Source: Planctomycetota bacterium (lineage in GTDB: Bacteria > Planctomycetota > Phycisphaerae > WQYP01). Taken from it: DNA of 64,000 nt. Each line of letters begins with the position of its first letter. The stretch's first letter is position 1. This document shows positions 1 through 64,000 of the stretch, in pieces. The position numbers were made by a program, and so were the translations under genes. The notes below the pieces were generated by a model. That model did no database searches. It was not told the origin of the DNA and worked only from the letters and a program-made list of their open reading frames with translations. Location of the stretch: contig JAKBMM010000009.1 of the NCBI GenBank assembly GCA_021831565.1, forward strand, positions 3,605 to 67,604, written 5' to 3'.

Positions 1-367
1 TGTGCCTTCCCTGTCAAAACCAGGTCATCGCCTGCTGCCAACGCTCGCTGCATCATCAAATGTTGAACTGTGTGCTGATTCGCGATGGTAAACAAATAGT
101 GGCCGTCGTGACGGCCCGGGCGGACGCGATCGGCTGTCCGCGCGGTCCGGTGAAGGAATACGCCGGAGAGCGGTTGATCGTACGCCGCCTGCCGCATCTG
201 AATATGGTGATCAAGGTGGCGCGGCGCCGCTGGATGTGCTTGCTGGGCCGGGAATCCATGCGCCGGCTGATAACCCTGGCCGGTGCAATTCGAAGCGCCC
301 CGGCGACGAGGGGCCTCTAAGCGCGATTTGTTCCGATTTCAGGTTTGTGTCCCAGAATGCGGCGTGT

Positions 368-396
368 TTGACAGCACTTGGGATCGGGCGTAAAAA
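368..396 (+). promoter_or_regulatory. Candidate sigma70-type promoter of the GH4 gene
   Basis: TTGACA (368-373), 17-nt spacer, TAAAAA (391-396), about 37 nt upstream of the GTG start at 433. Motif match only. Confidence 0.4.
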
Positions 397-432
397 AGTG
401 GAAGTATTGAAAAATAAGAAAGGAAATCATCC

Positions 433-1821
433 GTGATAAAAGTTGCCATCATCGGCGCCGGCAGCATGGAGTTTTCGCGCAATCTCACCGGCGACATCCT
501 GAGTTTTCCGGAATTCCGCAACGCCTGCTTTTCCTATATGGACATCGACGCCGATCGCCTGGCCATGGGCGCGGCGCTATGCCGGAAAATCGCCCGTTCC
601 CTGGGCGCCGATCCGGTGATTCAAGCCACGGCGGATCGCCGCGCGGCGATCCAGGATGCTGATTTTGTCATCAACACGGTGCAGATCGGCGGGTTCGCCA
701 GCACACTGGTCGATTTTGAGATTCCCCGCAAATACGGTTTGAACTTCACCATCGCCGATACCACCGGTCCCGGCGGTCTGTTTCGCGCTCTGCGCACCTA
801 TCCGGTTCTCAAGGGCCTCTGCCAAGACATGATGGAACTATGCCCCAACGCCGTTTTGCTCAACTATTCCAATCCCATGAGCATGAACATGCAGACCATC
901 TATCGCACCAGCAACATCCGGGCGGTGGGACTTTGCCACAGCGTGCAAGGCACGTTCGAGCAGTTGGTGCGCTACTTGGGCGAAAAACCGGAGGAGGTTT
1001 CGTTCCTCTGCGCCGGCATCAACCACATGGCGTTCTACGTACAGCTTCGCAAGGGAAGCGAGGATTTGTATCCGCGTCTGTTTGCGGCCATGGAAAATCC
1101 CGCAACCTACAATACCAATCGCGTGCGGTTTGAGTTGATGCGCCGGCTGGGTTATTTCGGCACCGAATCCAGCGAGCATAGCGCCGAATACTGTCCATTC
1201 TTTATTCCCCACGGCCCGGAGGTCATCCGCCGTTTTAGTGTCCCCATCGACGAATACCTGCGCCGCTGCGATGGCGCGGAAAGGAAGTATGAACGCCTCC
1301 GCCGGGAGGCGCAATCCGACGAACCCCTGTCGCATCAGCGCAGCCACGAATACGGCAGTTTCATCATCCACTCCATCGCGACCGGTCAGCCGCGGGTCGT
1401 CTACGGCAATATGCCCAACCGCGGGGCCATCGGCAATCTGCCGGCGGACGCCATCACCGAGGTTCCGACATTGGTGGATCGCAGCGGCTTGCAGTTTACG
1501 ATCGTCGGCGATCTGCCGCCGCAGATTGTCGCTTACATCCAGCCGCATGTAAGTCAGCATGAACTGTTTATCCGGGCGGCCATGGAAGGACGGCGCGATT
1601 ACGTCTACCAGGCCGCCATGTTTGATCCGCTGACCGCGGCGGTGCTTCCCCTGGACAAAATCGTCGAAATGTGCGACGAGATGATCGAAGCCCACGGCGA
1701 TCTATTACCCCCTTTTCCGGCCAAAACACTCGTCCCCACCAGTGGAAAAACCTTTCATCCACCCCGCGGGGCGGACTTGCGAAAACAGCGCACCGCCCGG
1801 CTGGCGGAACACGGCGCCTGA
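433..1821 (+). CDS. Glycoside hydrolase family 4 (NAD-dependent alpha-glucosidase/alpha-galactosidase type)
   Basis: 462-aa ORF. N-terminal Rossmann motif MIKVAIIGAGSMEF. GH4-type Cys-His motif AVGLCHSVQG. GTG start with AGGA upstream. Confidence 0.8.
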   Translation: MIKVAIIGAGSMEFSRNLTGDILSFPEFRNACFSYMDIDADRLAMGAALCRKIARSLGADPVIQATADRRAAIQDADFVINTVQIGGFASTLVDFEIPRKYGLNFTIADTTGPGGLFRALRTYPVLKGLCQDMMELCPNAVLLNYSNPMSMNMQTIYRTSNIRAVGLCHSVQGTFEQLVRYLGEKPEEVSFLCAGINHMAFYVQLRKGSEDLYPRLFAAMENPATYNTNRVRFELMRRLGYFGTESSEHSAEYCPFFIPHGPEVIRRFSVPIDEYLRRCDGAERKYERLRREAQSDEPLSHQRSHEYGSFIIHSIATGQPRVVYGNMPNRGAIGNLPADAITEVPTLVDRSGLQFTIVGDLPPQIVAYIQPHVSQHELFIRAAMEGRRDYVYQAAMFDPLTAAVLPLDKIVEMCDEMIEAHGDLLPPFPAKTLVPTSGKTFHPPRGADLRKQRTARLAEHGA

Positions 1822-1870
1822 TCCCGCCCGCCGTCTTCGTCGCACCGACAAACCGAAAACCGCGGCCGTG

Positions 1871-3262
1871 TCAGCGCCGTCGTCGCGAGGGAAACCGGCC
1901 GGTGATGGGGCGCGGCCGCGCCGCGGGCGGAGGAGTGGCAAAGGAGCTTGGAGCGTATTCGGTGGCGGCGGGTGGAGATGTCACCGGCGCCGCTTCCGGA
2001 GAAAGCGATTCTTGATTCGCATTCTGGCGCGGAACGGTGCGCGCCGCCGGTTCGTACGAACGGCCGCGCGCCAGCGATGGTTCGGGCGACATCGTGAATC
2101 CCGGAATGCGGTAGTCTTCGAGCAGATGGTTGATGAGCTTTTCTATTTCCGTCTGTAACTGGCCTTCGCCGCGGGCCACAAAAGAGAAAGCCTTGCCCGA
2201 TTTGCCCATGCGCGCCGTCCGTCCCACGCGATGGACGTAAACTTCCGGATCATCCGGCACGTCGTAATTGATCACGTGGGTGATCTCATGCACGTCGATA
2301 CCGCGGCTGGCCAGGTCGGTCGCCACCAGCACGTTGATTTTTCCGGTTCGAAATCCCCGCATCACGCGCTCGCGCTTATGTTGCAACAGATCCCCATGAA
2401 TAGGCGAGGCGTTGATGCCCCTTTCCTGCAGACCATGCGCGACCTTGTCCACACTGCGCTTGGTCCGGCAGAATATGAGCGTCAGCCGCGGATTTTCATG
2501 TTGGATCAGCAGCCGCAGCGCCCGCAACTTGTCCCAGGGTTGCACCGCCACGTAATATTGCGTTGCTTCCGGGTTGGTCATCGTTTCATCGGGTTTGGCG
2601 GTGAAAATCCGCTGGGGGTTCTTCATGTGCCGCTGGACCAGCCGGTCTATTTCATCATTGATGGTGGCGGAGACGAAGATGGTCTGATGTTCGCTGGTGC
2701 ACAACCCCAGGATTTTCCGCACGTCATCCCGGAAGCCGATATCGAACATCCGATCCACTTCATCGCAGACGACGAATTTCATTTCTCCCAGGGGCAGGGC
2801 GCCGCGCTGGTTCAGATCGAGAATTCTTCCCGGTGTTCCGACCACCAGGTGCGGGCGCCGCTCCAGCAGCTTGATGTCGTGCAGCACCTTCCGCCCGCCG
2901 TATACCACCTGCAGGTGGAGGGGTTTGTGTTTGGCGAAACGGATCAACTCCGCTTCCACCTGCACCGCCAGTTCCCGCGTCGGCACCACGACCAGCGCTT
3001 GCAATGGCTGCGAAGGATTCATCCGTTGCAGGATGGGCAGGCCGAAGGCGGCGGTTTTTCCCGTGCCGGTACGCGCCTGGCCTAGAATATCCGCTCCCGT
3101 CAGGGCGGGAGGAATCATTTTTCTCTGAATTTCCGAGGGATCAACAAAGTGTACATCCGCCAGCGCCTGCAACAGGGCCGTTTCCAGGCCCAAGTCCGCA
3201 AAGGCTTTAGGCAACCCCAAGTGTGTATTGTCCATCATACCTCTTCTACCAAGGAACATCAT
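1871..3262 (-). CDS. DEAD-box ATP-dependent RNA helicase
   Basis: Q-motif region FADLGL, Walker A GQARTGTGKTAAF, motif II VVCDEVDRM (DEVD variant), SAT, HRVGRTARMG. Pro/Arg-rich C-terminal tail. The true start is more likely the MMDNTH Met at 3238 than 3262. Confidence 0.85.
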   Translation of the reverse strand: MMFLGRRGMMDNTHLGLPKAFADLGLETALLQALADVHFVDPSEIQRKMIPPALTGADILGQARTGTGKTAAFGLPILQRMNPSQPLQALVVVPTRELAVQVEAELIRFAKHKPLHLQVVYGGRKVLHDIKLLERRPHLVVGTPGRILDLNQRGALPLGEMKFVVCDEVDRMFDIGFRDDVRKILGLCTSEHQTIFVSATINDEIDRLVQRHMKNPQRIFTAKPDETMTNPEATQYYVAVQPWDKLRALRLLIQHENPRLTLIFCRTKRSVDKVAHGLQERGINASPIHGDLLQHKRERVMRGFRTGKINVLVATDLASRGIDVHEITHVINYDVPDDPEVYVHRVGRTARMGKSGKAFSFVARGEGQLQTEIEKLINHLLEDYRIPGFTMSPEPSLARGRSYEPAARTVPRQNANQESLSPEAAPVTSPPAATEYAPSSFATPPPAARPRPITGRFPSRRRR

Positions 3263-3924
3263 AGGGCGGAGTCGGCGGCGGTCAACCGCGACGTTGTACC
3301 GTCCAGCCGCCCACCGCGTACGCGTAAAGGGGCTTTTCCGTTCCGCCGAATCCTTTTTGGCGGCGGCTTGACCACGCTGAGTTGACCGTCGCCTGACTGG
3401 AGTTTCACACCACTGGCCATGGTTATTCGCGTGGCGAGCACCCAGGCGATGGCGATAGCGTCAGCCACGTCCGGCGATAACGGAGGTTTTTCCAGCCGGC
3501 ACAACGCCGCCACCGCACGCTGGATTTGCATTTTACCCGCATGGCCATTACCCGTGATGGTTTTTTTCACCAGGGTGCTGGGCAAATCGACCACGGGTAC
3601 GCCGGCCTGGGTCGCGGCCAGAAGAATCACGCCGCGGGCGTGTCCCATCAGAATCGCCGTTCGCGGATGTTTGTAGTGGGCGTAAAGTTGTTCGACCCCT
3701 ACATGCGCCACGTTGAACTCGCCGAGCAACTCCGCGACCTGCCGGTACAGATCGGCGATACGTTCCGGCAGCGAGCGCCGCGCGGCAATGCGAAGCACTC
3801 CGGCTTCCTTGAGCTGCGGGCGCCGTCCCGACACGTTTACAACCGCATAACCGGTGATATGCAAACCGGGATCGATTCCCAATATTTGCACAAACGCCTC
3901 CTTGCGCGGCGAAAGGGTGATCAT
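3259..3924 (-). CDS. ruvC: Holliday junction resolvase RuvC
   Basis: ILGIDPGLHITGYAVV catalytic Asp motif near the N-terminus and DVADAIAIAW near the core C-terminus. Carries about 50 extra basic residues beyond typical RuvC length. The stop overlaps the upstream-most ATG of the helicase ORF. Confidence 0.8.
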   Translation of the reverse strand: MITLSPRKEAFVQILGIDPGLHITGYAVVNVSGRRPQLKEAGVLRIAARRSLPERIADLYRQVAELLGEFNVAHVGVEQLYAHYKHPRTAILMGHARGVILLAATQAGVPVVDLPSTLVKKTITGNGHAGKMQIQRAVAALCRLEKPPLSPDVADAIAIAWVLATRITMASGVKLQSGDGQLSVVKPPPKRIRRNGKAPLRVRGGRLDGTTSRLTAADSAL

Positions 3925-4038
3925 TCAGGCCCGTGGGTAGATGGCCTTCTGGCCGCCATTGCACCGTCCCTCATTCGGACAAAATGCCCGCTCCCCTTTT
4001 AGCCCGACTCTCCTTGCAGGATCTTCCAAACAGGACTT

Positions 4039-4563
4039 TCACCCGTTACCGCGGACGGTATCCCGCCGTCGCAGCAGCGTCGCACAGTGACAGGCGATCG
4101 CTTTTTCCTGGCCGAGAGCATCCATGCCCTCGTTGGTTTTGCCCTTGATGTTCACGCATTCAACCGGAACATGAAGAAGCTCGGCCAACCGCTGTTTCAT
4201 CGCCGGTTTATGCGGCGAAAGGCGGGGGGTTTGGGCGATGACCACCACATCCACGTTGCCGATCCTCCAGGGTGTTTTGGCGAGTTGCGCCAAAACGCCG
4301 GCGAGCAGTTCGGCCGAATCAATTCCCTGGTAGCGCGGATCGGTGTTCGGAAACATTTCGCCCACGTCGGCCAGGCCCGCCGCACCGGTGATCGCGTCGA
4401 TGAGCGCGTGCAGCACGACATCGGCGTCGGAATGGCCGGCCAGCCCGTGGGTATGAGGAATCCGCAGGTTGGCCAGCACCAGCGGCCGCCCGGCCTCGGT
4501 GCGGTGCAAATCGTAGCCGATGCCGATTCGATACTCACTGGCGCCGCGGTGATTCTCAGGCAT
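4039..4563 (-). CDS. ispF: 2-C-methyl-D-erythritol 2,4-cyclodiphosphate synthase
   Basis: RIGIGYDLHR and GHSDADVVLHALIDAI motifs. Length 174 aa. Confidence 0.9.
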   Translation of the reverse strand: MPENHRGASEYRIGIGYDLHRTEAGRPLVLANLRIPHTHGLAGHSDADVVLHALIDAITGAAGLADVGEMFPNTDPRYQGIDSAELLAGVLAQLAKTPWRIGNVDVVVIAQTPRLSPHKPAMKQRLAELLHVPVECVNIKGKTNEGMDALGQEKAIACHCATLLRRRDTVRGNG

Positions 4564-4697
4564 GTTTCACCGATTGCGAATTGTTCGCCCGTAAATTCTC
4601 GACCAACGGGGCCGGCGGGAAAAACTTCTTTCCGGCGGCGCCGCATCTTACCAAAACAGGGATAAAGGTTACAATCAAAAAGCGGGTTTGTTTCCGC

Positions 4698-4726
4698 TTG
4701 ACTTGGCGTGGGAGACGCGGTAAATT
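4698..4726 (+). promoter_or_regulatory. Candidate sigma70-type promoter upstream of the heptamer repeat and PEP-CTERM gene
   Basis: TTGACT (4698-4703), exactly 17 nt, TAAATT (4721-4726). Confidence 0.45.
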
Positions 4727-4774
4727 GCGACCTGCGTCCAATAAGAAGCGGCGGAGGCGACATGGGAAAACCAT

Positions 4775-4837
4775 TCTCTGCTCTCTGCTCTCTGCTCTCT
4801 GCTCTCTGCTCTCTGCTCTCTGCTCTCTGCTCTCTGC
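4775..4837. repeat. Perfect tandem heptanucleotide repeat (TCTCTGC) x 9
   Basis: Counted directly: nine uninterrupted units, 63 bp. Located between the promoter at 4698 and the ATG at 4889. It is translated as (SALCSLL)n in the plus-strand shadow ORFs and as SREQRAE in the minus-strand ones. Confidence 0.98.
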
Positions 4838-4888
4838 TTCGGGTTGGATCAACTGTGGATGGGAACTTTTGCATTGGGGGAACTTGTC

Positions 4889-5884
4889 ATGGCACGCGAA
4901 ACATCCGGTAAATTATCGCGCCGAAGTTGTCGTTCGTGGATGCTCGGTCAAATCGGCGTGGGCGCCGCGGTGGCGGCGCTGACGGCTTGCGCGGGAGTGT
5001 TCGTCCTTGCCGCAGGCAGTATACGAGGCGATCCCTTCATAATGAGTGGCGCCGGGTTGTCTTGCGGTGGCGCTTGCAACACGGTGACAGTCCATTCCGT
5101 CACCAGAGCTTCAGGTCTGGCCGGCAATGCGACGAATAACTCGGCGCTGGTCCTTGCCCAGTCGGGTGTGTTTTCCGGTACCAGCGGCGTAACCGAGAAT
5201 GGCGGCACACTGACCCTCTCCGGCGGCAACACCTCCAGCGGCACGAACACCATCACCAGCGGCACGCTGACAATGACAGGCGGCGGTACGATGACACTCA
5301 ATCCCGGCTTAACCGGTACCCTCCACCTGGTGAATCTGAATCCAACGCCGACAGTCACGTTGGGCGCGCTGACTCTTACCAACACCGCCGCCGGCAATGG
5401 CGTAACCATCAACTACGGCGCTTGGGCGAGTTCCACCGCCACCACCATTCGTGGTTCCTTGGTGGCCGGCTATAATGGCGGCGCCTGGAACGGGACATCG
5501 ACTACGAGCGCGGTCATCAACAGTACGACGGCGCAGGCCGCCGGCCTCACCATCGGTTATTCCGAAAATGGTTTCGCTGGGGAAAAGACCAAGATCATGG
5601 TCACCCTGCCCGGTGATGCCACTTTGGCCGGTACGGTTACCCTAACTGATTTCGCAATACTTCGCAGTCATTTTGGCATGACATCCGGTGCGCAATGGGA
5701 TCAGGGCGACTTCAATTATGATGGCGCGGTGAATGGGGCTGATTTCGCGCTTTTACGAGACAACTTTGGCAAGTCCCTCCCGACGGCGGTGGCTACCTCT
5801 TCGGTTCCCGATCCGGCCACGCTGGCGTTGCTGGCCGTGGGCGGACTGGGGCTGCTGGTTCGCCGCCGTAAAAGTCTGGCGTGA
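4889..5884 (+). CDS. PEP-CTERM sorting-domain secreted protein with Thr/Gly-rich repeats and a dockerin-like segment
   Basis: N-terminal signal/anchor MLGQIGVGAAVAALTACAGVFVLAAG. Low-complexity T/G/S-rich core. DFNYDGAVNGADFALLRDNFG is dockerin/EF-hand-like. C-terminal VPDPATLALLAVGGLGLLVRRRK is a PEP-CTERM motif followed by a TM segment and an Arg cluster. Start chosen at ATG 4889; the track ORF begins at TTG 4844. Confidence 0.75.
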   Translation: MARETSGKLSRRSCRSWMLGQIGVGAAVAALTACAGVFVLAAGSIRGDPFIMSGAGLSCGGACNTVTVHSVTRASGLAGNATNNSALVLAQSGVFSGTSGVTENGGTLTLSGGNTSSGTNTITSGTLTMTGGGTMTLNPGLTGTLHLVNLNPTPTVTLGALTLTNTAAGNGVTINYGAWASSTATTIRGSLVAGYNGGAWNGTSTTSAVINSTTAQAAGLTIGYSENGFAGEKTKIMVTLPGDATLAGTVTLTDFAILRSHFGMTSGAQWDQGDFNYDGAVNGADFALLRDNFGKSLPTAVATSSVPDPATLALLAVGGLGLLVRRRKSLA

Positions 5885-6177
5885 GCTGAAAGACTTTACT
5901 TTTGCAGACCAATCGCCGCCTCAAGTCGTAGGCTGACCTCTGAGGCCGGCACCGCCGGTTATAGAGCAGTTCTCAAAAGCCGTGCCGGAATGGCCGGACA
6001 GTCCCGCGGATATCAGGCATCCTGCCAGTTACTTGAGTTGGGCAGTTTCATAGTCAGCCAATGGTCTGGGATCAGGACTATGGCGGCCCTGCCTGCCGGC
6101 GCAGGCAGGCGAAATTCCCTTTGTTTTGCCGCTTTTGCTCGTGAACGGTTACTGTTCCGGAAGACCAGCCGCATGGG

Positions 6178-7593
6178 CTATCGGGACAGTCCATATTCCT
6201 TGATCTTCCGGTAGAGCGTGCGTTCTCCAAGGCCAAGCAGTTTGGCCGCCTGTTCGCGATTTCCCTGCACCATTTCCAGGGTTTTTTCGATGGCCTGGCG
6301 CTCCAGGTCGGCCAGGTTTATCCCCGCCAGGGTGGTAATGCTCGTGGTCGGGGAAGTGGCCGAAGGAAGCGTCAAGGCCGTGGTGGAGACGGTTTGCACC
6401 GAGTATGGCCCGAGGATTTCCTGTGGAACATCCTGGACTCCCAGGCGGGTACCCGTGCTCAACGCCACCATGTTTTCAATCACATTCTCGAGTTGACGGA
6501 CATTTCCCGGCCAGTCGCAGGCGACGAGAATATCACGGGCGGCGGCGTCGATTTCTTCGATTTTTTTACCCATTCGCGTGGCGCACTTGGGGATGAGGTG
6601 CGCGATCAACGGCGGAATATCCTCGCGCCGCTGGCGCAGGGGAAGCAGGTGGATCGTGGCACCCTTGATTCGGAAATACAGGTCCTGCCGGAACTCCTCC
6701 TTGCGGACCTGCTGCTCCAGGTCCTTGTTCGTGGCGGCGATAAACCGCACGTCCACCTGGATCGGTTCGTTGGAACCCAACCGCGTGATCTGCCGGTCCT
6801 GGAGCACCCGCAGGAGTTTGGCCTGCATGGCCAGGGGCATGTCGCCGATTTCGTCCAGAAACAGCGTGCCGCCGTCGGCGTATTCCAGGCGCCCCTCGCG
6901 GTCGCCGCGGGCGTCGGTGAAAGCGCCGCGTACGTGGCCGAAAAGTTCATCCTCCAGCGTGCTTTCATTCAGGCCGGCGCAGTTGAGCGCGACAAACCGT
7001 TCCGCCTGGCGGCGGGAATTTTGATGCACCGCCCGCGCGATCAGCTCCTTGCCGGTTCCCGACTCGCCCAGAATCAGCACGTTGATGTCGGTCGGGGCGA
7101 TCTGTCGCACCAGTTGCAGGGTGCGGCGCATCGCCTGCGAATTGCCGATGATTCCCTCCATGCCGTATTTCTGATCCAGGGCCAGCTTGAAGTTCTGATT
7201 CTGGCGGGCCAGCAGAACCGCCTCGGCGGCGCGGCGCACCTGGACTCGGATCAGATCCAGGTCCAGGGGTTTTTCAATGAAGTCATACGCTCCCGCCCGC
7301 ATGGCGCCCACCGCGGTGGCCACGTCGCCATGCGCGGTCACGACGATAACCTGCGCCGGGGGGAACGCGCGGCGGGCGTGTTCGAGCAATTCGAAACCGT
7401 CCCGCGGCCCGTCCATGCGGAGGTCGGTGATCACCAGGTCGAAATCTTCCTCGGATAAACAGCGCCGCGCCTCGGCCAGGCTGTGCGCCTGCTTGACGGA
7501 ATAACCTATGCGGGCCACGGCTTCACTCATGGCGTCGGCATGATCGATTTCGTCATCAACAATCAGAACGCGGATGGAACTTTCTTTGTTCAT
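6178..7593 (-). CDS. Sigma-54-dependent response regulator (NtrC family: REC + AAA+ + Fis-type HTH)
   Basis: REC domain VLIVDDE...DLVITDLRMDG. Walker A GESGTGKELIARAVH. GAFTDA sigma-54 contact motif. C-terminal HTH AAKLLGLGERTLYRKIKEYGL. Confidence 0.9.
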   Translation of the reverse strand: MNKESSIRVLIVDDEIDHADAMSEAVARIGYSVKQAHSLAEARRCLSEEDFDLVITDLRMDGPRDGFELLEHARRAFPPAQVIVVTAHGDVATAVGAMRAGAYDFIEKPLDLDLIRVQVRRAAEAVLLARQNQNFKLALDQKYGMEGIIGNSQAMRRTLQLVRQIAPTDINVLILGESGTGKELIARAVHQNSRRQAERFVALNCAGLNESTLEDELFGHVRGAFTDARGDREGRLEYADGGTLFLDEIGDMPLAMQAKLLRVLQDRQITRLGSNEPIQVDVRFIAATNKDLEQQVRKEEFRQDLYFRIKGATIHLLPLRQRREDIPPLIAHLIPKCATRMGKKIEEIDAAARDILVACDWPGNVRQLENVIENMVALSTGTRLGVQDVPQEILGPYSVQTVSTTALTLPSATSPTTSITTLAGINLADLERQAIEKTLEMVQGNREQAAKLLGLGERTLYRKIKEYGLSR

Positions 7594-7672
7594 CAGTTTG
7601 CGTCGATTCTAAGAGTCCCGATCCCGGCGGACCGGGGGGCGCCGCCGGCCCCCCCGCCGGACCGTGCGCGGT

Positions 7673-8638
7673 TCATGCCCGCGGGTGGAACATTCGGTTC
7701 GCCAATACGCCGGCCCAAACAGCCAGCAGCACGGGCGAAAAAAATAGCACCGTCTCCACCAGGGTCGATTGCGATTCCAGCGGCAGAACGCGCAACACGA
7801 TCAAAAGACATTGCAGCGCCAGAACCGGCGCCAGCACGGCGGTGCCGATGCGGTACGCCACGCGCAGGGGCATTCCCAGATTCCGGTTGAGAATCATCAC
7901 CAGCGGGCCGGTCAATACAATCATCAGCAAACACCAGAAAGCCTGTCGCAGGTCGATAATCGCCCCTCCGAGGATGGCGAACCACGTCAGAAGCGCCGGG
8001 CGGTAGGTTTGGAGGAATTTCTCCAGCGTGGCGGAATCGATGCGAACCGGCGGCACATCCCGCGGTTGGCCGGCAACGCGCTTGATGGCGGCGCCATTGG
8101 CCTTCGCCATGCTCTCTTGCAGCGGCAGCAGGGGCCACACAATGGGTTTGGAGAACCACGAACCGGTCAGTACCACGGCGCCGTGGGTGATCACAAATAC
8201 CCAGCGCCGGCTGGTGTTGGTGTACGATCCCTGCGCCTGGGGCCGGACCATCAACCGGGCGAATTTTCCATTAATACTTAATGGTTTGAGTCCCTTTTGG
8301 GGAATAACCGATAGCTCGCCATTTTTCAGCAGCATCGGTTGGTACCGGTGATCGTACGATCGGGCAAAGGTCCGGCAGGAGTCCAGAATACGACTGCCCG
8401 TCGCCAAGGCGACTATTGTGGACGTAATTACAAGAACCCATAGCAGCGGCCAAAACGTCGCCGAATACCGGTATAACGCCGCGTGCGCCCACTGCTCGGG
8501 CTGGACAATCAACAGCACGATCCGCAGCGGCAGAGGAGGAGGCCGCGGCGGAACGACTTGGCGCTGTTCCGCTCCCGGCCCGCTTCCCGGCGGCGGCGGC
8601 GGCGGCGGATCGGATGCCGGGTTGGGAGGAAGCGACAT
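7673..8638 (-). CDS. Hypothetical polytopic membrane protein with Pro-rich N-terminus
   Basis: 321-aa ORF. Poly-Pro N-terminus followed by several hydrophobic segments. No family recognised. Confidence 0.5.
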   Translation of the reverse strand: MSLPPNPASDPPPPPPPGSGPGAEQRQVVPPRPPPLPLRIVLLIVQPEQWAHAALYRYSATFWPLLWVLVITSTIVALATGSRILDSCRTFARSYDHRYQPMLLKNGELSVIPQKGLKPLSINGKFARLMVRPQAQGSYTNTSRRWVFVITHGAVVLTGSWFSKPIVWPLLPLQESMAKANGAAIKRVAGQPRDVPPVRIDSATLEKFLQTYRPALLTWFAILGGAIIDLRQAFWCLLMIVLTGPLVMILNRNLGMPLRVAYRIGTAVLAPVLALQCLLIVLRVLPLESQSTLVETVLFFSPVLLAVWAGVLANRMFHPRA

Positions 8639-8775
8639 CTGGCTATAACCTCTTATATCTTCATTACGCCTGTCTGAAAATTATGGCGCGCGGCGCGGGA
8701 ACCGGCGTTGCCGGCGAAACCGCGCCAGGCTCCGTCTCCAAACCATCACGTACCGCGATACATTTTGAGGCGGAC

Positions 8776-9342
8776 CTAATCATTCGCACGACCGAGGTAC
8801 TCGCCGGTACGGGTATCCACCCGGACCACCGTGCCCTTACCGATAAAATCGGGTACGTTGATTACCAGACCGGTTTCCAGCTTGGCGTCTTTGCCCACGT
8901 TGCTTACCGTGGCGCCCTTGATGCTCGGCGGGCAGTCCAGCACCTCCAACTCCACGGTATTGGGTAATTCCACGGAAAACGGTTTGCCCTGGTACATGGT
9001 GATTTGCACCTGCGTGTTCGGCTTGAGATATTGGACCGCTTCACCGACGACATCGCCGGAAAGTTCCATCTGCTCGTAATCGTTCAGGTCCATGAAATAA
9101 TGCGTGTTGGCGTCGGAATACAGGTATTCCATGGACTTTTGTTCCAGAAACGCCTGTTCCAGGGTATCGTCCACCCGGAATCGTTGTTCGATGATGCTGC
9201 CCGTTTGCGTATCCTTAAGTTTGACCTGCATAAACGACCGCCAGTTCCCCTTGGATACTTTGGCGAAGTCATGCACCACGTACAGCTTGTTATTGTATTC
9301 GACGGCGACGCCGCGCCGTAAATCGATCGCCTTGATTGCCAT
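8776..9342 (-). CDS. efp: Elongation factor P family protein
   Basis: MAIKAIDLRRG..., three-domain length of about 188 aa, C-terminal ELPNTVELEV...PSIKGAT...LETGLVINVPDFI typical of EF-P/EfpL. Start taken at the MAIKA Met (9342). Confidence 0.85.
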   Translation of the reverse strand: MAIKAIDLRRGVAVEYNNKLYVVHDFAKVSKGNWRSFMQVKLKDTQTGSIIEQRFRVDDTLEQAFLEQKSMEYLYSDANTHYFMDLNDYEQMELSGDVVGEAVQYLKPNTQVQITMYQGKPFSVELPNTVELEVLDCPPSIKGATVSNVGKDAKLETGLVINVPDFIGKGTVVRVDTRTGEYLGRAND

Positions 9343-9464
9343 GAAAATTTCCTTGTGTTCATCCAAGCCACCGCTCGCGCGGCTTTCCCAAAAACAACAT
9401 GGGATGCGACAATTTTCGCGGGAGGCTTGCCACCACCCGCCGGAAAATTATCATACCCTCCCAT

Positions 9465-9537
9465 TGCCCTCATGGGGATTCGAACCCCAGTTACAGGCGT
9501 GAAAAGCCCGTGTCCTAGGCCTCTAGACGATGAGGGC
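9465..9537 (-). tRNA. tRNA-Glu (anticodon UUC)
   Basis: Reverse complement folds as a 73-nt cloverleaf. Acceptor GCCCTCA/TGAGGGC. D-arm GTCT-AGAGGCCTA-GGAC. Anticodon stem CGGGC/GCCTG with loop TTTTCAC. T-arm TGGGG-TTCGAAT-CCCCA. Discriminator A. CCA is not encoded. Confidence 0.92.
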
Positions 9538-9645
9538 TACGAAACGCCGCAGTATAACGCCGTCCGGATCAAACACAAAACAGCCGGCGCTCTTGACACG
9601 CTTCCCGGCGACTCCTAGTATTTCATGCCTGACAATTGAATACGG

Positions 9646-9812
9646 CTCTTATCAAGAGTGCCTGAGGGACGGGCCCGTCGACGGCACAGCAACCCATCTT
9701 CCCGGTATTCCGGCGCGCCGGGACCGGGAGAAGCGGGTGCTAATTCCCTCCCGCTCGCCATGCGATTCGGCAAACATGCCGCCACCGTGGCGATCCTGGG
9801 GATAGATAGGTG
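9646..9812 (+). promoter_or_regulatory. SAM-I (S-box) riboswitch aptamer
   Basis: CTCTTATCAAGAG-TGCCT-GAGGGACGGGCCCG-TCGA-CGGCACAGCAACC ... GGTGCTAATTCC matches the conserved S-box core. An extended P4-like hairpin spans 9747-9802. P1 closure is CTTATC (9648-9653) with GATAGG (9805-9810). Confidence 0.85.
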
Positions 9813-9857
9813 GAACGGCATAATGGGTTGATCTTCCGGCGATGGAAGAAAACCGGC

Positions 9858-9927
9858 GGCCTCTTATCGGGAATCAGCGCGGGCTTGGGCGCAGGATGAT
9901 GGTTCCCGGTAAGAGGCCGTTTTTTTG
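9858..9927 (+). terminator. Intrinsic terminator, expression platform of the SAM-I riboswitch
   Basis: 14-bp stem GGCCTCTTATCGGG (9858-9871) / CCCGGTAAGAGGCC (9905-9918) followed by T7 (9920-9926). The 5' arm repeats the P1 sequence CTCTTATC. Lies 45 nt upstream of the ATG at 9972. Confidence 0.75.
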
Positions 9928-9971
9928 CCCGCCATCGGTGGTGCGGCAACTTGTTGTTTCCGGAGGATGTG

Positions 9972-11249
9972 ATGTCCTACGTTCTTGGCCTGAAATGTCG
10001 CGAGTGCGGCCAGACCTACCCGCAAAAAGGCGTTCACGTATGCGAACTGTGCTTCGGACCGCTCGAAGTGCACTATGATTACGTCGCCATGCGGGGAAAA
10101 GTTACCCGCGAATCAATTCAAGCCGGCCCGCACAACCTCTGGCGCTATCGCGATCTACTGCCCATCGACGGGGAACCGCGTTCCGGCCACCATTCCGGCT
10201 GCACACCGCTCAAGCGCGCGCGTAATCTGGAACGGGCCTTGGGCGTCCAGGAGCTTTACCTCAAGGACGACTCCGCCAATTATCCCACCTGGAGCTACAA
10301 AGAACGGGTGGTGTCGGTCGCCGTCACCAAGGCTGTGGAACTTGGCTATGACACGGTCGGCTGCGCCAGCACCGGCAATCTGGCCAACAGCGTCGCCGCG
10401 CACGCCGCCATCGCCGGGCTTAAGGCCTTCGTGATGATTCCGCACGATCTGGAGCAGGGTAAAGTTCTAGGCTCGCTTATTTTCGGTCCGACCATGGTCC
10501 GAATCCGGGGCAATTACGACGATGTCAATCGCCTGTGTTCGGAGATTGCCGACAAGTACAAATGGGCCATTGTCAACGTGAATCTTCGCCCCTTTTATAC
10601 CGAGGGGGCCAAAACCTACGGCTTTGAAATCGCCGAGCAATTGGGCTGGCGCCTGCCCCGGCACACCGTATGCCCGACCGCGGGCGGCACCATTTTGCCT
10701 AAAATATACAAGGCGTATCGCGAATTCATTGACCTTGGTTTCGTGGCCGACAATCAACCGAAGATTTATTCCGCCCAGGCCGCCGGCTGCAATCCAGTGG
10801 TCGAAGCCATTTGTGCCGGGCGCGATTTGATCAAACCGCAAAAGCCGCGCACCATCGCCAAAAGCATCGCCATCGGCAACCCCGCCGACGGTTACTATGT
10901 GGTGCAAGCGGTCCGGCACAGCGGAGGCTGGGGCGCCGACGCCACGGATGCGGAAATTATCGAAGCGATTAAACTGCTTGCCCGCATGGAAGGAATATGG
11001 ACCGAACCGGCCGGCGGCGCCACCCTGGCCGCCGCCATCAAACTCATTGCCAGCGGCCGTATTCCGCGTGATGAAAGTATTTGCGTGTGCATCACGGGCA
11101 ATGGACTTAAAACCGTTGAAGTGGTGGTCGATCAGCTCGAACCACCGGATTCCATTGAGCCGCGGCTGGAGGCGTTTGACCGGTTCATCGCCCGCCACGC
11201 CGCCGGAGAGGCGCCGCCGCTTCCTGTGGCGGTGTCCACCGGGACGTGA
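9972..11249 (+). CDS. Threonine-synthase-family PLP enzyme with N-terminal Zn-ribbon (possibly a homocysteine-forming enzyme, see findings)
   Basis: N-terminal CRECG...CELC Zn-ribbon. Tryptophan-synthase-beta-like fold motifs (YKERVVSVAV, GCASTGNLANSVAAHAA). GGAGG 5 nt upstream of ATG 9972. Confidence 0.8.
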   Translation: MSYVLGLKCRECGQTYPQKGVHVCELCFGPLEVHYDYVAMRGKVTRESIQAGPHNLWRYRDLLPIDGEPRSGHHSGCTPLKRARNLERALGVQELYLKDDSANYPTWSYKERVVSVAVTKAVELGYDTVGCASTGNLANSVAAHAAIAGLKAFVMIPHDLEQGKVLGSLIFGPTMVRIRGNYDDVNRLCSEIADKYKWAIVNVNLRPFYTEGAKTYGFEIAEQLGWRLPRHTVCPTAGGTILPKIYKAYREFIDLGFVADNQPKIYSAQAAGCNPVVEAICAGRDLIKPQKPRTIAKSIAIGNPADGYYVVQAVRHSGGWGADATDAEIIEAIKLLARMEGIWTEPAGGATLAAAIKLIASGRIPRDESICVCITGNGLKTVEVVVDQLEPPDSIEPRLEAFDRFIARHAAGEAPPLPVAVSTGT

Positions 11250-11342
11250 AGCCGGGCGCGCCGGGACCAGCACCGCGTTGCCGCCGGCCGGAAGACCAGT
11301 TGCGACGCCGAGGGATTTGTCTTCGGAACAGGAGCCGATTTT

Positions 11343-11618
11343 ATGGCCGTAAAAATTCGTATTCCCACACCTCTGCGGCAATTGACCAAGGGGGTTGATC
11401 TGGTTGAAGTTTCAGCCGGCAACGTGGAGGGGGCGCTGCAACAGCTTTGCGCGAAATACGCCGGCATGGATAAGAGGTTGTTTAAGCAGCCTGGTGAGCT
11501 GAACCGTTTTGTGAACATTTACGTCAACGATGAGGATATTCGATTTCTGGAGAACCTGCGGACTCCGATCCAGGACGGCGACGATGTGAGCATTGTCCCC
11601 GCCATCGCGGGAGGTTGA
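11343..11618 (+). CDS. ThiS/MoaD-family sulfur-carrier protein (C-terminal Gly-Gly)
   Basis: 91 aa, ends ...SIVPAIAGG followed by the stop. Beta-grasp-size protein with the typical MoaD-like N-terminus MAVKIRIPTPLR. Confidence 0.8.
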   Translation: MAVKIRIPTPLRQLTKGVDLVEVSAGNVEGALQQLCAKYAGMDKRLFKQPGELNRFVNIYVNDEDIRFLENLRTPIQDGDDVSIVPAIAGG

Positions 11619-11620
11619 AC

Positions 11621-11875
11621 ATGGCTAAGGTGGATAAACGAATCTGGCTTACCTTCGGCAGCAAAGCGATGGTGGAAACCCCCGCACTTTGGCGTATGGC
11701 GCGGCAATATCCGGACGTGCTCTTCGATATCCGCCAAGCCAGCGTAACGGCTGAAATCGGCATCATGGCGGTGCATTTTTCGGGTGAACAGAACCAGGTG
11801 CAAGCCGCCCTGAAATTTCTCCAACAGCAGGGCGTGACGGTTGAACCGATTGAAAAGAATCTGATGGAGAGTTGA
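11621..11875 (+). CDS. Small NIL/ACT-like ferredoxin-fold protein
   Basis: 84 aa. ATG at 11621 is preceded by GGGAGG and sits 3 nt after the carrier stop codon. The sequence (VLFDIRQASVT...GIMAVHFSGEQNQVQAALKFLQQQGVTVEPI) resembles NIL domains of MetN-type proteins. Assignment from memory only. Confidence 0.45.
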   Translation: MAKVDKRIWLTFGSKAMVETPALWRMARQYPDVLFDIRQASVTAEIGIMAVHFSGEQNQVQAALKFLQQQGVTVEPIEKNLMES

Positions 11876-11888
11876 CTTACCGCACAGG

Positions 11889-13001
11889 ATGCAACAGGAA
11901 TCATCCATGGCTCTTTCTGAATCAGCCGAACAACTTGAAAAATCCGATCCCACGCTGGCGCGTTACAACCGGCAAATGCTTTGGGGGCCCATTGGCGTGG
12001 AAGGTCAGCGGAAACTCAAGCAATCGCGGGTGCTCCTGGTCGGATGCGGGGCGCTCGGAACCGTTCTGGCCAACACCCTCGGGCGGGCGGGCGTCGGCCA
12101 TTTGACCATCATCGACCGCGACTTTATCGAGATCAACAATCTGCAGCGCCAGGTTCTTTTTGACCAGCAGGACATCGCCGATCAATTGCCCAAGGCTCTG
12201 GCCGCCCAGCGCCAATTGGCGCGGATCAATTCCGATATCCAGGTGGAAGCCGTGGTGACCGATGTCAATCACAACAACATCCTCCAGCACGCCCGGGGGC
12301 AGGACCTGCTGCTGGACGGAACCGACAATTTTGAAACGCGTTTTCTGATCAACGACGTGTCGATCCATCTCAACATTCCCTGGATTTACGGCGCCTGCAT
12401 CAGCGCCATGGGCCTGGCGATGGTGATTCGACCGGGCGTTACGCCCTGCCTGCGCTGCATCTTTGAAACTTCTCCTCCCCCGGGTATGAACCCCACCTGC
12501 GATACCGCCGGCGTACTCGGTCCGACGGTGAACATGGTGGCGAGTTGGCAGGCGATGGAGGCAATCAAGCTGCTCACCGGCAATGTCCACGCCCTGAATC
12601 GCGGCCTTTTGAGCTTTGATCTCTGGGACAACCGCTACCAGCAGTTGAACGTGGCGCGGGCGCGGGACATCGCGGATTGTCCGGCCTGCAAGCACCATAA
12701 CTTGGAATACCTCTCCGGAAAATTCAGCTCCAGCACCACGACACTTTGCGGCCGCAACGCCGTGCAAATATCGCAGCCCGGCGGGCATCGTGTTGATTTC
12801 GAGCATATTGCCGCCGGTCTGCGCGCCGTGGGCAACCCCACCTTTAACAAGTTCATGCTTAAGTGCCCCATCACGGAAGGCCGGGGCGAAAGACGCCGGG
12901 AATACGAACTGACGCTATTTGCCGACGGCCGGGCTATTATTAAAGGCGTCAACGATGCCGCCGTGGCGCGGGCCGTTTACGCCAAGTACGTCGGAAGTTA
13001 A
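11889..13001 (+). CDS. ThiF/MoeB/HesA-family E1-like adenylyltransferase
   Basis: RYNRQML, Rossmann VLLVGCGALGTVLANTLGRAGVGHLTIIDRDFIEINNLQRQ, and two CxxC pairs (CLRC, CPAC). Also has a ~100-aa C-terminal extension. Confidence 0.85.
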   Translation: MQQESSMALSESAEQLEKSDPTLARYNRQMLWGPIGVEGQRKLKQSRVLLVGCGALGTVLANTLGRAGVGHLTIIDRDFIEINNLQRQVLFDQQDIADQLPKALAAQRQLARINSDIQVEAVVTDVNHNNILQHARGQDLLLDGTDNFETRFLINDVSIHLNIPWIYGACISAMGLAMVIRPGVTPCLRCIFETSPPPGMNPTCDTAGVLGPTVNMVASWQAMEAIKLLTGNVHALNRGLLSFDLWDNRYQQLNVARARDIADCPACKHHNLEYLSGKFSSSTTTLCGRNAVQISQPGGHRVDFEHIAAGLRAVGNPTFNKFMLKCPITEGRGERRREYELTLFADGRAIIKGVNDAAVARAVYAKYVGS

Positions 13002-13016
13002 AAAAAGGAGTTGTTG

Positions 13017-13502
13017 ATGCTTGCACCACTCATCGCCACCATTGAGCACGCGCGTAACCAAACGCTCAAACTAGTCGCCGATCTTTCGGACGATCAGATC
13101 GTGCGCCAACCGGCGCCCAAAACCAACCACCCCGCGTGGGTGCTCGGCCACCTGCTGTTGGTTGATGGCAACTTTCTGGCGCTGCTCGGCGGCCGGCCTC
13201 CGCAGTTGGAGCCGAACTGGAAAGAGATTTACGGCGCCGAAAGCACGCCCGTGGCCGACAAGGCGAAATATAAATCGAAACAGTTTTATCTCGACCGGAT
13301 GGCCGGTGTGCATGGGCAGATCCTCGCCCGGCTCCAATCCCTGCCGCCGGCGGATCTGGCCAAGCCGCATCCCGACCCGGCCCGGCGCGAACGGTTTCCC
13401 ACCGTCGGCCATGCGGTGCTGTTGTATGGAACCTGGCACGAGGCGTATCACGCCGGCCAGCTTTCCGCCTGGCGGCGCGTGCAGGGTCTGCCGGCGGTTT
13501 AA
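13017..13502 (+). CDS. DinB-superfamily protein
   Basis: Four-helix DinB pattern with His triad candidates (HPAWVLGHLL ... WHEAYHAGQL). AAGGAG 6 nt upstream of ATG 13017. Confidence 0.65.
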   Translation: MLAPLIATIEHARNQTLKLVADLSDDQIVRQPAPKTNHPAWVLGHLLLVDGNFLALLGGRPPQLEPNWKEIYGAESTPVADKAKYKSKQFYLDRMAGVHGQILARLQSLPPADLAKPHPDPARRERFPTVGHAVLLYGTWHEAYHAGQLSAWRRVQGLPAV

Positions 13503-13562
13503 CGGCCCGCCAGTGGTAGTGCCGAGGCCCGGTGATCCCTTGGCTCTTTTGGAGGATGGTTC

Positions 13563-13661
13563 ATGAACACACTGGTCGCCGCCGTCACGCACCGTGCGTA
13601 TCACTCCGGTCAGTTGGCGACCTGGCGGAAAGCCGCGGGGCTTCCGCACGCGGGAATGTAA
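13563..13661 (+). pseudogene. Remnant of a second DinB-family gene (C-terminal 32 codons only)
   Basis: Short ORF MNTLVAAVTHRAYHSGQLATWRKAAGLPHAGM parallels the C-terminus of the adjacent DinB gene (WHEAYHAGQLSAWRRVQGLPAV). Confidence 0.4.
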
Positions 13662-13791
13662 GCGGTTGCGGGAAAACCGGCGTCCCTTTCGTCCGGCACG
13701 TATTTATTTTAGCCGCGGGCGTTTCGCGCGGCGCAATGCTGATTTTGGCCGCGGAGTTTACTCCGCGCGCGTTGTCCGCGCGAGGTTTTTC

Positions 13792-14970
13792 ATGAGTTCC
13801 AGCCCATCAATCGTTTATCTTGATAACGCCGCCACAAGCTGGCCCAAACCCGCCGTGGTGGCCCAGGCGATGAGCCGATTTCTGGCCGCCGACGCCGCCA
13901 ATCCCGGCCGCGCCGGCCACCGCATGGCCGTCGCCGCCGAGCGCATGCTCGATCGTGTCCGCAAACAGCTTACTGAATTTATTGGTGGAACCGATCCGCA
14001 TCGGCTTATTTTCACCATGAACTGCACCGACGCCCTGAACATCGCTTTCAAGGGGCTGCTTCGCGCCGGGGATCATGTCATTACCACCAGGCTCGAGCAC
14101 AACAGCGTGAGCCGGCCGCTCCAGGCCATGGCGGACGCCGGGTTCATCACGCTTACCCGCGTCGGTTTTTCCGCCGCCGCGGGCGTCATTGATCCGGATG
14201 ATATTCGCCGGGCCATTACGCCCCAAACCCGGCTCATCGCTTTAACGCACGCCAGCAATGTGTTGGGAACCATTCAGCCGGCGGCGGCGACGGGCCGAAT
14301 TGCCCGCGAGCATGGCGTGAAATTTCTGCTTGACGCCGCCCAAACCATTGGTATTGCGCCGATTCACGTGCTCAACGACGCGATCGACCTGGTCGCTTTT
14401 CCCGGTCACAAGTCGCTGCTGGGACCGACCGGCACGGGCGGCTTGTACCTGCATACGACGGTGGAACTTAAGGAACTGACCGCTTTCCGCGAGGGCGGAA
14501 CCGGCGGTGATTCTTCCAGCCCCCTCCAGCCGCGGCAGTTGCCTTATTTTCTTGAAGGCGGCACGCCCAACACCGTCGGCGTGGCGGGATTGGGCGCGGC
14601 GGTGGAATTCGTTCAACAGCATGTTCCGGCGACCACGCTCCAACACGAACGCCACCTGGTTCAACAGTTTGTCGATGGCGTGCGGAAATTATCGCGCCTG
14701 ACCGTTTACGGTCCGCTTGGCGAGAAGGCCGCGGAAAACCGTGTGGGAACCGTCAGCTTTAATGTGGAAGGATACAGTCCCCAGGAACTCGGCGGAATTC
14801 TGGACGATTCCTTCGCCATCGCCATTCGCCCCGGACTGCATTGTTCACCTTATGCGCATCGGGTTATCGGCACATTTCCGGATGGCGCCGTCCGCATGAG
14901 TCCCGGCCCTTTCAACACCGCCGAGGATGTAAACAAGCTGGTTGCCGCCTTGTGCGAAATCGCCGCGTAA
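13792..14970 (+). CDS. Class V aminotransferase, cysteine desulfurase/selenocysteine-lyase-like
   Basis: IVYLDNAATSWPKP start, HASNVLG, and a putative PLP-lysine region FPGHKSLLGPTGTGGL. The track ORF start at 13594 is an Arg-rich upstream extension; I use ATG 13792. Confidence 0.8.
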   Translation: MSSSPSIVYLDNAATSWPKPAVVAQAMSRFLAADAANPGRAGHRMAVAAERMLDRVRKQLTEFIGGTDPHRLIFTMNCTDALNIAFKGLLRAGDHVITTRLEHNSVSRPLQAMADAGFITLTRVGFSAAAGVIDPDDIRRAITPQTRLIALTHASNVLGTIQPAAATGRIAREHGVKFLLDAAQTIGIAPIHVLNDAIDLVAFPGHKSLLGPTGTGGLYLHTTVELKELTAFREGGTGGDSSSPLQPRQLPYFLEGGTPNTVGVAGLGAAVEFVQQHVPATTLQHERHLVQQFVDGVRKLSRLTVYGPLGEKAAENRVGTVSFNVEGYSPQELGGILDDSFAIAIRPGLHCSPYAHRVIGTFPDGAVRMSPGPFNTAEDVNKLVAALCEIAA

Positions 14971-15056
14971 ACACCGCCGAGATCGCCGCACGCGCCGGCG
15001 GGATTTTAGCCGCGGCGCCGGCGCCGCGCGTAAATTCCGCGACTCAAACGATTGTG

Positions 15057-15350
15057 GTAACCGTTCACGCACCGGATGTTTTTGGCGCACGTCCCGGCGG
15101 GCATGGGTTTTCCCGGTGTGCCGGGACCGCCAATCACCGCGCCGCCCCAGTTATGCAGACGCGTGGTGGAAACCCGCGGCCGTTTTGCGATATTGGTGAC
15201 ACGGTCAGCAGGCTGACCCGTTAAACACCGTTTTCCTTGCGGTTACGGACGGCCGTGGATTTCCATCCACGGCTGCGGGGGAGGCGACCATAGGGCAGCC
15301 GCGAGGATCGCAATCCCGCGGCTGTTTTGTGCGCCGCCGTGAACGGTTAC
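15057..15350 (+). mobile_element. MITE-like repeat copy A (long form, 294 bp) with TIRs and a perfect 8-bp TSD
   Basis: Ends are GTAACCGTTCACG ... CGTGAACGGTTAC. It is flanked on both sides by CGATTGTG (15049-15056 and 15351-15358). The interior is rich in hairpins (CCGTGGATTTCCATCCACGG, CAGCCGCG...CGCGGCTG). No ORF is credible. Confidence 0.85.
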
Positions 15351-15428
15351 CGATTGTGCGCTGCGCCGCCACGCGAGAAGAACCGCCGGCGGCGGGATGG
15401 ACCCCTGCTAAAAAATTAGCGATGCCGC

Positions 15429-15464
15429 TTGACTGGCCGCCCCATTGTGCTAAAATTATAGCAC
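15429..15464 (+). promoter_or_regulatory. Candidate blaI-like promoter with overlapping palindromic operator
   Basis: TTGACT (15429-15434), 16 nt, TAAAAT (15451-15456). A perfect inverted repeat GTGCTA-N6-TAGCAC (15447-15464) overlaps the -10 element. Confidence 0.5.
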
Positions 15465-15494
15465 GATGGCTTCCAGAAGCCTTGTGCGGAGATC

Positions 15495-15899
15495 GTGATG
15501 CGTGAAAGAAAGTCGGTAAATCTCAGCCGCCGGGAGCGGCAGATCATGGATGTGATTTACGCCCGGCGGAAAGCGAGCGTGGCGCAGGTGCTGGCGCGCC
15601 TGGAGGATCCCCCCAGTTACTCGGCCGTGCGGGCCTTGCTGCGGATTCTGGAAAACAAAGGCCATCTCCAACACCGCCAGGTCGGCGGAAAATACGTCTA
15701 TTGGGCCACCCACCCCCGCCGGCACGCGGCCCGCTGGGCGCTGCGGCGCATCCTGGAAACGTTTTTCGACAACTCCGCCTCCCAGGCCGTGGCCGCGCTG
15801 CTTTCCAATTCCGATATGAACCTGTCTGATCAGGAACTGACGCAACTCTCCGAGTTGCTGCAACAGGCCAGGAACAGAAACCGGAGGAAAAACTCATGA
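15495..15899 (+). CDS. BlaI/MecI/CopY-family transcriptional repressor
   Basis: Winged-helix N-terminus LSRRERQIMDVIYARRKASVAQVLARLEDPPSYSAVRALLRILENKGHL. 134 aa. The stop overlaps the next start (ATGA). Confidence 0.85.
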   Translation: MMRERKSVNLSRRERQIMDVIYARRKASVAQVLARLEDPPSYSAVRALLRILENKGHLQHRQVGGKYVYWATHPRRHAARWALRRILETFFDNSASQAVAALLSNSDMNLSDQELTQLSELLQQARNRNRRKNS

Positions 15900-18800
15900 A
15901 TATCACTCCTCTTCTGGGTATCGGCGCCGGGGCGACGGTGGGGTTTACTCTGTTGGTTCTCCTGCTCAAAAGCGTCGTCCTATTGGCGCTGGCGGGGGTG
16001 CTCAATCGGCTGCTCCGCCACGTGGGCGCTGCCGTTCACCATGCGCTCTGGACCGCCGCTCTGATAGCCGTGCTATTGCTGCCGGCGGCATCCGCCATCC
16101 TGCCGTCCTGGTCGTTGGCCCTGCCGCCGCTTCAGTCCAGGGCCGGCACGGAGATAGCTTCCTCCCAGGCGACGCGGCCCACCGCGCCGCGTCGTCTTGT
16201 TTCCCTCCCTACGCCAACCGCCGGTATCCGGCATCCGAACGGTAAAGCGATTGGGGCCATCGCCTCCCATCGCAACCTGGCTGGCGGCGAACCGGCCCAG
16301 TCGCCATCAATGGCAATCCCAACACCCGTTTTATCCATGCGGAATCCGCCGGAGAGCATCCATTGGCCCGCCTGGTTATTCCTGGTCTGGTCGGCGGGCG
16401 CAGCCATTCTTCTTTTTCTGCGGCTCTTCGCCGGGCTGGCGGTGGGGCGAATCATCCACCGCGCGCGGCGGATAACCGACGGCTCCCTGGCGGACGCGTT
16501 GGAACTGGCCCGCAGAAAAATAAATCTAACGCGCCGCGCGGCCTTGTACGTATCCGAAGAGACGGCGATGCCCGTCGTCCGGGGAATTTTCCGCTCGTGC
16601 GTAGTGCTGCCGGCGACTGCGGGAACCTGGCCGCAAGGGCGGATCCAATCCGTTCTCACGCATGAACTGGGGCATGTGAAACGCTGGGATTGTTTGACGC
16701 TTCTGATCGGCCAGGTGGCCGCCGGTATTTATTGGTTGAATCCCCTGGTCTGGCTGGCTTGCCGGCAGTTGCGAACCCAGTGCGAACAGGCCTGTGATGA
16801 CCTGGTGCTGGTTCATGGAACCGCGGCGGTCACGTATGCCGAGGATCTGCTGGCGGTGGCCCGCACCCGGCGTGTCCATAGCCTGATTTCCGCCGCGGCG
16901 GTTCCCCTGGCCCGGTCCTCGCAACTCAAACGCCGGATGCTGGCCATCCTGGATGGCACGGTTGCGCGCCAGGGACTTTCCCGGCGATTGCTGCTGGCGG
17001 CGGGATTCGCCACGCTGGCGTTAACGTTGGCGTTCGGAATGCTCCGTCCGGTCAACAAAGCCCAAGCCGCCACTGTGTCAGCCGCCGCCAACGCCGCCAA
17101 AAAAAGCATGACCCTTACCGTGATCGACCAACAGACCGGAAAGCCCCTGGCTGGGGTGAAGGTAGGTGCAAACAGCAATGGAGGGTATATGGCGAAACTT
17201 ACCGATACCCGCGGGCGGGCGGTTCTGCCGTTGCCGCGCCACAAGTGGTCCCGGTTCTACATTCAGGTGCATGCCAAAGGCTATGTTCCTGAATTGCTCT
17301 CCTGGAATATGTACGGGGAGAAGCGGGAGGCTTTTCCGGCAACTTACACACTCGCGCTCCCTCGCGGTACGGTTATCTCGGGGCGCGTGGTGGATAATCA
17401 TGGGCAACCGATTGTTGGCGCACACGTGCTCATCTACGGGTGCAAAATGAAACAAGCTAACATTCACGAAAAGATCGATGTCCTGGCGACGGTGCAAACC
17501 GGCCGCAATGGGGTTTGGCGCTATTGCGGCATTCCCGCCCATGGTGTGTCAGAAATCGAGATTGGTACGTGGGACTATCGGTACGTATGGTCTCACTGGT
17601 CAATGGGCTTCTTCCCCATACACACTTTCACTGATTTGACCAGGCTTCGTAACGGCAAATCGGTGTTTATCCTCCAGCGTGGAATCATGGCGCATGGCGT
17701 TGTGCTCGGGCCGGACGGCAAGCCGGTCGCGGGGGCGCAAATCACCGTGGGGCCGGATCAGAACCCAACCAACACGCCTTCCCCCATGAAAGCCAACGCC
17801 GCGGGACAATTTTCCTTCGTGGCCAAACCCGGACATGGGGTTGTCCTTACCGCATGGGCCAAAGGCTATGGCCCGGCGCTCGGGATCTTTCACATAAGGG
17901 CCAACAGCCCGAGCATTTTCCTGCGGCTGACAGCTCCGCATACATTGACCGGCCGCGTGGTCGATCCTGCAGGTCGTCCGCTGGCGGATGCTTCCGTTTA
18001 CACGGATACCTGGCGCGGCTACCGCACGTTGATTCACCACATACGAACCAATAGTCGGGGCTGGTTTATCTGGCGCGACGCGCCGGCGGGCAAAGTCCTG
18101 GTGGATGCCTCCGCCCCGGGCTATGCCTACGCGATGGACATTTCCGTCCGGGCTGGAAAGGACAATCGCATTATCTTGCTGCCCCGCGTAACCGTGCATG
18201 GCACGGTGGTGGACGCCAAGACCGGCCAGCCGATTGATAAGTTCCGCATTATTCGCGGGTTCATCAGCGGGCTGAATCCACTCAACCCTCCGCTACCGCA
18301 TATTGCTTGGAATCGAAATATCCACTGGGACTACATGTATCCCCGGGATGTCTCGGGTCATGGGCATTTCACTTACAGACTTCCCACACAGCGAGCGGCC
18401 TATGCGATTCGAATTGAAGCCAAAGGTTTTCTGCCGACCGAATCCAGAATTTTTCATAACAACGTGCGGAAGATCGATCTTCAATTCAAACTTACACCCG
18501 CCAAGGACATTACCGCGACGGTACTGAATCCGGACGGCGCGCCTGCGGTTGGCGCCAAGGCGATTTTGGTTCCGGCGGGACAATCCTCCCAAATAGGTGC
18601 GCACGAAGACCTCGCGTCAATCGCAGGATATCCGCACCAGACGATTGATCGCCGGGGCAGGCTGGATTTTGCGCCACACAGCGGCGGCTACCAGATTGCG
18701 GTCTGGGATCGGGCCGGTTATGCGATCTGGCCAAACGATCGTCCTCCCACCAAGAACAATCTGTTACAACTCCAGCGTTGGGGGAGCATTCACGGCCGGC

Positions 18801-19600
18801 TGTTGTTTGGTACGAAGCCCGCGCCGGGACAGAAGATAGAGGCTTGGACACAGATACCCCTGGCTCCGAGGATCACCCAAGGCATTAGCTGGAATGTCAC
18901 GACACGCACGAATTCCGCGGGTGAATTTCTTATCAAGCGGTGCCCGGCTGGAAAGGTTCAGGTTGGGATGCAGGTTAGGATGTTCACGAATTCCACGTCG
19001 TCGCTGGGCCGTTTGGTGGTGGTGCAAGCCGGAAAAACCACGCGCGTGGTACTTGGCGGCATGGGGCGATGCGTAGAGGGGCGAGTGAGTATTCCACCCG
19101 CGTTTGCGCGGAGCAGTGATTGGAAATTTGAGATCGGCAGCGCAGGCACCAAGAGGCCGTCTTTTCTTTCTCTGATGCCGAAAAATATCCGCCGGGGCTA
19201 TGAGGCCGCCAAAACCAAATGGCTCAGGTCGTTCTTGGCGTCACCGGCGGGCAAGGCGTGGATGGCCGGAGATCGCAAATGGATGCGAACTAAAATGCAC
19301 GACTACAGCTTCACGGTCCAGCCCGATGGCCGCTTCACCATTCCCGATGTCCTGCCGGGGACTTATGTGATTGGGATCAACGCCGTCAACCCCGCCGCCA
19401 TCACTTACCACACATTCCGGCAAAAGACGGCGACCGGCTACCGAACGTACCAAGAGCAGACGGAGGAAACGGTCGGCGTCGCGAAAGGCACTTTCACCGT
19501 AGGGCCGATTCCCGGCGGCGTCACCAACGTGTCGCTCAAACTTCCGCCGTTGAAATTGGAGATGATCAAACCCGCTAAATCAAACAACAATCCTCCGTAG
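15896..19600 (+). CDS. BlaR1-like M56 metallopeptidase sensor with ~850-aa extracytoplasmic CarboxypepD_reg-like repeat region
   Basis: TM N-terminus and HExxH site THELGHVKRWD. Followed by at least five repeats of the type G(R/H)VVD..G.P(I/V).GA.V (for example GRVVDNHGQPIVGAHVLIYG, GVVLGPDGKPVAGAQITVG, GRVVDPAGRPLADASVYTD). Confidence 0.8.
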   Translation: MNITPLLGIGAGATVGFTLLVLLLKSVVLLALAGVLNRLLRHVGAAVHHALWTAALIAVLLLPAASAILPSWSLALPPLQSRAGTEIASSQATRPTAPRRLVSLPTPTAGIRHPNGKAIGAIASHRNLAGGEPAQSPSMAIPTPVLSMRNPPESIHWPAWLFLVWSAGAAILLFLRLFAGLAVGRIIHRARRITDGSLADALELARRKINLTRRAALYVSEETAMPVVRGIFRSCVVLPATAGTWPQGRIQSVLTHELGHVKRWDCLTLLIGQVAAGIYWLNPLVWLACRQLRTQCEQACDDLVLVHGTAAVTYAEDLLAVARTRRVHSLISAAAVPLARSSQLKRRMLAILDGTVARQGLSRRLLLAAGFATLALTLAFGMLRPVNKAQAATVSAAANAAKKSMTLTVIDQQTGKPLAGVKVGANSNGGYMAKLTDTRGRAVLPLPRHKWSRFYIQVHAKGYVPELLSWNMYGEKREAFPATYTLALPRGTVISGRVVDNHGQPIVGAHVLIYGCKMKQANIHEKIDVLATVQTGRNGVWRYCGIPAHGVSEIEIGTWDYRYVWSHWSMGFFPIHTFTDLTRLRNGKSVFILQRGIMAHGVVLGPDGKPVAGAQITVGPDQNPTNTPSPMKANAAGQFSFVAKPGHGVVLTAWAKGYGPALGIFHIRANSPSIFLRLTAPHTLTGRVVDPAGRPLADASVYTDTWRGYRTLIHHIRTNSRGWFIWRDAPAGKVLVDASAPGYAYAMDISVRAGKDNRIILLPRVTVHGTVVDAKTGQPIDKFRIIRGFISGLNPLNPPLPHIAWNRNIHWDYMYPRDVSGHGHFTYRLPTQRAAYAIRIEAKGFLPTESRIFHNNVRKIDLQFKLTPAKDITATVLNPDGAPAVGAKAILVPAGQSSQIGAHEDLASIAGYPHQTIDRRGRLDFAPHSGGYQIAVWDRAGYAIWPNDRPPTKNNLLQLQRWGSIHGRLLFGTKPAPGQKIEAWTQIPLAPRITQGISWNVTTRTNSAGEFLIKRCPAGKVQVGMQVRMFTNSTSSLGRLVVVQAGKTTRVVLGGMGRCVEGRVSIPPAFARSSDWKFEIGSAGTKRPSFLSLMPKNIRRGYEAAKTKWLRSFLASPAGKAWMAGDRKWMRTKMHDYSFTVQPDGRFTIPDVLPGTYVIGINAVNPAAITYHTFRQKTATGYRTYQEQTEETVGVAKGTFTVGPIPGGVTNVSLKLPPLKLEMIKPAKSNNNPP

Positions 19601-20737
19601 TTCCCCTCCGCCCAGCGGCTTTAAGTTCACGCCCTTGCCCCAGATGGCGCGAACGGTCCGCAGGTAGAAAAGATAATTCTCCAGCGGAACATCCGGCGGG
19701 ACACGGTGATCGCAAAAACCGATGTAACCGCCTTCTTCGACCAGCGGGGCCAGACGCCGAACCTCGGCCTCAATTTCGCGGTGGGAACGGGCGAGGATGT
19801 GTTTGTCAAAGCCGCCCATCAGGAGCAGATCTTTGCCGTATTTTCGGCGATAGGCGACCGGATCGGCGCCCCAGGTTCCGACTTCAATGGGAAACATGCA
19901 GTTGACGCCGGCCGCGAGCCAGAGCGGGATCAACTCGTCAATGCGGCCGTCGCAATCCACCCAGATCACATCGCAGCCGTGGCGGCGAAGCTGTTCGGTG
20001 ATCCGACGATAGTGCGGCACGAGGAAGCGCTGGAAATGTTCGGGGGCCAAAAGCGGGCCGCTGTTGTAACACATGTCCTCCCACATTCCACAGGCGTCAA
20101 AACGCGCGCCCTGGAGCAGAGCGCGACGATGCGTTTCGACAATCAGATCGGCCAGAGTGGCGACCATCTCTTCGAACAGCGCCGGATCGTCATAGACCAG
20201 GTAAGAGAGATTCTCCATGCCCATCCAGTCGCGCAGCCAGCCGTAGAGGCTGCCGCCGTTGACGGTGCGGAGGCGGGGGTAATCGGGATCATTCCAAATC
20301 GCCCGCGCCTGGTCCCAGTCGGGATAACGGGCGGGGTGATCGTAATTGGTAAGTCGCGGCAGATAGTGTTCGCGCCAACTGGCGCGGTCCACCAGCAGGT
20401 GCCCCACGTGCTGGGGAATGGAGCCGGCGTATTTGTGGCGCAGCACGCGTACGCCATCGCCCTGCTGGACCACTTCCTGATCGCCGCGATCTTCCAGCAC
20501 GTATTGCTCGAAACCGGGATACAGACCGCAACCGACCTGCGGGCCGCCGCTGTAATAATGGTCCATCCCAAAAAAGACATCGGTGGCGGTGGTGTCATGT
20601 CCCCCGCCGACCCAGGCCGGCAAACCCTGGGCGATCCACGCGTCGATCGTTTCACCCCAAAAGCCGAAATCACAGATGGGCGCCCGGTCGCGCGGCTGGT
20701 AGTGCATGGTGGCGATAAAACGCCGGCGATCGTTCAT
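19580..20737 (-). CDS. Uroporphyrinogen-decarboxylase (URO-D/MtaA-like) family protein
   Basis: 385 aa from the MNDRRRFIATMHYQPRDR Met. URO-D-fold-like C-terminal half (VIWVDCDGRIDELIPLWLAAGVNCMFPIE...GGFDK). The track ORF start at 20950 is an upstream extension. Confidence 0.65.
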   Translation of the reverse strand: MNDRRRFIATMHYQPRDRAPICDFGFWGETIDAWIAQGLPAWVGGGHDTTATDVFFGMDHYYSGGPQVGCGLYPGFEQYVLEDRGDQEVVQQGDGVRVLRHKYAGSIPQHVGHLLVDRASWREHYLPRLTNYDHPARYPDWDQARAIWNDPDYPRLRTVNGGSLYGWLRDWMGMENLSYLVYDDPALFEEMVATLADLIVETHRRALLQGARFDACGMWEDMCYNSGPLLAPEHFQRFLVPHYRRITEQLRRHGCDVIWVDCDGRIDELIPLWLAAGVNCMFPIEVGTWGADPVAYRRKYGKDLLLMGGFDKHILARSHREIEAEVRRLAPLVEEGGYIGFCDHRVPPDVPLENYLFYLRTVRAIWGKGVNLKPLGGGELRRIVV

Positions 20738-20810
20738 ACGCTGACTCCTGGTAATACCATGATGGGAATGAAAAAAACATCCAATAAATAATAGACATAT
20801 CCATTTTTTC

Positions 20811-22085
20811 TTACGAGTGTACGCCCACGGGCGCCGGCGGCCCCGCCGCGGCCGGAGGAACCGCCGGCGGGCATCGCCAATCTTCCGGCCGGAATACCTC
20901 GCCGCAGCGAACAAGCAGGCGAACCTGCCGGAGAAAATCGATGTTTTCAAAGGGGGAGCCGGCCAAAGCGACGCAATCGACCGCGTTACCGGGCGCGATA
21001 TTCGCCGGCGCCATCCCCCACAATTTACGCGGCGCCGCGGTGGCCGCGGCCAACACCTTCTCCAGCGGCAGGCCGGCCCTTAAAAGAAAGAACAGTTCGT
21101 CGATCAGGCCTGTTCCGTGCGGCACGCCGCAACTGCCGGCATCCGAGCCGGCGAGGACGGGAACACCCCAGGCGTCGGCCTGGGCCACCATCTCAAAATG
21201 CTGCTGGAGAATCGCGTCCAGGCGTTCGAGGGTCCGGGCGTTCCAGCCGGCGAGTTCGGGGTGCGCCAACTGGAAATAGACCGGAGCGAAGGTGGGAACC
21301 CAGGCGATCCGCTTTTGGGCCATCGCCTTGAGAATCTCGCGCGACATGAAGAAACCATGTTCGATCGAATCGATCCCCGCCGCAACGGCGATTTGCAGAC
21401 CCTCCTGACCGCTGCAATGGGCATAAGTGCGCAGATTCAGGTCCCGGGCGCTCTGGACGATCAGGCGGGTTTGCGCCAGATCAAACTGCACGTCCCCTTT
21501 CATCTTTCCGTGGGCAAAGTCGATGATGCCGGTGAGCAGGACCTTCAGATCATCGGCGGTGGCGGCAATCTTCCGGATCGTCGGCGCGATGTCGTCCGGG
21601 CCGTTGACTTCCACCGCCATGAAGCCGCCATAGCGACCGGCTTTGCGAATCGCTCGCCCCGGACTGCGCAGCGTGGGCGCCCGGCCGGTCCACCGGTGCA
21701 ACTCCCGCTTGATGTGCGTGTTGACGCCGTAGAGATCGCCGGCATCCCGGATCAGCGTGACGCCCGCCGCCAGATCAGCCTGGAGACTTTTCCAGCCGAC
21801 TTGCAGCATCTCGGGAAAAGGGGCATGGAGATACTTTTTACGGACCTGCGGATCGAGCCGGGCTCCATCCAGAAACAGATGGCAATGCGCCTCCGTAAGC
21901 CCCGGCATCACGAATGGCGCAACAATCAAATCGCCGGCGGAATTTGGCGTTGCGTTGGATGAGCCTGGATCGCCGGGTAGAATTTCCCCGATCACGCCGT
22001 CGATTATGCGGATTGTATAAGGCCCGCCGGCATGATAACGCTCGCCATCAAAGTAGCTCTCGACCACCAGGACCGGCGAATTCAT
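20811..22085 (-). CDS. Amidohydrolase-superfamily metal-dependent hydrolase
   Basis: HxH metal motif GLTEAHCHLFLDG, later AHCSG and SDAGSCGVPHG. 424 aa. Confidence 0.75.
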   Translation of the reverse strand: MNSPVLVVESYFDGERYHAGGPYTIRIIDGVIGEILPGDPGSSNATPNSAGDLIVAPFVMPGLTEAHCHLFLDGARLDPQVRKKYLHAPFPEMLQVGWKSLQADLAAGVTLIRDAGDLYGVNTHIKRELHRWTGRAPTLRSPGRAIRKAGRYGGFMAVEVNGPDDIAPTIRKIAATADDLKVLLTGIIDFAHGKMKGDVQFDLAQTRLIVQSARDLNLRTYAHCSGQEGLQIAVAAGIDSIEHGFFMSREILKAMAQKRIAWVPTFAPVYFQLAHPELAGWNARTLERLDAILQQHFEMVAQADAWGVPVLAGSDAGSCGVPHGTGLIDELFFLLRAGLPLEKVLAAATAAPRKLWGMAPANIAPGNAVDCVALAGSPFENIDFLRQVRLLVRCGEVFRPEDWRCPPAVPPAAAGPPAPVGVHS

Positions 22086-22972
22086 GACTCGTCCTTTCGG
22101 TAAAGCCGCCGAAGACGCTCCAAGGCGTCAATCCCCTCGAGTTGGATGGTTTCACAGAAGCCCTGGAATACGAAATCGTCAGCCGGAAGTATGTGGTAAG
22201 CCCGGCCGGGAGTACCCAGGATGGTGTCCAAACCATAAGGCATGGCCAGGGTCAGGAACGCCGATTCAATCTGGATGCTCAGCCGGCTTCCATCCAGCGC
22301 GACTTTGGGCAACATAATGCCCAGGTTCGAGAGGCCCACCAGCAAATGGACGCCCCGCAGCTCCGCGGCGCCGCCCAACAAACGGATGGCATCCACGGCT
22401 TTTCGGATCAGACCGTCGGTATCGGTGGCGATGGGATGGAGCGAAACATCGACGAACAGATCGTCCGGCGCGAGTCCCAAGCCGTTGGCGAGGAGGCGCT
22501 CCATCATACGACGCGCCGTTTGGACTATTTCCAGGGAAGTTTCATTGGCTGTCTTCCGTCCGCCTTCCATCCGTTCGGAGGCCATCAGCACCACCTTCGC
22601 CGGCTGAATCTTGAGAACATCCCGCATGTCCCAACGGAGTTCGGAGATGGAATTGACAATGGGTTTTCGGCCGCAGGCCTTCGTGGCATCGTAAGTTCGC
22701 AGGCATATCTCCTGCACCGACGCCTGCGGGCAGTCAAAGGAAAGCGGCACATTGACAACCGCCTGCACCGCGCGGATTACTTCCACCAGAAACGCCGTGT
22801 CCCGCTGCGCCTTTTCGCCGACGTTGATGGTCAGGTATTCGCAGCCTTTCTCCACCTGCCCGCGCGCCAGCGCCTGCAAGCCGGGAATATCCCGTCGATC
22901 CAGCAGGTCTTTGGACAGGGCAAAGCCGGGGTTGATTCGTTCACCAATAATCGTCAGATTCGCCGGGCGCAT
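22082..22972 (-). CDS. Pterin-binding (DHPS/MeTr/MtrH-like) domain protein
   Basis: LTIIGERINPG...GCEYLTINVG...VPLSFDCPQ pattern typical of methyl-tetrahydrofolate/pterin-binding TIM barrels. The stop overlaps the amidohydrolase start. Confidence 0.65.
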   Translation of the reverse strand: MRPANLTIIGERINPGFALSKDLLDRRDIPGLQALARGQVEKGCEYLTINVGEKAQRDTAFLVEVIRAVQAVVNVPLSFDCPQASVQEICLRTYDATKACGRKPIVNSISELRWDMRDVLKIQPAKVVLMASERMEGGRKTANETSLEIVQTARRMMERLLANGLGLAPDDLFVDVSLHPIATDTDGLIRKAVDAIRLLGGAAELRGVHLLVGLSNLGIMLPKVALDGSRLSIQIESAFLTLAMPYGLDTILGTPGRAYHILPADDFVFQGFCETIQLEGIDALERLRRLYRKDES

Positions 22973-23111
22973 GGGTTCCTTTCACTGTGAACATTCCAAG
23001 AACCTATCCCGATATAGGGCACGCAGACGTGCCTTCAGGATATCAAGGATGACCAAACCAAAGAGCAAACGCAAGATGCCGTACCAGGATAAGTGGCGGA
23101 TTTCGGATGTT

Positions 23112-23404
23112 GTAACCGTTCACGGCGGCGCGCAAAACGGCCGCGGGATTGCGATCCTCGCGGCTGCTCTATAGTCGCCTCCCCCGCAGCCGTGGATGGA
23201 AATCCACGGCCGTCCGTAACCGCAAGGAAAACGGTGTTTAACGGGTCAGCCTGCTGACCGTGTCACCAATATCGCAAAACGGCCGCGTGATTCCACCACT
23301 CGGCTGCGTGACTGGGCGGCGCGGTGATTGGCGGTCCCGGCACACCGGGAAAACCCATGCCCGCCGGGACGTGCGCCAAAAACATCCGGTGCGTGAACGG
23401 TTAC
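23112..23404 (-). mobile_element. MITE-like repeat copy B (long form, 293 bp), inverted relative to copy A
   Basis: The reverse complement aligns end to end with copy A. By hand I count about 12-13 differences, mostly clustered in one ~30-nt patch. Same TIRs. No matching flanking duplication (CGGATGTT vs TCCAGGAC). Confidence 0.85.
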
Positions 23405-23532
23405 TCCAGGACATGGGTCTGCTGGAGTACGACTTTACACTTCGGCGCCGTTGGTAATCTTTTCCCGGCGGCGGTATAAAGCATGGGCGCAGTCACCCGG
23501 CAAAAACAACCGGGCGTCGCCAGGAGCAATAC

Positions 23533-24006
23533 TTGGCTTTTTCGAGTAACGCAGGAAACCGGACCGGCGGCGAAGCCAGGGGCTATCTGGCTATTGCCGT
23601 CGGCTGGTTAATTCCCGGCGCCGGTCACTGGATGGTGGGCGATCGCCGGCGCGGCCTTATTTTCACCATCGCCATTCATACCCTGTTTATTGGCGGGATT
23701 TTGCTGGGAGGCGTGCGCGCGCTGAATCGGCCCCGCCAGCGCCTGTGGGATTATTCGCAATACCTGGCCGGTTGGCCGATGCTGATCGGCAGTCGCCTCC
23801 GGAGCGAATATTTCCCGCCCGGTTCGCGCCATCCTTCGGGTTTTGCGCCGCTGGTTCAGGAAGTGGCCACCGCATATTGCGGGTTGGCGGGCATGTTGAA
23901 TCTGTTGGTTCTAGTCGATCTGTTCATGCTCGTAAGCGGCGAAGGATCCGTTTCCCAGACCGGAAAAACTCCTGGCGCCGGCCAAGCCGCAGGAGGGCGT
24001 CGATGA
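23533..24006 (+). CDS. Hypothetical membrane protein
   Basis: 157-aa ORF with a TTG start. Three or four hydrophobic segments. Translationally coupled (ATGA) to the next ORF. Confidence 0.45.
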   Translation: MAFSSNAGNRTGGEARGYLAIAVGWLIPGAGHWMVGDRRRGLIFTIAIHTLFIGGILLGGVRALNRPRQRLWDYSQYLAGWPMLIGSRLRSEYFPPGSRHPSGFAPLVQEVATAYCGLAGMLNLLVLVDLFMLVSGEGSVSQTGKTPGAGQAAGGRR

Positions 24007-24293
24007 TCTTCCACGCCGTCCCGAGAGCTTTCGGGATTCCCGCCTGGATTCCGCTGATCGATCCTCTGTATTCGGTCGTGCCCCATCTAACCGGTTACTG
24101 GCTTTTGTTTGCCTTTCCGCTGGTGTTGATCATCAGTCTGGTCTACCAGGCCGTGCGCCGGCGCGATTTGACGGGCCTGCTCAAGGCCACGCTGTGGCTG
24201 GCGATCAAGATCCTCCTGGGCATGGCGCTGATTTGCGTTGTGGTGCAGGTGGTTTACCACTTGGTGGTTCACTATTCGACCGCACCGCTGTAA
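24003..24293 (+). CDS. Hypothetical small membrane protein
   Basis: 96 aa from ATG 24003, which overlaps the preceding stop. Three hydrophobic helices. Confidence 0.4.
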   Translation: MIFHAVPRAFGIPAWIPLIDPLYSVVPHLTGYWLLFAFPLVLIISLVYQAVRRRDLTGLLKATLWLAIKILLGMALICVVVQVVYHLVVHYSTAPL

Positions 24294-24314
24294 GGAATGA
24301 TCCCGTGCTTGTCT

Positions 24315-24986
24315 TTATGGGTCGCGCACCAGGAATCTCGCCGCGACTCCGCCGCTTAAAACCCTATGGCGCGAGGATTTGTCCTTGGCGATTCGCAACC
24401 GGACGGCATCCGCCAGCGGGTCGCGTTGTTGCACGCGCACGATCGCCGTTGGCGTCAGGCCGCACTGGTCCACAAAACGCAGGAAATTCGGCTCTTGGTC
24501 TAATATGCGAACGATCCGCACCGGGCGGTCCAGGGGACAGGTCGCCAGACTGGCAAAACGCTGCGGATGAACTTTTCCTCCCGCGGTGGGAATCGGATCG
24601 CCATGGGGATCGGCGACCGGCCGCCCCAGCAACCGGTCAATCGCTTCGAGAACTCTCTCGGAAATGGCGTGCTCGATTTCTTCGGCCTCTTCATGGACCT
24701 GCGACCAGTCCAGCTTGAGCACCCGCACCAGCAGCAATTCCACCAGCCGATGGCGGCGCAGCACGTGCAGCGCGAGATGTTCGCCGGCCCGGGAGAGTTT
24801 CACGCCCCGCCGCGGTTCGTAGCCGACCAGATGGGCCTCGGCCAGCGCCTTGACCATGGTGGTGGCCGTGCCGGGAGTCACCTCCATCAGGTTCGCCAGC
24901 CGGCCCATGGGGATGAACTTTCCCCGCGCTTCCTGGCGGGCCAGGTAAATCCGCTTGAGATAATTCTCGATGGTTTTGCTGGCCAT
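24315..24986 (-). CDS. mntR: DtxR/MntR-family metal-dependent repressor with C-terminal FeoA/SH3-like domain
   Basis: ENYLKRIYLA..., HTH MGRLANLMEVTPGTATTMVKALAE, metal-site region HEEAEEIEHAIS, C-terminal FeoA-like RIVRILDQEPNFLRF. Divergent from an Nramp gene. Confidence 0.85.
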   Translation of the reverse strand: MASKTIENYLKRIYLARQEARGKFIPMGRLANLMEVTPGTATTMVKALAEAHLVGYEPRRGVKLSRAGEHLALHVLRRHRLVELLLVRVLKLDWSQVHEEAEEIEHAISERVLEAIDRLLGRPVADPHGDPIPTAGGKVHPQRFASLATCPLDRPVRIVRILDQEPNFLRFVDQCGLTPTAIVRVQQRDPLADAVRLRIAKDKSSRHRVLSGGVAARFLVRDP

Positions 24987-25099
24987 GTACGCTCCGGGAT
25001 TCTTCTTCGGCCTTGCTTGGCGCGCGGCCAGTAGATACAGTATACTTTGATTATTCAAAATTGGAAGTGATATCCATCAAACACAACTAGCGATCGCTT

Positions 25100-26527
25100 A
25101 TGAAGTCCCGCCAGCGTGAAAAAAAAGAAGCGTCCCCGGCGGCGCCGCCGCCCGCCACGGTGTCGCTGGCCCAATTGCACCGGTCGGTGCGCGTTCCGCA
25201 AAACAGCGCCGGGTTTCTCCGTACTTATCTGGCTTTTGTCGGTCCCGCCGTGCTGGTGAGCGTGGGGTACATGGACCCCGGCAACTGGAGCACCGATCTG
25301 CAGGGCGGAGCGCAGTTTCACTATTCCCTGCTGTGGATCGTGGCGCTGTCGAGTTTCATGGCCATTATCCTGCAGGTGTGCGCCGCCCGGTTGGGCGTGG
25401 TGACGGGCCGCGACCTGGCGCAGCTTTGCGCCGAACGCTATCCCCGGTTTCTTCGCATCGCCAACTGGCTCGGCGCGGAAGTGGCCATCGCCGCCTGCGA
25501 CCTGGCCGAAGCGCTCGGCAGCGCGGTGGCCCTGAGCCTGTTGTTCCATTTTCCCATTTTTTGGTCGTTGCTGATTACCGCGTTCGACGTGGTTCTGCTG
25601 CTGTCCCTGCGGGGATTGGGCATGCGGATGATCGAAGCGCTGATTGCCCTGCTGGTCGCCACGATGGGCGTCTGCTATTTCCTGGAAATATTCGTTTTGC
25701 CCGCGGTGCGGCCCGATCTGCTGCCCATGGGGCAGGCGATCGTGGCGCCCCAGATAGGCCGGATGCTTGTCAATAAAGACATGCTGGTACTGGCTATCGC
25801 CATGATCGGCGCGACCGTTATGCCGCATAATCTGTACCTGCACTCCGCGCTGGTGCAATCGCGGCAATTTCAGGCCGACGATGCAAGCATCCGCCGCGTT
25901 ATACGATACAACACCATCGACTCGGCGGTTTCGCTCGCGATCGCCTTTCTGGTCAACGCCGCCATTCTGGTTCTGGCCGCGATGGTTTTTTTCCACCGGC
26001 CCGGCGCCCATACCGTCCATGGGCGCTGGTTGCCCTTCCACGCCGATACCGACTGGATTCGCGCGGCATACCTGACCCTTACACCGCTGCTGGGCGCAGC
26101 CACGGCGAGCTTGCTTTTCGCGATCGCTCTGCTGGCCAGCGGCCAGAGCAGCACCATCACCGGAACCCTGGCCGGCCAGGTGGTAATGGAAGGATTCATG
26201 CAGTGGCGGATTCGCCCCTGGGTACGCCGGCTGATCACGCGTCTGGCCGCCGTGATTCCCGTATTGTTGATCGTGGGTTTGAAACGCGGGCCCACCAATA
26301 TCAACGCCATGTTGAATCTAAGTCAGGTGGTCCTGGCCCTGCAACTTCCCCTGGCCATGATCCCTTTGATGGTATTCACCTGTTCCCGCAAGATCATGGG
26401 GCCGTACGTCAACGGATGGTTCCTTCGCTCGGTGGGGTGGGGATGTTGCGTTGTAATCACTTTATTGGGCATCTACAGCCTGCCGGCGGCGATGCAAAGC
26501 GCCTGGGCCACCATTCTCGGACATTGA
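25100..26527 (+). CDS. mntH: Nramp-family divalent metal (Mn2+/Fe2+) transporter
   Basis: GPAVLVSVGYMDPGNWSTDLQGGAQF signature (DPGN). About 11 TM segments. 475 aa. Confidence 0.9.
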   Translation: MKSRQREKKEASPAAPPPATVSLAQLHRSVRVPQNSAGFLRTYLAFVGPAVLVSVGYMDPGNWSTDLQGGAQFHYSLLWIVALSSFMAIILQVCAARLGVVTGRDLAQLCAERYPRFLRIANWLGAEVAIAACDLAEALGSAVALSLLFHFPIFWSLLITAFDVVLLLSLRGLGMRMIEALIALLVATMGVCYFLEIFVLPAVRPDLLPMGQAIVAPQIGRMLVNKDMLVLAIAMIGATVMPHNLYLHSALVQSRQFQADDASIRRVIRYNTIDSAVSLAIAFLVNAAILVLAAMVFFHRPGAHTVHGRWLPFHADTDWIRAAYLTLTPLLGAATASLLFAIALLASGQSSTITGTLAGQVVMEGFMQWRIRPWVRRLITRLAAVIPVLLIVGLKRGPTNINAMLNLSQVVLALQLPLAMIPLMVFTCSRKIMGPYVNGWFLRSVGWGCCVVITLLGIYSLPAAMQSAWATILGH

Positions 26528-26581
26528 CCGCCGGGCATTGCCAGGTTCCGCCTGATGTGGCATTTGTGGTCGCGAGACACT

Positions 26582-27646
26582 TTACGGCGGCCGGGCCTGC
26601 AGCTTTTGCCGCATGAAATCAGCGCGCGCCGCTTTGCGCGATTCGCCGTCCAATGTGCGGCCCAGAACGCGCTGCAGATGCGCCGGCTGGGTTTGAAGAA
26701 ACAGCTTGTTGATGGTATCGATATCCAAGCCCGTGACCCGTCCCATCACCACCCCGAGACGCAGATGCGAGAGAAAATAGAGCGTTTCCTCGGTCGAAAG
26801 CAGCCGCGCGTTGCGCAACACTCCGATGGCGCGCCCGATGCGATCATCCAAAGCCAGCGGCCGCTCCTGTTCCAAAATCGAACGGGCGGTCAATTCGGCG
26901 GTGAGGATGCGCGGAATAATGGAGTCGCTGAATTCGTCGAGAATTTCCTCTTCCGACCGTCCCAGAGTGGTCTGGTTGCTGATCTGGTAGAAATCCCCGA
27001 TCGCTTCGGTTCCTTCGCCGAAGAGGCCCCGAATGGCCAGGTGCGTATCCTTGGCCGCCCGAAAAACTTTTTCGATTTCACCGGTCAGTTTGAGCGCCGG
27101 TAGATGCATCATCACGGAAACCCGCAGGCCGGTGCCCACGTTGGTCGGGCAAGCCGTCAGGTAGCCGAAACGCTCGCTGAAGGCGTAATCCAAATGTTCC
27201 TGGAGCATGTTGTCGAGCTTATCCGCTGTTTTCCAACACTCGCGCAACTGCATTCCCGAGCGCAAGACCTGCATCCGCAGATGGTCCTCTTCGTTGACCA
27301 TGACACTCAGGGCCTCATCGGCGCTGATGGCCACCCCCCGGCTTCCCTCGCCCGAAGTGTGCTGCTTGCTGATAAGGTGCCGCTCCACAAGTATTTGTCG
27401 ATCCACCTCTTCGGTGTGATCCAGATCCACGTAAAACAAGTTCCAATTACCCGGCAGCGAGAGCAACCGATCCCGGCAGAGACGGTGCAACTCCGACCGC
27501 TGGGGCTGGCTGGCCTTGTTCACAAATGGAAACGACGCCAGGTTCCGCGCCAAACGCACGCGGGAACTGATCACAATTTCATGCCGGGGTCCCGTGGCCG
27601 AAAGCCACTCGCCGTTTTGTTTGGTTAAATCGCCGGGTTTCATCAT
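26582..27646 (-). CDS. mcsB: Protein arginine kinase McsB (ATP:guanido phosphotransferase)
   Basis: SSRVRLARNLASFPF and guanido-kinase signature LTACPTNVGTGLRVSVMMHLPAL. Confidence 0.85.
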   Translation of the reverse strand: MMKPGDLTKQNGEWLSATGPRHEIVISSRVRLARNLASFPFVNKASQPQRSELHRLCRDRLLSLPGNWNLFYVDLDHTEEVDRQILVERHLISKQHTSGEGSRGVAISADEALSVMVNEEDHLRMQVLRSGMQLRECWKTADKLDNMLQEHLDYAFSERFGYLTACPTNVGTGLRVSVMMHLPALKLTGEIEKVFRAAKDTHLAIRGLFGEGTEAIGDFYQISNQTTLGRSEEEILDEFSDSIIPRILTAELTARSILEQERPLALDDRIGRAIGVLRNARLLSTEETLYFLSHLRLGVVMGRVTGLDIDTINKLFLQTQPAHLQRVLGRTLDGESRKAARADFMRQKLQARPP

Positions 27647-27678
27647 TCACCATCCCGCCATTTTCGTGGCGCCGGGGA

Positions 27679-28188
27679 TCAATCCGTTCCTGGAGAGCTT
27701 TCCAGCACCTTGATTTGGTCGCGCAGTTTCGCCGCTTCTTCGTAAGATTCCCGCTGCACCGCCCGGGCCAGATCCTTGCGCAGACGGTTGAGTTCCGCTT
27801 GCCGCAGTTTCACGGCCGCATTCGGGTCGGTTGGCGATTCCTTGCATTTACCGGTATGGCGGGTTGCGCCCTGCTGGGCGCTTTCAATGACACCCTGAAG
27901 TTGGGCGGCGAAAATATCGTAATCTTTCATGCAGCCCAGCAGGCCGGTGTCTTTGAATTCCTGCCAGGTCATGCCGCATTCTTCGCAGCGCAATCCATCC
28001 GCCTTGGCGCTGCGGTTTTGCGCCTGGAGCAACTGGTTGAGCACCTCGTTGAGCGGAATATGCGCCTGCTGAATGTAACCGGTTTCCCCCGCGCACTGAT
28101 CGCACAAATGCAGTTCCGTAGGGATGCCGTTGTCTATTTCGGTCAGATGGACCGTAGCCGGTTTATTGCAGCGATCGCATTTTTTCAT
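27679..28188 (-). CDS. mcsA: McsA-like activator (Zn-finger plus UVR domain)
   Basis: Cys pairs MKKCDRC..CDQC and CEECG..GC, plus a C-terminal UVR motif LARAVQRESYEEAAKLRDQIKVLE. Directly upstream of mcsB. Confidence 0.75.
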   Translation of the reverse strand: MKKCDRCNKPATVHLTEIDNGIPTELHLCDQCAGETGYIQQAHIPLNEVLNQLLQAQNRSAKADGLRCEECGMTWQEFKDTGLLGCMKDYDIFAAQLQGVIESAQQGATRHTGKCKESPTDPNAAVKLRQAELNRLRKDLARAVQRESYEEAAKLRDQIKVLESSPGTD

Positions 28189-28301
28189 CTTTGCACCGTG
28201 ATAAGCGCGGGCGGGCGAATCTTTTCCTTCCGCACGAAGCCCGCACCACCGCCCAATTCATGTTAGGAACGTGGCGGGACCAATTCAATTGCCGGCGAAA
28301 C

Positions 28302-28526
28302 CTACAGCGGAATCTGATCCCGGTATTTCTGTTTAAATTCATCCAGCGAGGCGATGCCTTCGGGTAAGCGGGCTTCATCCACCAGCAGCACGGGAATCCC
28401 GTCGCGGATGGGGTAACGCAAGCCGCCCACTTCACCGACCAGATATTCCCCCTCCAGCCGCAGGCGGCTGCGGGTAAGCGGACAGACCAGAATTGCCAGC
28501 AGTTCCGGGTCAATAGCCATGGTCAT
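28302..28526 (-). CDS. Trm112/YcaR-family small protein
   Basis: [14 protein letters not shown]...[15 protein letters not shown] pattern. 74 aa. Confidence 0.7.
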
Positions 28527-28565
28527 GTTTTCCTTTCTTGTTCCTTGGCGGCGGTTGAAACCGAA

Positions 28566-29108
28566 TCATCGTCCCGCGGCCAGATCACGGCGCTGCGCGC
28601 TGTCAAACCCCAGCAGCGATCCGAGCCGCAACAACAGACGAAACAGCCACGGCGCCAGTACCGCGGTATATAGACTGCTGCTGGCGGCGACGCCCAGGAA
28701 GGCCGGAATATTGATCTTCGGCGCGGGTTGACCGGCGTTCCAGAGAGCCAGACGCGTCAGAACCATTCTACCCGCCAGAAAAAACAACACCGCCAGAAAC
28801 GTGATGACACCCTGGCTTATGGGATTGTTGCGAAAAATGTGGGGGCGAATTTTCACAATTCCCAGAGCCATCAGCGCCAACAGAATCGCTTCCAGTCCCA
28901 GCAGAGCCTGGCTGGTCAGGTCATACAGGAGGCCACACCAGAAACAAGCCAAAAGAGCGGAATCCTCCTCGGCGTAAAAGGCGTAAAAAATTCCCAGCAA
29001 CGGCAGGTATTCGATGTGGAAATAACCCTGTTCGCTCCATTGGGCCAGATGCGCCGACTGAAACGCCGCCGCCAGGTACAAAAGCGAAAAAAAGACGATC
29101 CATCGCAT
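28566..29108 (-). CDS. Membrane protein, MreD-like
   Basis: 180 aa with 5 hydrophobic segments. The central GLLYDLTSQALLGLEAILLALMALGIV resembles the conserved MreD G-L-x-x-D-L...LG motif. No mreB or mreC adjacent. Confidence 0.45.
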   Translation of the reverse strand: MRWIVFFSLLYLAAAFQSAHLAQWSEQGYFHIEYLPLLGIFYAFYAEEDSALLACFWCGLLYDLTSQALLGLEAILLALMALGIVKIRPHIFRNNPISQGVITFLAVLFFLAGRMVLTRLALWNAGQPAPKINIPAFLGVAASSSLYTAVLAPWLFRLLLRLGSLLGFDSAQRRDLAAGR

Positions 29109-29224
29109 GGCCAGAGTATGCGGGAGAACATACGCCGTGCAAAGCGCCGCACTTAGCCCAACCTTAGACCCGGCGTCCGCACGCAGCGGACATACGGGAT
29201 GATGGAAACCCTCTCCGGAGCGCC

Positions 29225-30328
29225 TCAGCCGGTTGGCGGCGGGCCTGCGCCCTGTCCCTTTGCCAGCAGGCCCGGTAGATCACGGAACGAATAACGCCGG
29301 GCGACCGGGCCGTTGTCGCCAGGCGCAAAATGGAAATATACGAAATCGGGGCGTGTCTGATCCTGGAGGCTCTGCGTGGCTCCGCGCAGCAGCGCCTCGC
29401 TGTGCGTGGTGGCGATCAACTGGCAATTAAAATGATCCGCCGCCGCCATCAGTTTGGCCGTAACCGCCGCCAGGACGGAGTCATGCAGGCCGTTATCGAG
29501 TTCATCCACCAGCACGATTCCGTTGCGCGCGAAGGCCATGGCCAGGATGATCGATAAAAGCCGACCCGCCCCTTCGCCGAGAAAATTGATGGGAATCTTT
29601 CTCCCCCAGCCGATATCCGCGTGGATCAGACCCGCTCCTCCCACATGAATGGAAGAAAGACTTTTAATTCGCGGATCAACCACGCGGACAAAGTCCAACA
29701 CCATATCGGTCTGTTGGAGAATCTCCAGTTCGCCATAACGGTCCGCGTCGATTTTAGGGTTGCCCAGCGTTCGCGCCTGCAGATAAAAGGTGGGATTGAG
29801 CCGAGGCGGCGGCGTGTTAAAGCGAATCTCCAACTGACCGTTTCGACTCACAATATCCGCGGTATTGGTGAGCTTGTTATCGTGCAGATACCGCAAATGC
29901 AAGACCGGTTCGAAGGCGACGCCCGCCGGGCCGGGGGGCGGCGGCGCAGACGGCGGAGGATTTTTCGGCGCCGGATTGTTCTCGCTGAACACGATGCGCC
30001 GCGTGTTGTTGGCGGAATCCAGAATAATTTCCAGACCGCCGCTTCCCGTTTCATCGATTGCCGTCAGGCGGATCGGCCGCGTGGTGCGGTAACGAAAAAA
30101 TGAGGAAGCGAAGACCGAATCCGGTCCGGAAATGACCTGAAGTCCCCGCCAGCTCATCGGTTTTAAGAGTAGTTCCGGGTTGAGTTGATCGCAAAACAGA
30201 AAGGCGGCCTCGAGCCAACAAGTCTTGCCGACATTGTTACGCCCGCCCATCAGTGTAAACGCTCCGAGTCCGTCCAGCGCCAGGTTCTCGAAGGTCTTGA
30301 AGTTGTTGATTTCGAAGGAGCGGATCAT
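29225..30328 (-). CDS. AAA_21/ABC-type ATPase (RecF/OLD-N-terminal-like), stand-alone
   Basis: MIRSFEINNFKTF..., Walker A GGRNNVGKT, Walker B IVLVDELDNGLH, H-loop LIATTHS. A Pro-rich insert (PAPKNPPPSAPPPPGP) lies in the middle. Confidence 0.75.
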   Translation of the reverse strand: MIRSFEINNFKTFENLALDGLGAFTLMGGRNNVGKTCWLEAAFLFCDQLNPELLLKPMSWRGLQVISGPDSVFASSFFRYRTTRPIRLTAIDETGSGGLEIILDSANNTRRIVFSENNPAPKNPPPSAPPPPGPAGVAFEPVLHLRYLHDNKLTNTADIVSRNGQLEIRFNTPPPRLNPTFYLQARTLGNPKIDADRYGELEILQQTDMVLDFVRVVDPRIKSLSSIHVGGAGLIHADIGWGRKIPINFLGEGAGRLLSIILAMAFARNGIVLVDELDNGLHDSVLAAVTAKLMAAADHFNCQLIATTHSEALLRGATQSLQDQTRPDFVYFHFAPGDNGPVARRYSFRDLPGLLAKGQGAGPPPTG

Positions 30329-30453
30329 AAACCCTATATGTTATCCGAAAGGTGGCTTGGCCGCCACTGCGGCGCTTGGCTGGGAAATCGGGCCTGCGAC
30401 GAAATTGTTTTCACCGGAGACTCTTTATAACATAATGGAGTGTCACGGAAATA

Positions 30454-31914
30454 TTGGCGGAGCTTTGTATGGCCGCGGTAATCAGCAACTCTCCCGGCGG
30501 TCGCGAGCCTCTCGATGCCACGCGCAAAGCGCTGGAAATTAATCTGGACCGTCGCCGCTATGGAACATTCGCCGAAATCGGCGCTGGACAGGAAGTGGTG
30601 CGCCGGTTTTTTCGCGCCGGCGGCGCCGCCGGAACCATTGCCAAGAGCATCAGCGCTTACGATATGTCGGTGAGCGACGCCATTTACGGCAAATGCGAAC
30701 GCTACGTGAGCCGCCCCCGCCTCCAGAGCATGCTCGATTACGAGTACAAGTTGAATCTGAGCCGGCTGGCGGAAGCGCGCGGCGACACCACGTCGTTCTT
30801 TGTCTTCGCCGATACCGTCGCCGTGGGCGGTTACCAAAGCAACAAGAATGGCCGCGGCTGGATGGGTGTGAAGTTTCAGGCGCATCCGCGCGACGAAAAC
30901 AGCCAGATTATCCTGCATGTGCGCATGTTGGACCGGCAGAACGCCCAGCAGCAGGAAGCGCTGGGAATCATGGGCGTTAATCTGCTTTATGGCGCTTTTT
31001 TTCATCACCACGAACCGGAAGTGCTGCTCGCATCGCTTCTGGACGGTTTATCCCGCGAGCGCATTGAAATCGATATGATTGAATTCTCCGGCATTGAGTT
31101 CCGGCATGTGGATAACCGCATCATGAGCCTGCGGCTGGTCGAACGGGGACTTAGCGACGCGGCCATGTTCGCTCCCTCCGGCGAGGTGCTCCAGCCCTCC
31201 GAGGTGCTGCACCACCAACCGATCCTGGTTGAGCGGGGCAGCTTTCGACCGGTAACGCATGTAACCATCGATATGATAAATTGTGCCCGCAAACAATTCA
31301 TCGCCGATATCGGACGCGGCGCCGGGGAACCGGTTGAATTGATGGAAATCACGATGCGGAATCTGTGCGCCGCGGGGGGGATTGACCTGCGCGACTTTCT
31401 CGCCCGGGCCGACATACTATCGGCCTGCGGAAAAACGGTGCTGATCTCCAATTATTTTGAGTTCTACCGCCTGGCCGGCTACCTGTCGCGTTACACCAGG
31501 ATGCCGGTGGGAATCGTGATGGGGGCGGCAAGCCTCGGCGATATTTTTGACGAGAAATATTATTCCGATCTCGACGGGGGCATCCTGGAATCGTTCGGGC
31601 GCTTGTTTAAAAATGACCACAGAATCTACGTCTATCCCCTGCGCTCCCCGGACAACGGCAAGCTCACCAGGGTTGATAACTTTGAAGCGGCGCCCGGACT
31701 GCGCAAATTGTATGGGTACCTCGTTGATCGCGGCTTCATCCGGCAGCTTGAAAATTACAACCAGGACTACTTGACGATTTTTTCCCGCGATGTCCTGGAA
31801 AAAATAAAACGGGGCGACGACTCCTGGGATGCCATGGTGCCGCCGGAGGTGGCCCAAATCATCAAAAAGCGCGGTTTGTTCGGCTATCGGACGCAGTCCC
31901 CAGTGGCGCCATAA
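30454..31914 (+). CDS. Conserved-looking hypothetical protein (486 aa), family not recognised
   Basis: Long ORF with non-repetitive, globular-looking sequence (TFAEIGAGQEVVRRFF...). Divergent from the AAA ATPase gene. Confidence 0.55.
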   Translation: MAELCMAAVISNSPGGREPLDATRKALEINLDRRRYGTFAEIGAGQEVVRRFFRAGGAAGTIAKSISAYDMSVSDAIYGKCERYVSRPRLQSMLDYEYKLNLSRLAEARGDTTSFFVFADTVAVGGYQSNKNGRGWMGVKFQAHPRDENSQIILHVRMLDRQNAQQQEALGIMGVNLLYGAFFHHHEPEVLLASLLDGLSRERIEIDMIEFSGIEFRHVDNRIMSLRLVERGLSDAAMFAPSGEVLQPSEVLHHQPILVERGSFRPVTHVTIDMINCARKQFIADIGRGAGEPVELMEITMRNLCAAGGIDLRDFLARADILSACGKTVLISNYFEFYRLAGYLSRYTRMPVGIVMGAASLGDIFDEKYYSDLDGGILESFGRLFKNDHRIYVYPLRSPDNGKLTRVDNFEAAPGLRKLYGYLVDRGFIRQLENYNQDYLTIFSRDVLEKIKRGDDSWDAMVPPEVAQIIKKRGLFGYRTQSPVAP

Positions 31915-31937
31915 TCGGCGCCTCGGCGCGTGGCATT

Positions 31938-33026
31938 TCAATCCGGCACAAGCTTTAGCGACGCTGAATTGATGCAATAGCGGCGATGTTCCGGCGGCGG
32001 GCCATCGTCAAACACATGCCCAAGGTGGGCGCCGCAGCGGGAGCATTTGACCTCGTGGCGGACCATTTCATGCCGGCAATCGACAAGCTCTGTGATGGCG
32101 GCTGGTAAGATCGGTTGCCGGAAACTCGGCCAGCCGGTGTCCGAATCAAATTTTTCCTGTGATCGGAACAAATCCATCCCGCAACAAACGCAACGGTACA
32201 CCCCCGGCGTTTTGGTATTCCAGTATTCGCCGGTAAAGGCCTGCTCGGTACCGGCCTCACGGGTGATACGATATTGCTCGGGGGTCAGCAGCCGGCGCCA
32301 TTCCCCGGAAGACCCGGATGCGTCCGGCCTTTCTCCCGCCAGGGTGAAGCGGGCGAACGGATGGGATTGCCAGCGGAGCCATGGATTTTGCAGAGCGATC
32401 GCCCATCCCCGCGCTTCACCGGACGTCCAACCCTTGGCCACCGAAATACGGCCATCGTGGTGGGCCATTGATCCGGAAAACAGCGTCAGCACGCCAATGC
32501 ATGCCTTGGCCCATCGCGATCGCAGCAGGTCGTTGACGATTACGCCCCGCCGGCTCACACGCAGCATCTCCCGCAACACCGCCAGCGCGGCGGCGTCGTC
32601 CAGGTGATGCAGAAACATACTGCACGTGGCATAATCCACGCTTGCGTCCGCCACCGGCAGGCGCAGCGCATCACCGCGCACAAGAGTTAATCCCGGGGTC
32701 TTTCGCGTCCAATCGCGGGCGATGGCCAGGGTGGTCGGATGCCGGTCCAACCCGATCACTTCAACGTGCCGCCCGCCGCGCCGCGCCCACCGGAGCACCG
32801 CCGCGGGAATATCGGCTGAGCCGGTGGCCACGTCCAGAATGCGGACGGGGCCGCCGGTCCGCGGCCAGCGGGTGGACCAGCGCCGCAGATGACCGAGCAC
32901 CGCTCCCGTTCCGCCGAGCCGGCGGTTGACCCAACGAATGCACGCCAAAGCGCGGGCGAGTTCCCGGCGATCCACGTCCGGCTCATCCATCCATTCATGT
33001 ATATGCGTAGGCCTTTTGGCGGGCAT
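31938..33026 (-). CDS. Fusion protein: class I SAM-dependent methyltransferase plus peptide-methionine (R)-S-oxide reductase MsrB
   Basis: N-terminal half has SAM motif [16 protein letters not shown] and VIGLD. C-terminal half is MsrB: [11 protein letters not shown]...GWPSF...[16 protein letters not shown]...RYCINS. Single uninterrupted frame. Start taken at MPAKRP (33026). Confidence 0.75.
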
Positions 33027-33039
33027 CGGCGCGGCTTCC

Positions 33040-33507
33040 TTATGGCGGTGCGGCGGCGCTCGGCGTCGTTGCCGCCCCGGCCCGGCCGCCCGGGGCGATG
33101 ACAATATAGAGGTGCGTATGGAACCAGCCGCGCTTGACGGTCACGGTGCAATTTTCCCGGTTCTTCTTATTTTTAAAGGATAGGATAATGCCTTGCGGGC
33201 CTTGCGTCTCCTGGAGCATATTCCAGCCATCCGTTGGCATGTAGTGCATGAAAAAGCGGGCGACCGAAAGCCGCGGGTCCGATCCTTTGTAAAATTGGTT
33301 TACCATGCGCAGGTTGGAATTGGGAACCACCGTCGCCTGCGAGCGACTCAGATCGATCCGGAAACCGGAGGGGACGGGAACGTCCGCAATCGGCGGATTG
33401 ATCGCCGGCGACAGCAGGGCTTGGTGATTCTGACTGCAACCCGCCAGTAACACGCACGCCGTGAGCAAACAGCAAACCTTTTGTGAAATTCCTCTGGCTT
33501 GACTCAT
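33040..33507 (-). CDS. Lipoprotein, function unknown
   Basis: Signal peptide with lipobox LLAGC ([26 protein letters not shown]). Confidence 0.6.
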
Positions 33508-33599
33508 GGCCGGACGCCTCCTTATATTAGGAGAAACCAGCTCGTCCTCCCCGTAACGTCAATTGTTGGTTCCGCCGCGGTTTTTGTCAATGGTGTCAA

Positions 33600-34175
33600 T
33601 TATCGGCCCCAACGGACGATAAGAGTCCCCCGCGCTAGAATATGACCGCGAATGGCCTGATGCAGAGCCGCGGCGCGGATGCCCGCGGGAAGCGAGAGCA
33701 ACTCATCCAATGCGTAAATTTGTATATGGTAGTGATGCGCCGGGCCGGGCGGCGGCGCCGGGCCGCCATATCCGATGAAACCGAAGGAATTGGTTCCCTG
33801 CCGAGCGCCCGGCGGCGCACGCAGATGGCCGCGGCGGGCGATGCCCGCCGGCAACCGTCCCATGCCGGGAGGAATGTTGAAGATCAGCCAGTGCGTGAAC
33901 GGCGCCGGGCGGGGAGCGTCGGGGTCAATCATTTCGATCAGGATGGATCGCGTGGATCGGGGAACGGATCCCCACGCCAACGGCGGTGAAATATCGGCGC
34001 CGGCGATGGTGTATCGTTGCGGCATCCACCGGCCGTTTTTGAACGCCGGACTGGTCAGGAGAACAGATTTTACCGTCGCGGTGTTGTGCCGCACCGCGGC
34101 CCCGCACGAGCTGGTCAGCCCGACAGTCGCCGCCAGCAGGAGTGTACGGACCAGATTGGCTGCGGATTTATTCAT
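33600..34175 (-). CDS. YbhB/YbcL (PEBP/Raf-kinase-inhibitor-like) family protein, secreted or lipoprotein
   Basis: YGGPAPPPGPAHHYHIQIYALD PEBP signature. N-terminal signal MNKSAANLVRTLLLAATVGLTSSCG. Confidence 0.8.
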   Translation of the reverse strand: MNKSAANLVRTLLLAATVGLTSSCGAAVRHNTATVKSVLLTSPAFKNGRWMPQRYTIAGADISPPLAWGSVPRSTRSILIEMIDPDAPRPAPFTHWLIFNIPPGMGRLPAGIARRGHLRAPPGARQGTNSFGFIGYGGPAPPPGPAHHYHIQIYALDELLSLPAGIRAAALHQAIRGHILARGTLIVRWGR

Positions 34176-34339
34176 CCCTGGTCCGCCTGTTTCAGAAAAT
34201 GATGGCCACGTGATATGCCACACGGCTGCCCGACATAAAATATGGCCGGCTCTTCATTACGGATTGACACGCAATCGTCTGGTTGAATAGAATAAACAAG
34301 CGTCTAAATAGCGCAGAAATCTTCGAGGAATCCTCGGAA

Positions 34340-35224
34340 ATGAAACAGAAGAAGATACTCATTGGATTGTCCGCGGTTGGAATCATCATTATCGGCGTCG
34401 CCATTCTTTATTTCCAGTTCGCGCGACCCTACGCAATCCTCTGGCAAAGTTATCATACCTGTCTGCAACTGGCCAACCCTAACCATACCCATACATACCG
34501 TGCCGTGGACGGCCTTGTCAAGGTGAAGATCACTCCACCGAAGAAGAGTTCCGCGCAGTGGCTGAACGCCCGCATCGCGTGGCTCAAACCAGCCATGTTT
34601 CGATTCAACGTTCAGACGGCCAAGGGAAAGATCAGCGGAGTGTATCGAAAGAATTTGTGGTTGTACCTTCCAGCGGAGAAAACTGTTTTTCTGGCACGGG
34701 CCGGTCTGCCGTTGTGGAAGAGTGCCGGTGGAAATTCGACACCGGTCTCTGTGAAGCAAACCCTGGCTGTTTCGGCGACCTCGCCCCGGCACGAATCCGC
34801 CGCCATGAAAGGCGGCCATGCGACGCGGACGTTGCGGGTTCCCCTCTCTCCTTTGGCCATCTGGTGGGAGACGAAAGCGACGGTGCAGGGTGTACAAACC
34901 ATGGGGGGAGTTCCCTGTTACGTCGTTCAATTGCAAACCGAAGGAAAATTGCGAAAAAAGATCAAAGCCAAAGCTCTGTTGTGGATCAGTCAAAAGGACC
35001 ATCTACCGCGGAAGGTGGAAATCGAATTCACTAAAAAGAGCGGCCTCTATCGCATCGTGGCGACAATTAAAGGGTTGAAGTTGAATCCGAATATGAAAAA
35101 AGCTGATTTTGTGTTTTTGGCGCCGGCCGGAACAAAAACCCGGGTGATTCCCCTCAAGCAGGTGAAGCGATTTTTACAAACGTTGCCGCAATTTCTCAAG
35201 GACGCCGGGTGGCTGAGAATGTAA
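34340..35224 (+). CDS. Hypothetical membrane-anchored or secreted protein
   Basis: MKQKKILIGLSAVGIIIIGVAILYF anchor. The rest is beta-rich-looking, possibly LolA/RseB-like, but I cannot confirm this. Confidence 0.45.
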   Translation: MKQKKILIGLSAVGIIIIGVAILYFQFARPYAILWQSYHTCLQLANPNHTHTYRAVDGLVKVKITPPKKSSAQWLNARIAWLKPAMFRFNVQTAKGKISGVYRKNLWLYLPAEKTVFLARAGLPLWKSAGGNSTPVSVKQTLAVSATSPRHESAAMKGGHATRTLRVPLSPLAIWWETKATVQGVQTMGGVPCYVVQLQTEGKLRKKIKAKALLWISQKDHLPRKVEIEFTKKSGLYRIVATIKGLKLNPNMKKADFVFLAPAGTKTRVIPLKQVKRFLQTLPQFLKDAGWLRM

Positions 35225-35258
35225 AATGGTTACAAACGTCTGATTCGGAGGTCACACC

Positions 35259-36509
35259 ATGTCAAATGTAAGTCGCCGTGATTTTGTGAAGTTCATGGGT
35301 TGGACGGCGGCGGGGCTGGCCGCTTGTCAGTGGACCTCTTTTGCCGAGGCCGGCGAGATCATCGCACGCGAGGGCAAGGGATACCTCGAACGAATCAACG
35401 GAAATCTCGTTCTGCACGTGGCGGGCAGCCCCCGGGAAATGGGTTGGCAACACGGAGTGCTGCTGCGGCCGCATGTGCGCGACAACGTGAATAACACGCT
35501 TTACGTGGAAGGGTTTGCGGCGACGGTGGCAACGGGGGAACCTTTTCTAAGCCGCATTCAGAAGGCTTGGCGAGAGCTCCAGCCGCACATCCCGCCCGCG
35601 TATATTACCGAGATGAATGCCCTGGCCGCGGGCGCCGGGATGCAGGCGCGGGAGATTCATTACGCCAATGTTTTCCCGGAATTGTTTCACTGTACCGGCT
35701 TCGCACTCATGGGCAAGGCGACGAAAAACGGCGTGCTGTATCACGGACGCAACCTCGATTACTTCACGGGTATTGGTCTGGAAAAGAATGCCGTGGTCAT
35801 CGTGTACCGTCCCGACTACGGATACGCATGGGTTAACGTCGGTTATGCGGGCTTCATCGGTACGGTCACGGCGATGAACGAAAAGCAGATCGCCATGGGT
35901 GAAATAGGCGGACAAAACAACGACAAATGGAACGGGATGCCGATGGCGGATCTGATGCGGTATGTCATGGAACATGCGGCCACCCTGGATGAAGCCGTCG
36001 AAATCGTGCGCCGTACCCCGCGCACTTGTTCGTACCATTACGTGATCAGCGACGGCAAAAGCAATCGCGCTATCGCCATCTACGCCACGCCCAGTGTGTT
36101 TCAAACCGCCGGGCCCGGGCAGTACAACCCTGAGCTTCAACCCACGCCGGTCGCGGACACCGTTATGGTTTCATCCGGGAAACATTACAAGAAGCTGGTG
36201 GAACGTGTGAAAAGAAATTACGGCCGTATCGACACCAAAATCGCCATCGCGCTGATGAAACGTCCCGTGGCTTTTCAACAAAATCTGCAATCCGTGCTGT
36301 TCGTTCCTCACACCCTGAATTTCTGGGCGGCCAATGCCCGCGGACTGAGTCCCGCCTGCGATCAACCCTACACCCATTACAACCTGGCCGAATTGCTGCA
36401 CGAGCGTGTCCCGATCGCCAACGGGTTTCACCGCCCGGCAGGTATAGGGTCGGTAAGGGCGCAGAGCGAGCGGCCCGCGAAAGCCGCCGGGATGGCGGTG
36501 CGGGGATAA
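35259..36509 (+). CDS. Peptidase C45 / acyl-CoA:6-APA acyltransferase-like Ntn hydrolase with Tat signal
   Basis: Twin-arginine leader SRRDFVKFMGWTAAGLAA. Nucleophile context FHCTGFALMGKATKNGVLYHGRNLDY. Confidence 0.7.
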   Translation: MSNVSRRDFVKFMGWTAAGLAACQWTSFAEAGEIIAREGKGYLERINGNLVLHVAGSPREMGWQHGVLLRPHVRDNVNNTLYVEGFAATVATGEPFLSRIQKAWRELQPHIPPAYITEMNALAAGAGMQAREIHYANVFPELFHCTGFALMGKATKNGVLYHGRNLDYFTGIGLEKNAVVIVYRPDYGYAWVNVGYAGFIGTVTAMNEKQIAMGEIGGQNNDKWNGMPMADLMRYVMEHAATLDEAVEIVRRTPRTCSYHYVISDGKSNRAIAIYATPSVFQTAGPGQYNPELQPTPVADTVMVSSGKHYKKLVERVKRNYGRIDTKIAIALMKRPVAFQQNLQSVLFVPHTLNFWAANARGLSPACDQPYTHYNLAELLHERVPIANGFHRPAGIGSVRAQSERPAKAAGMAVRG

Positions 36510-36984
36510 TCGATTCGGGCGTCAGGTGCATCGCCCCGGCACAGGCCACAATCACAGCGCCCAGAAGTACACAGACGGATAGCCACTTTTTATTGGAGCG
36601 GCGGAATGTTTCAAACGCGGGGGCTCGGCCGGCCAGAACGGCAATGAGAAAGAAGAATGCCAGTGCCGCAAGCATTTTTACGGTGAAAAGAATCTGATAC
36701 ACCGGCGGCTTGTCCCGCAGGTTAATCACCACGAGCAACCAATACACGCCCGAACCAATTTGCGTCAGGGTGAGAATCCCCACCGCCATGCGCCATGGTT
36801 TGTTGATGCGATTCCACATCGTCCGGCGGATATCCGCATCCAATTTTTCCATGGCGGGACATAGAAACAGGCGCATGAATACCACCGCGCCGATCAGAAC
36901 GATCGCGGAACCAATGTGGGTCCAGCGCATGAGCAGCGTAATCCAGAAAAGGTGCTGGTTCGTGGACATCCGGACCTCCGTCAT
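36163..36984 (-). CDS. Hypothetical membrane protein (only the first ~160 codons look protein-like)
   Basis: Four hydrophobic helices between 36984 and about 36510. The frame stays open to 36163 through Arg-rich sequence that is antisense to the end of the C45 gene. The true 3' end is uncertain. Confidence 0.4.
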   Translation of the reverse strand: MTEVRMSTNQHLFWITLLMRWTHIGSAIVLIGAVVFMRLFLCPAMEKLDADIRRTMWNRINKPWRMAVGILTLTQIGSGVYWLLVVINLRDKPPVYQILFTVKMLAALAFFFLIAVLAGRAPAFETFRRSNKKWLSVCVLLGAVIVACAGAMHLTPESIIPAPPSRRLSRAARSAPLPTLYLPGGETRWRSGHARAAIRPGCNGCRVDRRRDSVRGHWPPRNSGCEERTARIADFVEKPRDVSSARWRFWCRYGRNFFSHVPPASCNVSRMKP

Positions 36985-37011
36985 TCGCCGGGAGAGATAT
37001 TCTGATTGTTT

Positions 37012-37569
37012 TCAGGCCGACGAATCATGCCTTTTTTCTCGCCGCCGGTAGAACTTTTCCGGATGCTCGGTATGCGCGGTGGCCAGCTCAATGTAAAGGC
37101 GGTTGTTGTCCCGCAGACGCTCCAGCTCATCCGGACGAACCGGGCGAACCACCTTGGCCGGTACACCCATGACCACCTGGCCATCAGGCACCCTGGTTCC
37201 GGGCGAAACGACCGCCCCGGCGGCTACCATACAGTTTTCTCCGATCACCGCGCCGCCGAGCAAGACAGCCTTAATGCCTATAAGAGTTCCCGCACCGATC
37301 CATTTGCCATGCACTACCGCGCCATGGCCGATACTCACTCGATCACCGATGGTCAACGGTTCGCCGGTATCGCAGTGAAGGACCGCGCCGTCTTGCACAT
37401 TTACAGCCAGCCCCAGCGTAATCGGTGCAATATCACCGCGAATCACCGCCCCGAACCAGATACTGCAATCGGCGCCGAGCGTAACATCCCCGCAGATAAC
37501 AGCGCTGGTGGCCTGCCAGTGGCGCTTGAAGCGCCGCATCCACTCGTTGCTGATAAAATTTTTCGTCAT
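37012..37569 (-). CDS. Gamma-carbonic-anhydrase-like / hexapeptide-repeat (PaaY/YrdA) protein
   Basis: Left-handed beta-helix hexapeptides SIWFGAVIRGDIAPITLGLAVNVQDGAVLHCD...IGHGAVVHG. Confidence 0.8.
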   Translation of the reverse strand: MTKNFISNEWMRRFKRHWQATSAVICGDVTLGADCSIWFGAVIRGDIAPITLGLAVNVQDGAVLHCDTGEPLTIGDRVSIGHGAVVHGKWIGAGTLIGIKAVLLGGAVIGENCMVAAGAVVSPGTRVPDGQVVMGVPAKVVRPVRPDELERLRDNNRLYIELATAHTEHPEKFYRRREKRHDSSA

Positions 37570-37917
37570 GGTGCGCAAGTCCCGTCTCAACACTATAGAT
37601 TGCGGCCGCGGCGGCCCGTCCCGCCACGCGGGCTTGTCTCACACGCGGTGGACGCTATATCTACTGTCTACTGATACCATTGATACCATATTCCGACGTT
37701 ATCTCAACCCGTGCGATATGGAGAAAAAATGATACTCCCGAAAGAAACAATGCCGGTCTGGGCAGACCGGAACCCTCCAGGGTGTGATTCGGGCCCCAAG
37801 GACGATTGATCAGGTTCGGTCCCAGGGCCGTGTTGGACTTCCGAAATTTTCCGCGATGTGTAAAATGCCAGCAAGCCAATTGGAGAAGCTCGACACGCTG
37901 CATAAGGATATCCACCG

Positions 37918-39099
37918 ATGAAAACCGACCATCTCCTGCCGCTGCTGGATGCCTTCAAAATTGAACTGCCTTCCTGGGGCTTCGCCGATACCGGCACCCG
38001 TTTTGGCAAGTTTCTGCAGGACGCCGCCGCCGTCACTATCGAAGAAAAGCTCGCCGACGCGGGCCACGTGCATGCCCTGACCGGATGCTGCCCCACGGTG
38101 GCGGTGCATGTGCTGTGGGATTTCCGCAAGGATCAGCCGGCGGAGAAAGTGGCGAGTCTGGCAAAAAAATATGGCGTGGCTATCGGTGCGATTAACCCGA
38201 ATGTGTTTCAGGACCAGCAATACAAATGGGGCAGCCTCGCCAACCGTTCGGAGAAAATCCGGGAAATGGCCATCGACCACATTCTCGACGCCATCCGGAT
38301 CGGTCAGGCGGTCGGGAGCGATTGGCTTTCCCTGTGGTTCGCCGATGGAACCAATTACCCCGGTCAGTCCGACATCATTGCCCGCAAGAAATGGATGGCG
38401 GCGGCGTTGAACCGGCTGCATGAGGCGATGCCGGCGAATATGACCATGCTCGTCGAATACAAACCGTTCGAGCCGGCGTTTTACGCAACCGACATTGCCG
38501 ACTGGGGCATGGCGCTCCTGTTGGCGCGATTCGCCGGCGAACGGGCCAAAGTTCTCGTGGATACCGGTCATCATTACCAGGCGACGAATATCGAACAGAT
38601 CGTCGCCTGGCTGCTGGATGAAAATATGCTCGGCGGATTCCATTTCAATGACCGCAAATATGCCGACGACGATTTGACTCTCGGGTCCATTGATCCCTAC
38701 CAGATATTCCGCATTTTCCATGAAATTGAGAATCACCGGTTCCGTACGGGAAATTTGCCGCCGCTGGCTTACATGGTCGATCAAAGCCACAATCTCAAAC
38801 CTAAAATTGAAGCGATGATTCAGACTGTTGATCTTGCCCAGCAGCTTTACCTCAAGGCGGTCCTGGTGGACCGCAAGCGGCTCTGGGCGGCCCAGGAACG
38901 CGAAGACCTGGTAACCAGTGAAAATATTCTGCGCGATGCGTTCCTGACCGATGTGCGGCCGCTTCTGGCCCGGTGGAGAAAAGACCGTCAATTGCCGGAG
39001 GATCCGCTTGCGGCGCACCGCCAGAGCGGTTACGAGGCCAAAGCGGCGGCGCAACGTCGCCGGAATCATCCCGACAAAGGTGGCGCCGCGTATGCATGA
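37918..39099 (+). CDS. Sugar isomerase of the xylose-isomerase-like TIM-barrel type (L-rhamnose-isomerase-like)
   Basis: 393 aa. N-terminus LLDAFKIELPSWGFADTGTRFGKF and DTGHH metal motif, as in the short L-rhamnose isomerases. Assignment from memory. Confidence 0.6.
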   Translation: MKTDHLLPLLDAFKIELPSWGFADTGTRFGKFLQDAAAVTIEEKLADAGHVHALTGCCPTVAVHVLWDFRKDQPAEKVASLAKKYGVAIGAINPNVFQDQQYKWGSLANRSEKIREMAIDHILDAIRIGQAVGSDWLSLWFADGTNYPGQSDIIARKKWMAAALNRLHEAMPANMTMLVEYKPFEPAFYATDIADWGMALLLARFAGERAKVLVDTGHHYQATNIEQIVAWLLDENMLGGFHFNDRKYADDDLTLGSIDPYQIFRIFHEIENHRFRTGNLPPLAYMVDQSHNLKPKIEAMIQTVDLAQQLYLKAVLVDRKRLWAAQEREDLVTSENILRDAFLTDVRPLLARWRKDRQLPEDPLAAHRQSGYEAKAAAQRRRNHPDKGGAAYA

Positions 39100-39967
39100 C
39101 AAGAGAATTCCCATGCCCGATGAGATAACTCTCCGGCCCGAGCGTCCGCTGCTGGCCGCGGTGACCAATCTGGGAGCATGGACGACTGAATCCATTCAGG
39201 CCGTCGGCGACTTCGGCGTCTTTATGTTTAGTGTTTTACACTGGATTATCCGCGGACCCGGACGCCGCTCCGCGCGCGACACGTTCGCGCAAATGTATGA
39301 AATGGGGACCCGCTCGATCCCCGTGGTGATGATTACCGGTGGATTCATCGGGGCGGTTCTGGCCATCGAAACCTACCCCCAGTTTCATCAGATCGGAATC
39401 GCCAACCGGCTCGGCGGGGTAATTGTCGTAAGCGTGGTCAAACAACTCGGACCCATTCTTACGGCGGTGATGTTGGCCGGCCGCGTGGGCGGGGCTATGA
39501 CGGCGGAACTGGGCACCATGAAGGTCACCGAGCAGATCGACGCGCTGCGGACGATGGCCGCGGATCCGGTGCGCACGCTGGTGGTGCCGCGCATTCTGGC
39601 CTGTGTCCTGATGACCCCCGTCCTGACCACGTACAGCGACGCCGTTGGCATCTTGGGAGGTTGGGCTGTCGCCGTGGGTGTCGAGGGCGTGCGGAACTAT
39701 CCTTTCTGGCATTACGCGCAAGTGGGAACCGATCTGTACGCCATTAATGTCGGATTGATTAAAAGCATTGCCTTTGGGATTGTCATCGGCGCCATTGCCT
39801 GTTACAAGGGATTCCGTTGCGGAGCCGGCGCGCAAGGCGTCGGACGCGCCTGCACCGAGAGCTTTGTCACCAGTTTTTGCATTATCCTGGTGGTGAATTT
39901 CATCCTGGCGGTGGCGTTCAACAACATCTTCGTGATCCTCTGGCCGAACCGGCCGGGCCTTCTCTGA
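39092..39967 (+). CDS. mlaE: MlaE-family ABC transporter permease
   Basis: Polytopic. GFIGAVLAIETYPQF...VVKQLGPILTAVMLAGRVGGAMTAELGTMKVTEQIDAL signature. ATG 39092 overlaps the previous stop. Confidence 0.85.
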   Translation: MHDKRIPMPDEITLRPERPLLAAVTNLGAWTTESIQAVGDFGVFMFSVLHWIIRGPGRRSARDTFAQMYEMGTRSIPVVMITGGFIGAVLAIETYPQFHQIGIANRLGGVIVVSVVKQLGPILTAVMLAGRVGGAMTAELGTMKVTEQIDALRTMAADPVRTLVVPRILACVLMTPVLTTYSDAVGILGGWAVAVGVEGVRNYPFWHYAQVGTDLYAINVGLIKSIAFGIVIGAIACYKGFRCGAGAQGVGRACTESFVTSFCIILVVNFILAVAFNNIFVILWPNRPGLL

Positions 39968-39973
39968 CGGTAG

Positions 39974-40774
39974 GTGCAAGCCATGGCGTCCCCGGATGAG
40001 AAATCAAATTCGCCCATCATTCGATTCGAAGACGTTCACAAACGGTTCGGACCGCTGGTGGTGCTCGACGGCTTAACCCTCGACGTTTTCGCCGATCAGA
40101 CTACCGTCGTGATCGGTCCTTCCGGCGTCGGAAAGTCCGTGCTGCTGAAACATATCGTCGGTCTGCTGCGGCCCGATGCCGGACGTATCTATTTTCACGA
40201 CCAACGGATCGACACCCTTGGCGAACGCGCTTTTGAACCGATCCGTAAACGCATCGGATTTCTGTTCCAACTGGGCGCTCTGTTCGATTCCATGAACGTT
40301 TATGACAATGTGGCCTTTCCGCTGCGCCGGCAGGGCGGCAAATCGGAGTCCCAAATCCGCGACATCGTGCATGAAAAACTCGCCGTTGTCGGAATGGAAG
40401 GCGGAGAAAACAAGATGCCCGCGGACCTCTCCGGCGGCCAGCGCAAGCGCGTGGCGCTCGCCCGCGCCATCGCCATGAACCCGGAAGTGATTTTATATGA
40501 CGAACCCACCACCGGTCTGGACCCCATCCGCGCCGATGTTATCAACGAACTGATCCTCAAGCTCAAGGAAGAACTCAACGTTACCGGCGTGGTCGTTACG
40601 CACGACATGGCCAGCGCGTTCAAGGTGGCCGACCAGATCGTTATGCTGTTCAATGGACAAATTGTCGCCCGCGGCTCGGCGGACCAGTTGCGATCCTGCC
40701 CCGATGAACGCGTGCAGCGTTTCATCCAGGGACGGGCTGACAGCGAAGAGCTTAAAGCGCTCAACCGAATATAA
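39974..40774 (+). CDS. mlaF: MlaF-family ABC transporter ATP-binding protein
   Basis: Walker A GPSGVGKS, signature LSGGQRKRVALARA, Walker B ILYDEPTTGLD. GTG at 39974 or ATG at 39983. Confidence 0.88.
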   Translation: MQAMASPDEKSNSPIIRFEDVHKRFGPLVVLDGLTLDVFADQTTVVIGPSGVGKSVLLKHIVGLLRPDAGRIYFHDQRIDTLGERAFEPIRKRIGFLFQLGALFDSMNVYDNVAFPLRRQGGKSESQIRDIVHEKLAVVGMEGGENKMPADLSGGQRKRVALARAIAMNPEVILYDEPTTGLDPIRADVINELILKLKEELNVTGVVVTHDMASAFKVADQIVMLFNGQIVARGSADQLRSCPDERVQRFIQGRADSEELKALNRI

Positions 40775-40886
40775 GCATTTTATTTGCACAATCCGCCTGG
40801 GGACCGTGGAAAATCCGGGTGGAAAATTATGGTGGATGACAGCGCGGCGGCCTGGGGTTATGATGACGCCTTTTCAGGAGAACCCT

Positions 40887-41222
40887 ATGATGGCGGAAGA
40901 AACTCCCCCCTCCCCGCAGATTCCGACGACGGACAATCGCCAGCAATCGGTAAACGTGCAGGTCCGCGAAGAGAACATGAAGAGCGTCTACAGCAATATC
41001 GTGCGCATCAGCGGCACGCATGAGGAGCTGTTCGTCGATTTCGCGGTCAACATGCAGCATCACGATCAGCCCAATACGGCCATTATGGAAGTGAATACGC
41101 GGGTGATCATGAGCTTTTACGCCGCCAAGCGGCTGGCGCTGCACTTGAGCCAGGCGGTTCAACGCTACGAACAGATGTTCGGACCAATTCAACTTGATCC
41201 CCGTCAGCGGCAGATTCGCTAA
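40887..41222 (+). CDS. Small conserved protein, DUF3467-like
   Basis: 111 aa with AGGAG upstream. The YSNIVRISGTHEELFVDFAVN core is recalled as DUF3467-like. Confidence 0.45.
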   Translation: MMAEETPPSPQIPTTDNRQQSVNVQVREENMKSVYSNIVRISGTHEELFVDFAVNMQHHDQPNTAIMEVNTRVIMSFYAAKRLALHLSQAVQRYEQMFGPIQLDPRQRQIR

Positions 41223-41226
41223 GTTC

Positions 41227-42147
41227 ATGATGAATCCTCCGGCAACATGGCGGCGCTTGCGGCAGTGGTTGGAAACCGATGGCGCCTTCGGCGTCAAGGA
41301 AGTGCCGCTGGCCGCCGCCGTAGCCGCCGCGTTGCGCACGGGAACCGTGCGGTCTCCCCTCGCCGCGCCCGTTGTCGCATCCGCGCCAGGGTTGATCGGG
41401 CGGGAAGAAATCCGTCCGCCGGAGCCGGTGGTTTCTTATCAGTCGGTGTCGCCATCCCCCGGCGCCGGGATTCGCACGATCATTCCCGCCGCAACCGCAC
41501 TGCCGCCGATTCCCCCCGGCGATATCGCCGCTCTGGAGTCGTTGCCTCCCCAGGATCAAACCGCCCGGCTCGAACAACTGCAACGGCAGGCGGAGGCCGA
41601 GCTGAGCCTGTATCTTTCCGACATCGCCACCAAGGTGGTTTTTGGAGAGGGAGATGCGAATGCGGCGTTGATGTTTATCGGCGAGGGACCGGGAGCGGAA
41701 GAAGACCGCACCGGCCGACCTTTCGTGGGGCGCTCCGGCCAACTATTGGACAAAATGATCGGGGCCATGGGCTTGCAGCGTAAGCAGGTTTACATTGGAA
41801 ATATCGTCAAACTACGAGCGGCGGAGCATGATCTGGAAACGGGGCGGCCCAAGGACCGCCCCCCCACCCTGGCCGAGGTGGCATTGAGCATTCCCTGGCT
41901 GCACCGGCAGATCGAAATCATCCGGCCGAAAGTGATCGTAACGCTGGGACTGCCGGCTATTCGTCATTTGGTCGGCGAGACCGAAAATATGTCGCGCCTG
42001 CGCGGACAGTGGCGGGTGTACCGCGGCATACCCGTAATGCCGACCTATCACCCTTCCTTTTTGCTGCGGGCGTACACGCCGGAGAATCGTGGCAAGGTGT
42101 GGAGCGATCTGAAAAACGTGATGGCGAAACTGGGGTTGCCCGGATAA
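41227..42147 (+). CDS. Family 4 uracil-DNA glycosylase with Pro/Ala-rich N-terminal extension
   Basis: GEGPGAEEDRTGRPFVGRSGQLL and HPSFLLR motifs. About 130-aa low-complexity N-terminal region. Confidence 0.8.
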   Translation: MMNPPATWRRLRQWLETDGAFGVKEVPLAAAVAAALRTGTVRSPLAAPVVASAPGLIGREEIRPPEPVVSYQSVSPSPGAGIRTIIPAATALPPIPPGDIAALESLPPQDQTARLEQLQRQAEAELSLYLSDIATKVVFGEGDANAALMFIGEGPGAEEDRTGRPFVGRSGQLLDKMIGAMGLQRKQVYIGNIVKLRAAEHDLETGRPKDRPPTLAEVALSIPWLHRQIEIIRPKVIVTLGLPAIRHLVGETENMSRLRGQWRVYRGIPVMPTYHPSFLLRAYTPENRGKVWSDLKNVMAKLGLPG

Positions 42148-42184
42148 TCCAGCGTTGCATTGCGGATTCAATTTCCATCGTCCG

Positions 42185-42212
42185 TTGACGTTGGCCGCCG
42201 GCTCGGTATGAT
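42185..42212 (+). promoter_or_regulatory. Candidate sigma70-type promoter of recA
   Basis: TTGACG (42185-42190), 16 nt, TATGAT (42207-42212), about 64 nt upstream of the recA ATG. Confidence 0.4.
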
Positions 42213-42275
42213 GTTTCTGATCGGCACGCACGGCGGCGTGTGGGCCGTTCCAACATCACTTTTTGCGAGCTTATC

Positions 42276-43388
42276 ATGTCCAAAGAAAACGGAATTCCCA
42301 CGGCGCGCGAGCAGGCTCTCGAACGCGCCCTGTCTCAAATTGAAAAATCATACGGCAAAGGCGCCATCATGACCCTGGATGGCGCCAATCCGCTGGCCAT
42401 CGATGGCATTCCCACCGGCTCGCTGGGTTTGGACATTGCCCTGGGCGGCAAGGGAATGCCGCGGGGCAGAATCGTCGAGGTATTCGGACCGGAATCTTCC
42501 GGTAAGACAACGCTATGTCTGCACGTGATCGCCCAGGCTCAGAAAAAAGGCGGCGTGGCGGCTTTTGTGGATGCCGAGCACGCCTTGGATCCGACCTGGG
42601 CCAAGCGCCTTGGCGTGAGTCTTCAGAACTTACTGGTCAGCCAGCCCGACACCGGCGAACAGGCTCTGGAAATCGTCGAGCTGCTCGTGCGCAGCAACGC
42701 CGTCGATGTCATCGTCGTGGATTCGGTCGCGGCTCTGATTCCCAAGGCGGAAATTGAGGGTGAAATGGGCGACGCTTCCATGGGTATGCAGGCGCGCCTG
42801 ATGAGCCAGGCCATGCGTAAACTCACCGGCGCCGTTTCCAAGAGCAAATGCCTGGTCATGTTCATCAATCAGATACGCGAAAAAATCGGCGTGATGTTCG
42901 GCAACCCTGAAACCACCACCGGCGGCCGGGCCCTTAAGTTTTACAGCTCCGTCCGCGTGGATATCCGTCGCATCAACACCATCAAGGAAGGCGAAGTCGC
43001 CATCGGCAACCGGGTTCGCGCCAAGGTGGTCAAAAACAAGATCGCCCCACCGTTCCGCGATGCGGAATTCGACATTCTTTTTGACAGCGGCATCAGCTAC
43101 GAGGGCGACCTGCTGGACATCGCCGTGACGGATAACATGATCGAAAAAAGCGGGGCGTGGTTCAGCTATGGCCCGCTGCGGCTGGGCCAGGGAAGAGAGC
43201 AGGCCCGCCAGTTCCTGAAGGACAATGCCGAGGTGGCGCGGGAAATTCGCGAAAAAATTCTCACCCGCCGAATGCCGCCGGTCGAAGGATCGGAAAAACC
43301 GGGCGTGGAAAAACCACCCGCCCGGGCGGACGCAAAGGAAGCCAAACCATCCGCAGCCGAAAAAGTACTCGTCAAGGCCGGGCGGTAA
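42276..43388 (+). CDS. recA: Recombinase RecA
   Basis: [19 protein letters not shown], Walker [24 protein letters not shown]. Charged C-terminal tail. Confidence 0.97.
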
Positions 43389-43397
43389 TAGATCGGC

Positions 43398-43712
43398 TCA
43401 ATCCAGATGAAACACCTCGTCCAGCGAGACCGACAGAGGGCTGTTGTCCGGATTGTGCGGCATGATGTCGCCCATGTATTTCCACCACTTCTGGCATATC
43501 GGCGTTGCGGCGATGGCGTTCCAGCGAGTTTCATCCTCGATTTCCACGTAGCCGAAAAGTTGCCGGGTTTGGGGATGTAGAAAAATTGAATAATTGTGCA
43601 CGCCGTGGGCCTTGAGAACACCGAGCATTTCCCGCCACACCGGATTGTGCCGGTGTTCGTATTCTTTTTCCTGGCCGCTGTGAACGGACATTACAAACGC
43701 TTTGCGAATCAT
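43398..43712 (-). CDS. rhaM: L-rhamnose mutarotase
   Basis: 104 aa. [29 protein letters not shown]...NYSIFLH pattern. Confidence 0.8.
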
Positions 43713-45874
43713 GGTTTTTTCTCCTCGGCCGCAAGATAGCCGTATTGCTTCATTGCTTCCGTCAGAAAGTCAAACATGTGGGTCTGCGTATCGGTCTTCC
43801 AGCGTCCGACCGCATCCGCTTTTACCGGCAATTTCACCAGAGAAAATCCGAGGAAATCGGAGAGGCGCTTGAGCGTGGCGTCCTGATCCAACACCATGTC
43901 TTCAAATCGCACGGTGATGAACCGCTGCGGGCGGGGCGTGGCGGCGATCATGTCCGCCTGGTATTTCCAGCTTAGCGCCCGCAGCCGCCGCACATCGTCA
44001 GTCGTTTCGCAGGGCGCGCCGAAATAGGCCAGGTTATCCGTCATGTGCTCCCCGATGACACAATCGCGCGGGTCGCGGATCCAGTGGATGTAATGCGCCT
44101 GCGGAAACATGCGGACGATCCAGGGAAAAATCAGCGTGGTTTCAGGCAATTTCCAGCCTTTTCGCAGGGCGGGACTGGCCAGAACATCGGCCAGATATTC
44201 CTCAACCAGCCGGCGAAATTCCGGATCAATCGGCATGTGATGCAGAGCGGAAAAATCCCATCGCGCCTCGCCCAGATAACGCACGTGGCGACCCATCACC
44301 CGGCACGCTTCATAAAGTTTTTCCGGCGGCGTCAGATCGCCGGAAACATTCTGCGTTGTGCCCATGTAGGTTCCGCTCTGGGCCAGGATGCGCGACATCA
44401 GGCGTGTGCCGGAATGCCCGCGGCCAATGATGGTAATCAGGGTGGTTTCGTCCGGCTTATGCTCGCCGCGATCACCGTAGGGATGCCGCGCCTGAAGTTT
44501 CGCCGCCTGCTTGGGATCGCCGATGTGCAGCGTATCGTAAGCCTGCTGGCTGGTTTTGAATGGTCCCACGCCCTTCTTGCCATGCCAGTCGCCCTGGGTA
44601 TGTATGGGATTCTCAATCCCGCTTTGCTTCTGGCGTTTTTCGATCCATGCATTCATCTGTTGGCGCAGATTCGCCACAATATCCGGCTTTTGTTCGGCCA
44701 GATTATGATCCTCGTGCGGATCCTGCCGCAGGTCGTAAAGCTCCACCGCCGGCTTGAAATGGAAATCCGGTTCGAGCGCCTCGATGAGTTTCCAGCGCGG
44801 CGTCCGCCAGCCGTGCTTGCGCATCCAGGTGCATTCGGTGATGTAGAACTCGCGGTCAAAATCTTTGGCTCGGCCGCGGATCAATTGCAGCAGCGATCGT
44901 CCGTCAAATTTATCGCCGGTTTTTAGTCCCGCCAGTTCCACCAGCGTCGGCACAAGATCCTTATGCTGGTTGTAGCCGGTGATGACGCGCCCCGTCGGAA
45001 CTTTTTTCGGATAGCGGATGACCAGCGGCACGTGCAGCGTGACATCGTACAGACCGTGGTGATCGAACCAGCATTCATGATCGTAAAGCGTCTCGCCATG
45101 GTCGCCGTTGAGCACCACGATGGTGTTGTCCAGGATTCCCAGCCGCATCAATTGCGTGAATATCCTTTCTATGCAGGCGTCCATATAGGCCAGCGCGCCG
45201 TCATACTGGGCAATCACATAATCCTTGTCGGCGATTCCCGGCGGCATCCAGCTTCGGAAAAAGTCCGCAAAGGGTTTGAACGCCAGCACCGGATCCATCG
45301 AACGGTTGGCCGGGTCCACTTCGTTGCCATGATAGAACATGCGGTCGTATGGCGGCGGCGGCAGATAGGGCGCGTGCGGGTCCATGTGCCGCAGCAGCAT
45401 GAAGAATGGTTTTTTTTCGCCGGAGAGGCGCTCAATTTCCGGAATGGTCACGGCGTTGAGATTCTCGGCTTTCTTGCTGGGCCCTTCATTCCACGCTCCC
45501 CACCCCGGGAATTCAATGTATTTGTCAAACCCCCGCGAGGCCGGATTCCACCCGAAACCTATGCAGGTGGTGTTGTAGCCGTTCGCTTTGCATATTTCCG
45601 GCAATGTATGAATTTCCTTCGGCAGCGTGCCGACGTGCCGCAGCGCCACCACCCGGGTGCCAAAACAATCCCGCCCCGTGAGCATGGATGAATACGCCGG
45701 AGTGGTCGGAATATGCTGGGAGTAGGTATGTGTGAAGCGCGTGCCCTGGCGGGCGAAGGCGTCCAGATGCGGCGTGGTCAGCCGGTGGTAGCCATAACAA
45801 CTCATGTGATCGGCCAGGAGCGAATCGACGGCGATCAGGAGGATATTGGGAGCCTTCCCAGTGGTTTTAGCCAT
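43709..45874 (-). CDS. Fusion protein: alkaline-phosphatase-superfamily sulfatase-like domain plus sulfotransferase domain
   Basis: N-terminal ~470 aa: [14 protein letters not shown]...[13 protein letters not shown]...LNGDHGE (sulfatase fold, Thr rather than the Cys/Ser-x-P-x-R nucleophile context). C-terminal ~230 aa: PAPS-binding-like [16 protein letters not shown] and WIRDPRDCV. Confidence 0.7.
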
Positions 45875-45921
45875 GATGGTATATACCTTTCATAAAAACA
45901 TTACGGAGCACGCTCCCCTTG

Positions 45922-46974
45922 TCAGGAGCGGATTTCATCAAGTTTCACCATTCGTCCAAGTTCACAAGAGTGATGGCCGGCCAGAGTCATGCGGAGAACC
46001 TCCCGGCCCTCTTCGGCGGTGGCGATCGGCCCGCGGCGACCCTGCAGGAAGGCCGCCAGTTCCGGCGCCACGGCGGCGATACGCCGGCCGTGCTCCGGCG
46101 GCGAGGGAATGTCGCTGATGGTCCAGACGCCGCTTTCCGGAAGGAACCATTTGAGGCCTGTGGCGTCCACGGAACGGGGAACGTTGCAGCTCGGCGCATC
46201 ACCGAAGTTCTGAATGATCGAACCTTTGGCGCCGAATATTTCGGTGGAATTTTCGGCGGCGCAGCAGACGAAAGAACACGAAACTTCGGCGAAGGCGCCG
46301 TCCGCATAACGAAAAACGGCGATACCATGATCATCCGGAACCCGGGGATTGTGCAGCGTGGCGATCTGGGCGATCACGCTTTGCGGCCGGCCCAGGAGCC
46401 AGTAGATAAAATCAACCGCATGGCAGGCGTCGTCGGCCCACATGCCGCGATTGAGTTCGGGGCGCACGTGCCAGGAATTCTCAAAACCCGGCCAGAGATG
46501 CGTGCTCAGACCGTGGCGGCGGCGGACCATGTAAACACGGCCGATTTTCCCCTCCCGCACCAGTTGCTTCATCTGAACGTTCTGCGGGTCGACGCGCATC
46601 TGCCAGGCGAGAGTGAAGGGAACGCGATGCCGATTTACAGCGGCCACGATGCGGTCGGCTTGCGCCAGCGTCAAGGCAATCGGCTTTTGAAGAACAATCG
46701 CCTTGCCGGCCGCGGCGGCTTTCTCAACCAGATCGGCGTGCCAGGAGGTTTCCGCGCCGATGACCACCGCGTCGATCGCCGGGTTTTCCACAAGGGCTTC
46801 AACGGAATTTGCGCATGGGAGTTGAAAATCAGCTTCGGATTTTTCGGCGCGCCGGGCGTCATGATCCCAGCCTAAAACAACCTTGACGCCCAGCGCCTCA
46901 TCCTGGCGCCACTGCCGGCAATATGCTTCGACATGTCCGTGGGCAAAGCCCAGAATACCAACGCGCGTGTTCAC
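45922..46974 (-). CDS. Gfo/Idh/MocA-family oxidoreductase
   Basis: N-terminal Rossmann RVGILGFAHGHV. 350 aa. Confidence 0.8.
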   Translation of the reverse strand: MNTRVGILGFAHGHVEAYCRQWRQDEALGVKVVLGWDHDARRAEKSEADFQLPCANSVEALVENPAIDAVVIGAETSWHADLVEKAAAAGKAIVLQKPIALTLAQADRIVAAVNRHRVPFTLAWQMRVDPQNVQMKQLVREGKIGRVYMVRRRHGLSTHLWPGFENSWHVRPELNRGMWADDACHAVDFIYWLLGRPQSVIAQIATLHNPRVPDDHGIAVFRYADGAFAEVSCSFVCCAAENSTEIFGAKGSIIQNFGDAPSCNVPRSVDATGLKWFLPESGVWTISDIPSPPEHGRRIAAVAPELAAFLQGRRGPIATAEEGREVLRMTLAGHHSCELGRMVKLDEIRS

Positions 46975-47010
46975 GGAATCCCAGCCTCCAGGGAGCAGGC
47001 AAACCGGCTC

Positions 47011-47808
47011 TTAGCGCTCGCCGCACGCCTGAAGGCACGCCTGCATGTGTCCGCGCGATTCCGCCGCGATCGCCACGCAGCGGGTTACGTCGTAGCTCTT
47101 GGCGCCGATTACTTCCAGGTTGACCGGCCCCTTGTATCCATGCTCGTGCAACGTGCGAATATAGCCCAGCAGGTCAATATCGCCCCGGCCATTGGCCTGC
47201 ATCTCCGGCGTGCCGGGGTTTTGCTGCCGGCCCTTGCAGTCGCGAATGTGCACGTGCCGGACGCGCGAAAGTATCGGGCGCAGCGCCTCGACGGGGTTTT
47301 CGCCCGCCCGGTGAACGTGGCTCGGGTCCATGTCCAGACCGAAGTGCTCCGAGGCAATGGCCTGCAGCGCCCGCAATGAGGTCTCGGTATTCCATATCGC
47401 CGCGCCCACGTGCGCTTTGACGCACAGGGTCAAGCCGTAATGACCGGCGCGGTCCGCCAGCCGGCCCAGCGTGTCAATTGCCTGGCGCAGGCTGGCCTCA
47501 TCTCCCGCCTTGCCGCCCGGTCCGCAGTTGATGATCGGAATGCCTATTTCCACCGCCGCCTGAAACGCCTGTTCCATTTTCTGCGGATCCTGTGACGGCT
47601 GTTCCATCGCCGCCGTCGCCAACCGGTAGCGAGCCGAGAGTTCTTTGATCGGCTTGGCCAATTCCTTCCAGCGCTCCAGCACGAGATGTTCGCTCATTCC
47701 ATCAATGGCGGAAAGCTCAATGCAGTCGTAACCGCACGCGGCCGTCCAACGAAACGCCGTTTCCAGGTCATGCCCGCCGAATAACACCGAATTCAAACCG
47801 AGTTTCAT
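47011..47808 (-). CDS. Sugar phosphate isomerase/epimerase (xylose-isomerase-like TIM barrel)
   Basis: MKLGLNSVLFGGHDLETAF... and a 265-aa AP-endonuclease-2/TIM pattern. Confidence 0.75.
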   Translation of the reverse strand: MKLGLNSVLFGGHDLETAFRWTAACGYDCIELSAIDGMSEHLVLERWKELAKPIKELSARYRLATAAMEQPSQDPQKMEQAFQAAVEIGIPIINCGPGGKAGDEASLRQAIDTLGRLADRAGHYGLTLCVKAHVGAAIWNTETSLRALQAIASEHFGLDMDPSHVHRAGENPVEALRPILSRVRHVHIRDCKGRQQNPGTPEMQANGRGDIDLLGYIRTLHEHGYKGPVNLEVIGAKSYDVTRCVAIAAESRGHMQACLQACGER

Positions 47809-47849
47809 GTTCTATGTTTCCTTATCAAACCACGGATGAAACCGCCGGA

Positions 47850-48845
47850 TCAAACCGCCGGCACGTCCACCACGGTTCCTTTTTCCCATGATTCAATCGC
47901 CGCTTCAATCACCAGTTGCGCCCGCAGCGCATCGGCCGCCTTGCCGTCAATTTTGTCCGGCGGCGTCTGGTTTACCAGGTCATCCACCCAGGCGTTGATG
48001 CGCGACTGGAATGTATCGTCGAAGCCCATCATTCCGCCGAGATAATGATACGTCTCGTATTCGCGCGACAGGCGGTTGTGGAATTCCAGCACTTCGCAGG
48101 CTTCCCGGATAATCACCCGTCCCTTCGAACCGACGACATCGCAATGCTCCAGACCATAGCCCGCCCCGGCGTCGTAGCTGCCGGTAAGATGACCGACCGC
48201 GCCGTCGGCGAAAAGCACGTTCATCTGCACGTTGGACCAGGCTTTTCGGCCCGCTCCCTTTTTGAAAAACGCCTGCGCCTTGCGGATGTCGCCCCCGAAA
48301 TAGCACATCACGTCGATCGAATGCGGATGCAGCGCCCGCATGTGAAAGTGCGGGCTTGATTCGTTCGTATTGTTGATCCACATGGTCATGTTCAGGATGT
48401 TTACCTCGCCGAGACGACCCTCGGTAAGCCACCGTTTGGCCTGGCGCGCCGCGGGGGTGAAGCGATGATTGAGGTTGATGGCGTAGGGAATGTTCTTTTG
48501 CCGGGCCAGGGCGACCATTTCGCGGGCCTTGGAAATCTCGTTGGAAATCGGCTTTTCGCCCAGCGTGGCGATTCCCGCCCGCAGCAGTTCCATCGTTGGC
48601 TGGTAATGGTCGCCGCCGTTTTCCTTGCCCCCGGTGGTCATGCTGGCGGCATGAATTTTCAAGCCGGAATCCAGCATTTCCTGGATCGAGCCGAAGGCCG
48701 GACAATTGAATTTTTGGGCGGCCTTCTCCGCCTTTTCGCGGATCATATCGCATACGGCGACCAACTGGACCGCCTTGTTGTTCTGATAACACCGGGCATG
48801 GTTGTTGCCGATCCCACCCATGCCGACCACTGCGACGTTAATCAC
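47850..48845 (-). CDS. Gfo/Idh/MocA-family oxidoreductase
   Basis: INVAVVGMGGIGNNHARCY Rossmann start. 331 aa. Confidence 0.8.
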   Translation of the reverse strand: MINVAVVGMGGIGNNHARCYQNNKAVQLVAVCDMIREKAEKAAQKFNCPAFGSIQEMLDSGLKIHAASMTTGGKENGGDHYQPTMELLRAGIATLGEKPISNEISKAREMVALARQKNIPYAINLNHRFTPAARQAKRWLTEGRLGEVNILNMTMWINNTNESSPHFHMRALHPHSIDVMCYFGGDIRKAQAFFKKGAGRKAWSNVQMNVLFADGAVGHLTGSYDAGAGYGLEHCDVVGSKGRVIIREACEVLEFHNRLSREYETYHYLGGMMGFDDTFQSRINAWVDDLVNQTPPDKIDGKAADALRAQLVIEAAIESWEKGTVVDVPAV

Positions 48846-48983
48846 CTATGAACTCCTCTATCTGGCCTGCGCCGTTTCTCCAACTAACCGACACGAGCCA
48901 AAGCCCGTTGAATTCGATTATTGTTCAATACCGGCCGCTGGGATTAAGTATCCGCTTGCCGGGCGGCGGCCGCCAGCATAAAA

Positions 48984-49904
48984 TTGATGAAGTTTTGGAC
49001 TTTTTTGCGCATGCCCACGATAGCCTTGCCCACCCTGCGATGGGGGATTGCCGCGACGCCGGGCGGCGTGAGCGTACAACGCATCAACCATCATGCGGCC
49101 ATTGGACCGCATGATCATGTTTTTCATGAAATCGTGTTCATTGAGGCGGGAACGGCGGAGCATCACACGGTGGACGGCGTACGGATGCTCCGTCCCGGCG
49201 ACATCATCATCCTTCGGCCGTTGACGTGGCATTCGTACCAGCAGACCCGCCATCTGACGCTGATCAACTGCCTGATTGACCGCCGGCTGATGAACCGGTT
49301 GATGCTCCTGCTGCGCGATGAAGCCGGCGTGTTTGATCTCTTCACGCGACCATTGAAGCGCCCGCGCCAAACGCCGCCGCTGGTGGTGCACGCGTTGCCG
49401 GCGGAAAGTCAGATATGCATCGAGCGACTCCAGACGATTATGACGGAAGAGCGCCATCAACTCGCGGCGTGGGAGGCGATGGCGACGGGAGCGCTGCTGG
49501 AGTTTTTAACCCTGGTGGTGCGCCTCCATGCGCGTGTGCACCCGCGGGAAACCGTTCGTTTGCCGGACCGGGCGCAGAAGGCGGTGTTCGATACGGTGGT
49601 ATGGCTCGAACAGAATCCACGGACGCGGGATTCCCTGCGCGAGCTTGCCGGAAAGGCGCATTTGAGCGCGGGGCATTTGTCACGGAACTTTCGCAAACGG
49701 ATGGGGATGGGAATCACGGAGTATCGAAATCGAATCAGGATCGAAGAAGCTTGTCGGCTGCTTGCGCACACGGATTTAAAAGTGTCGGACGTGGCCAGTC
49801 GCGTGGGTTACAACGAAATCGCTTATTTTTCGCGATGTTTTCGATCCATGGTGGGGCAGATGCCCCGGAAATATCGCGCCGCCGCGCGGCGGGGCGGAGC
49901 TTGA
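48984..49904 (+). CDS. AraC-family transcriptional regulator (cupin plus HTH)
   Basis: C-terminal AraC HTH LRELAGKAHLSAGHLSRNFRKRMGMGITEYRNRIRIEEACRLL...VGYNEIAYFSRCFR. Confidence 0.85.
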   Translation: MMKFWTFLRMPTIALPTLRWGIAATPGGVSVQRINHHAAIGPHDHVFHEIVFIEAGTAEHHTVDGVRMLRPGDIIILRPLTWHSYQQTRHLTLINCLIDRRLMNRLMLLLRDEAGVFDLFTRPLKRPRQTPPLVVHALPAESQICIERLQTIMTEERHQLAAWEAMATGALLEFLTLVVRLHARVHPRETVRLPDRAQKAVFDTVVWLEQNPRTRDSLRELAGKAHLSAGHLSRNFRKRMGMGITEYRNRIRIEEACRLLAHTDLKVSDVASRVGYNEIAYFSRCFRSMVGQMPRKYRAAARRGGA

Positions 49905-49920
49905 GCGGGAAAAATATATA

Positions 49921-50598
49921 TCACCCGGCCAATTCCCTTTGCAGCGACGAGAGTTCCCGTCGCAGAACCTTCATCGGCAGCCCCACCACATTGGAAAATT
50001 CTCCGGATAGCAGCTCCACAAACGGATCCCCATGGTCCTGGATGCCGTACGCCCCCGCCTTGCCGCGCCATAGGCCGCAATCCAGGTATTCTTCCAGCTC
50101 TCTTTGGCTCCACCGGCGCATCCGGCAAACGGATACCGCCGACGCGATGCGGCAAACCGAACCCGCCAGCAGAGCCAGTCCTGTGATCACCTCATGTTCC
50201 CGTCCGGCCAGGCGCAGAAGAATATTTCGCGCCGCGGCGCGATGCGCGGCCTTGTTGATGATTCGGCCATCGAGCACCACCAGAGTATCGGCGCCGAGCA
50301 CGATCGCCGGTTTCCGGAGAAATTCCTGAACCGCCCGCGCCTTGGCGAAAGCGAGGCACGCCGGCCAGATTCGCAGCGGTACTCCGGCGGGGCGCCGGGC
50401 GGGTTCCGGCGCCGGACTGGGAAACACCCGCGGCGTCCAACCCGCCTGGCGCAGCAACTCGGCGCGGCGCGGCGATCCGCTGGCCAGAACCAGCGGCCAC
50501 GCGGCGGCGGCCGGCGAACCGGTTTTACCCCGCCGCCGCGGGGGAAGGGGAGCAGGCGGGTCGAAACCGGCCGCCGAAAAAATTTTATGTGTTGCCAT
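49921..50598 (-). CDS. maf: Maf-family nucleoside triphosphate pyrophosphatase
   Basis: LVLASGSPRRAELL, GADTLVVLDG, KAGAYGIQD. Confidence 0.85.
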   Translation of the reverse strand: MATHKIFSAAGFDPPAPLPPRRRGKTGSPAAAAWPLVLASGSPRRAELLRQAGWTPRVFPSPAPEPARRPAGVPLRIWPACLAFAKARAVQEFLRKPAIVLGADTLVVLDGRIINKAAHRAAARNILLRLAGREHEVITGLALLAGSVCRIASAVSVCRMRRWSQRELEEYLDCGLWRGKAGAYGIQDHGDPFVELLSGEFSNVVGLPMKVLRRELSSLQRELAG

Positions 50599-50612
50599 AT
50601 TAATAAATATAT

Positions 50613-51641
50613 CTAATCTAGTAAAACTTTCTCAACCATCCTCCATACCTTCTCCACGGGCAGCATCGCGAGGGTTTTCGATCGATCCGCCGCCGTCGCC
50701 CGGAAGTCGCCCGTTTCGTCGAATCGCAGCACGTGGTCCATTTGTCCATAAGGACCGACCGAAACCGGATCGGTCGGTCCATACAGCCCCACCAGCGGCC
50801 GTTCCAGCGCCGCCGCCACGTGCAACGGTCCGCTGTCGTTGCCGATCACGATCCGGCAAAGCGAGAGCACTGCGACCATTTCGGCCAGAGTGGTCTGCCC
50901 CGCCAGATTCATGGCGCCGTCGATGTCATCCGCCACCTCTTGACCAAGGAGCCGCTCGTCCCGGGTTCCCAGGATCACTACCGCCAGGCCGCGCGCCGCC
51001 AGAAGCCGGGTGATTTGGCTGTAGCCCCGCTGCGACCATCGTTTGGCGTGCCAGCGGGCGCCGGGAATAATCGCCGCCGGCGATCGGTCTGAAGGCAGCC
51101 GGCTCTGGATGGCGCGCAGCGCCGCCGGTTGGATTGGCAAGCGGAATCGGACCGGCCCGCCGGGCGGACCAACCGGCCCCAGCAAAGCCCGCATGCGCAG
51201 CACGGCCGGCTCCTTTTCCCGCGCGATGGACACGCGGTGCGTGTAGAGCCGGGCCGCGCCCTCGCGCGCATCGGCGAAACCGATGCGAATCGGAGCGCCG
51301 CTGAGTCGTCCCAGCAGGGCGCTGCGCAACAGTCCCTGGGCGTCGATAACCATGTCATAGCGACGGCGCCGCAGCGCGCCGACCAGCGACCATAGTTCGC
51401 CCGCCGCGCGAGGTTTGATCCACCAGCGGGCCAGGGCGGCGCGATCAAAAAAAATCAACTCGTCCAGTGCCTCGTGATTTCTCACCAGGTCCGCCAAGGC
51501 CGGATGGATCAGCCAGTCGATACGGCCGGCGGGATACAGCGCCTGGAGATCGCATAGCAAGGGCAGCGTGGCGGCGATGTCGCCCAGCGAACTCGGTTTG
51601 ATAATCAGTATGCGCCGCGGCGCGGCCGGTATGGCGGACAT
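50613..51641 (-). CDS. Glycosyltransferase family 9 (heptosyltransferase-like)
   Basis: RILIIKPSSLGDIAATLPLL start and GNDSGPLHVAAAL near the C-terminus. GAAGGAAGG upstream of ATG 51641. The track ORF (to 52151) is an antisense-of-dus extension. Confidence 0.8.
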   Translation of the reverse strand: MSAIPAAPRRILIIKPSSLGDIAATLPLLCDLQALYPAGRIDWLIHPALADLVRNHEALDELIFFDRAALARWWIKPRAAGELWSLVGALRRRRYDMVIDAQGLLRSALLGRLSGAPIRIGFADAREGAARLYTHRVSIAREKEPAVLRMRALLGPVGPPGGPVRFRLPIQPAALRAIQSRLPSDRSPAAIIPGARWHAKRWSQRGYSQITRLLAARGLAVVILGTRDERLLGQEVADDIDGAMNLAGQTTLAEMVAVLSLCRIVIGNDSGPLHVAAALERPLVGLYGPTDPVSVGPYGQMDHVLRFDETGDFRATAADRSKTLAMLPVEKVWRMVEKVLLD

Positions 51642-51652
51642 GGAGCCTTCCT

Positions 51653-52783
51653 TCACTCCCGTACCTCGCCGTCGTCTTCGAGGTCGTGGCAGGAGTTCCA
51701 GCCGGCGGAAACGTGCCCGGCCTCCCGGCCCGGTCCATCCGCGCGGTAGTGTCTTTGCAACACGCTCCACCAGTCCGCCGGCGATTGCACGCCGATGAAT
51801 TCCCGCCGGACCTCGGCTTCGTTCGGATGCAGCCGGGCATACTGGATGCCGATTTTCCTCATCCGCCGCGAAGTCTGCTCCGGACCATAAATCGGGATCG
51901 CCAGGTGAAAGTGTTCGAGTAACGCCGCGCGCTGTTCCTGGATGCGCGGCGGCGGGAGCGGCCGGTTCGCCGCCAGGGCGGCGAATTCGCGGAATATCCA
52001 GGGATTGCCGATCGCCCCGCGCGCGATCCATACGCCGTCCACGCCCGTGTACCGGTACATCCGCAGCGCGTCCTGGGCGGTGAACACGTCGCCGCTGCCC
52101 AGAAGCGGCACATCCGGATAGCGCCGCTTGAGGCGCCGTAGAAAATCCCAATCCGCCCGGCCCGTATATTTCTGCCGCACGCTGCGGCCATGCACGGCGA
52201 TCGCCGCGAACTTAAGCCGCACCGCCTCCTCGAAAATCATCGCAAACGATTCGCCCGCCTGCTGGGAATCGTCAAGTCCCCGCCGCAGTTTTAGCGTCAG
52301 CGGACCGGGCACGACTTCCCGCACGCGCCGCATGATCGCCAGCGCCTGTTCCGGATCGCTTAAGAGATAGCCGCCGCGGCATCGGCCCATCACTTTGCGC
52401 ACCGGGCAGGCGAAATTCAGATCAATTCCATCAAAACCGGCGTCCAGAAGAATTTGCGCCGCCCGCGCCAGTTCGTCCGCTTCGCCGCCCATCAACTGCC
52501 CCGCCACAGGATGGTCTTCGTCGCAAAGCACCACCCCTTTTTCTCTGCCCCGCCCGCCGGCCAGCAACACCCGATCCAGCAGCGCTTCGCTCACCGCGTA
52601 GGGGCAGCCCCGGCGTCGCGCCACCACGCGCATAGCCATATCGCTGTAACCGGCCAACCCCGCCTGCATCGCCGGGGGATGCAGACAAAACGGTCCTATT
52701 TTGCAGGCGCGGGAACCGGCGATCTCGCCGGCACTCGTGTGCCGGGACACGGTTTCTTGAGGATTTTGTACATCTACGATCAT
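51653..52783 (-). CDS. tRNA-dihydrouridine synthase
   Basis: PMAGYSD-like AGLAGYSDMAMR, FDGIDLNFACPVRKV, GSGDVF. Confidence 0.85.
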   Translation of the reverse strand: MIVDVQNPQETVSRHTSAGEIAGSRACKIGPFCLHPPAMQAGLAGYSDMAMRVVARRRGCPYAVSEALLDRVLLAGGRGREKGVVLCDEDHPVAGQLMGGEADELARAAQILLDAGFDGIDLNFACPVRKVMGRCRGGYLLSDPEQALAIMRRVREVVPGPLTLKLRRGLDDSQQAGESFAMIFEEAVRLKFAAIAVHGRSVRQKYTGRADWDFLRRLKRRYPDVPLLGSGDVFTAQDALRMYRYTGVDGVWIARGAIGNPWIFREFAALAANRPLPPPRIQEQRAALLEHFHLAIPIYGPEQTSRRMRKIGIQYARLHPNEAEVRREFIGVQSPADWWSVLQRHYRADGPGREAGHVSAGWNSCHDLEDDGEVRE

Positions 52784-52817
52784 CGGCGGACCCCGCGCGT
52801 TGCAACGGTTGATAATG

Positions 52818-52969
52818 GGAACCGTTCACGCGCCGGTTGTTTTCCGCGTACGTCCCGGCGGGCGCGGATTTTCCCGCCGTGCCGGGACCGCCAACCACCG
52901 CGCCGCCCCGGCCCCGCGACCGCGTGGTGGAAACCCGCGGCCGTTTTCCGCGCCGCCGTGAACGGTTGC
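52818..52969 (+). mobile_element. MITE-like repeat copy C (short form, 152 bp)
   Basis: GGAACCGTTCACG ... CGTGAACGGTTGC ends. The interior matches the outer parts of copy A but lacks the central ~140 bp. The flanks TGATAATG and TGGTAATG match at 7 of 8 positions. Confidence 0.8.
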
Positions 52970-53017
52970 TGGTAATGTACCATGCGCCGCGATGAAAAAG
53001 AATCTGGAGAAAGCAAC

Positions 53018-53761
53018 ATGTCCGCACCCCAAACCATCCTTCTCCTCCACGGTTTTCCCCTGGATTCACGTATGTGGACGCCGCAACGATCCGCGTTGGA
53101 GGGGCTTGGGTATCGCGTGTTAACGCCTGATTTGCCGGGATTCGGCCGGCGGAAGCCCTGGCCCCGGGAAAATTGCTCCATGGAATCGTTCGCCGATGAC
53201 ATCCATCGCCTCCTCCGGGCCGACACCGGCGGCTCTGCGGCGGTGGGAGGATTTTCCATGGGCGGCTACGTTCTGCTGGCGCTGTTGCGCCGCCATCCCG
53301 AAGTCGTTACCGCGGTCATGTTGATGGATACCCATGCCGCCGCCGATACGCCCCAGGCGCGTGAAAATCGCCGCAACATGATTCGCGCCGTTCCGGAGAG
53401 CGGCGTCAAACCGGTTGCCGACGCCATGGTTCCCCGCCTGCTTTCTTCCACCGCGCCGGCGGAACTTCGCCGGCATGTTTTCGCGATGATTTGTTCCCAG
53501 AATCCCGCCGGGATCGTCAACGCCCAGGAGGCCATGGCCCGCCGCGGCGACCATACCGATCTTCTCCGGCAATTGCGCGTGCCGGCACTTGTGGTTGTGG
53601 GACAGGAAGATGTCCTTACGCCGCCGGCGACGGCCCGCGCCATGTGCGATCAAATTCCCGCCGGCCGGCTGGTGGAGATACCGGGCGCCGGCCACCTGGC
53701 GAATCTTGAGGCGCCCCAGGCGGTCAACGCCGCCATCGTGGAATTTCTTCGCGCTCTGTAG
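53018..53761 (+). CDS. Alpha/beta-fold hydrolase
   Basis: ILLLHGFPLDSRMW and nucleophile elbow GFSMGG. 247 aa from ATG 53018. Confidence 0.8.
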   Translation: MSAPQTILLLHGFPLDSRMWTPQRSALEGLGYRVLTPDLPGFGRRKPWPRENCSMESFADDIHRLLRADTGGSAAVGGFSMGGYVLLALLRRHPEVVTAVMLMDTHAAADTPQARENRRNMIRAVPESGVKPVADAMVPRLLSSTAPAELRRHVFAMICSQNPAGIVNAQEAMARRGDHTDLLRQLRVPALVVVGQEDVLTPPATARAMCDQIPAGRLVEIPGAGHLANLEAPQAVNAAIVEFLRAL

Positions 53762-53897
53762 CTCTTCCGGCGTGGCAATTTTTCCGGGCAACGCCTCGGA
53801 GCGCGGCTGTCCCCACCCGCTTGTGTTCCGATAGCTCTTCGAGAGAATGCCCCGCGGCATATTGAATCGGTCTTGTTTTCAGGGGGATTTCGACTCG

Positions 53898-54175
53898 GCC
53901 CGGAAAATTGCCGCGCCGGGACCGCCAATCACCGCGCCGCCCCCGCCACGCAGCCGCGTGGATCGCAATGCCGTGGCCGTTTTTCGTCCACCTCCGGGCG
54001 GCTTTTCACGGTCGTGGATGGTAATAGAGCGGTGGTTGGATTACGAGGCATGATGGTTTACGGTTACGGAAGGACGGCCGTGGATTTCCATCCACGGCTG
54101 CGGGGGGGGCGACCATGGAGCAGCCGCGGGGATCGCAATCCCGCGGCCGTTTTCCGCGCTCCCGTGAACGGTTAC
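53898..54175 (+). mobile_element. MITE-like repeat copy D (long form, left end degenerate or truncated)
   Basis: The right ~150 bp nearly matches copy A, including CCGTGGATTTCCATCCACGG and the terminal CGTGAACGGTTAC. The left TIR is absent. It ends 2 nt before the res stop codon. Confidence 0.75.
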
Positions 54176-54177
54176 CT

Positions 54178-57100
54178 TCATTGCACGCCTCCAGTGGGCG
54201 TAGATGCGGCTGGACAAACTGTTACCGACTCCATGAAGCTTTGAAAGTTGTCGGCCTTGGTGAACTGGACGCCGGAATTCAGCGCCGCGAAGTGCTTTTT
54301 GCCACAGTCGATTTTCGCCTGCTCAGTGGGCCGGATGGCGTCGGTGAATATGCTCCCCTTGGACTCCACCACGAAATAGAGCCGCTCCTGGCCATCCATC
54401 TCGACCAATACGGCCCAATCCGGGTGGTACTCGCCCAGGGGCGTCGCTATGGGGAACCAACTGGGTAGCTTGGCGTATACCTTCACCTGGCTGCTCAGCT
54501 CAAATTGACGGGCAAATTCGTGCTCCACCTCCGAATCGTACACCACTTGCTCATAAATAGATTTGGCGCTTTGGATCATGTTGGCGTTCAGGTACGCGGA
54601 AATTTCTTCCTTTTCAAAAAGTTCCTGCGCATAGAAATAGCCGTCGCCGATTTTCTCGTACTTGATGCCGTCGACAATGAACAAACGCATCACACGGATG
54701 ATGATCTGGGCGACGCTTTCGGCAAACTTCTGTGGATTGTTCTTGAACTCGTCCAACCGCCCGCTTTGCAGCAGGATTTCCACCAATGATCGCCGCGTCA
54801 GGTGGGTCTGTTCTTCCAGGTAGCTGATGATATCGGGCAACTGATAATCGCGGGCGTCGTAGACGTGAACGCTCTGCTCTATTTCTTTCATCTGCACGCC
54901 GCCGCGGTCGATTTGGGCCTGGCCCCGGCGGAAGACAAATCGGGCCTTGCCCACCGATGGCATGGCGGCGATTTCACTGGCGCATTTAGCGATCAGGGCG
55001 GCGCTGTCGAACTGGACGCGAAACGTGGTCTTGTACTTGATGCGGTCCCAAAGCTGCTTGAATTCTTCGCTCAGGTAGACACGCTTGTTGAGTGTCACCC
55101 GTTTGCGATCAGCGGCGTTCTGAATGTTGAGCCTGCCTGCCGCTTTCTTTAACGCCGCGAGTATCTGCGGAGCCTGCGGCGCCATGGCCGGGGGTATATC
55201 GACTGTACCCTCATTTAACGCTTTCCGCAGAGAGTCCTGGATTTTCCCCTTTTCATCAATATGGCCCAGCTTTTGCAAATGTTCGCATAGCTGCGCCGAC
55301 GCTTCCGCTCCCATGTATTGGGGTTTATCGCCCTCCATGGCAACCACAATGTTGGCAAACATGTGCTTCTCCACCACGCCGAAGCGGATTCCCTCCTCAG
55401 CCTCAATTTCCTTCTGCAACTGCCGGGCGAAATCTTCATAGGACTCGTTGGCCATCACCGTGAGCCGGTTAACCTCGAAGCCCTGCACCCGGTTGCCCTG
55501 CTGATCCACCGCAATGCGCAATCCCCGGCCAATCTCCTGGCGCTTGCGCATGACGGAGTTGGTTTCGTTTAGCGTGCATATCTGAAACACGTTGGGATTG
55601 TCCCAGCCTTCCTTCAAGGCCGAGTGCGAGAATATGAATTTGAGCCTGCTGTCAAAACTCAGCAGTTTTTCCTTGTCGCGCATGATAAGCTGGTAGGCGC
55701 TTTCATCCGCCTGCGTGCGCCCCTCGCCGGTGGAATCCTTGAGCACTTCCCGCCCGCCCTTCTTGTCCACGGCGAAATAACCATCGTGAACGCCCTGGGC
55801 ATTGGCCGGTGCGGCGCCGTCAAAAAGCTTGCGGTATTTGGGCCTCTGAATCGCCCGATCGTATTCTTCCTCAAACATCAGGGCATATTTGCCGGGCTTG
55901 GCGTTGCCCGTCTCATCATACACCCGATAGTTCGCCACGCGATCAATGAAGAACAGGCTGAGAACCTTGATTCCCCTGGGGTGCAGGGTCAATTCCTTCT
56001 CCAGATGCTCTTCAATGGTTTTGCGTATCTGCAGGCGCTTGTATTCGTCCTGATCCACCTCGCCGATGGCCTGGCCGACATAAACCGTCTCCGGCTTGCT
56101 GGTGAAGTTGATACACTCCTTGCCTGGCTCGCAGTAAATGTCCTGGACGATGTAACCTTCGTAAAACCCCCGTCCGCCGGAAATTTGCATCAGGTCGTCA
56201 CCCTGCCGGACGGTCTTCTTCTGGCGCTTAACCCCGCCGCGCCTCAATTGCACATCCAGTTCAATGCGGGCGGTAATGGGGCTGGCGGTGTTGTCCACGC
56301 CACAGAGCCTGATGTATGGTCGGTTGTGACTGTCGGCAACCTCAATGGAAGCGACTTCGATCTGCTTGACCAGTTTGCGCTCGTAGGCATCCACCGAATC
56401 GAGCCGGTACATCATGTTGTACTGGTCGACGTGTGTGGCCGAGTAACGCAGGGTGCAAAGCGGATTGAGCGACGCAATGGCCTTCTTGCTGGTTTCGGTG
56501 GTATCGACGCTCTGCGGCTCATCAATAATCACCATGGGATTGGTGGCGCGAATGAACTCGATGGGCCGGTTCCCGGCCATACGATCCTGCGGGCGGTGGA
56601 TGATGTTGGCTTTGTTTTCCTTTTCCGGATCATCGAAGCTTTTGCGGAAGGCGTCGATGTTGATAACCATAATCTGGATGCCGTCGCTGGTGGCGAAATT
56701 TCGCACCTGGCCCAGTTTCTGCGAGTCGTAGACGAAATAATCGAACGGGACGTTTTCATAAAGTCCCTTGAAATGCCCGGCGGTGATCGCCAGCGACTTG
56801 TGGACGCCCTCCTTGATGGCCACCGACGGCACCACGATGATAAATTTGGTAAAGCCATATTTCTGGTGCAGCTCGAAGATGGTGCGCAGATACACATAAG
56901 TTTTGCCCGTGCCGGTTTCCATCTCCACCGAAAAGTCCATCGATCCCAGCTTGTCCGCCGGCTTCAAGCCGTTGCGCATCTGGATGGCCTGGACGTTTTT
57001 AAGCAATTCATCATCCAGCAGCGTTAACCGGTTGCCGATGCCCAGATCATTCGGCCGCGCCCCGGCAAACAGGCCGCCGCTGTCTTCGTTTGTTTCCAGC

Positions 57101-57210
57101 GGCGCCACCGTGAAGTTGGACATGCAGGCCCGCTGGCCGTCGAAAATGTCCACGACAGAGCGGACGGCTTCAAGCTGGTAGTCGAGGTTGGAATCGAATT
57201 GGAGTTTCAC
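54178..57210 (-). CDS. res: Type III restriction enzyme Res subunit (SF2 helicase plus PD-(D/E)xK nuclease)
   Basis: Motif I METGTGKTYVY, motif II VIIDEPQS, and C-terminal nuclease YHPDWAVLVEMDG...YFVVESKG. Probable GTG start at 57210 (VKLQFDSNLDYQ) preceded by GGGAG. The track ORF starts at 57276. Confidence 0.9.
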   Translation of the reverse strand: MKLQFDSNLDYQLEAVRSVVDIFDGQRACMSNFTVAPLETNEDSGGLFAGARPNDLGIGNRLTLLDDELLKNVQAIQMRNGLKPADKLGSMDFSVEMETGTGKTYVYLRTIFELHQKYGFTKFIIVVPSVAIKEGVHKSLAITAGHFKGLYENVPFDYFVYDSQKLGQVRNFATSDGIQIMVINIDAFRKSFDDPEKENKANIIHRPQDRMAGNRPIEFIRATNPMVIIDEPQSVDTTETSKKAIASLNPLCTLRYSATHVDQYNMMYRLDSVDAYERKLVKQIEVASIEVADSHNRPYIRLCGVDNTASPITARIELDVQLRRGGVKRQKKTVRQGDDLMQISGGRGFYEGYIVQDIYCEPGKECINFTSKPETVYVGQAIGEVDQDEYKRLQIRKTIEEHLEKELTLHPRGIKVLSLFFIDRVANYRVYDETGNAKPGKYALMFEEEYDRAIQRPKYRKLFDGAAPANAQGVHDGYFAVDKKGGREVLKDSTGEGRTQADESAYQLIMRDKEKLLSFDSRLKFIFSHSALKEGWDNPNVFQICTLNETNSVMRKRQEIGRGLRIAVDQQGNRVQGFEVNRLTVMANESYEDFARQLQKEIEAEEGIRFGVVEKHMFANIVVAMEGDKPQYMGAEASAQLCEHLQKLGHIDEKGKIQDSLRKALNEGTVDIPPAMAPQAPQILAALKKAAGRLNIQNAADRKRVTLNKRVYLSEEFKQLWDRIKYKTTFRVQFDSAALIAKCASEIAAMPSVGKARFVFRRGQAQIDRGGVQMKEIEQSVHVYDARDYQLPDIISYLEEQTHLTRRSLVEILLQSGRLDEFKNNPQKFAESVAQIIIRVMRLFIVDGIKYEKIGDGYFYAQELFEKEEISAYLNANMIQSAKSIYEQVVYDSEVEHEFARQFELSSQVKVYAKLPSWFPIATPLGEYHPDWAVLVEMDGQERLYFVVESKGSIFTDAIRPTEQAKIDCGKKHFAALNSGVQFTKADNFQSFMESVTVCPAASTPTGGVQ

Positions 57211-57321
57211 GTGGCTCCCACAAGGATCTCGGCTTCCGCTAAAACCCGGCGTGCCACCTCCACACATCTGCGGCATAGCGCTGGTTCCGGCGGGCCATGT
57301 GGCACGACCGATGGCGTAGGA

Positions 57322-57630
57322 TCAATGCTCATAAACAACCTCGCCCTTTTTAATTTCCTCAAGGAACGAGCCATGCGCATCCACTGGACGAACAGGAATC
57401 ACATCCAGGGGAATGTGATCCGCCACAGGCCGCAGCAGTTTACGATATTTCAATGCCAGCGGCAGATATGTTTCATCGCTGTCCTGGAAAATCGCCACAT
57501 CGAGATCTTGCGGATCGTCGCTGGTCAGAAAAGATCCAAAGATCATCACTTTTCTCACTTCAGTCTGGCCTGCCAGGCACGCCGCCAATTCCCGCTTGAT
57601 TTTTCGCTTTTCGATTTCGGTAAGTTTCAT
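57322..57630 (-). CDS. Minimal nucleotidyltransferase (MNT-type, pol-beta superfamily)
   Basis: 102 aa. GS-x9-D-x-D motif VMIFGSFLTSDDPQDLDVAIF. Confidence 0.8.
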   Translation of the reverse strand: MKLTEIEKRKIKRELAACLAGQTEVRKVMIFGSFLTSDDPQDLDVAIFQDSDETYLPLALKYRKLLRPVADHIPLDVIPVRPVDAHGSFLEEIKKGEVVYEH

Positions 57631-57647
57631 GGCGTACTCCTTTTGGG

Positions 57648-59573
57648 CTATTCTAACCGCGAAAACTCCAGTGGGGGCGTCGCATTTGAAACAATATACG
57701 CCTGTTGGGGGTGGGCCGGGTTATTCGGATAGACGTACACGAGTTCGCCCCGGCGGATCATGGGGGTAAGGTGCGTTCGTGTTATATAGATTTGCTTACG
57801 GCCGAGGTAGCGTGCGATCTGCTCGGCTCTCAGGGGCTTCCAGGCGCACAAACGTCGGATGACCATCCGTAGCTCGGCTGGGCCGGCTCGCTGGCGCAGC
57901 CCTCGTACCACCTCGGCAAGCTCATCAGGTAAGCCCTCCGGGTTGCCGGGGAACCCAGTGGATGTTGCGGCCAACCCCTGCGCTTGCGCTTTAAGCGCAG
58001 GGGTTAACCCCTGCGCTTGCGCCTTAAGCGCAGGGGTTAACCCTTGCGCTTGCGGCTGTGACGGACCGGCCAAGGGCGCAGTTTCCGTCAACCGTGGCGT
58101 GGGCACGTAAAATGTGCCGGCGCTCTTTCCTTTTTGCTCCAACAGCCCCAAGACCCGGAGCCGTCTTAAATGCCCACTTGCAACCAGCGTCTCCACCCGG
58201 TTGATGTCCCTATAGGCGGCATTGTTAATCGCCCCAATTTCTCGCGCAAATACCAGCGCCTTTTGCTCATCCTCGGACAGCGCGGCGTCCGCAAATTGCC
58301 CCAACCAGCGTACATCCTCCTCGTTCAGGAAATGATGGAAGAGGAACGTGACAACAAAACAATCTTTCTGGCGATCCGACTCAAACGTCGGCGGGGTCAA
58401 ACTCGCCTGGGCCATGGATTCGCGCATCGCCCGAATACCGCTGCCTTTCGTTTCGGCGTAGCGGGTCTCGTGCAACACGGCGGCAATCTTTTCGTTCCGC
58501 GTAATCGATCCTGGTTCGCCCAGCCGCTCATCGGGCACCAGCGAATGCCCCGGATTGCGAACCTCCAGTCGATTCGCATACCGAATGATCTGAACCGGCG
58601 ATTTGTGCCGGTAACTCCGGTGCATCACGGCGTTGACCAAAGCTTCGCGGATCGCCGTACGCGGCACCAATGGAACATCCTGCCGGCGCACGCTATTGGC
58701 CGGTAGGTGGAATGCCTTGGGGATGTCGTCCAGCACTGTATTGAGCGCCCGCGGCAATGCGAGCATGATCGGATCGAGGATTTCCACCGTGTCAAACCGG
58801 CTTTCCGGATCGCGAACCCATTACCGTCCGGGCACGCGAATGTAATCCACCCGCATCAGTGGGAATACGCGGCGAATGGCTGCACGTTTTCCAAACAGCA
58901 ATACGCCTGCAACAGTGGGCAGAAGCTTGTCTCCGCGCCGGTCAGCGCCGCACAAACTCAGCAGTAATTCGTTATCGGCGTAGCCCAGTTCCGGCGCATT
59001 GGGGTTGGCTTCGGCCCGAATGCGCCGGTACTCTGCGATAGCCGCCGGGTCCAGGTCATCGAGAGCGCAGTTTTCAACAATGCTTTCGTCCAAGCTGCGA
59101 TGGTCACGCCCCTGATACAGAGCCTGCAAATCGTCATCCGTACAAACCTGATCCGTTGCGCCGATACGGCGAAATGATCCCCGCGGCAACCCCTTGCTCC
59201 GGAAATATACCGGCTTGTCATGTGCCGGCGCTTCCGGCACATGAACGACCAGCACGACCTTATTATCCGGACGAATTTCCGTTTCCACCTGCGGCCGCAC
59301 AGCAATATTGAATACACTGGAACATTGGCTGATCAGATCGGCCTGCACCTTGTCGGGCTGCGGCACGCCCACGACTTCATAGTCGGGGAACAACGCCTCA
59401 GACATACGCCGTACACCCAACAGAATGTATCCCCCGCCGCGCCCTGGTTCGTTGGACATGGCGCAGACGGTCTCCAGCAGTGAGTTTCCAACGTCCCGGC
59501 TGGTCTTTGCCTCAATCTCAACGGTTTCGTCCCCGTCGTGAAGACGCTTAAATAATTCTGCGAATGTCATCAT
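57648..59573 (-). pseudogene. AlbA_2 (Schlafen-like) plus HATPase_c_4 plus winged-helix protein, interrupted by one in-frame TAA
   Basis: ORFs 58821-59651 and 57648-58787 are in the same frame, separated only by TAA at 58821-58823. Read-through gives ...YIRVPGR*WVRDPESRFDTVEILDP... The N-terminal part has AlbA_2-like ETVEIEAKTS...CAMSNEPGRGGGYILLGV. The C-terminal part has HATPase_c_4-like EALVNAVMHRSY. Confidence 0.7.
57973..58055. repeat. 2.5 tandem copies of a 33-bp palindromic unit inside the AlbA_2/HATPase gene
   Basis: Unit AACCCCTGCGCTT-GCGC(T/C)TT-AAGCGCAGGGGTT has 13-nt arms and a 7-nt loop. Copies at 57973-58005 and 58006-58038, with a partial copy to 58055. It is in frame (11 codons) and encodes AQGLTPALKAQ repeats. 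Confidence 0.95.
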
Positions 59574-59660
59574 GTCGTCAGACTCTGGGTTATATCCTGA
59601 ACAATTCCGAATGCACTTTCCGCCAAAGCTGTGCTGTGCTTCGGCAAGCAACCATACCTT

Positions 59661-61691
59661 CTACAGCGCCCTGACGTCCTCAATGCCGTGCTGTTTTAGA
59701 ATCTGCACGGCGTTGGTCTTGAGTTCGTCGTTGTTGGCAAAACCGGCATCCTTGAACACCACGCGCATGCCGGGCGGAGTTTCCGGTTTGAATTCGTCCT
59801 TTAGCGCGGCGATCTGCTCAACCACCGGCAGAGTCATGTTCATGGCCAGGCAAACCACCAAGTTGCCGCCGCCGATGATGTGGACGGTTTTGCCGCCGAT
59901 CTCGCGTTTCTCAATGGGCAGGGTCAAGTCCAGACCGTATTTGAGAAGAATTTCGTAAAGCACGTCGGCTTCGCTGCGTTCGGGTTTGATCGGTTCGGTG
60001 ACGTTTAACAGCGAATGTTCAAGCTTATTGAAATCAGGGTCCCAGGTTTTAATATTGCTGGAAGCGAGTTTGAAAACTTTGAAGCCACGGTCAAGTTCAC
60101 GCGGAGCCGCGGAGTCCGCAGAGGAAAACAATGCTGGATTTTGCGTTTCCTTGGCGGTGGTTTTGGCATCTTCCTCGTTGAGTTTTTTAATGACCCGGCG
60201 GATGCGTTCCTTGCCAATGTCGGCGATGGTTTTGTAACCCGCCTTGAAGGCTTCGGAATTTTTATCACACGGTTCCGGCAGTTGAACCATGATGAATTTG
60301 CGGCTGCCGCCATCCTGTTTGTTCAGGTCGAGAACGGCGTGCGCGGTGGTGCAGGAACCGGAGAAAAAATCGAGGATGATTGCTCCTTTGTCGCCGGCGA
60401 ACTCAACTATTTTCTTCAGGACCGTTTCGTCTTTGGGATTCTCGAACCAGTCGCCGCCCAGTAATTCACGCAGACGCTTCGTGGCGGCTCGCCCATCCTG
60501 GTAAAAGACACTGTAGGGAACTTCCTCCTCGCGTTCGGCCAAATAGGATTTTATACAGGGGACGGAATCTTCGGTTTCACCGAAGTGAACACGGTCCTCT
60601 TTAATCCACTGCGCCATCTTAGCGGGGTCGCTGGTCATCCAACCCCGTGATGGGATTCGCACGGGCTTGCCGGTACTCGGGTGCAACACCTCATAATTTG
60701 GCCCGCCACCGCCGGGCCAGGAAATGTCGGCGGCAAAGTAGATTCCCCGCTGATCAACGCAACAGTAATGGCGATGGGCCTTTGCCGCGTGGGTTTCAGG
60801 GAGGCCGGCAAACCATTGTTTGAGTCCATTTTCCACCGCCTTGTTGTCCGCCCTGTACGCCTTCCTTAGACGAGCGTAGGCGGCGTAAATTTCGTCCAAT
60901 CCGCCTTTGCGTTGCCGCCAGATGATGTCATTCTCCCGCAGGTGCTCCACGTCCCGCACGTAGGCAAGAATATACTCGTGCGATACAGAAATATATTTCG
61001 AATCGTTTTTACGGCCTGCGGACCAGACCATGTCGGCAATGAAGTTCTCCTCGCCCAAGACCTCATCGGCAAGCTTGCGCAGGTTGGGATGCTCGGTTTC
61101 GTCAATCGAAATGAAAATCACGCCGTCATCGCGCAGCAGATTTCTGGCCAGTTTCAGGCGGGGATACATCATGTTGAGCCAATCGGTGTGGTAGCGGCCT
61201 GATGTTTCCGCATTGGTGGAAAGCTTGCGGCCTTCGGTGTCGGTTTGGCCGGTCAGTTCCATGTAATTCTTGATGCTGTCGCGGAAGTTGTCCGGGTAAA
61301 TGAACTCCTTGCCGGTGTTGTACGGCGGGTCGATGTAAATCATCTTGATCTTTTTATAGTACGACTTCTGGAGCAGTTTGAGCACCTCCAGATTGTCGCC
61401 TTCGATGAACAGATTTTGCGTGGTGTCCCAATTGACCGATTCGTCCGGGCAGGGACGTAGAGTGCCCATACTGGGCGTCTGGGCAATCCGGCGGGCCTGG
61501 GATTTGCCGTTCCAGGTGAAGCTGTAGCGTTCGTTGGCATCGTCCACGTATTCGCCGAGAAGCTGCTTGAGCGCGTCAAAATCAATCTTCCCTTCGGCAA
61601 ACACTTCCGGAAAAATCTCTTTGAGTCGAGCGATATTTTCCGCCAGGATGTCCTTGGAGCCGCCGTCGGTGGTGGGAGAGAGTTTTTGCAT
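59661..61691 (-). CDS. mod: Type III R-M Mod subunit (beta-class N6-adenine DNA methyltransferase)
   Basis: Motif IV IYIDPPYNTG precedes motif I ILDFFSGSCTTAHAV. N-terminus ...ILAENIARLKEIFPEVF is typical of Mod. Start taken at MQKLS (61691). Confidence 0.9.
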   Translation of the reverse strand: MQKLSPTTDGGSKDILAENIARLKEIFPEVFAEGKIDFDALKQLLGEYVDDANERYSFTWNGKSQARRIAQTPSMGTLRPCPDESVNWDTTQNLFIEGDNLEVLKLLQKSYYKKIKMIYIDPPYNTGKEFIYPDNFRDSIKNYMELTGQTDTEGRKLSTNAETSGRYHTDWLNMMYPRLKLARNLLRDDGVIFISIDETEHPNLRKLADEVLGEENFIADMVWSAGRKNDSKYISVSHEYILAYVRDVEHLRENDIIWRQRKGGLDEIYAAYARLRKAYRADNKAVENGLKQWFAGLPETHAAKAHRHYCCVDQRGIYFAADISWPGGGGPNYEVLHPSTGKPVRIPSRGWMTSDPAKMAQWIKEDRVHFGETEDSVPCIKSYLAEREEEVPYSVFYQDGRAATKRLRELLGGDWFENPKDETVLKKIVEFAGDKGAIILDFFSGSCTTAHAVLDLNKQDGGSRKFIMVQLPEPCDKNSEAFKAGYKTIADIGKERIRRVIKKLNEEDAKTTAKETQNPALFSSADSAAPRELDRGFKVFKLASSNIKTWDPDFNKLEHSLLNVTEPIKPERSEADVLYEILLKYGLDLTLPIEKREIGGKTVHIIGGGNLVVCLAMNMTLPVVEQIAALKDEFKPETPPGMRVVFKDAGFANNDELKTNAVQILKQHGIEDVRAL

Positions 61692-62127
61692 AAGCGTTTC
61701 CCGATAATGCGACGCATCCAACCGCCGAGGCGCCGCGGGCGCAGAGGGGAAAGGGCAACAGCCGGAGCCGTCATGATCCCCGGCTATCCCGGCAATCCAC
61801 CGCCACTACTCCGCCGGCGGCCCAGCTTGGGGAAAATGATACCGCGATTCAAGGGCGGATGCATTGTACCGCAGGCCCGCCCGCCCTCACCACACACTCA
61901 AACTACACCCACGAAACGCCGTGGGCATCTCCCCGCCGTCCACAAGCTTCCGAGTTAGGCTGGAGAATAGGGCGATGGTGCCGGAAGCGCGTTCATTTGC
62001 GGATCGGCGGCGATTTCGTTTTTAACCATTTCCCGCGCAATGTATTTGATAATGAGGAGGGCTGCCTCGCAATATTCAACGTCGCTGTATTCGTCGGCAA
62101 CAAGGGACGGCCCGATTTTGAAGGGGG
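61648..62127. repeat. Direct repeat copy 1 (~480 bp): mod 5' end, 263-nt leader and 3' end of the upstream ORF
   Basis: Aligns with 62816-63299 (offset 1168-1172). Near-identical through the mod start and leader. More diverged in the upstream-gene part (protein level ...PSL(V/I)AD...DVE.CEAA...IKYIAREMVKNEIAADPQMNALPAPSP). Confidence 0.85.
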
Positions 62128-62188
62128 CCAGGTATGGCGTCGCGCCGTGACATAACCCGCTCTGCGGCGCACGATCAAAAAATGCCAT
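61955..62188 (-). CDS. Short ORF, truncated paralog of the C-terminus of the 63127-64000 gene
   Basis: 77 aa from ATG 62188. The last ~55 aa are homologous to the C-terminus of the HEPN-like protein but lack its RNAIAH motif. The start overlaps the stop of the preceding small ORF by 14 nt. Confidence 0.4.
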   Translation of the reverse strand: MAFFDRAPQSGLCHGATPYLAPFKIGPSLVADEYSDVEYCEAALLIIKYIAREMVKNEIAADPQMNALPAPSPYSPA

Positions 62189-62333
62189 GGTGGATGAGGC
62201 TGCGCAGCAGCGCCTCAAGCTTCGCGAGTTGACCGGGCCTGACCCTGCCGCCCAGCGTAAAATCATCCGCTGGGATAAGAATATCGCCGGATTGCGTGTC
62301 GATCCAAGGATATTCCGGGTTGGGATTCTCCAT
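62175..62333 (-). CDS. Small hypothetical ORF (52 aa)
   Basis: MENPNPEYPWIDTQSGDILIPADDFTLGGRVRPGQLAKLEALLRSLIHHGIF. Codon third positions look more GC-rich than in the overlapping frame. It may instead be the frameshifted 3' part of the 62263-62730 ORF. Confidence 0.3.
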   Translation of the reverse strand: MENPNPEYPWIDTQSGDILIPADDFTLGGRVRPGQLAKLEALLRSLIHHGIF

Positions 62334-62730
62334 GCGCGCCGCACTTGGCGCAAAGGCCACCAGCAAGCTCCTTCGCCTTCCGCCATGTCCCCCAGCCCTT
62401 GGGGAGCTGAAGCTGGCCGAACTCCTCCGGACGGATCAGGGCGATGGCAGAGGGAAACCGGAGTTTGTTCTGCGGCGAGGGACCGAACCGATAGGGGTGA
62501 ATCTCACCGTCCGGGCTGGTGGGAATTTCGGAGGTCAATTCCAGTAATCGCACTTCCTTATCGGCGGGGAACCAATATACGGTGGTAATTGAAGGATCGG
62601 CCTCCTGATTGTCCTTCACCAACATTCGGGCTTGATCTTCAATTTTATTTCTTCGTGGCACGGCTTTTAACTTCCCGGCGCTTGCCGTCGAATACATCCG
62701 CCCCCGCCCATTGCGCTTCAGGTTTACCAT
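62263..62730 (-). CDS. Hypothetical ORF driven by the second copy of the mod leader
   Basis: 155-aa ORF. The central part (DPSITTVYWFPADKEVRLLELTSEIPTSPDGEIHPYRFGPSP...) looks protein-like. The last ~35 codons have AT-rich third positions and overlap the 62175-62333 ORF. Confidence 0.35.
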   Translation of the reverse strand: MVNLKRNGRGRMYSTASAGKLKAVPRRNKIEDQARMLVKDNQEADPSITTVYWFPADKEVRLLELTSEIPTSPDGEIHPYRFGPSPQNKLRFPSAIALIRPEEFGQLQLPKGWGTWRKAKELAGGLCAKCGAHGESQPGISLDRHAIRRYSYPSG

Positions 62731-62815
62731 ATTGTAGCGCCTCTACCGGAAGAAATAGCCTGTGGAATATGTTAGCCCGCCGGCGTGGTGGCGGCAAGCA
62801 TTTCCTGGGAGCCGC

Positions 62816-63299
62816 ATGTCCTGGGAGCCGCCGTCGGTGGTGGAGGTGAGTTTTTGCATAAGCGTTTCCCGATAATGCGACGCATCCAACCGCCGAGGAC
62901 GCCGCGGGCGCAGAGGGGAAAGGACAACAGCCGGAGCCGTCGTCATGTCCCCGGCTATCCCGGCTATCCACCGCCACCGCCGCGCCGGCGGCCCAGCTTG
63001 GGGAAAATGATACCGCGATTCAAGGGCGGATGCATTGTACCGCAGGCCCGCCCACCCTCACCAAACACCCAACCTGCACCCACGAAACGCCGTGGGGCAT
63101 CTCCCCGCCGTCCACGAGCTTCCGAGTTAGGCTGGAAAACAGGGCGATGGTGCCGGAAGCGCGTTCATTTGCGGATCGGCGGCGATTTCGTTTTTAACCA
63201 TTTCCCGCGCAATGTATTTGATAACGGGGATGGCCGCCTCGCATTTTTCTACATCAGCGCACTGGTCGGCTATAAGCGACGGCTCGGTTTGGAAGGGAT
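62816..63299. repeat. Direct repeat copy 2 (~480 bp), containing a truncated mod 5' fragment
   Basis: Carries ATGCAAAAACTC... (MQKLTSTTDGGS). It then diverges from mod after about 12 codons and terminates at 62743. The leader and upstream-gene 3' end are as in copy 1. Confidence 0.85.
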
Positions 63300-64000
63300 C
63301 GATGTGGGCGATGGCATTGCGAGCGGTTTCCCTAAAACCATCACACACATCCGTGAATTTTTTACCGAGATAGGGCGCGAACGCTTCCTCATCGAGCGAA
63401 TATCCGGTGTAGGTATGCGGGATTCTCTCCGGCGGCGTGTGCGGAAGCCTGCCGGCAGCTTTTTCGCGCCTGCAACGGACGGCCCGTATCTTTCCAACTG
63501 CCTCGACCACTTTATAAAAGCAAAGGAATTGGAAGAAAATGTTGTTTGAGGAGAGCGCTTCCCGATAGGACGAAAATATCTGGCGCCAAATTGGTGTTAA
63601 TGGCCACAGCTTTGTTATGCCAATTTCTATGACTTTTGGCTTTCCGAGACACCCGACAATCAGCCTTATCGATTTCGTTCTCTCTTCTGTGATGTGGCAA
63701 GCCATGACGCCGATGCCAACGTCTTGGGAATAGCTCCACCAGCTCAATTGAGGCAAGACGAGGTTGTAAGCGGTACGGTAGGCTTCTTGGAAATTGGCGG
63801 CCTGTACTGTCATATCGGCGTGCGAGATTTCATTTGCGTCATTCGTTCCGAACAAAATGGATGCCGCCCGAGTTGAGCTTCTCGGGTCGAGGCAGAGATC
63901 GACACGCATGCCGCCATCGGGCGGAACCGCGGCTTTCAGTGGGGACTTGCCCAAATCGGGTATTTTCACCACGTCGATTGTGGAAAAGAATTCTTCTTGG
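63127..64000 (-). CDS. HEPN-like protein (RNxxxH motif), 5' end may lie beyond the window
   Basis: The frame is open to the window edge (GTG at 63972 is the first start seen). Helical C-terminal half with FFQFLCFYKVVEAVGK and FRETARNAIAHIDP (R-N-x3-H, the HEPN active-site pattern). Confidence 0.5.
   Translation of the reverse strand, partial: QEEFFSTIDVVKIPDLGKSPLKAAVPPDGGMRVDLCLDPRSSTRAASILFGTNDANEISHADMTVQAANFQEAYRTAYNLVLPQLSWWSYSQDVGIGVMACHITEERTKSIRLIVGCLGKPKVIEIGITKLWPLTPIWRQIFSSYREALSSNNIFFQFLCFYKVVEAVGKIRAVRCRREKAAGRLPHTPPERIPHTYTGYSLDEEAFAPYLGKKFTDVCDGFRETARNAIAHIDPFQTEPSLIADQCADVEKCEAAIPVIKYIAREMVKNEIAADPQMNALPAPSPCFPA

Follow-up and report, generated by a model that had tools for sequence, protein, structure and literature searches.

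Evidence for a modular, abundant and lineage-specific MITE family in an uncultured Phycisphaerae (Planctomycetota) bacterium

We describe a family of short repeats that is, with high probability, a family of non-autonomous DNA transposons (MITEs) in an uncultured bacterium of the Phycisphaerae (Planctomycetota). The family was proposed in an initial annotation of a 64,000-nucleotide stretch of this organism's DNA, hereafter the window, which had only the letters to go by. The MITE reading is upheld by empty insertion sites in related organisms, by a high copy number read from assembly depth, and by termini that are consistent over nine aligned copies; together with the target-site duplications and the modular build, these observations support transposition of the family. 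A genuine MITE family that is modular, abundant and lineage-specific is well supported, and it represents a kind of element that is already known. MAGs assembled from mine-drainage and sediment metagenomes include contigs that contain the window, one being the 112-kb contig DAHWML010000005.1 of GCA_027343245.1; GCA_027429175.1 is another MAG of this species. The nearest named relatives of its hydrolase and of the histidyl-tRNA synthetase (HisRS) encoded nearby are Phycisphaerae (Planctomycetota) MAGs.

Termini and insertion sites

Copy A, the long-form member from which the family was defined (Table 1), was first described as a 294-bp element with 13-bp inverted repeats and a perfect 8-bp duplication, and this description was confirmed at 15057-15350. 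The site reads ...CAAA CGATTGTG / GTAACCGTTCACG ... CGTGAACGGTTAC / CGATTGTG CGCT..., with terminal repeats that are perfect over 13 bp and complementary over those 13 bp only. The flanks are identical at 8/8 positions (chance of an exact match, 4^-8 = 1.5e-5), and Logan contigs end precisely at 15057 and 15350, the borders of the copy. Allowing two mismatches or fewer, the window contains 12 instances of the 13-mer terminus where 1.19 are expected, and 0/100 shuffles reached that count. The element had also been called non-coding and rich in strong hairpins, and both points held up: stops are present in all six frames, a protein database search with the longest open stretch returned no relatives, and the predicted minimum free energy of -168 kcal/mol corresponds to z = -8.1 on the + strand and z = -6.3 on the - strand relative to shuffled controls. 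At gathering score Rfam has nothing in the MITE, the only matches in the window being a tRNA and a SAM riboswitch located elsewhere. The latter (9646-9771, +; 44.6 bits, just over the gathering score) lies upstream of a PALP-domain gene that is followed by ThiS, NIL and ThiF genes, and adjoins a tRNA-Glu(TTC) at 9465-9537 (-).

Table 1. Positions in the window of copy A, its parts and the other members of the family
Feature	Position	Strand	Remarks
Copy A, composite (long-form) MITE	15057..15350	+	294 bp; from sequence and repeats, aligned with 8 other copies
Left 8-bp target-site duplication of copy A	15049..15056	.	CGATTGTG
Right 8-bp target-site duplication of copy A	15351..15358	.	CGATTGTG
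Left terminal inverted repeat of copy A	15057..15069	+	GTAACCGTTCACG
Right terminal inverted repeat of copy A	15338..15350	-	CGTGAACGGTTAC on the + strand
L-arm of copy A	15057..15189	+	Homologue of the short form's left ~131 bp
M2 of copy A	15190..15239	+	49-50 nt hairpin, then GTTTTCC; contig breaks at 15237/15239
M3 + R-end of copy A	15240..15350	+	Second right half; two hairpins; ends in the right repeat
Copy B, long form	23112..23404	-	293 bp; BLASTN of the unit against the window; about 96-96.6% identical to A
Copy C, short-form MITE	52818..52969	+	152 bp; between divergent Dus and hydrolase genes
Left duplication of copy C	52810..52817	.	TGATAATG, one change from TGGTAATG
Right duplication of copy C	52970..52977	.	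TGGTAATG; single in the sister species
Copy D, left-truncated D-type long form	~53910..54175	+	Other middle module + M3 + R-end
Solo right terminus	6140..6152	-	CGTGAACGGTTAC; degenerate R-end-like stretch before it; single-copy DNA

The insertion of copy C can be read directly from a sister species. In the MAG GCA_021790475.1, where the gene order is the same and the hydrolase is 85% identical to that of the window, the Dus-hydrolase spacer is 74 nt long and holds a single TGGTAATG, reading ...CAACGGT TGGTAATG TACCATGCG... The corresponding spacer of the window reads ...CAACGGT TGATAATG (152-bp copy C) TGGTAATG TACCATGCG... and measures 234 nt, which is exactly 74 + 152 + 8. The two duplication copies match at 7/8 positions, and in a Logan contig of this same relative (run X16) the alignment picks up exactly at 52970, the first base past the element. 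The sister-species locus is a textbook empty site that fixes the length of the duplication at 8 bp. The evidence at copy A is weaker. An 87-nt X16 contig aligns to 15005-15049 and then reads AACCTCGCGCTACGCAACCGCGCGGAG, that is, seven diverged bases after which 13 of the first 17 bases match the right flank CGCTGCGCCGCCACGCGAG; this alignment suggests that the copy A site is empty in the X16 relative.

A third insertion, copy E, has altered the end of a gene. This 317-bp copy (L010 16691-17007) lies about 3.4 kb left of the window between the flanks GCCGGTCC and GCCGGGTCC, an 8-bp repeat with one extra G. Its right terminus (L010 17004-17007, about 3.7 kb left of the window start), G/TAA, supplies the stop codon of HisRS and replaces a predicted four-residue tail (SRER). 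Removing copy E and one repeat in silico restores an ORF ending ...LDPASRER, with a stop codon that shares bases with the stop of the convergent NYN-domain gene. A relative with a HisRS of 78% identity has no element at this site, and its two convergent stop codons are separated by 3 nt. No empty allele was found at the HisRS site within the species, 5/5 cluster members having the truncated 469-aa form.

Exact or near-exact 8-bp duplications thus surround A, C and E, and three of the six complete copies have no recognisable duplication: copy B (flanks ..GGATGTT / TCCAGGAC..), copy H (L030 4430-4743) and the copy of the sister species in L001. The initial annotation is corrected in that B is without a duplication and D without a left end. 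Copies A, B, E, H, G and L001 have GTAACCGTTCACG at each of their two ends, and in copy C each end differs by a single change. Inverted termini are conserved in all types of the element, which span 152-322 bp. Every copy lies between genes or at the end of one, in mixed orientations and beside convergent, divergent or tandem genes. The solo terminus at 6140-6152 is probably a decayed remnant; the idea that it ends a larger repeat was rejected because the DNA around it is single-copy. A second solo terminus is present at L006 602-614 and is followed by unique sequence.

Modular build of the short and long forms

The builds of the different types were read from the alignment of nine copies. The short form (C and the L001 copy; 152-162 bp) consists of a left arm joined to a right end; in copy A the L-arm contains the hairpin GTCCCGGC...GCCGGGAC as well as a box, GGAAACCCGCGGCCGTTTTG. 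The E/H type (314-317 bp) contains a complete short form with a degenerate right terminus (CGTGAACGGTT-TA), followed by TATTTTTA, the M2 module (TTGGTGACACGGTCAGCAGGCTGACCCGTTAAACACCGTTTTCCTTG), and M3 + R-end. The A/B type (294 bp) has the E/H build minus 24 bp, a segment that includes the internal terminus, and copies A and B have the same internal junction. In the D type, complete at 322 bp in L019, another middle module replaces M2. The D-type long form has M3 + R-end as well, and right halves of this kind are also found standing alone. The common A/B junction at two loci, together with duplications around the whole of A and E, indicates that the composite, the 294-bp form included, moved as one block with the outer repeats as its ends. 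The modular build proposed earlier is supported, but its borders do not lie exactly at the GGT(G/T)AC motifs; they are at 15189/15190 and 15239/15240, where contigs break.

We propose the following scenario for the origin of these forms. The basic unit is the short form of ~152 bp, with its 13-bp inverted repeats GTAACCGTTCACG and GC-rich hairpins inside. A transposase encoded elsewhere would bind both termini and insert the element at a staggered 8-bp cut, the repair of which would leave the 8-bp duplication. An E/H-type ancestor of 314-317 bp combined a complete short form with M2, a hairpin module of 49 nt in its own right, and with another right half; a 24-bp deletion with loss of the internal terminus then gave rise to A and B. 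The composite spread as a unit via its outer termini, and the family expanded to the order of 100 or more copies after the lineage split, the insertions examined here having since become fixed.

M2 also occurs apart from the MITE. It is present alone ten times in an 18.6-kb related metagenome contig (L002/L003; for example L003 2914-3097), where one site has a pair and another three copies in tandem with a period of 68-69 bp, and, in other contexts, two metatranscriptome contigs of 833 and 421 nt include it at depth 60-74. Short repeat modules made up of runs of GAAAGTAGAG(C) and GAACATTTCACCGCC.AGACGC... were seen near MITE copies (L006 360-420; L030 4350-4429; several L002 sites), and several small-repeat families seem to be interleaved in this genome. 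The MITE termini could conceivably act as a carrier that picks up and spreads independent hairpin modules (M2, the D-type middle module and right halves), seeding structured RNA, terminator or insulator modules over the whole genome. We consider such a role quite improbable. If it were true, M2 would be an expressed and separately mobile unit, found solo, in tandem and in abundant transcripts, and the excess of right ends described below would reflect a one-ended or module-wise spread of a sort not described for IS66-type elements.

Abundance and history in the host lineage

The depth of words in Logan contigs allows the family to be counted against its surroundings. Flanking single-copy DNA is covered about 10x, the left terminus 230-265x, the middle of the left arm about 1000-1400x, and the last 35 bp of the right end about 2300-2500x. 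Word depths of ~25x to 250x single copy imply that a genome equivalent contains left ends numbering in the tens and right ends numbering about 100-250, figures that are approximate and to which related organisms in the samples may contribute. Right ends exceed left ends several-fold (3-10-fold), so many members are half elements that are unable to move by a two-ended reaction. Contigs split into many unrelated flanks exactly at the termini, with 15-18 different contigs after 52967, and a direct count gives seven copies in about 92 kb of DNA of this species. The high genomic copy number first extrapolated from four copies in 64 kb is borne out by both the depth ratios and this count.

Scans for the right-end pattern in collections that leave out the source MAGs returned one locus among genome contigs and one contig among metagenome contigs; a scan of viral contigs gave 0 matches, and plasmid BLAST had no match to the MITE. 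In the sister species, one exact pattern match was found in the whole MAG, the short L001 copy is at single-copy depth, and 20.7 kb of syntenic DNA contains no copy, which leaves one or a few copies only. This scarcity in the sister species points to a lineage-specific burst: the family, at the order of 100 or more copies, expanded after the split from the sister species. The five insertions examined are present in every examined assembly of this species, with no presence/absence polymorphism seen among about 20 assemblies, and are now fixed. The element had been called active-looking, a description that is only partly supported: these assemblies show no polymorphic site, three complete copies of six have no duplication, and there is no evidence of current activity.

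Repeats of this kind leave their mark on assembly. Public assemblies and MAGs of the species disagree on which gene neighbourhoods flank one and the same MITE copy: L006 (7390-8067) links NuoB to BlaI, L032/L033 link HisRS to NuoB, and other flank pairings occur in L019 (5327-5726) and L031 (4393-5008). Either true recombination or chimeric assembly over a 300-bp repeat may lie behind these hybrid pairings, and the resulting ambiguity might account for some of the missing duplications. We rejected the hybrid flanks in L006, L019, L031, L032 and L033 as proof of recombination because chimeric assembly across the repeat explains them equally well.

Copy D is located where synteny with the sister species stops and a restriction-modification/defence island starts. 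This defence-type island (window 54176-64000 and beyond, in L016) encodes a Res-like helicase/endonuclease, a Polbeta nucleotidyltransferase, SLFN_AlbA_2/HATPase_c_4, an N6_N4 methyltransferase, MauJ and EMARD_N, and this relative has DUF1573 genes at the same position. Within the island is a 482-bp direct duplication (91% identity; 61648-62125 and 62816-63297) that is unrelated to the MITE. An imperfect palindrome of about 60-70 bp (57973-58051; 83-88% self-complementary) is located in the 57648-58787 ORF region.

Driving enzyme, rival readings and significance

The inverted termini and the fixed 8-bp duplication lead us to infer a DDE-type transposase acting in trans. The window had been said to contain no transposase, and Pfam-labelled gene calls over its whole length, about 15 kb on the left and 3 kb on the right agree. 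No transposase or larger element with MITE termini was found in about 100 kb of DNA, and a search for a parent IS through contigs that diverge inside the arms found only family variants. The identity of the enzyme can be approached through the termini. IS66-family elements make 8-bp direct repeats and have inverted repeats of 20-30 bp starting GTAAGCG (GTAA...) (PMC11946415); ISDge4 of Deinococcus geothermalis, from the ISBst12 group of IS66, has the terminus GTAACTGCTCAGCA and an 8-bp repeat (PMC12898284). The ISDge4 end is identical to GTAACCGTTCACGC of the MITE at 9/14 positions, both reading GTAAC and having ..TCA.. at positions 9-11. The family is like IS66/ISBst12 in its 8-bp repeat and GTAAC terminus, a relatedness that lies in a short motif only, and unlike it in having a repeat of 13 bp rather than 20-30 bp and no transposase gene; the MITE repeat begins GTAACCG and departs from the IS66 consensus GTAAGCG from position 5 onward. 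These likenesses make an IS66/ISBst12-like enzyme the most likely driver, tentatively so, since the repeats are only 13 bp long and no transposase was found, and we do not file the element as a member. The IS66 link raised earlier is thus a reasonable lead and not a demonstrated membership.

It is also quite possible that a non-IS66 enzyme drives the family, either ISLre2-like or another 8-bp-duplicating DDE transposase (ISL3, IS256, IS1595, IS6 and others). As far as we know, GTAA is not how ISL3, IS6 and IS256 termini begin. On pHTA426, a homologue of ISGka4, placed in the ISLre2 family in PMC8024623 and labelled IS66-like by NCBI, has ends of GT(A/T)(A/T)CTATTCAGCCC that match the MITE terminus at 10/14 positions, so that an ISLre2-type end matches as well as the ISDge4 end does. 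The reading of the 13-bp repeat as GTAACCG and not the GTAAGCG of IS66 (PMC11946415) is in keeping with such an enzyme, and the roughly 100 kb searched holds no transposase to decide the matter. ISLre2/ISGka4, however, gives 9-bp repeats (PMC8024623), against the exactly 8 bp of the empty site described here, and the GTAAC...TCA pattern together with an 8-bp repeat agrees with ISDge4 of the ISBst12 group (PMC12898284).

Two further readings question transposition itself, or its sufficiency. The strongly modular mosaic, with M2 occurring singly, in tandem (period 68-69 bp) and beside other repeat modules, recalls REP/BIME-like palindromic units, for which recombination or a tyrosine (HUH) transposase of the RAYT type would be the means of spread, with no staggered-cut transposition; the excess of right ends, the lack of a duplication at half of the complete copies, and the different flanks that different assemblies pair across MITE copies would also fit. 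We nonetheless regard this explanation as very improbable. It does not account for the 8-bp duplications at A, C and E, for the exact 74 + 152 + 8 = 234 of the copy C empty site, or for the inverted termini conserved in all MITE types, and the annotated neighbourhoods contain no RAYT-like gene. HUH transposases, as far as we know, make no target duplications. REP sequences are described as palindromes of 20-40 bp tagged GTAG or CGTC, free of target duplication and associated with a RAYT gene (PMC3733652), and the MITE termini have no GTAG/CGTC tag. A selective explanation, by which the long form is retained because it serves the host in termination, insulation or as a small RNA and spread by selection rather than by selfish transposition alone, is unlikely, though conceivable for individual modules. 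Its very strong structure (z = -8.1), the T-runs after several hairpins (CAGCCGCG..CGCGGCTGTTTTG; M2 + GTTTTCC), the placement of all copies between genes or at gene ends, the two metatranscriptome contigs with M2 at depth 60-74, and the fixation of insertions in the population would suit a host function. The element lies in either orientation in convergent, divergent and tandem gene settings, however; a terminator scan had no match inside it, nor did Rfam, and the sister species is without the element at the same sites. In three small metatranscriptomes from one study, neither the MITE arms nor the flanking genes were represented by any contig and M2 was the only part seen, a result that says little about the MITE.

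A non-autonomous transposon family remains the preferred reading, and it has good precedents. The family resembles the bacterial MITEs Correia/NEMIS of Neisseria, RUP of S. pneumoniae, Nezha of cyanobacteria, MITEAba12, and MITECca01 of Cardinium, which are likewise 70-300 bp long, non-coding, bordered by inverted repeats and target duplications, present in tens to hundreds of copies, mostly intergenic, and expanded in lineage-specific bursts. It differs in its short repeats (13 bp), its several composite forms and its excess of right halves, and the parent IS is known for MITECca01 (IS982) and RUP (IS630) whereas none was found for this family in about 100 kb. BOX of Streptococcus pneumoniae and the BIMEs of enterobacteria combine interchangeable end modules with a tandem-repeatable middle hairpin, and are intergenic and give structured RNA. 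The present elements are as modular, structured and intergenic, but they have true inverted repeats, 8-bp duplications and an empty site, and no sequence similarity to BOX or BIMEs. MITECca01 reaches 169 copies in one strain (PMC9769881); by definition MITE terminal repeats are 15-30 bp (PMC3733652), and those described here fall slightly below at 13 bp.

Our literature search found no report of a MITE in Planctomycetota, and the family reveals no new kind of mechanism. It provides a MITE burst with clean empty-site proof in the Phycisphaerae, in a phylum for which we found no such reports. The repeats explain breaks and mis-joins in MAGs of this organism, and the hybrid flank joins matter to users of these MAGs. 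The effects on genes are small: copy E gives HisRS its stop codon, and copy C splits a 74-nt divergent promoter region. The terminus GTAACCGTTCACG is a concrete handle for finding the transposase that moved the family.
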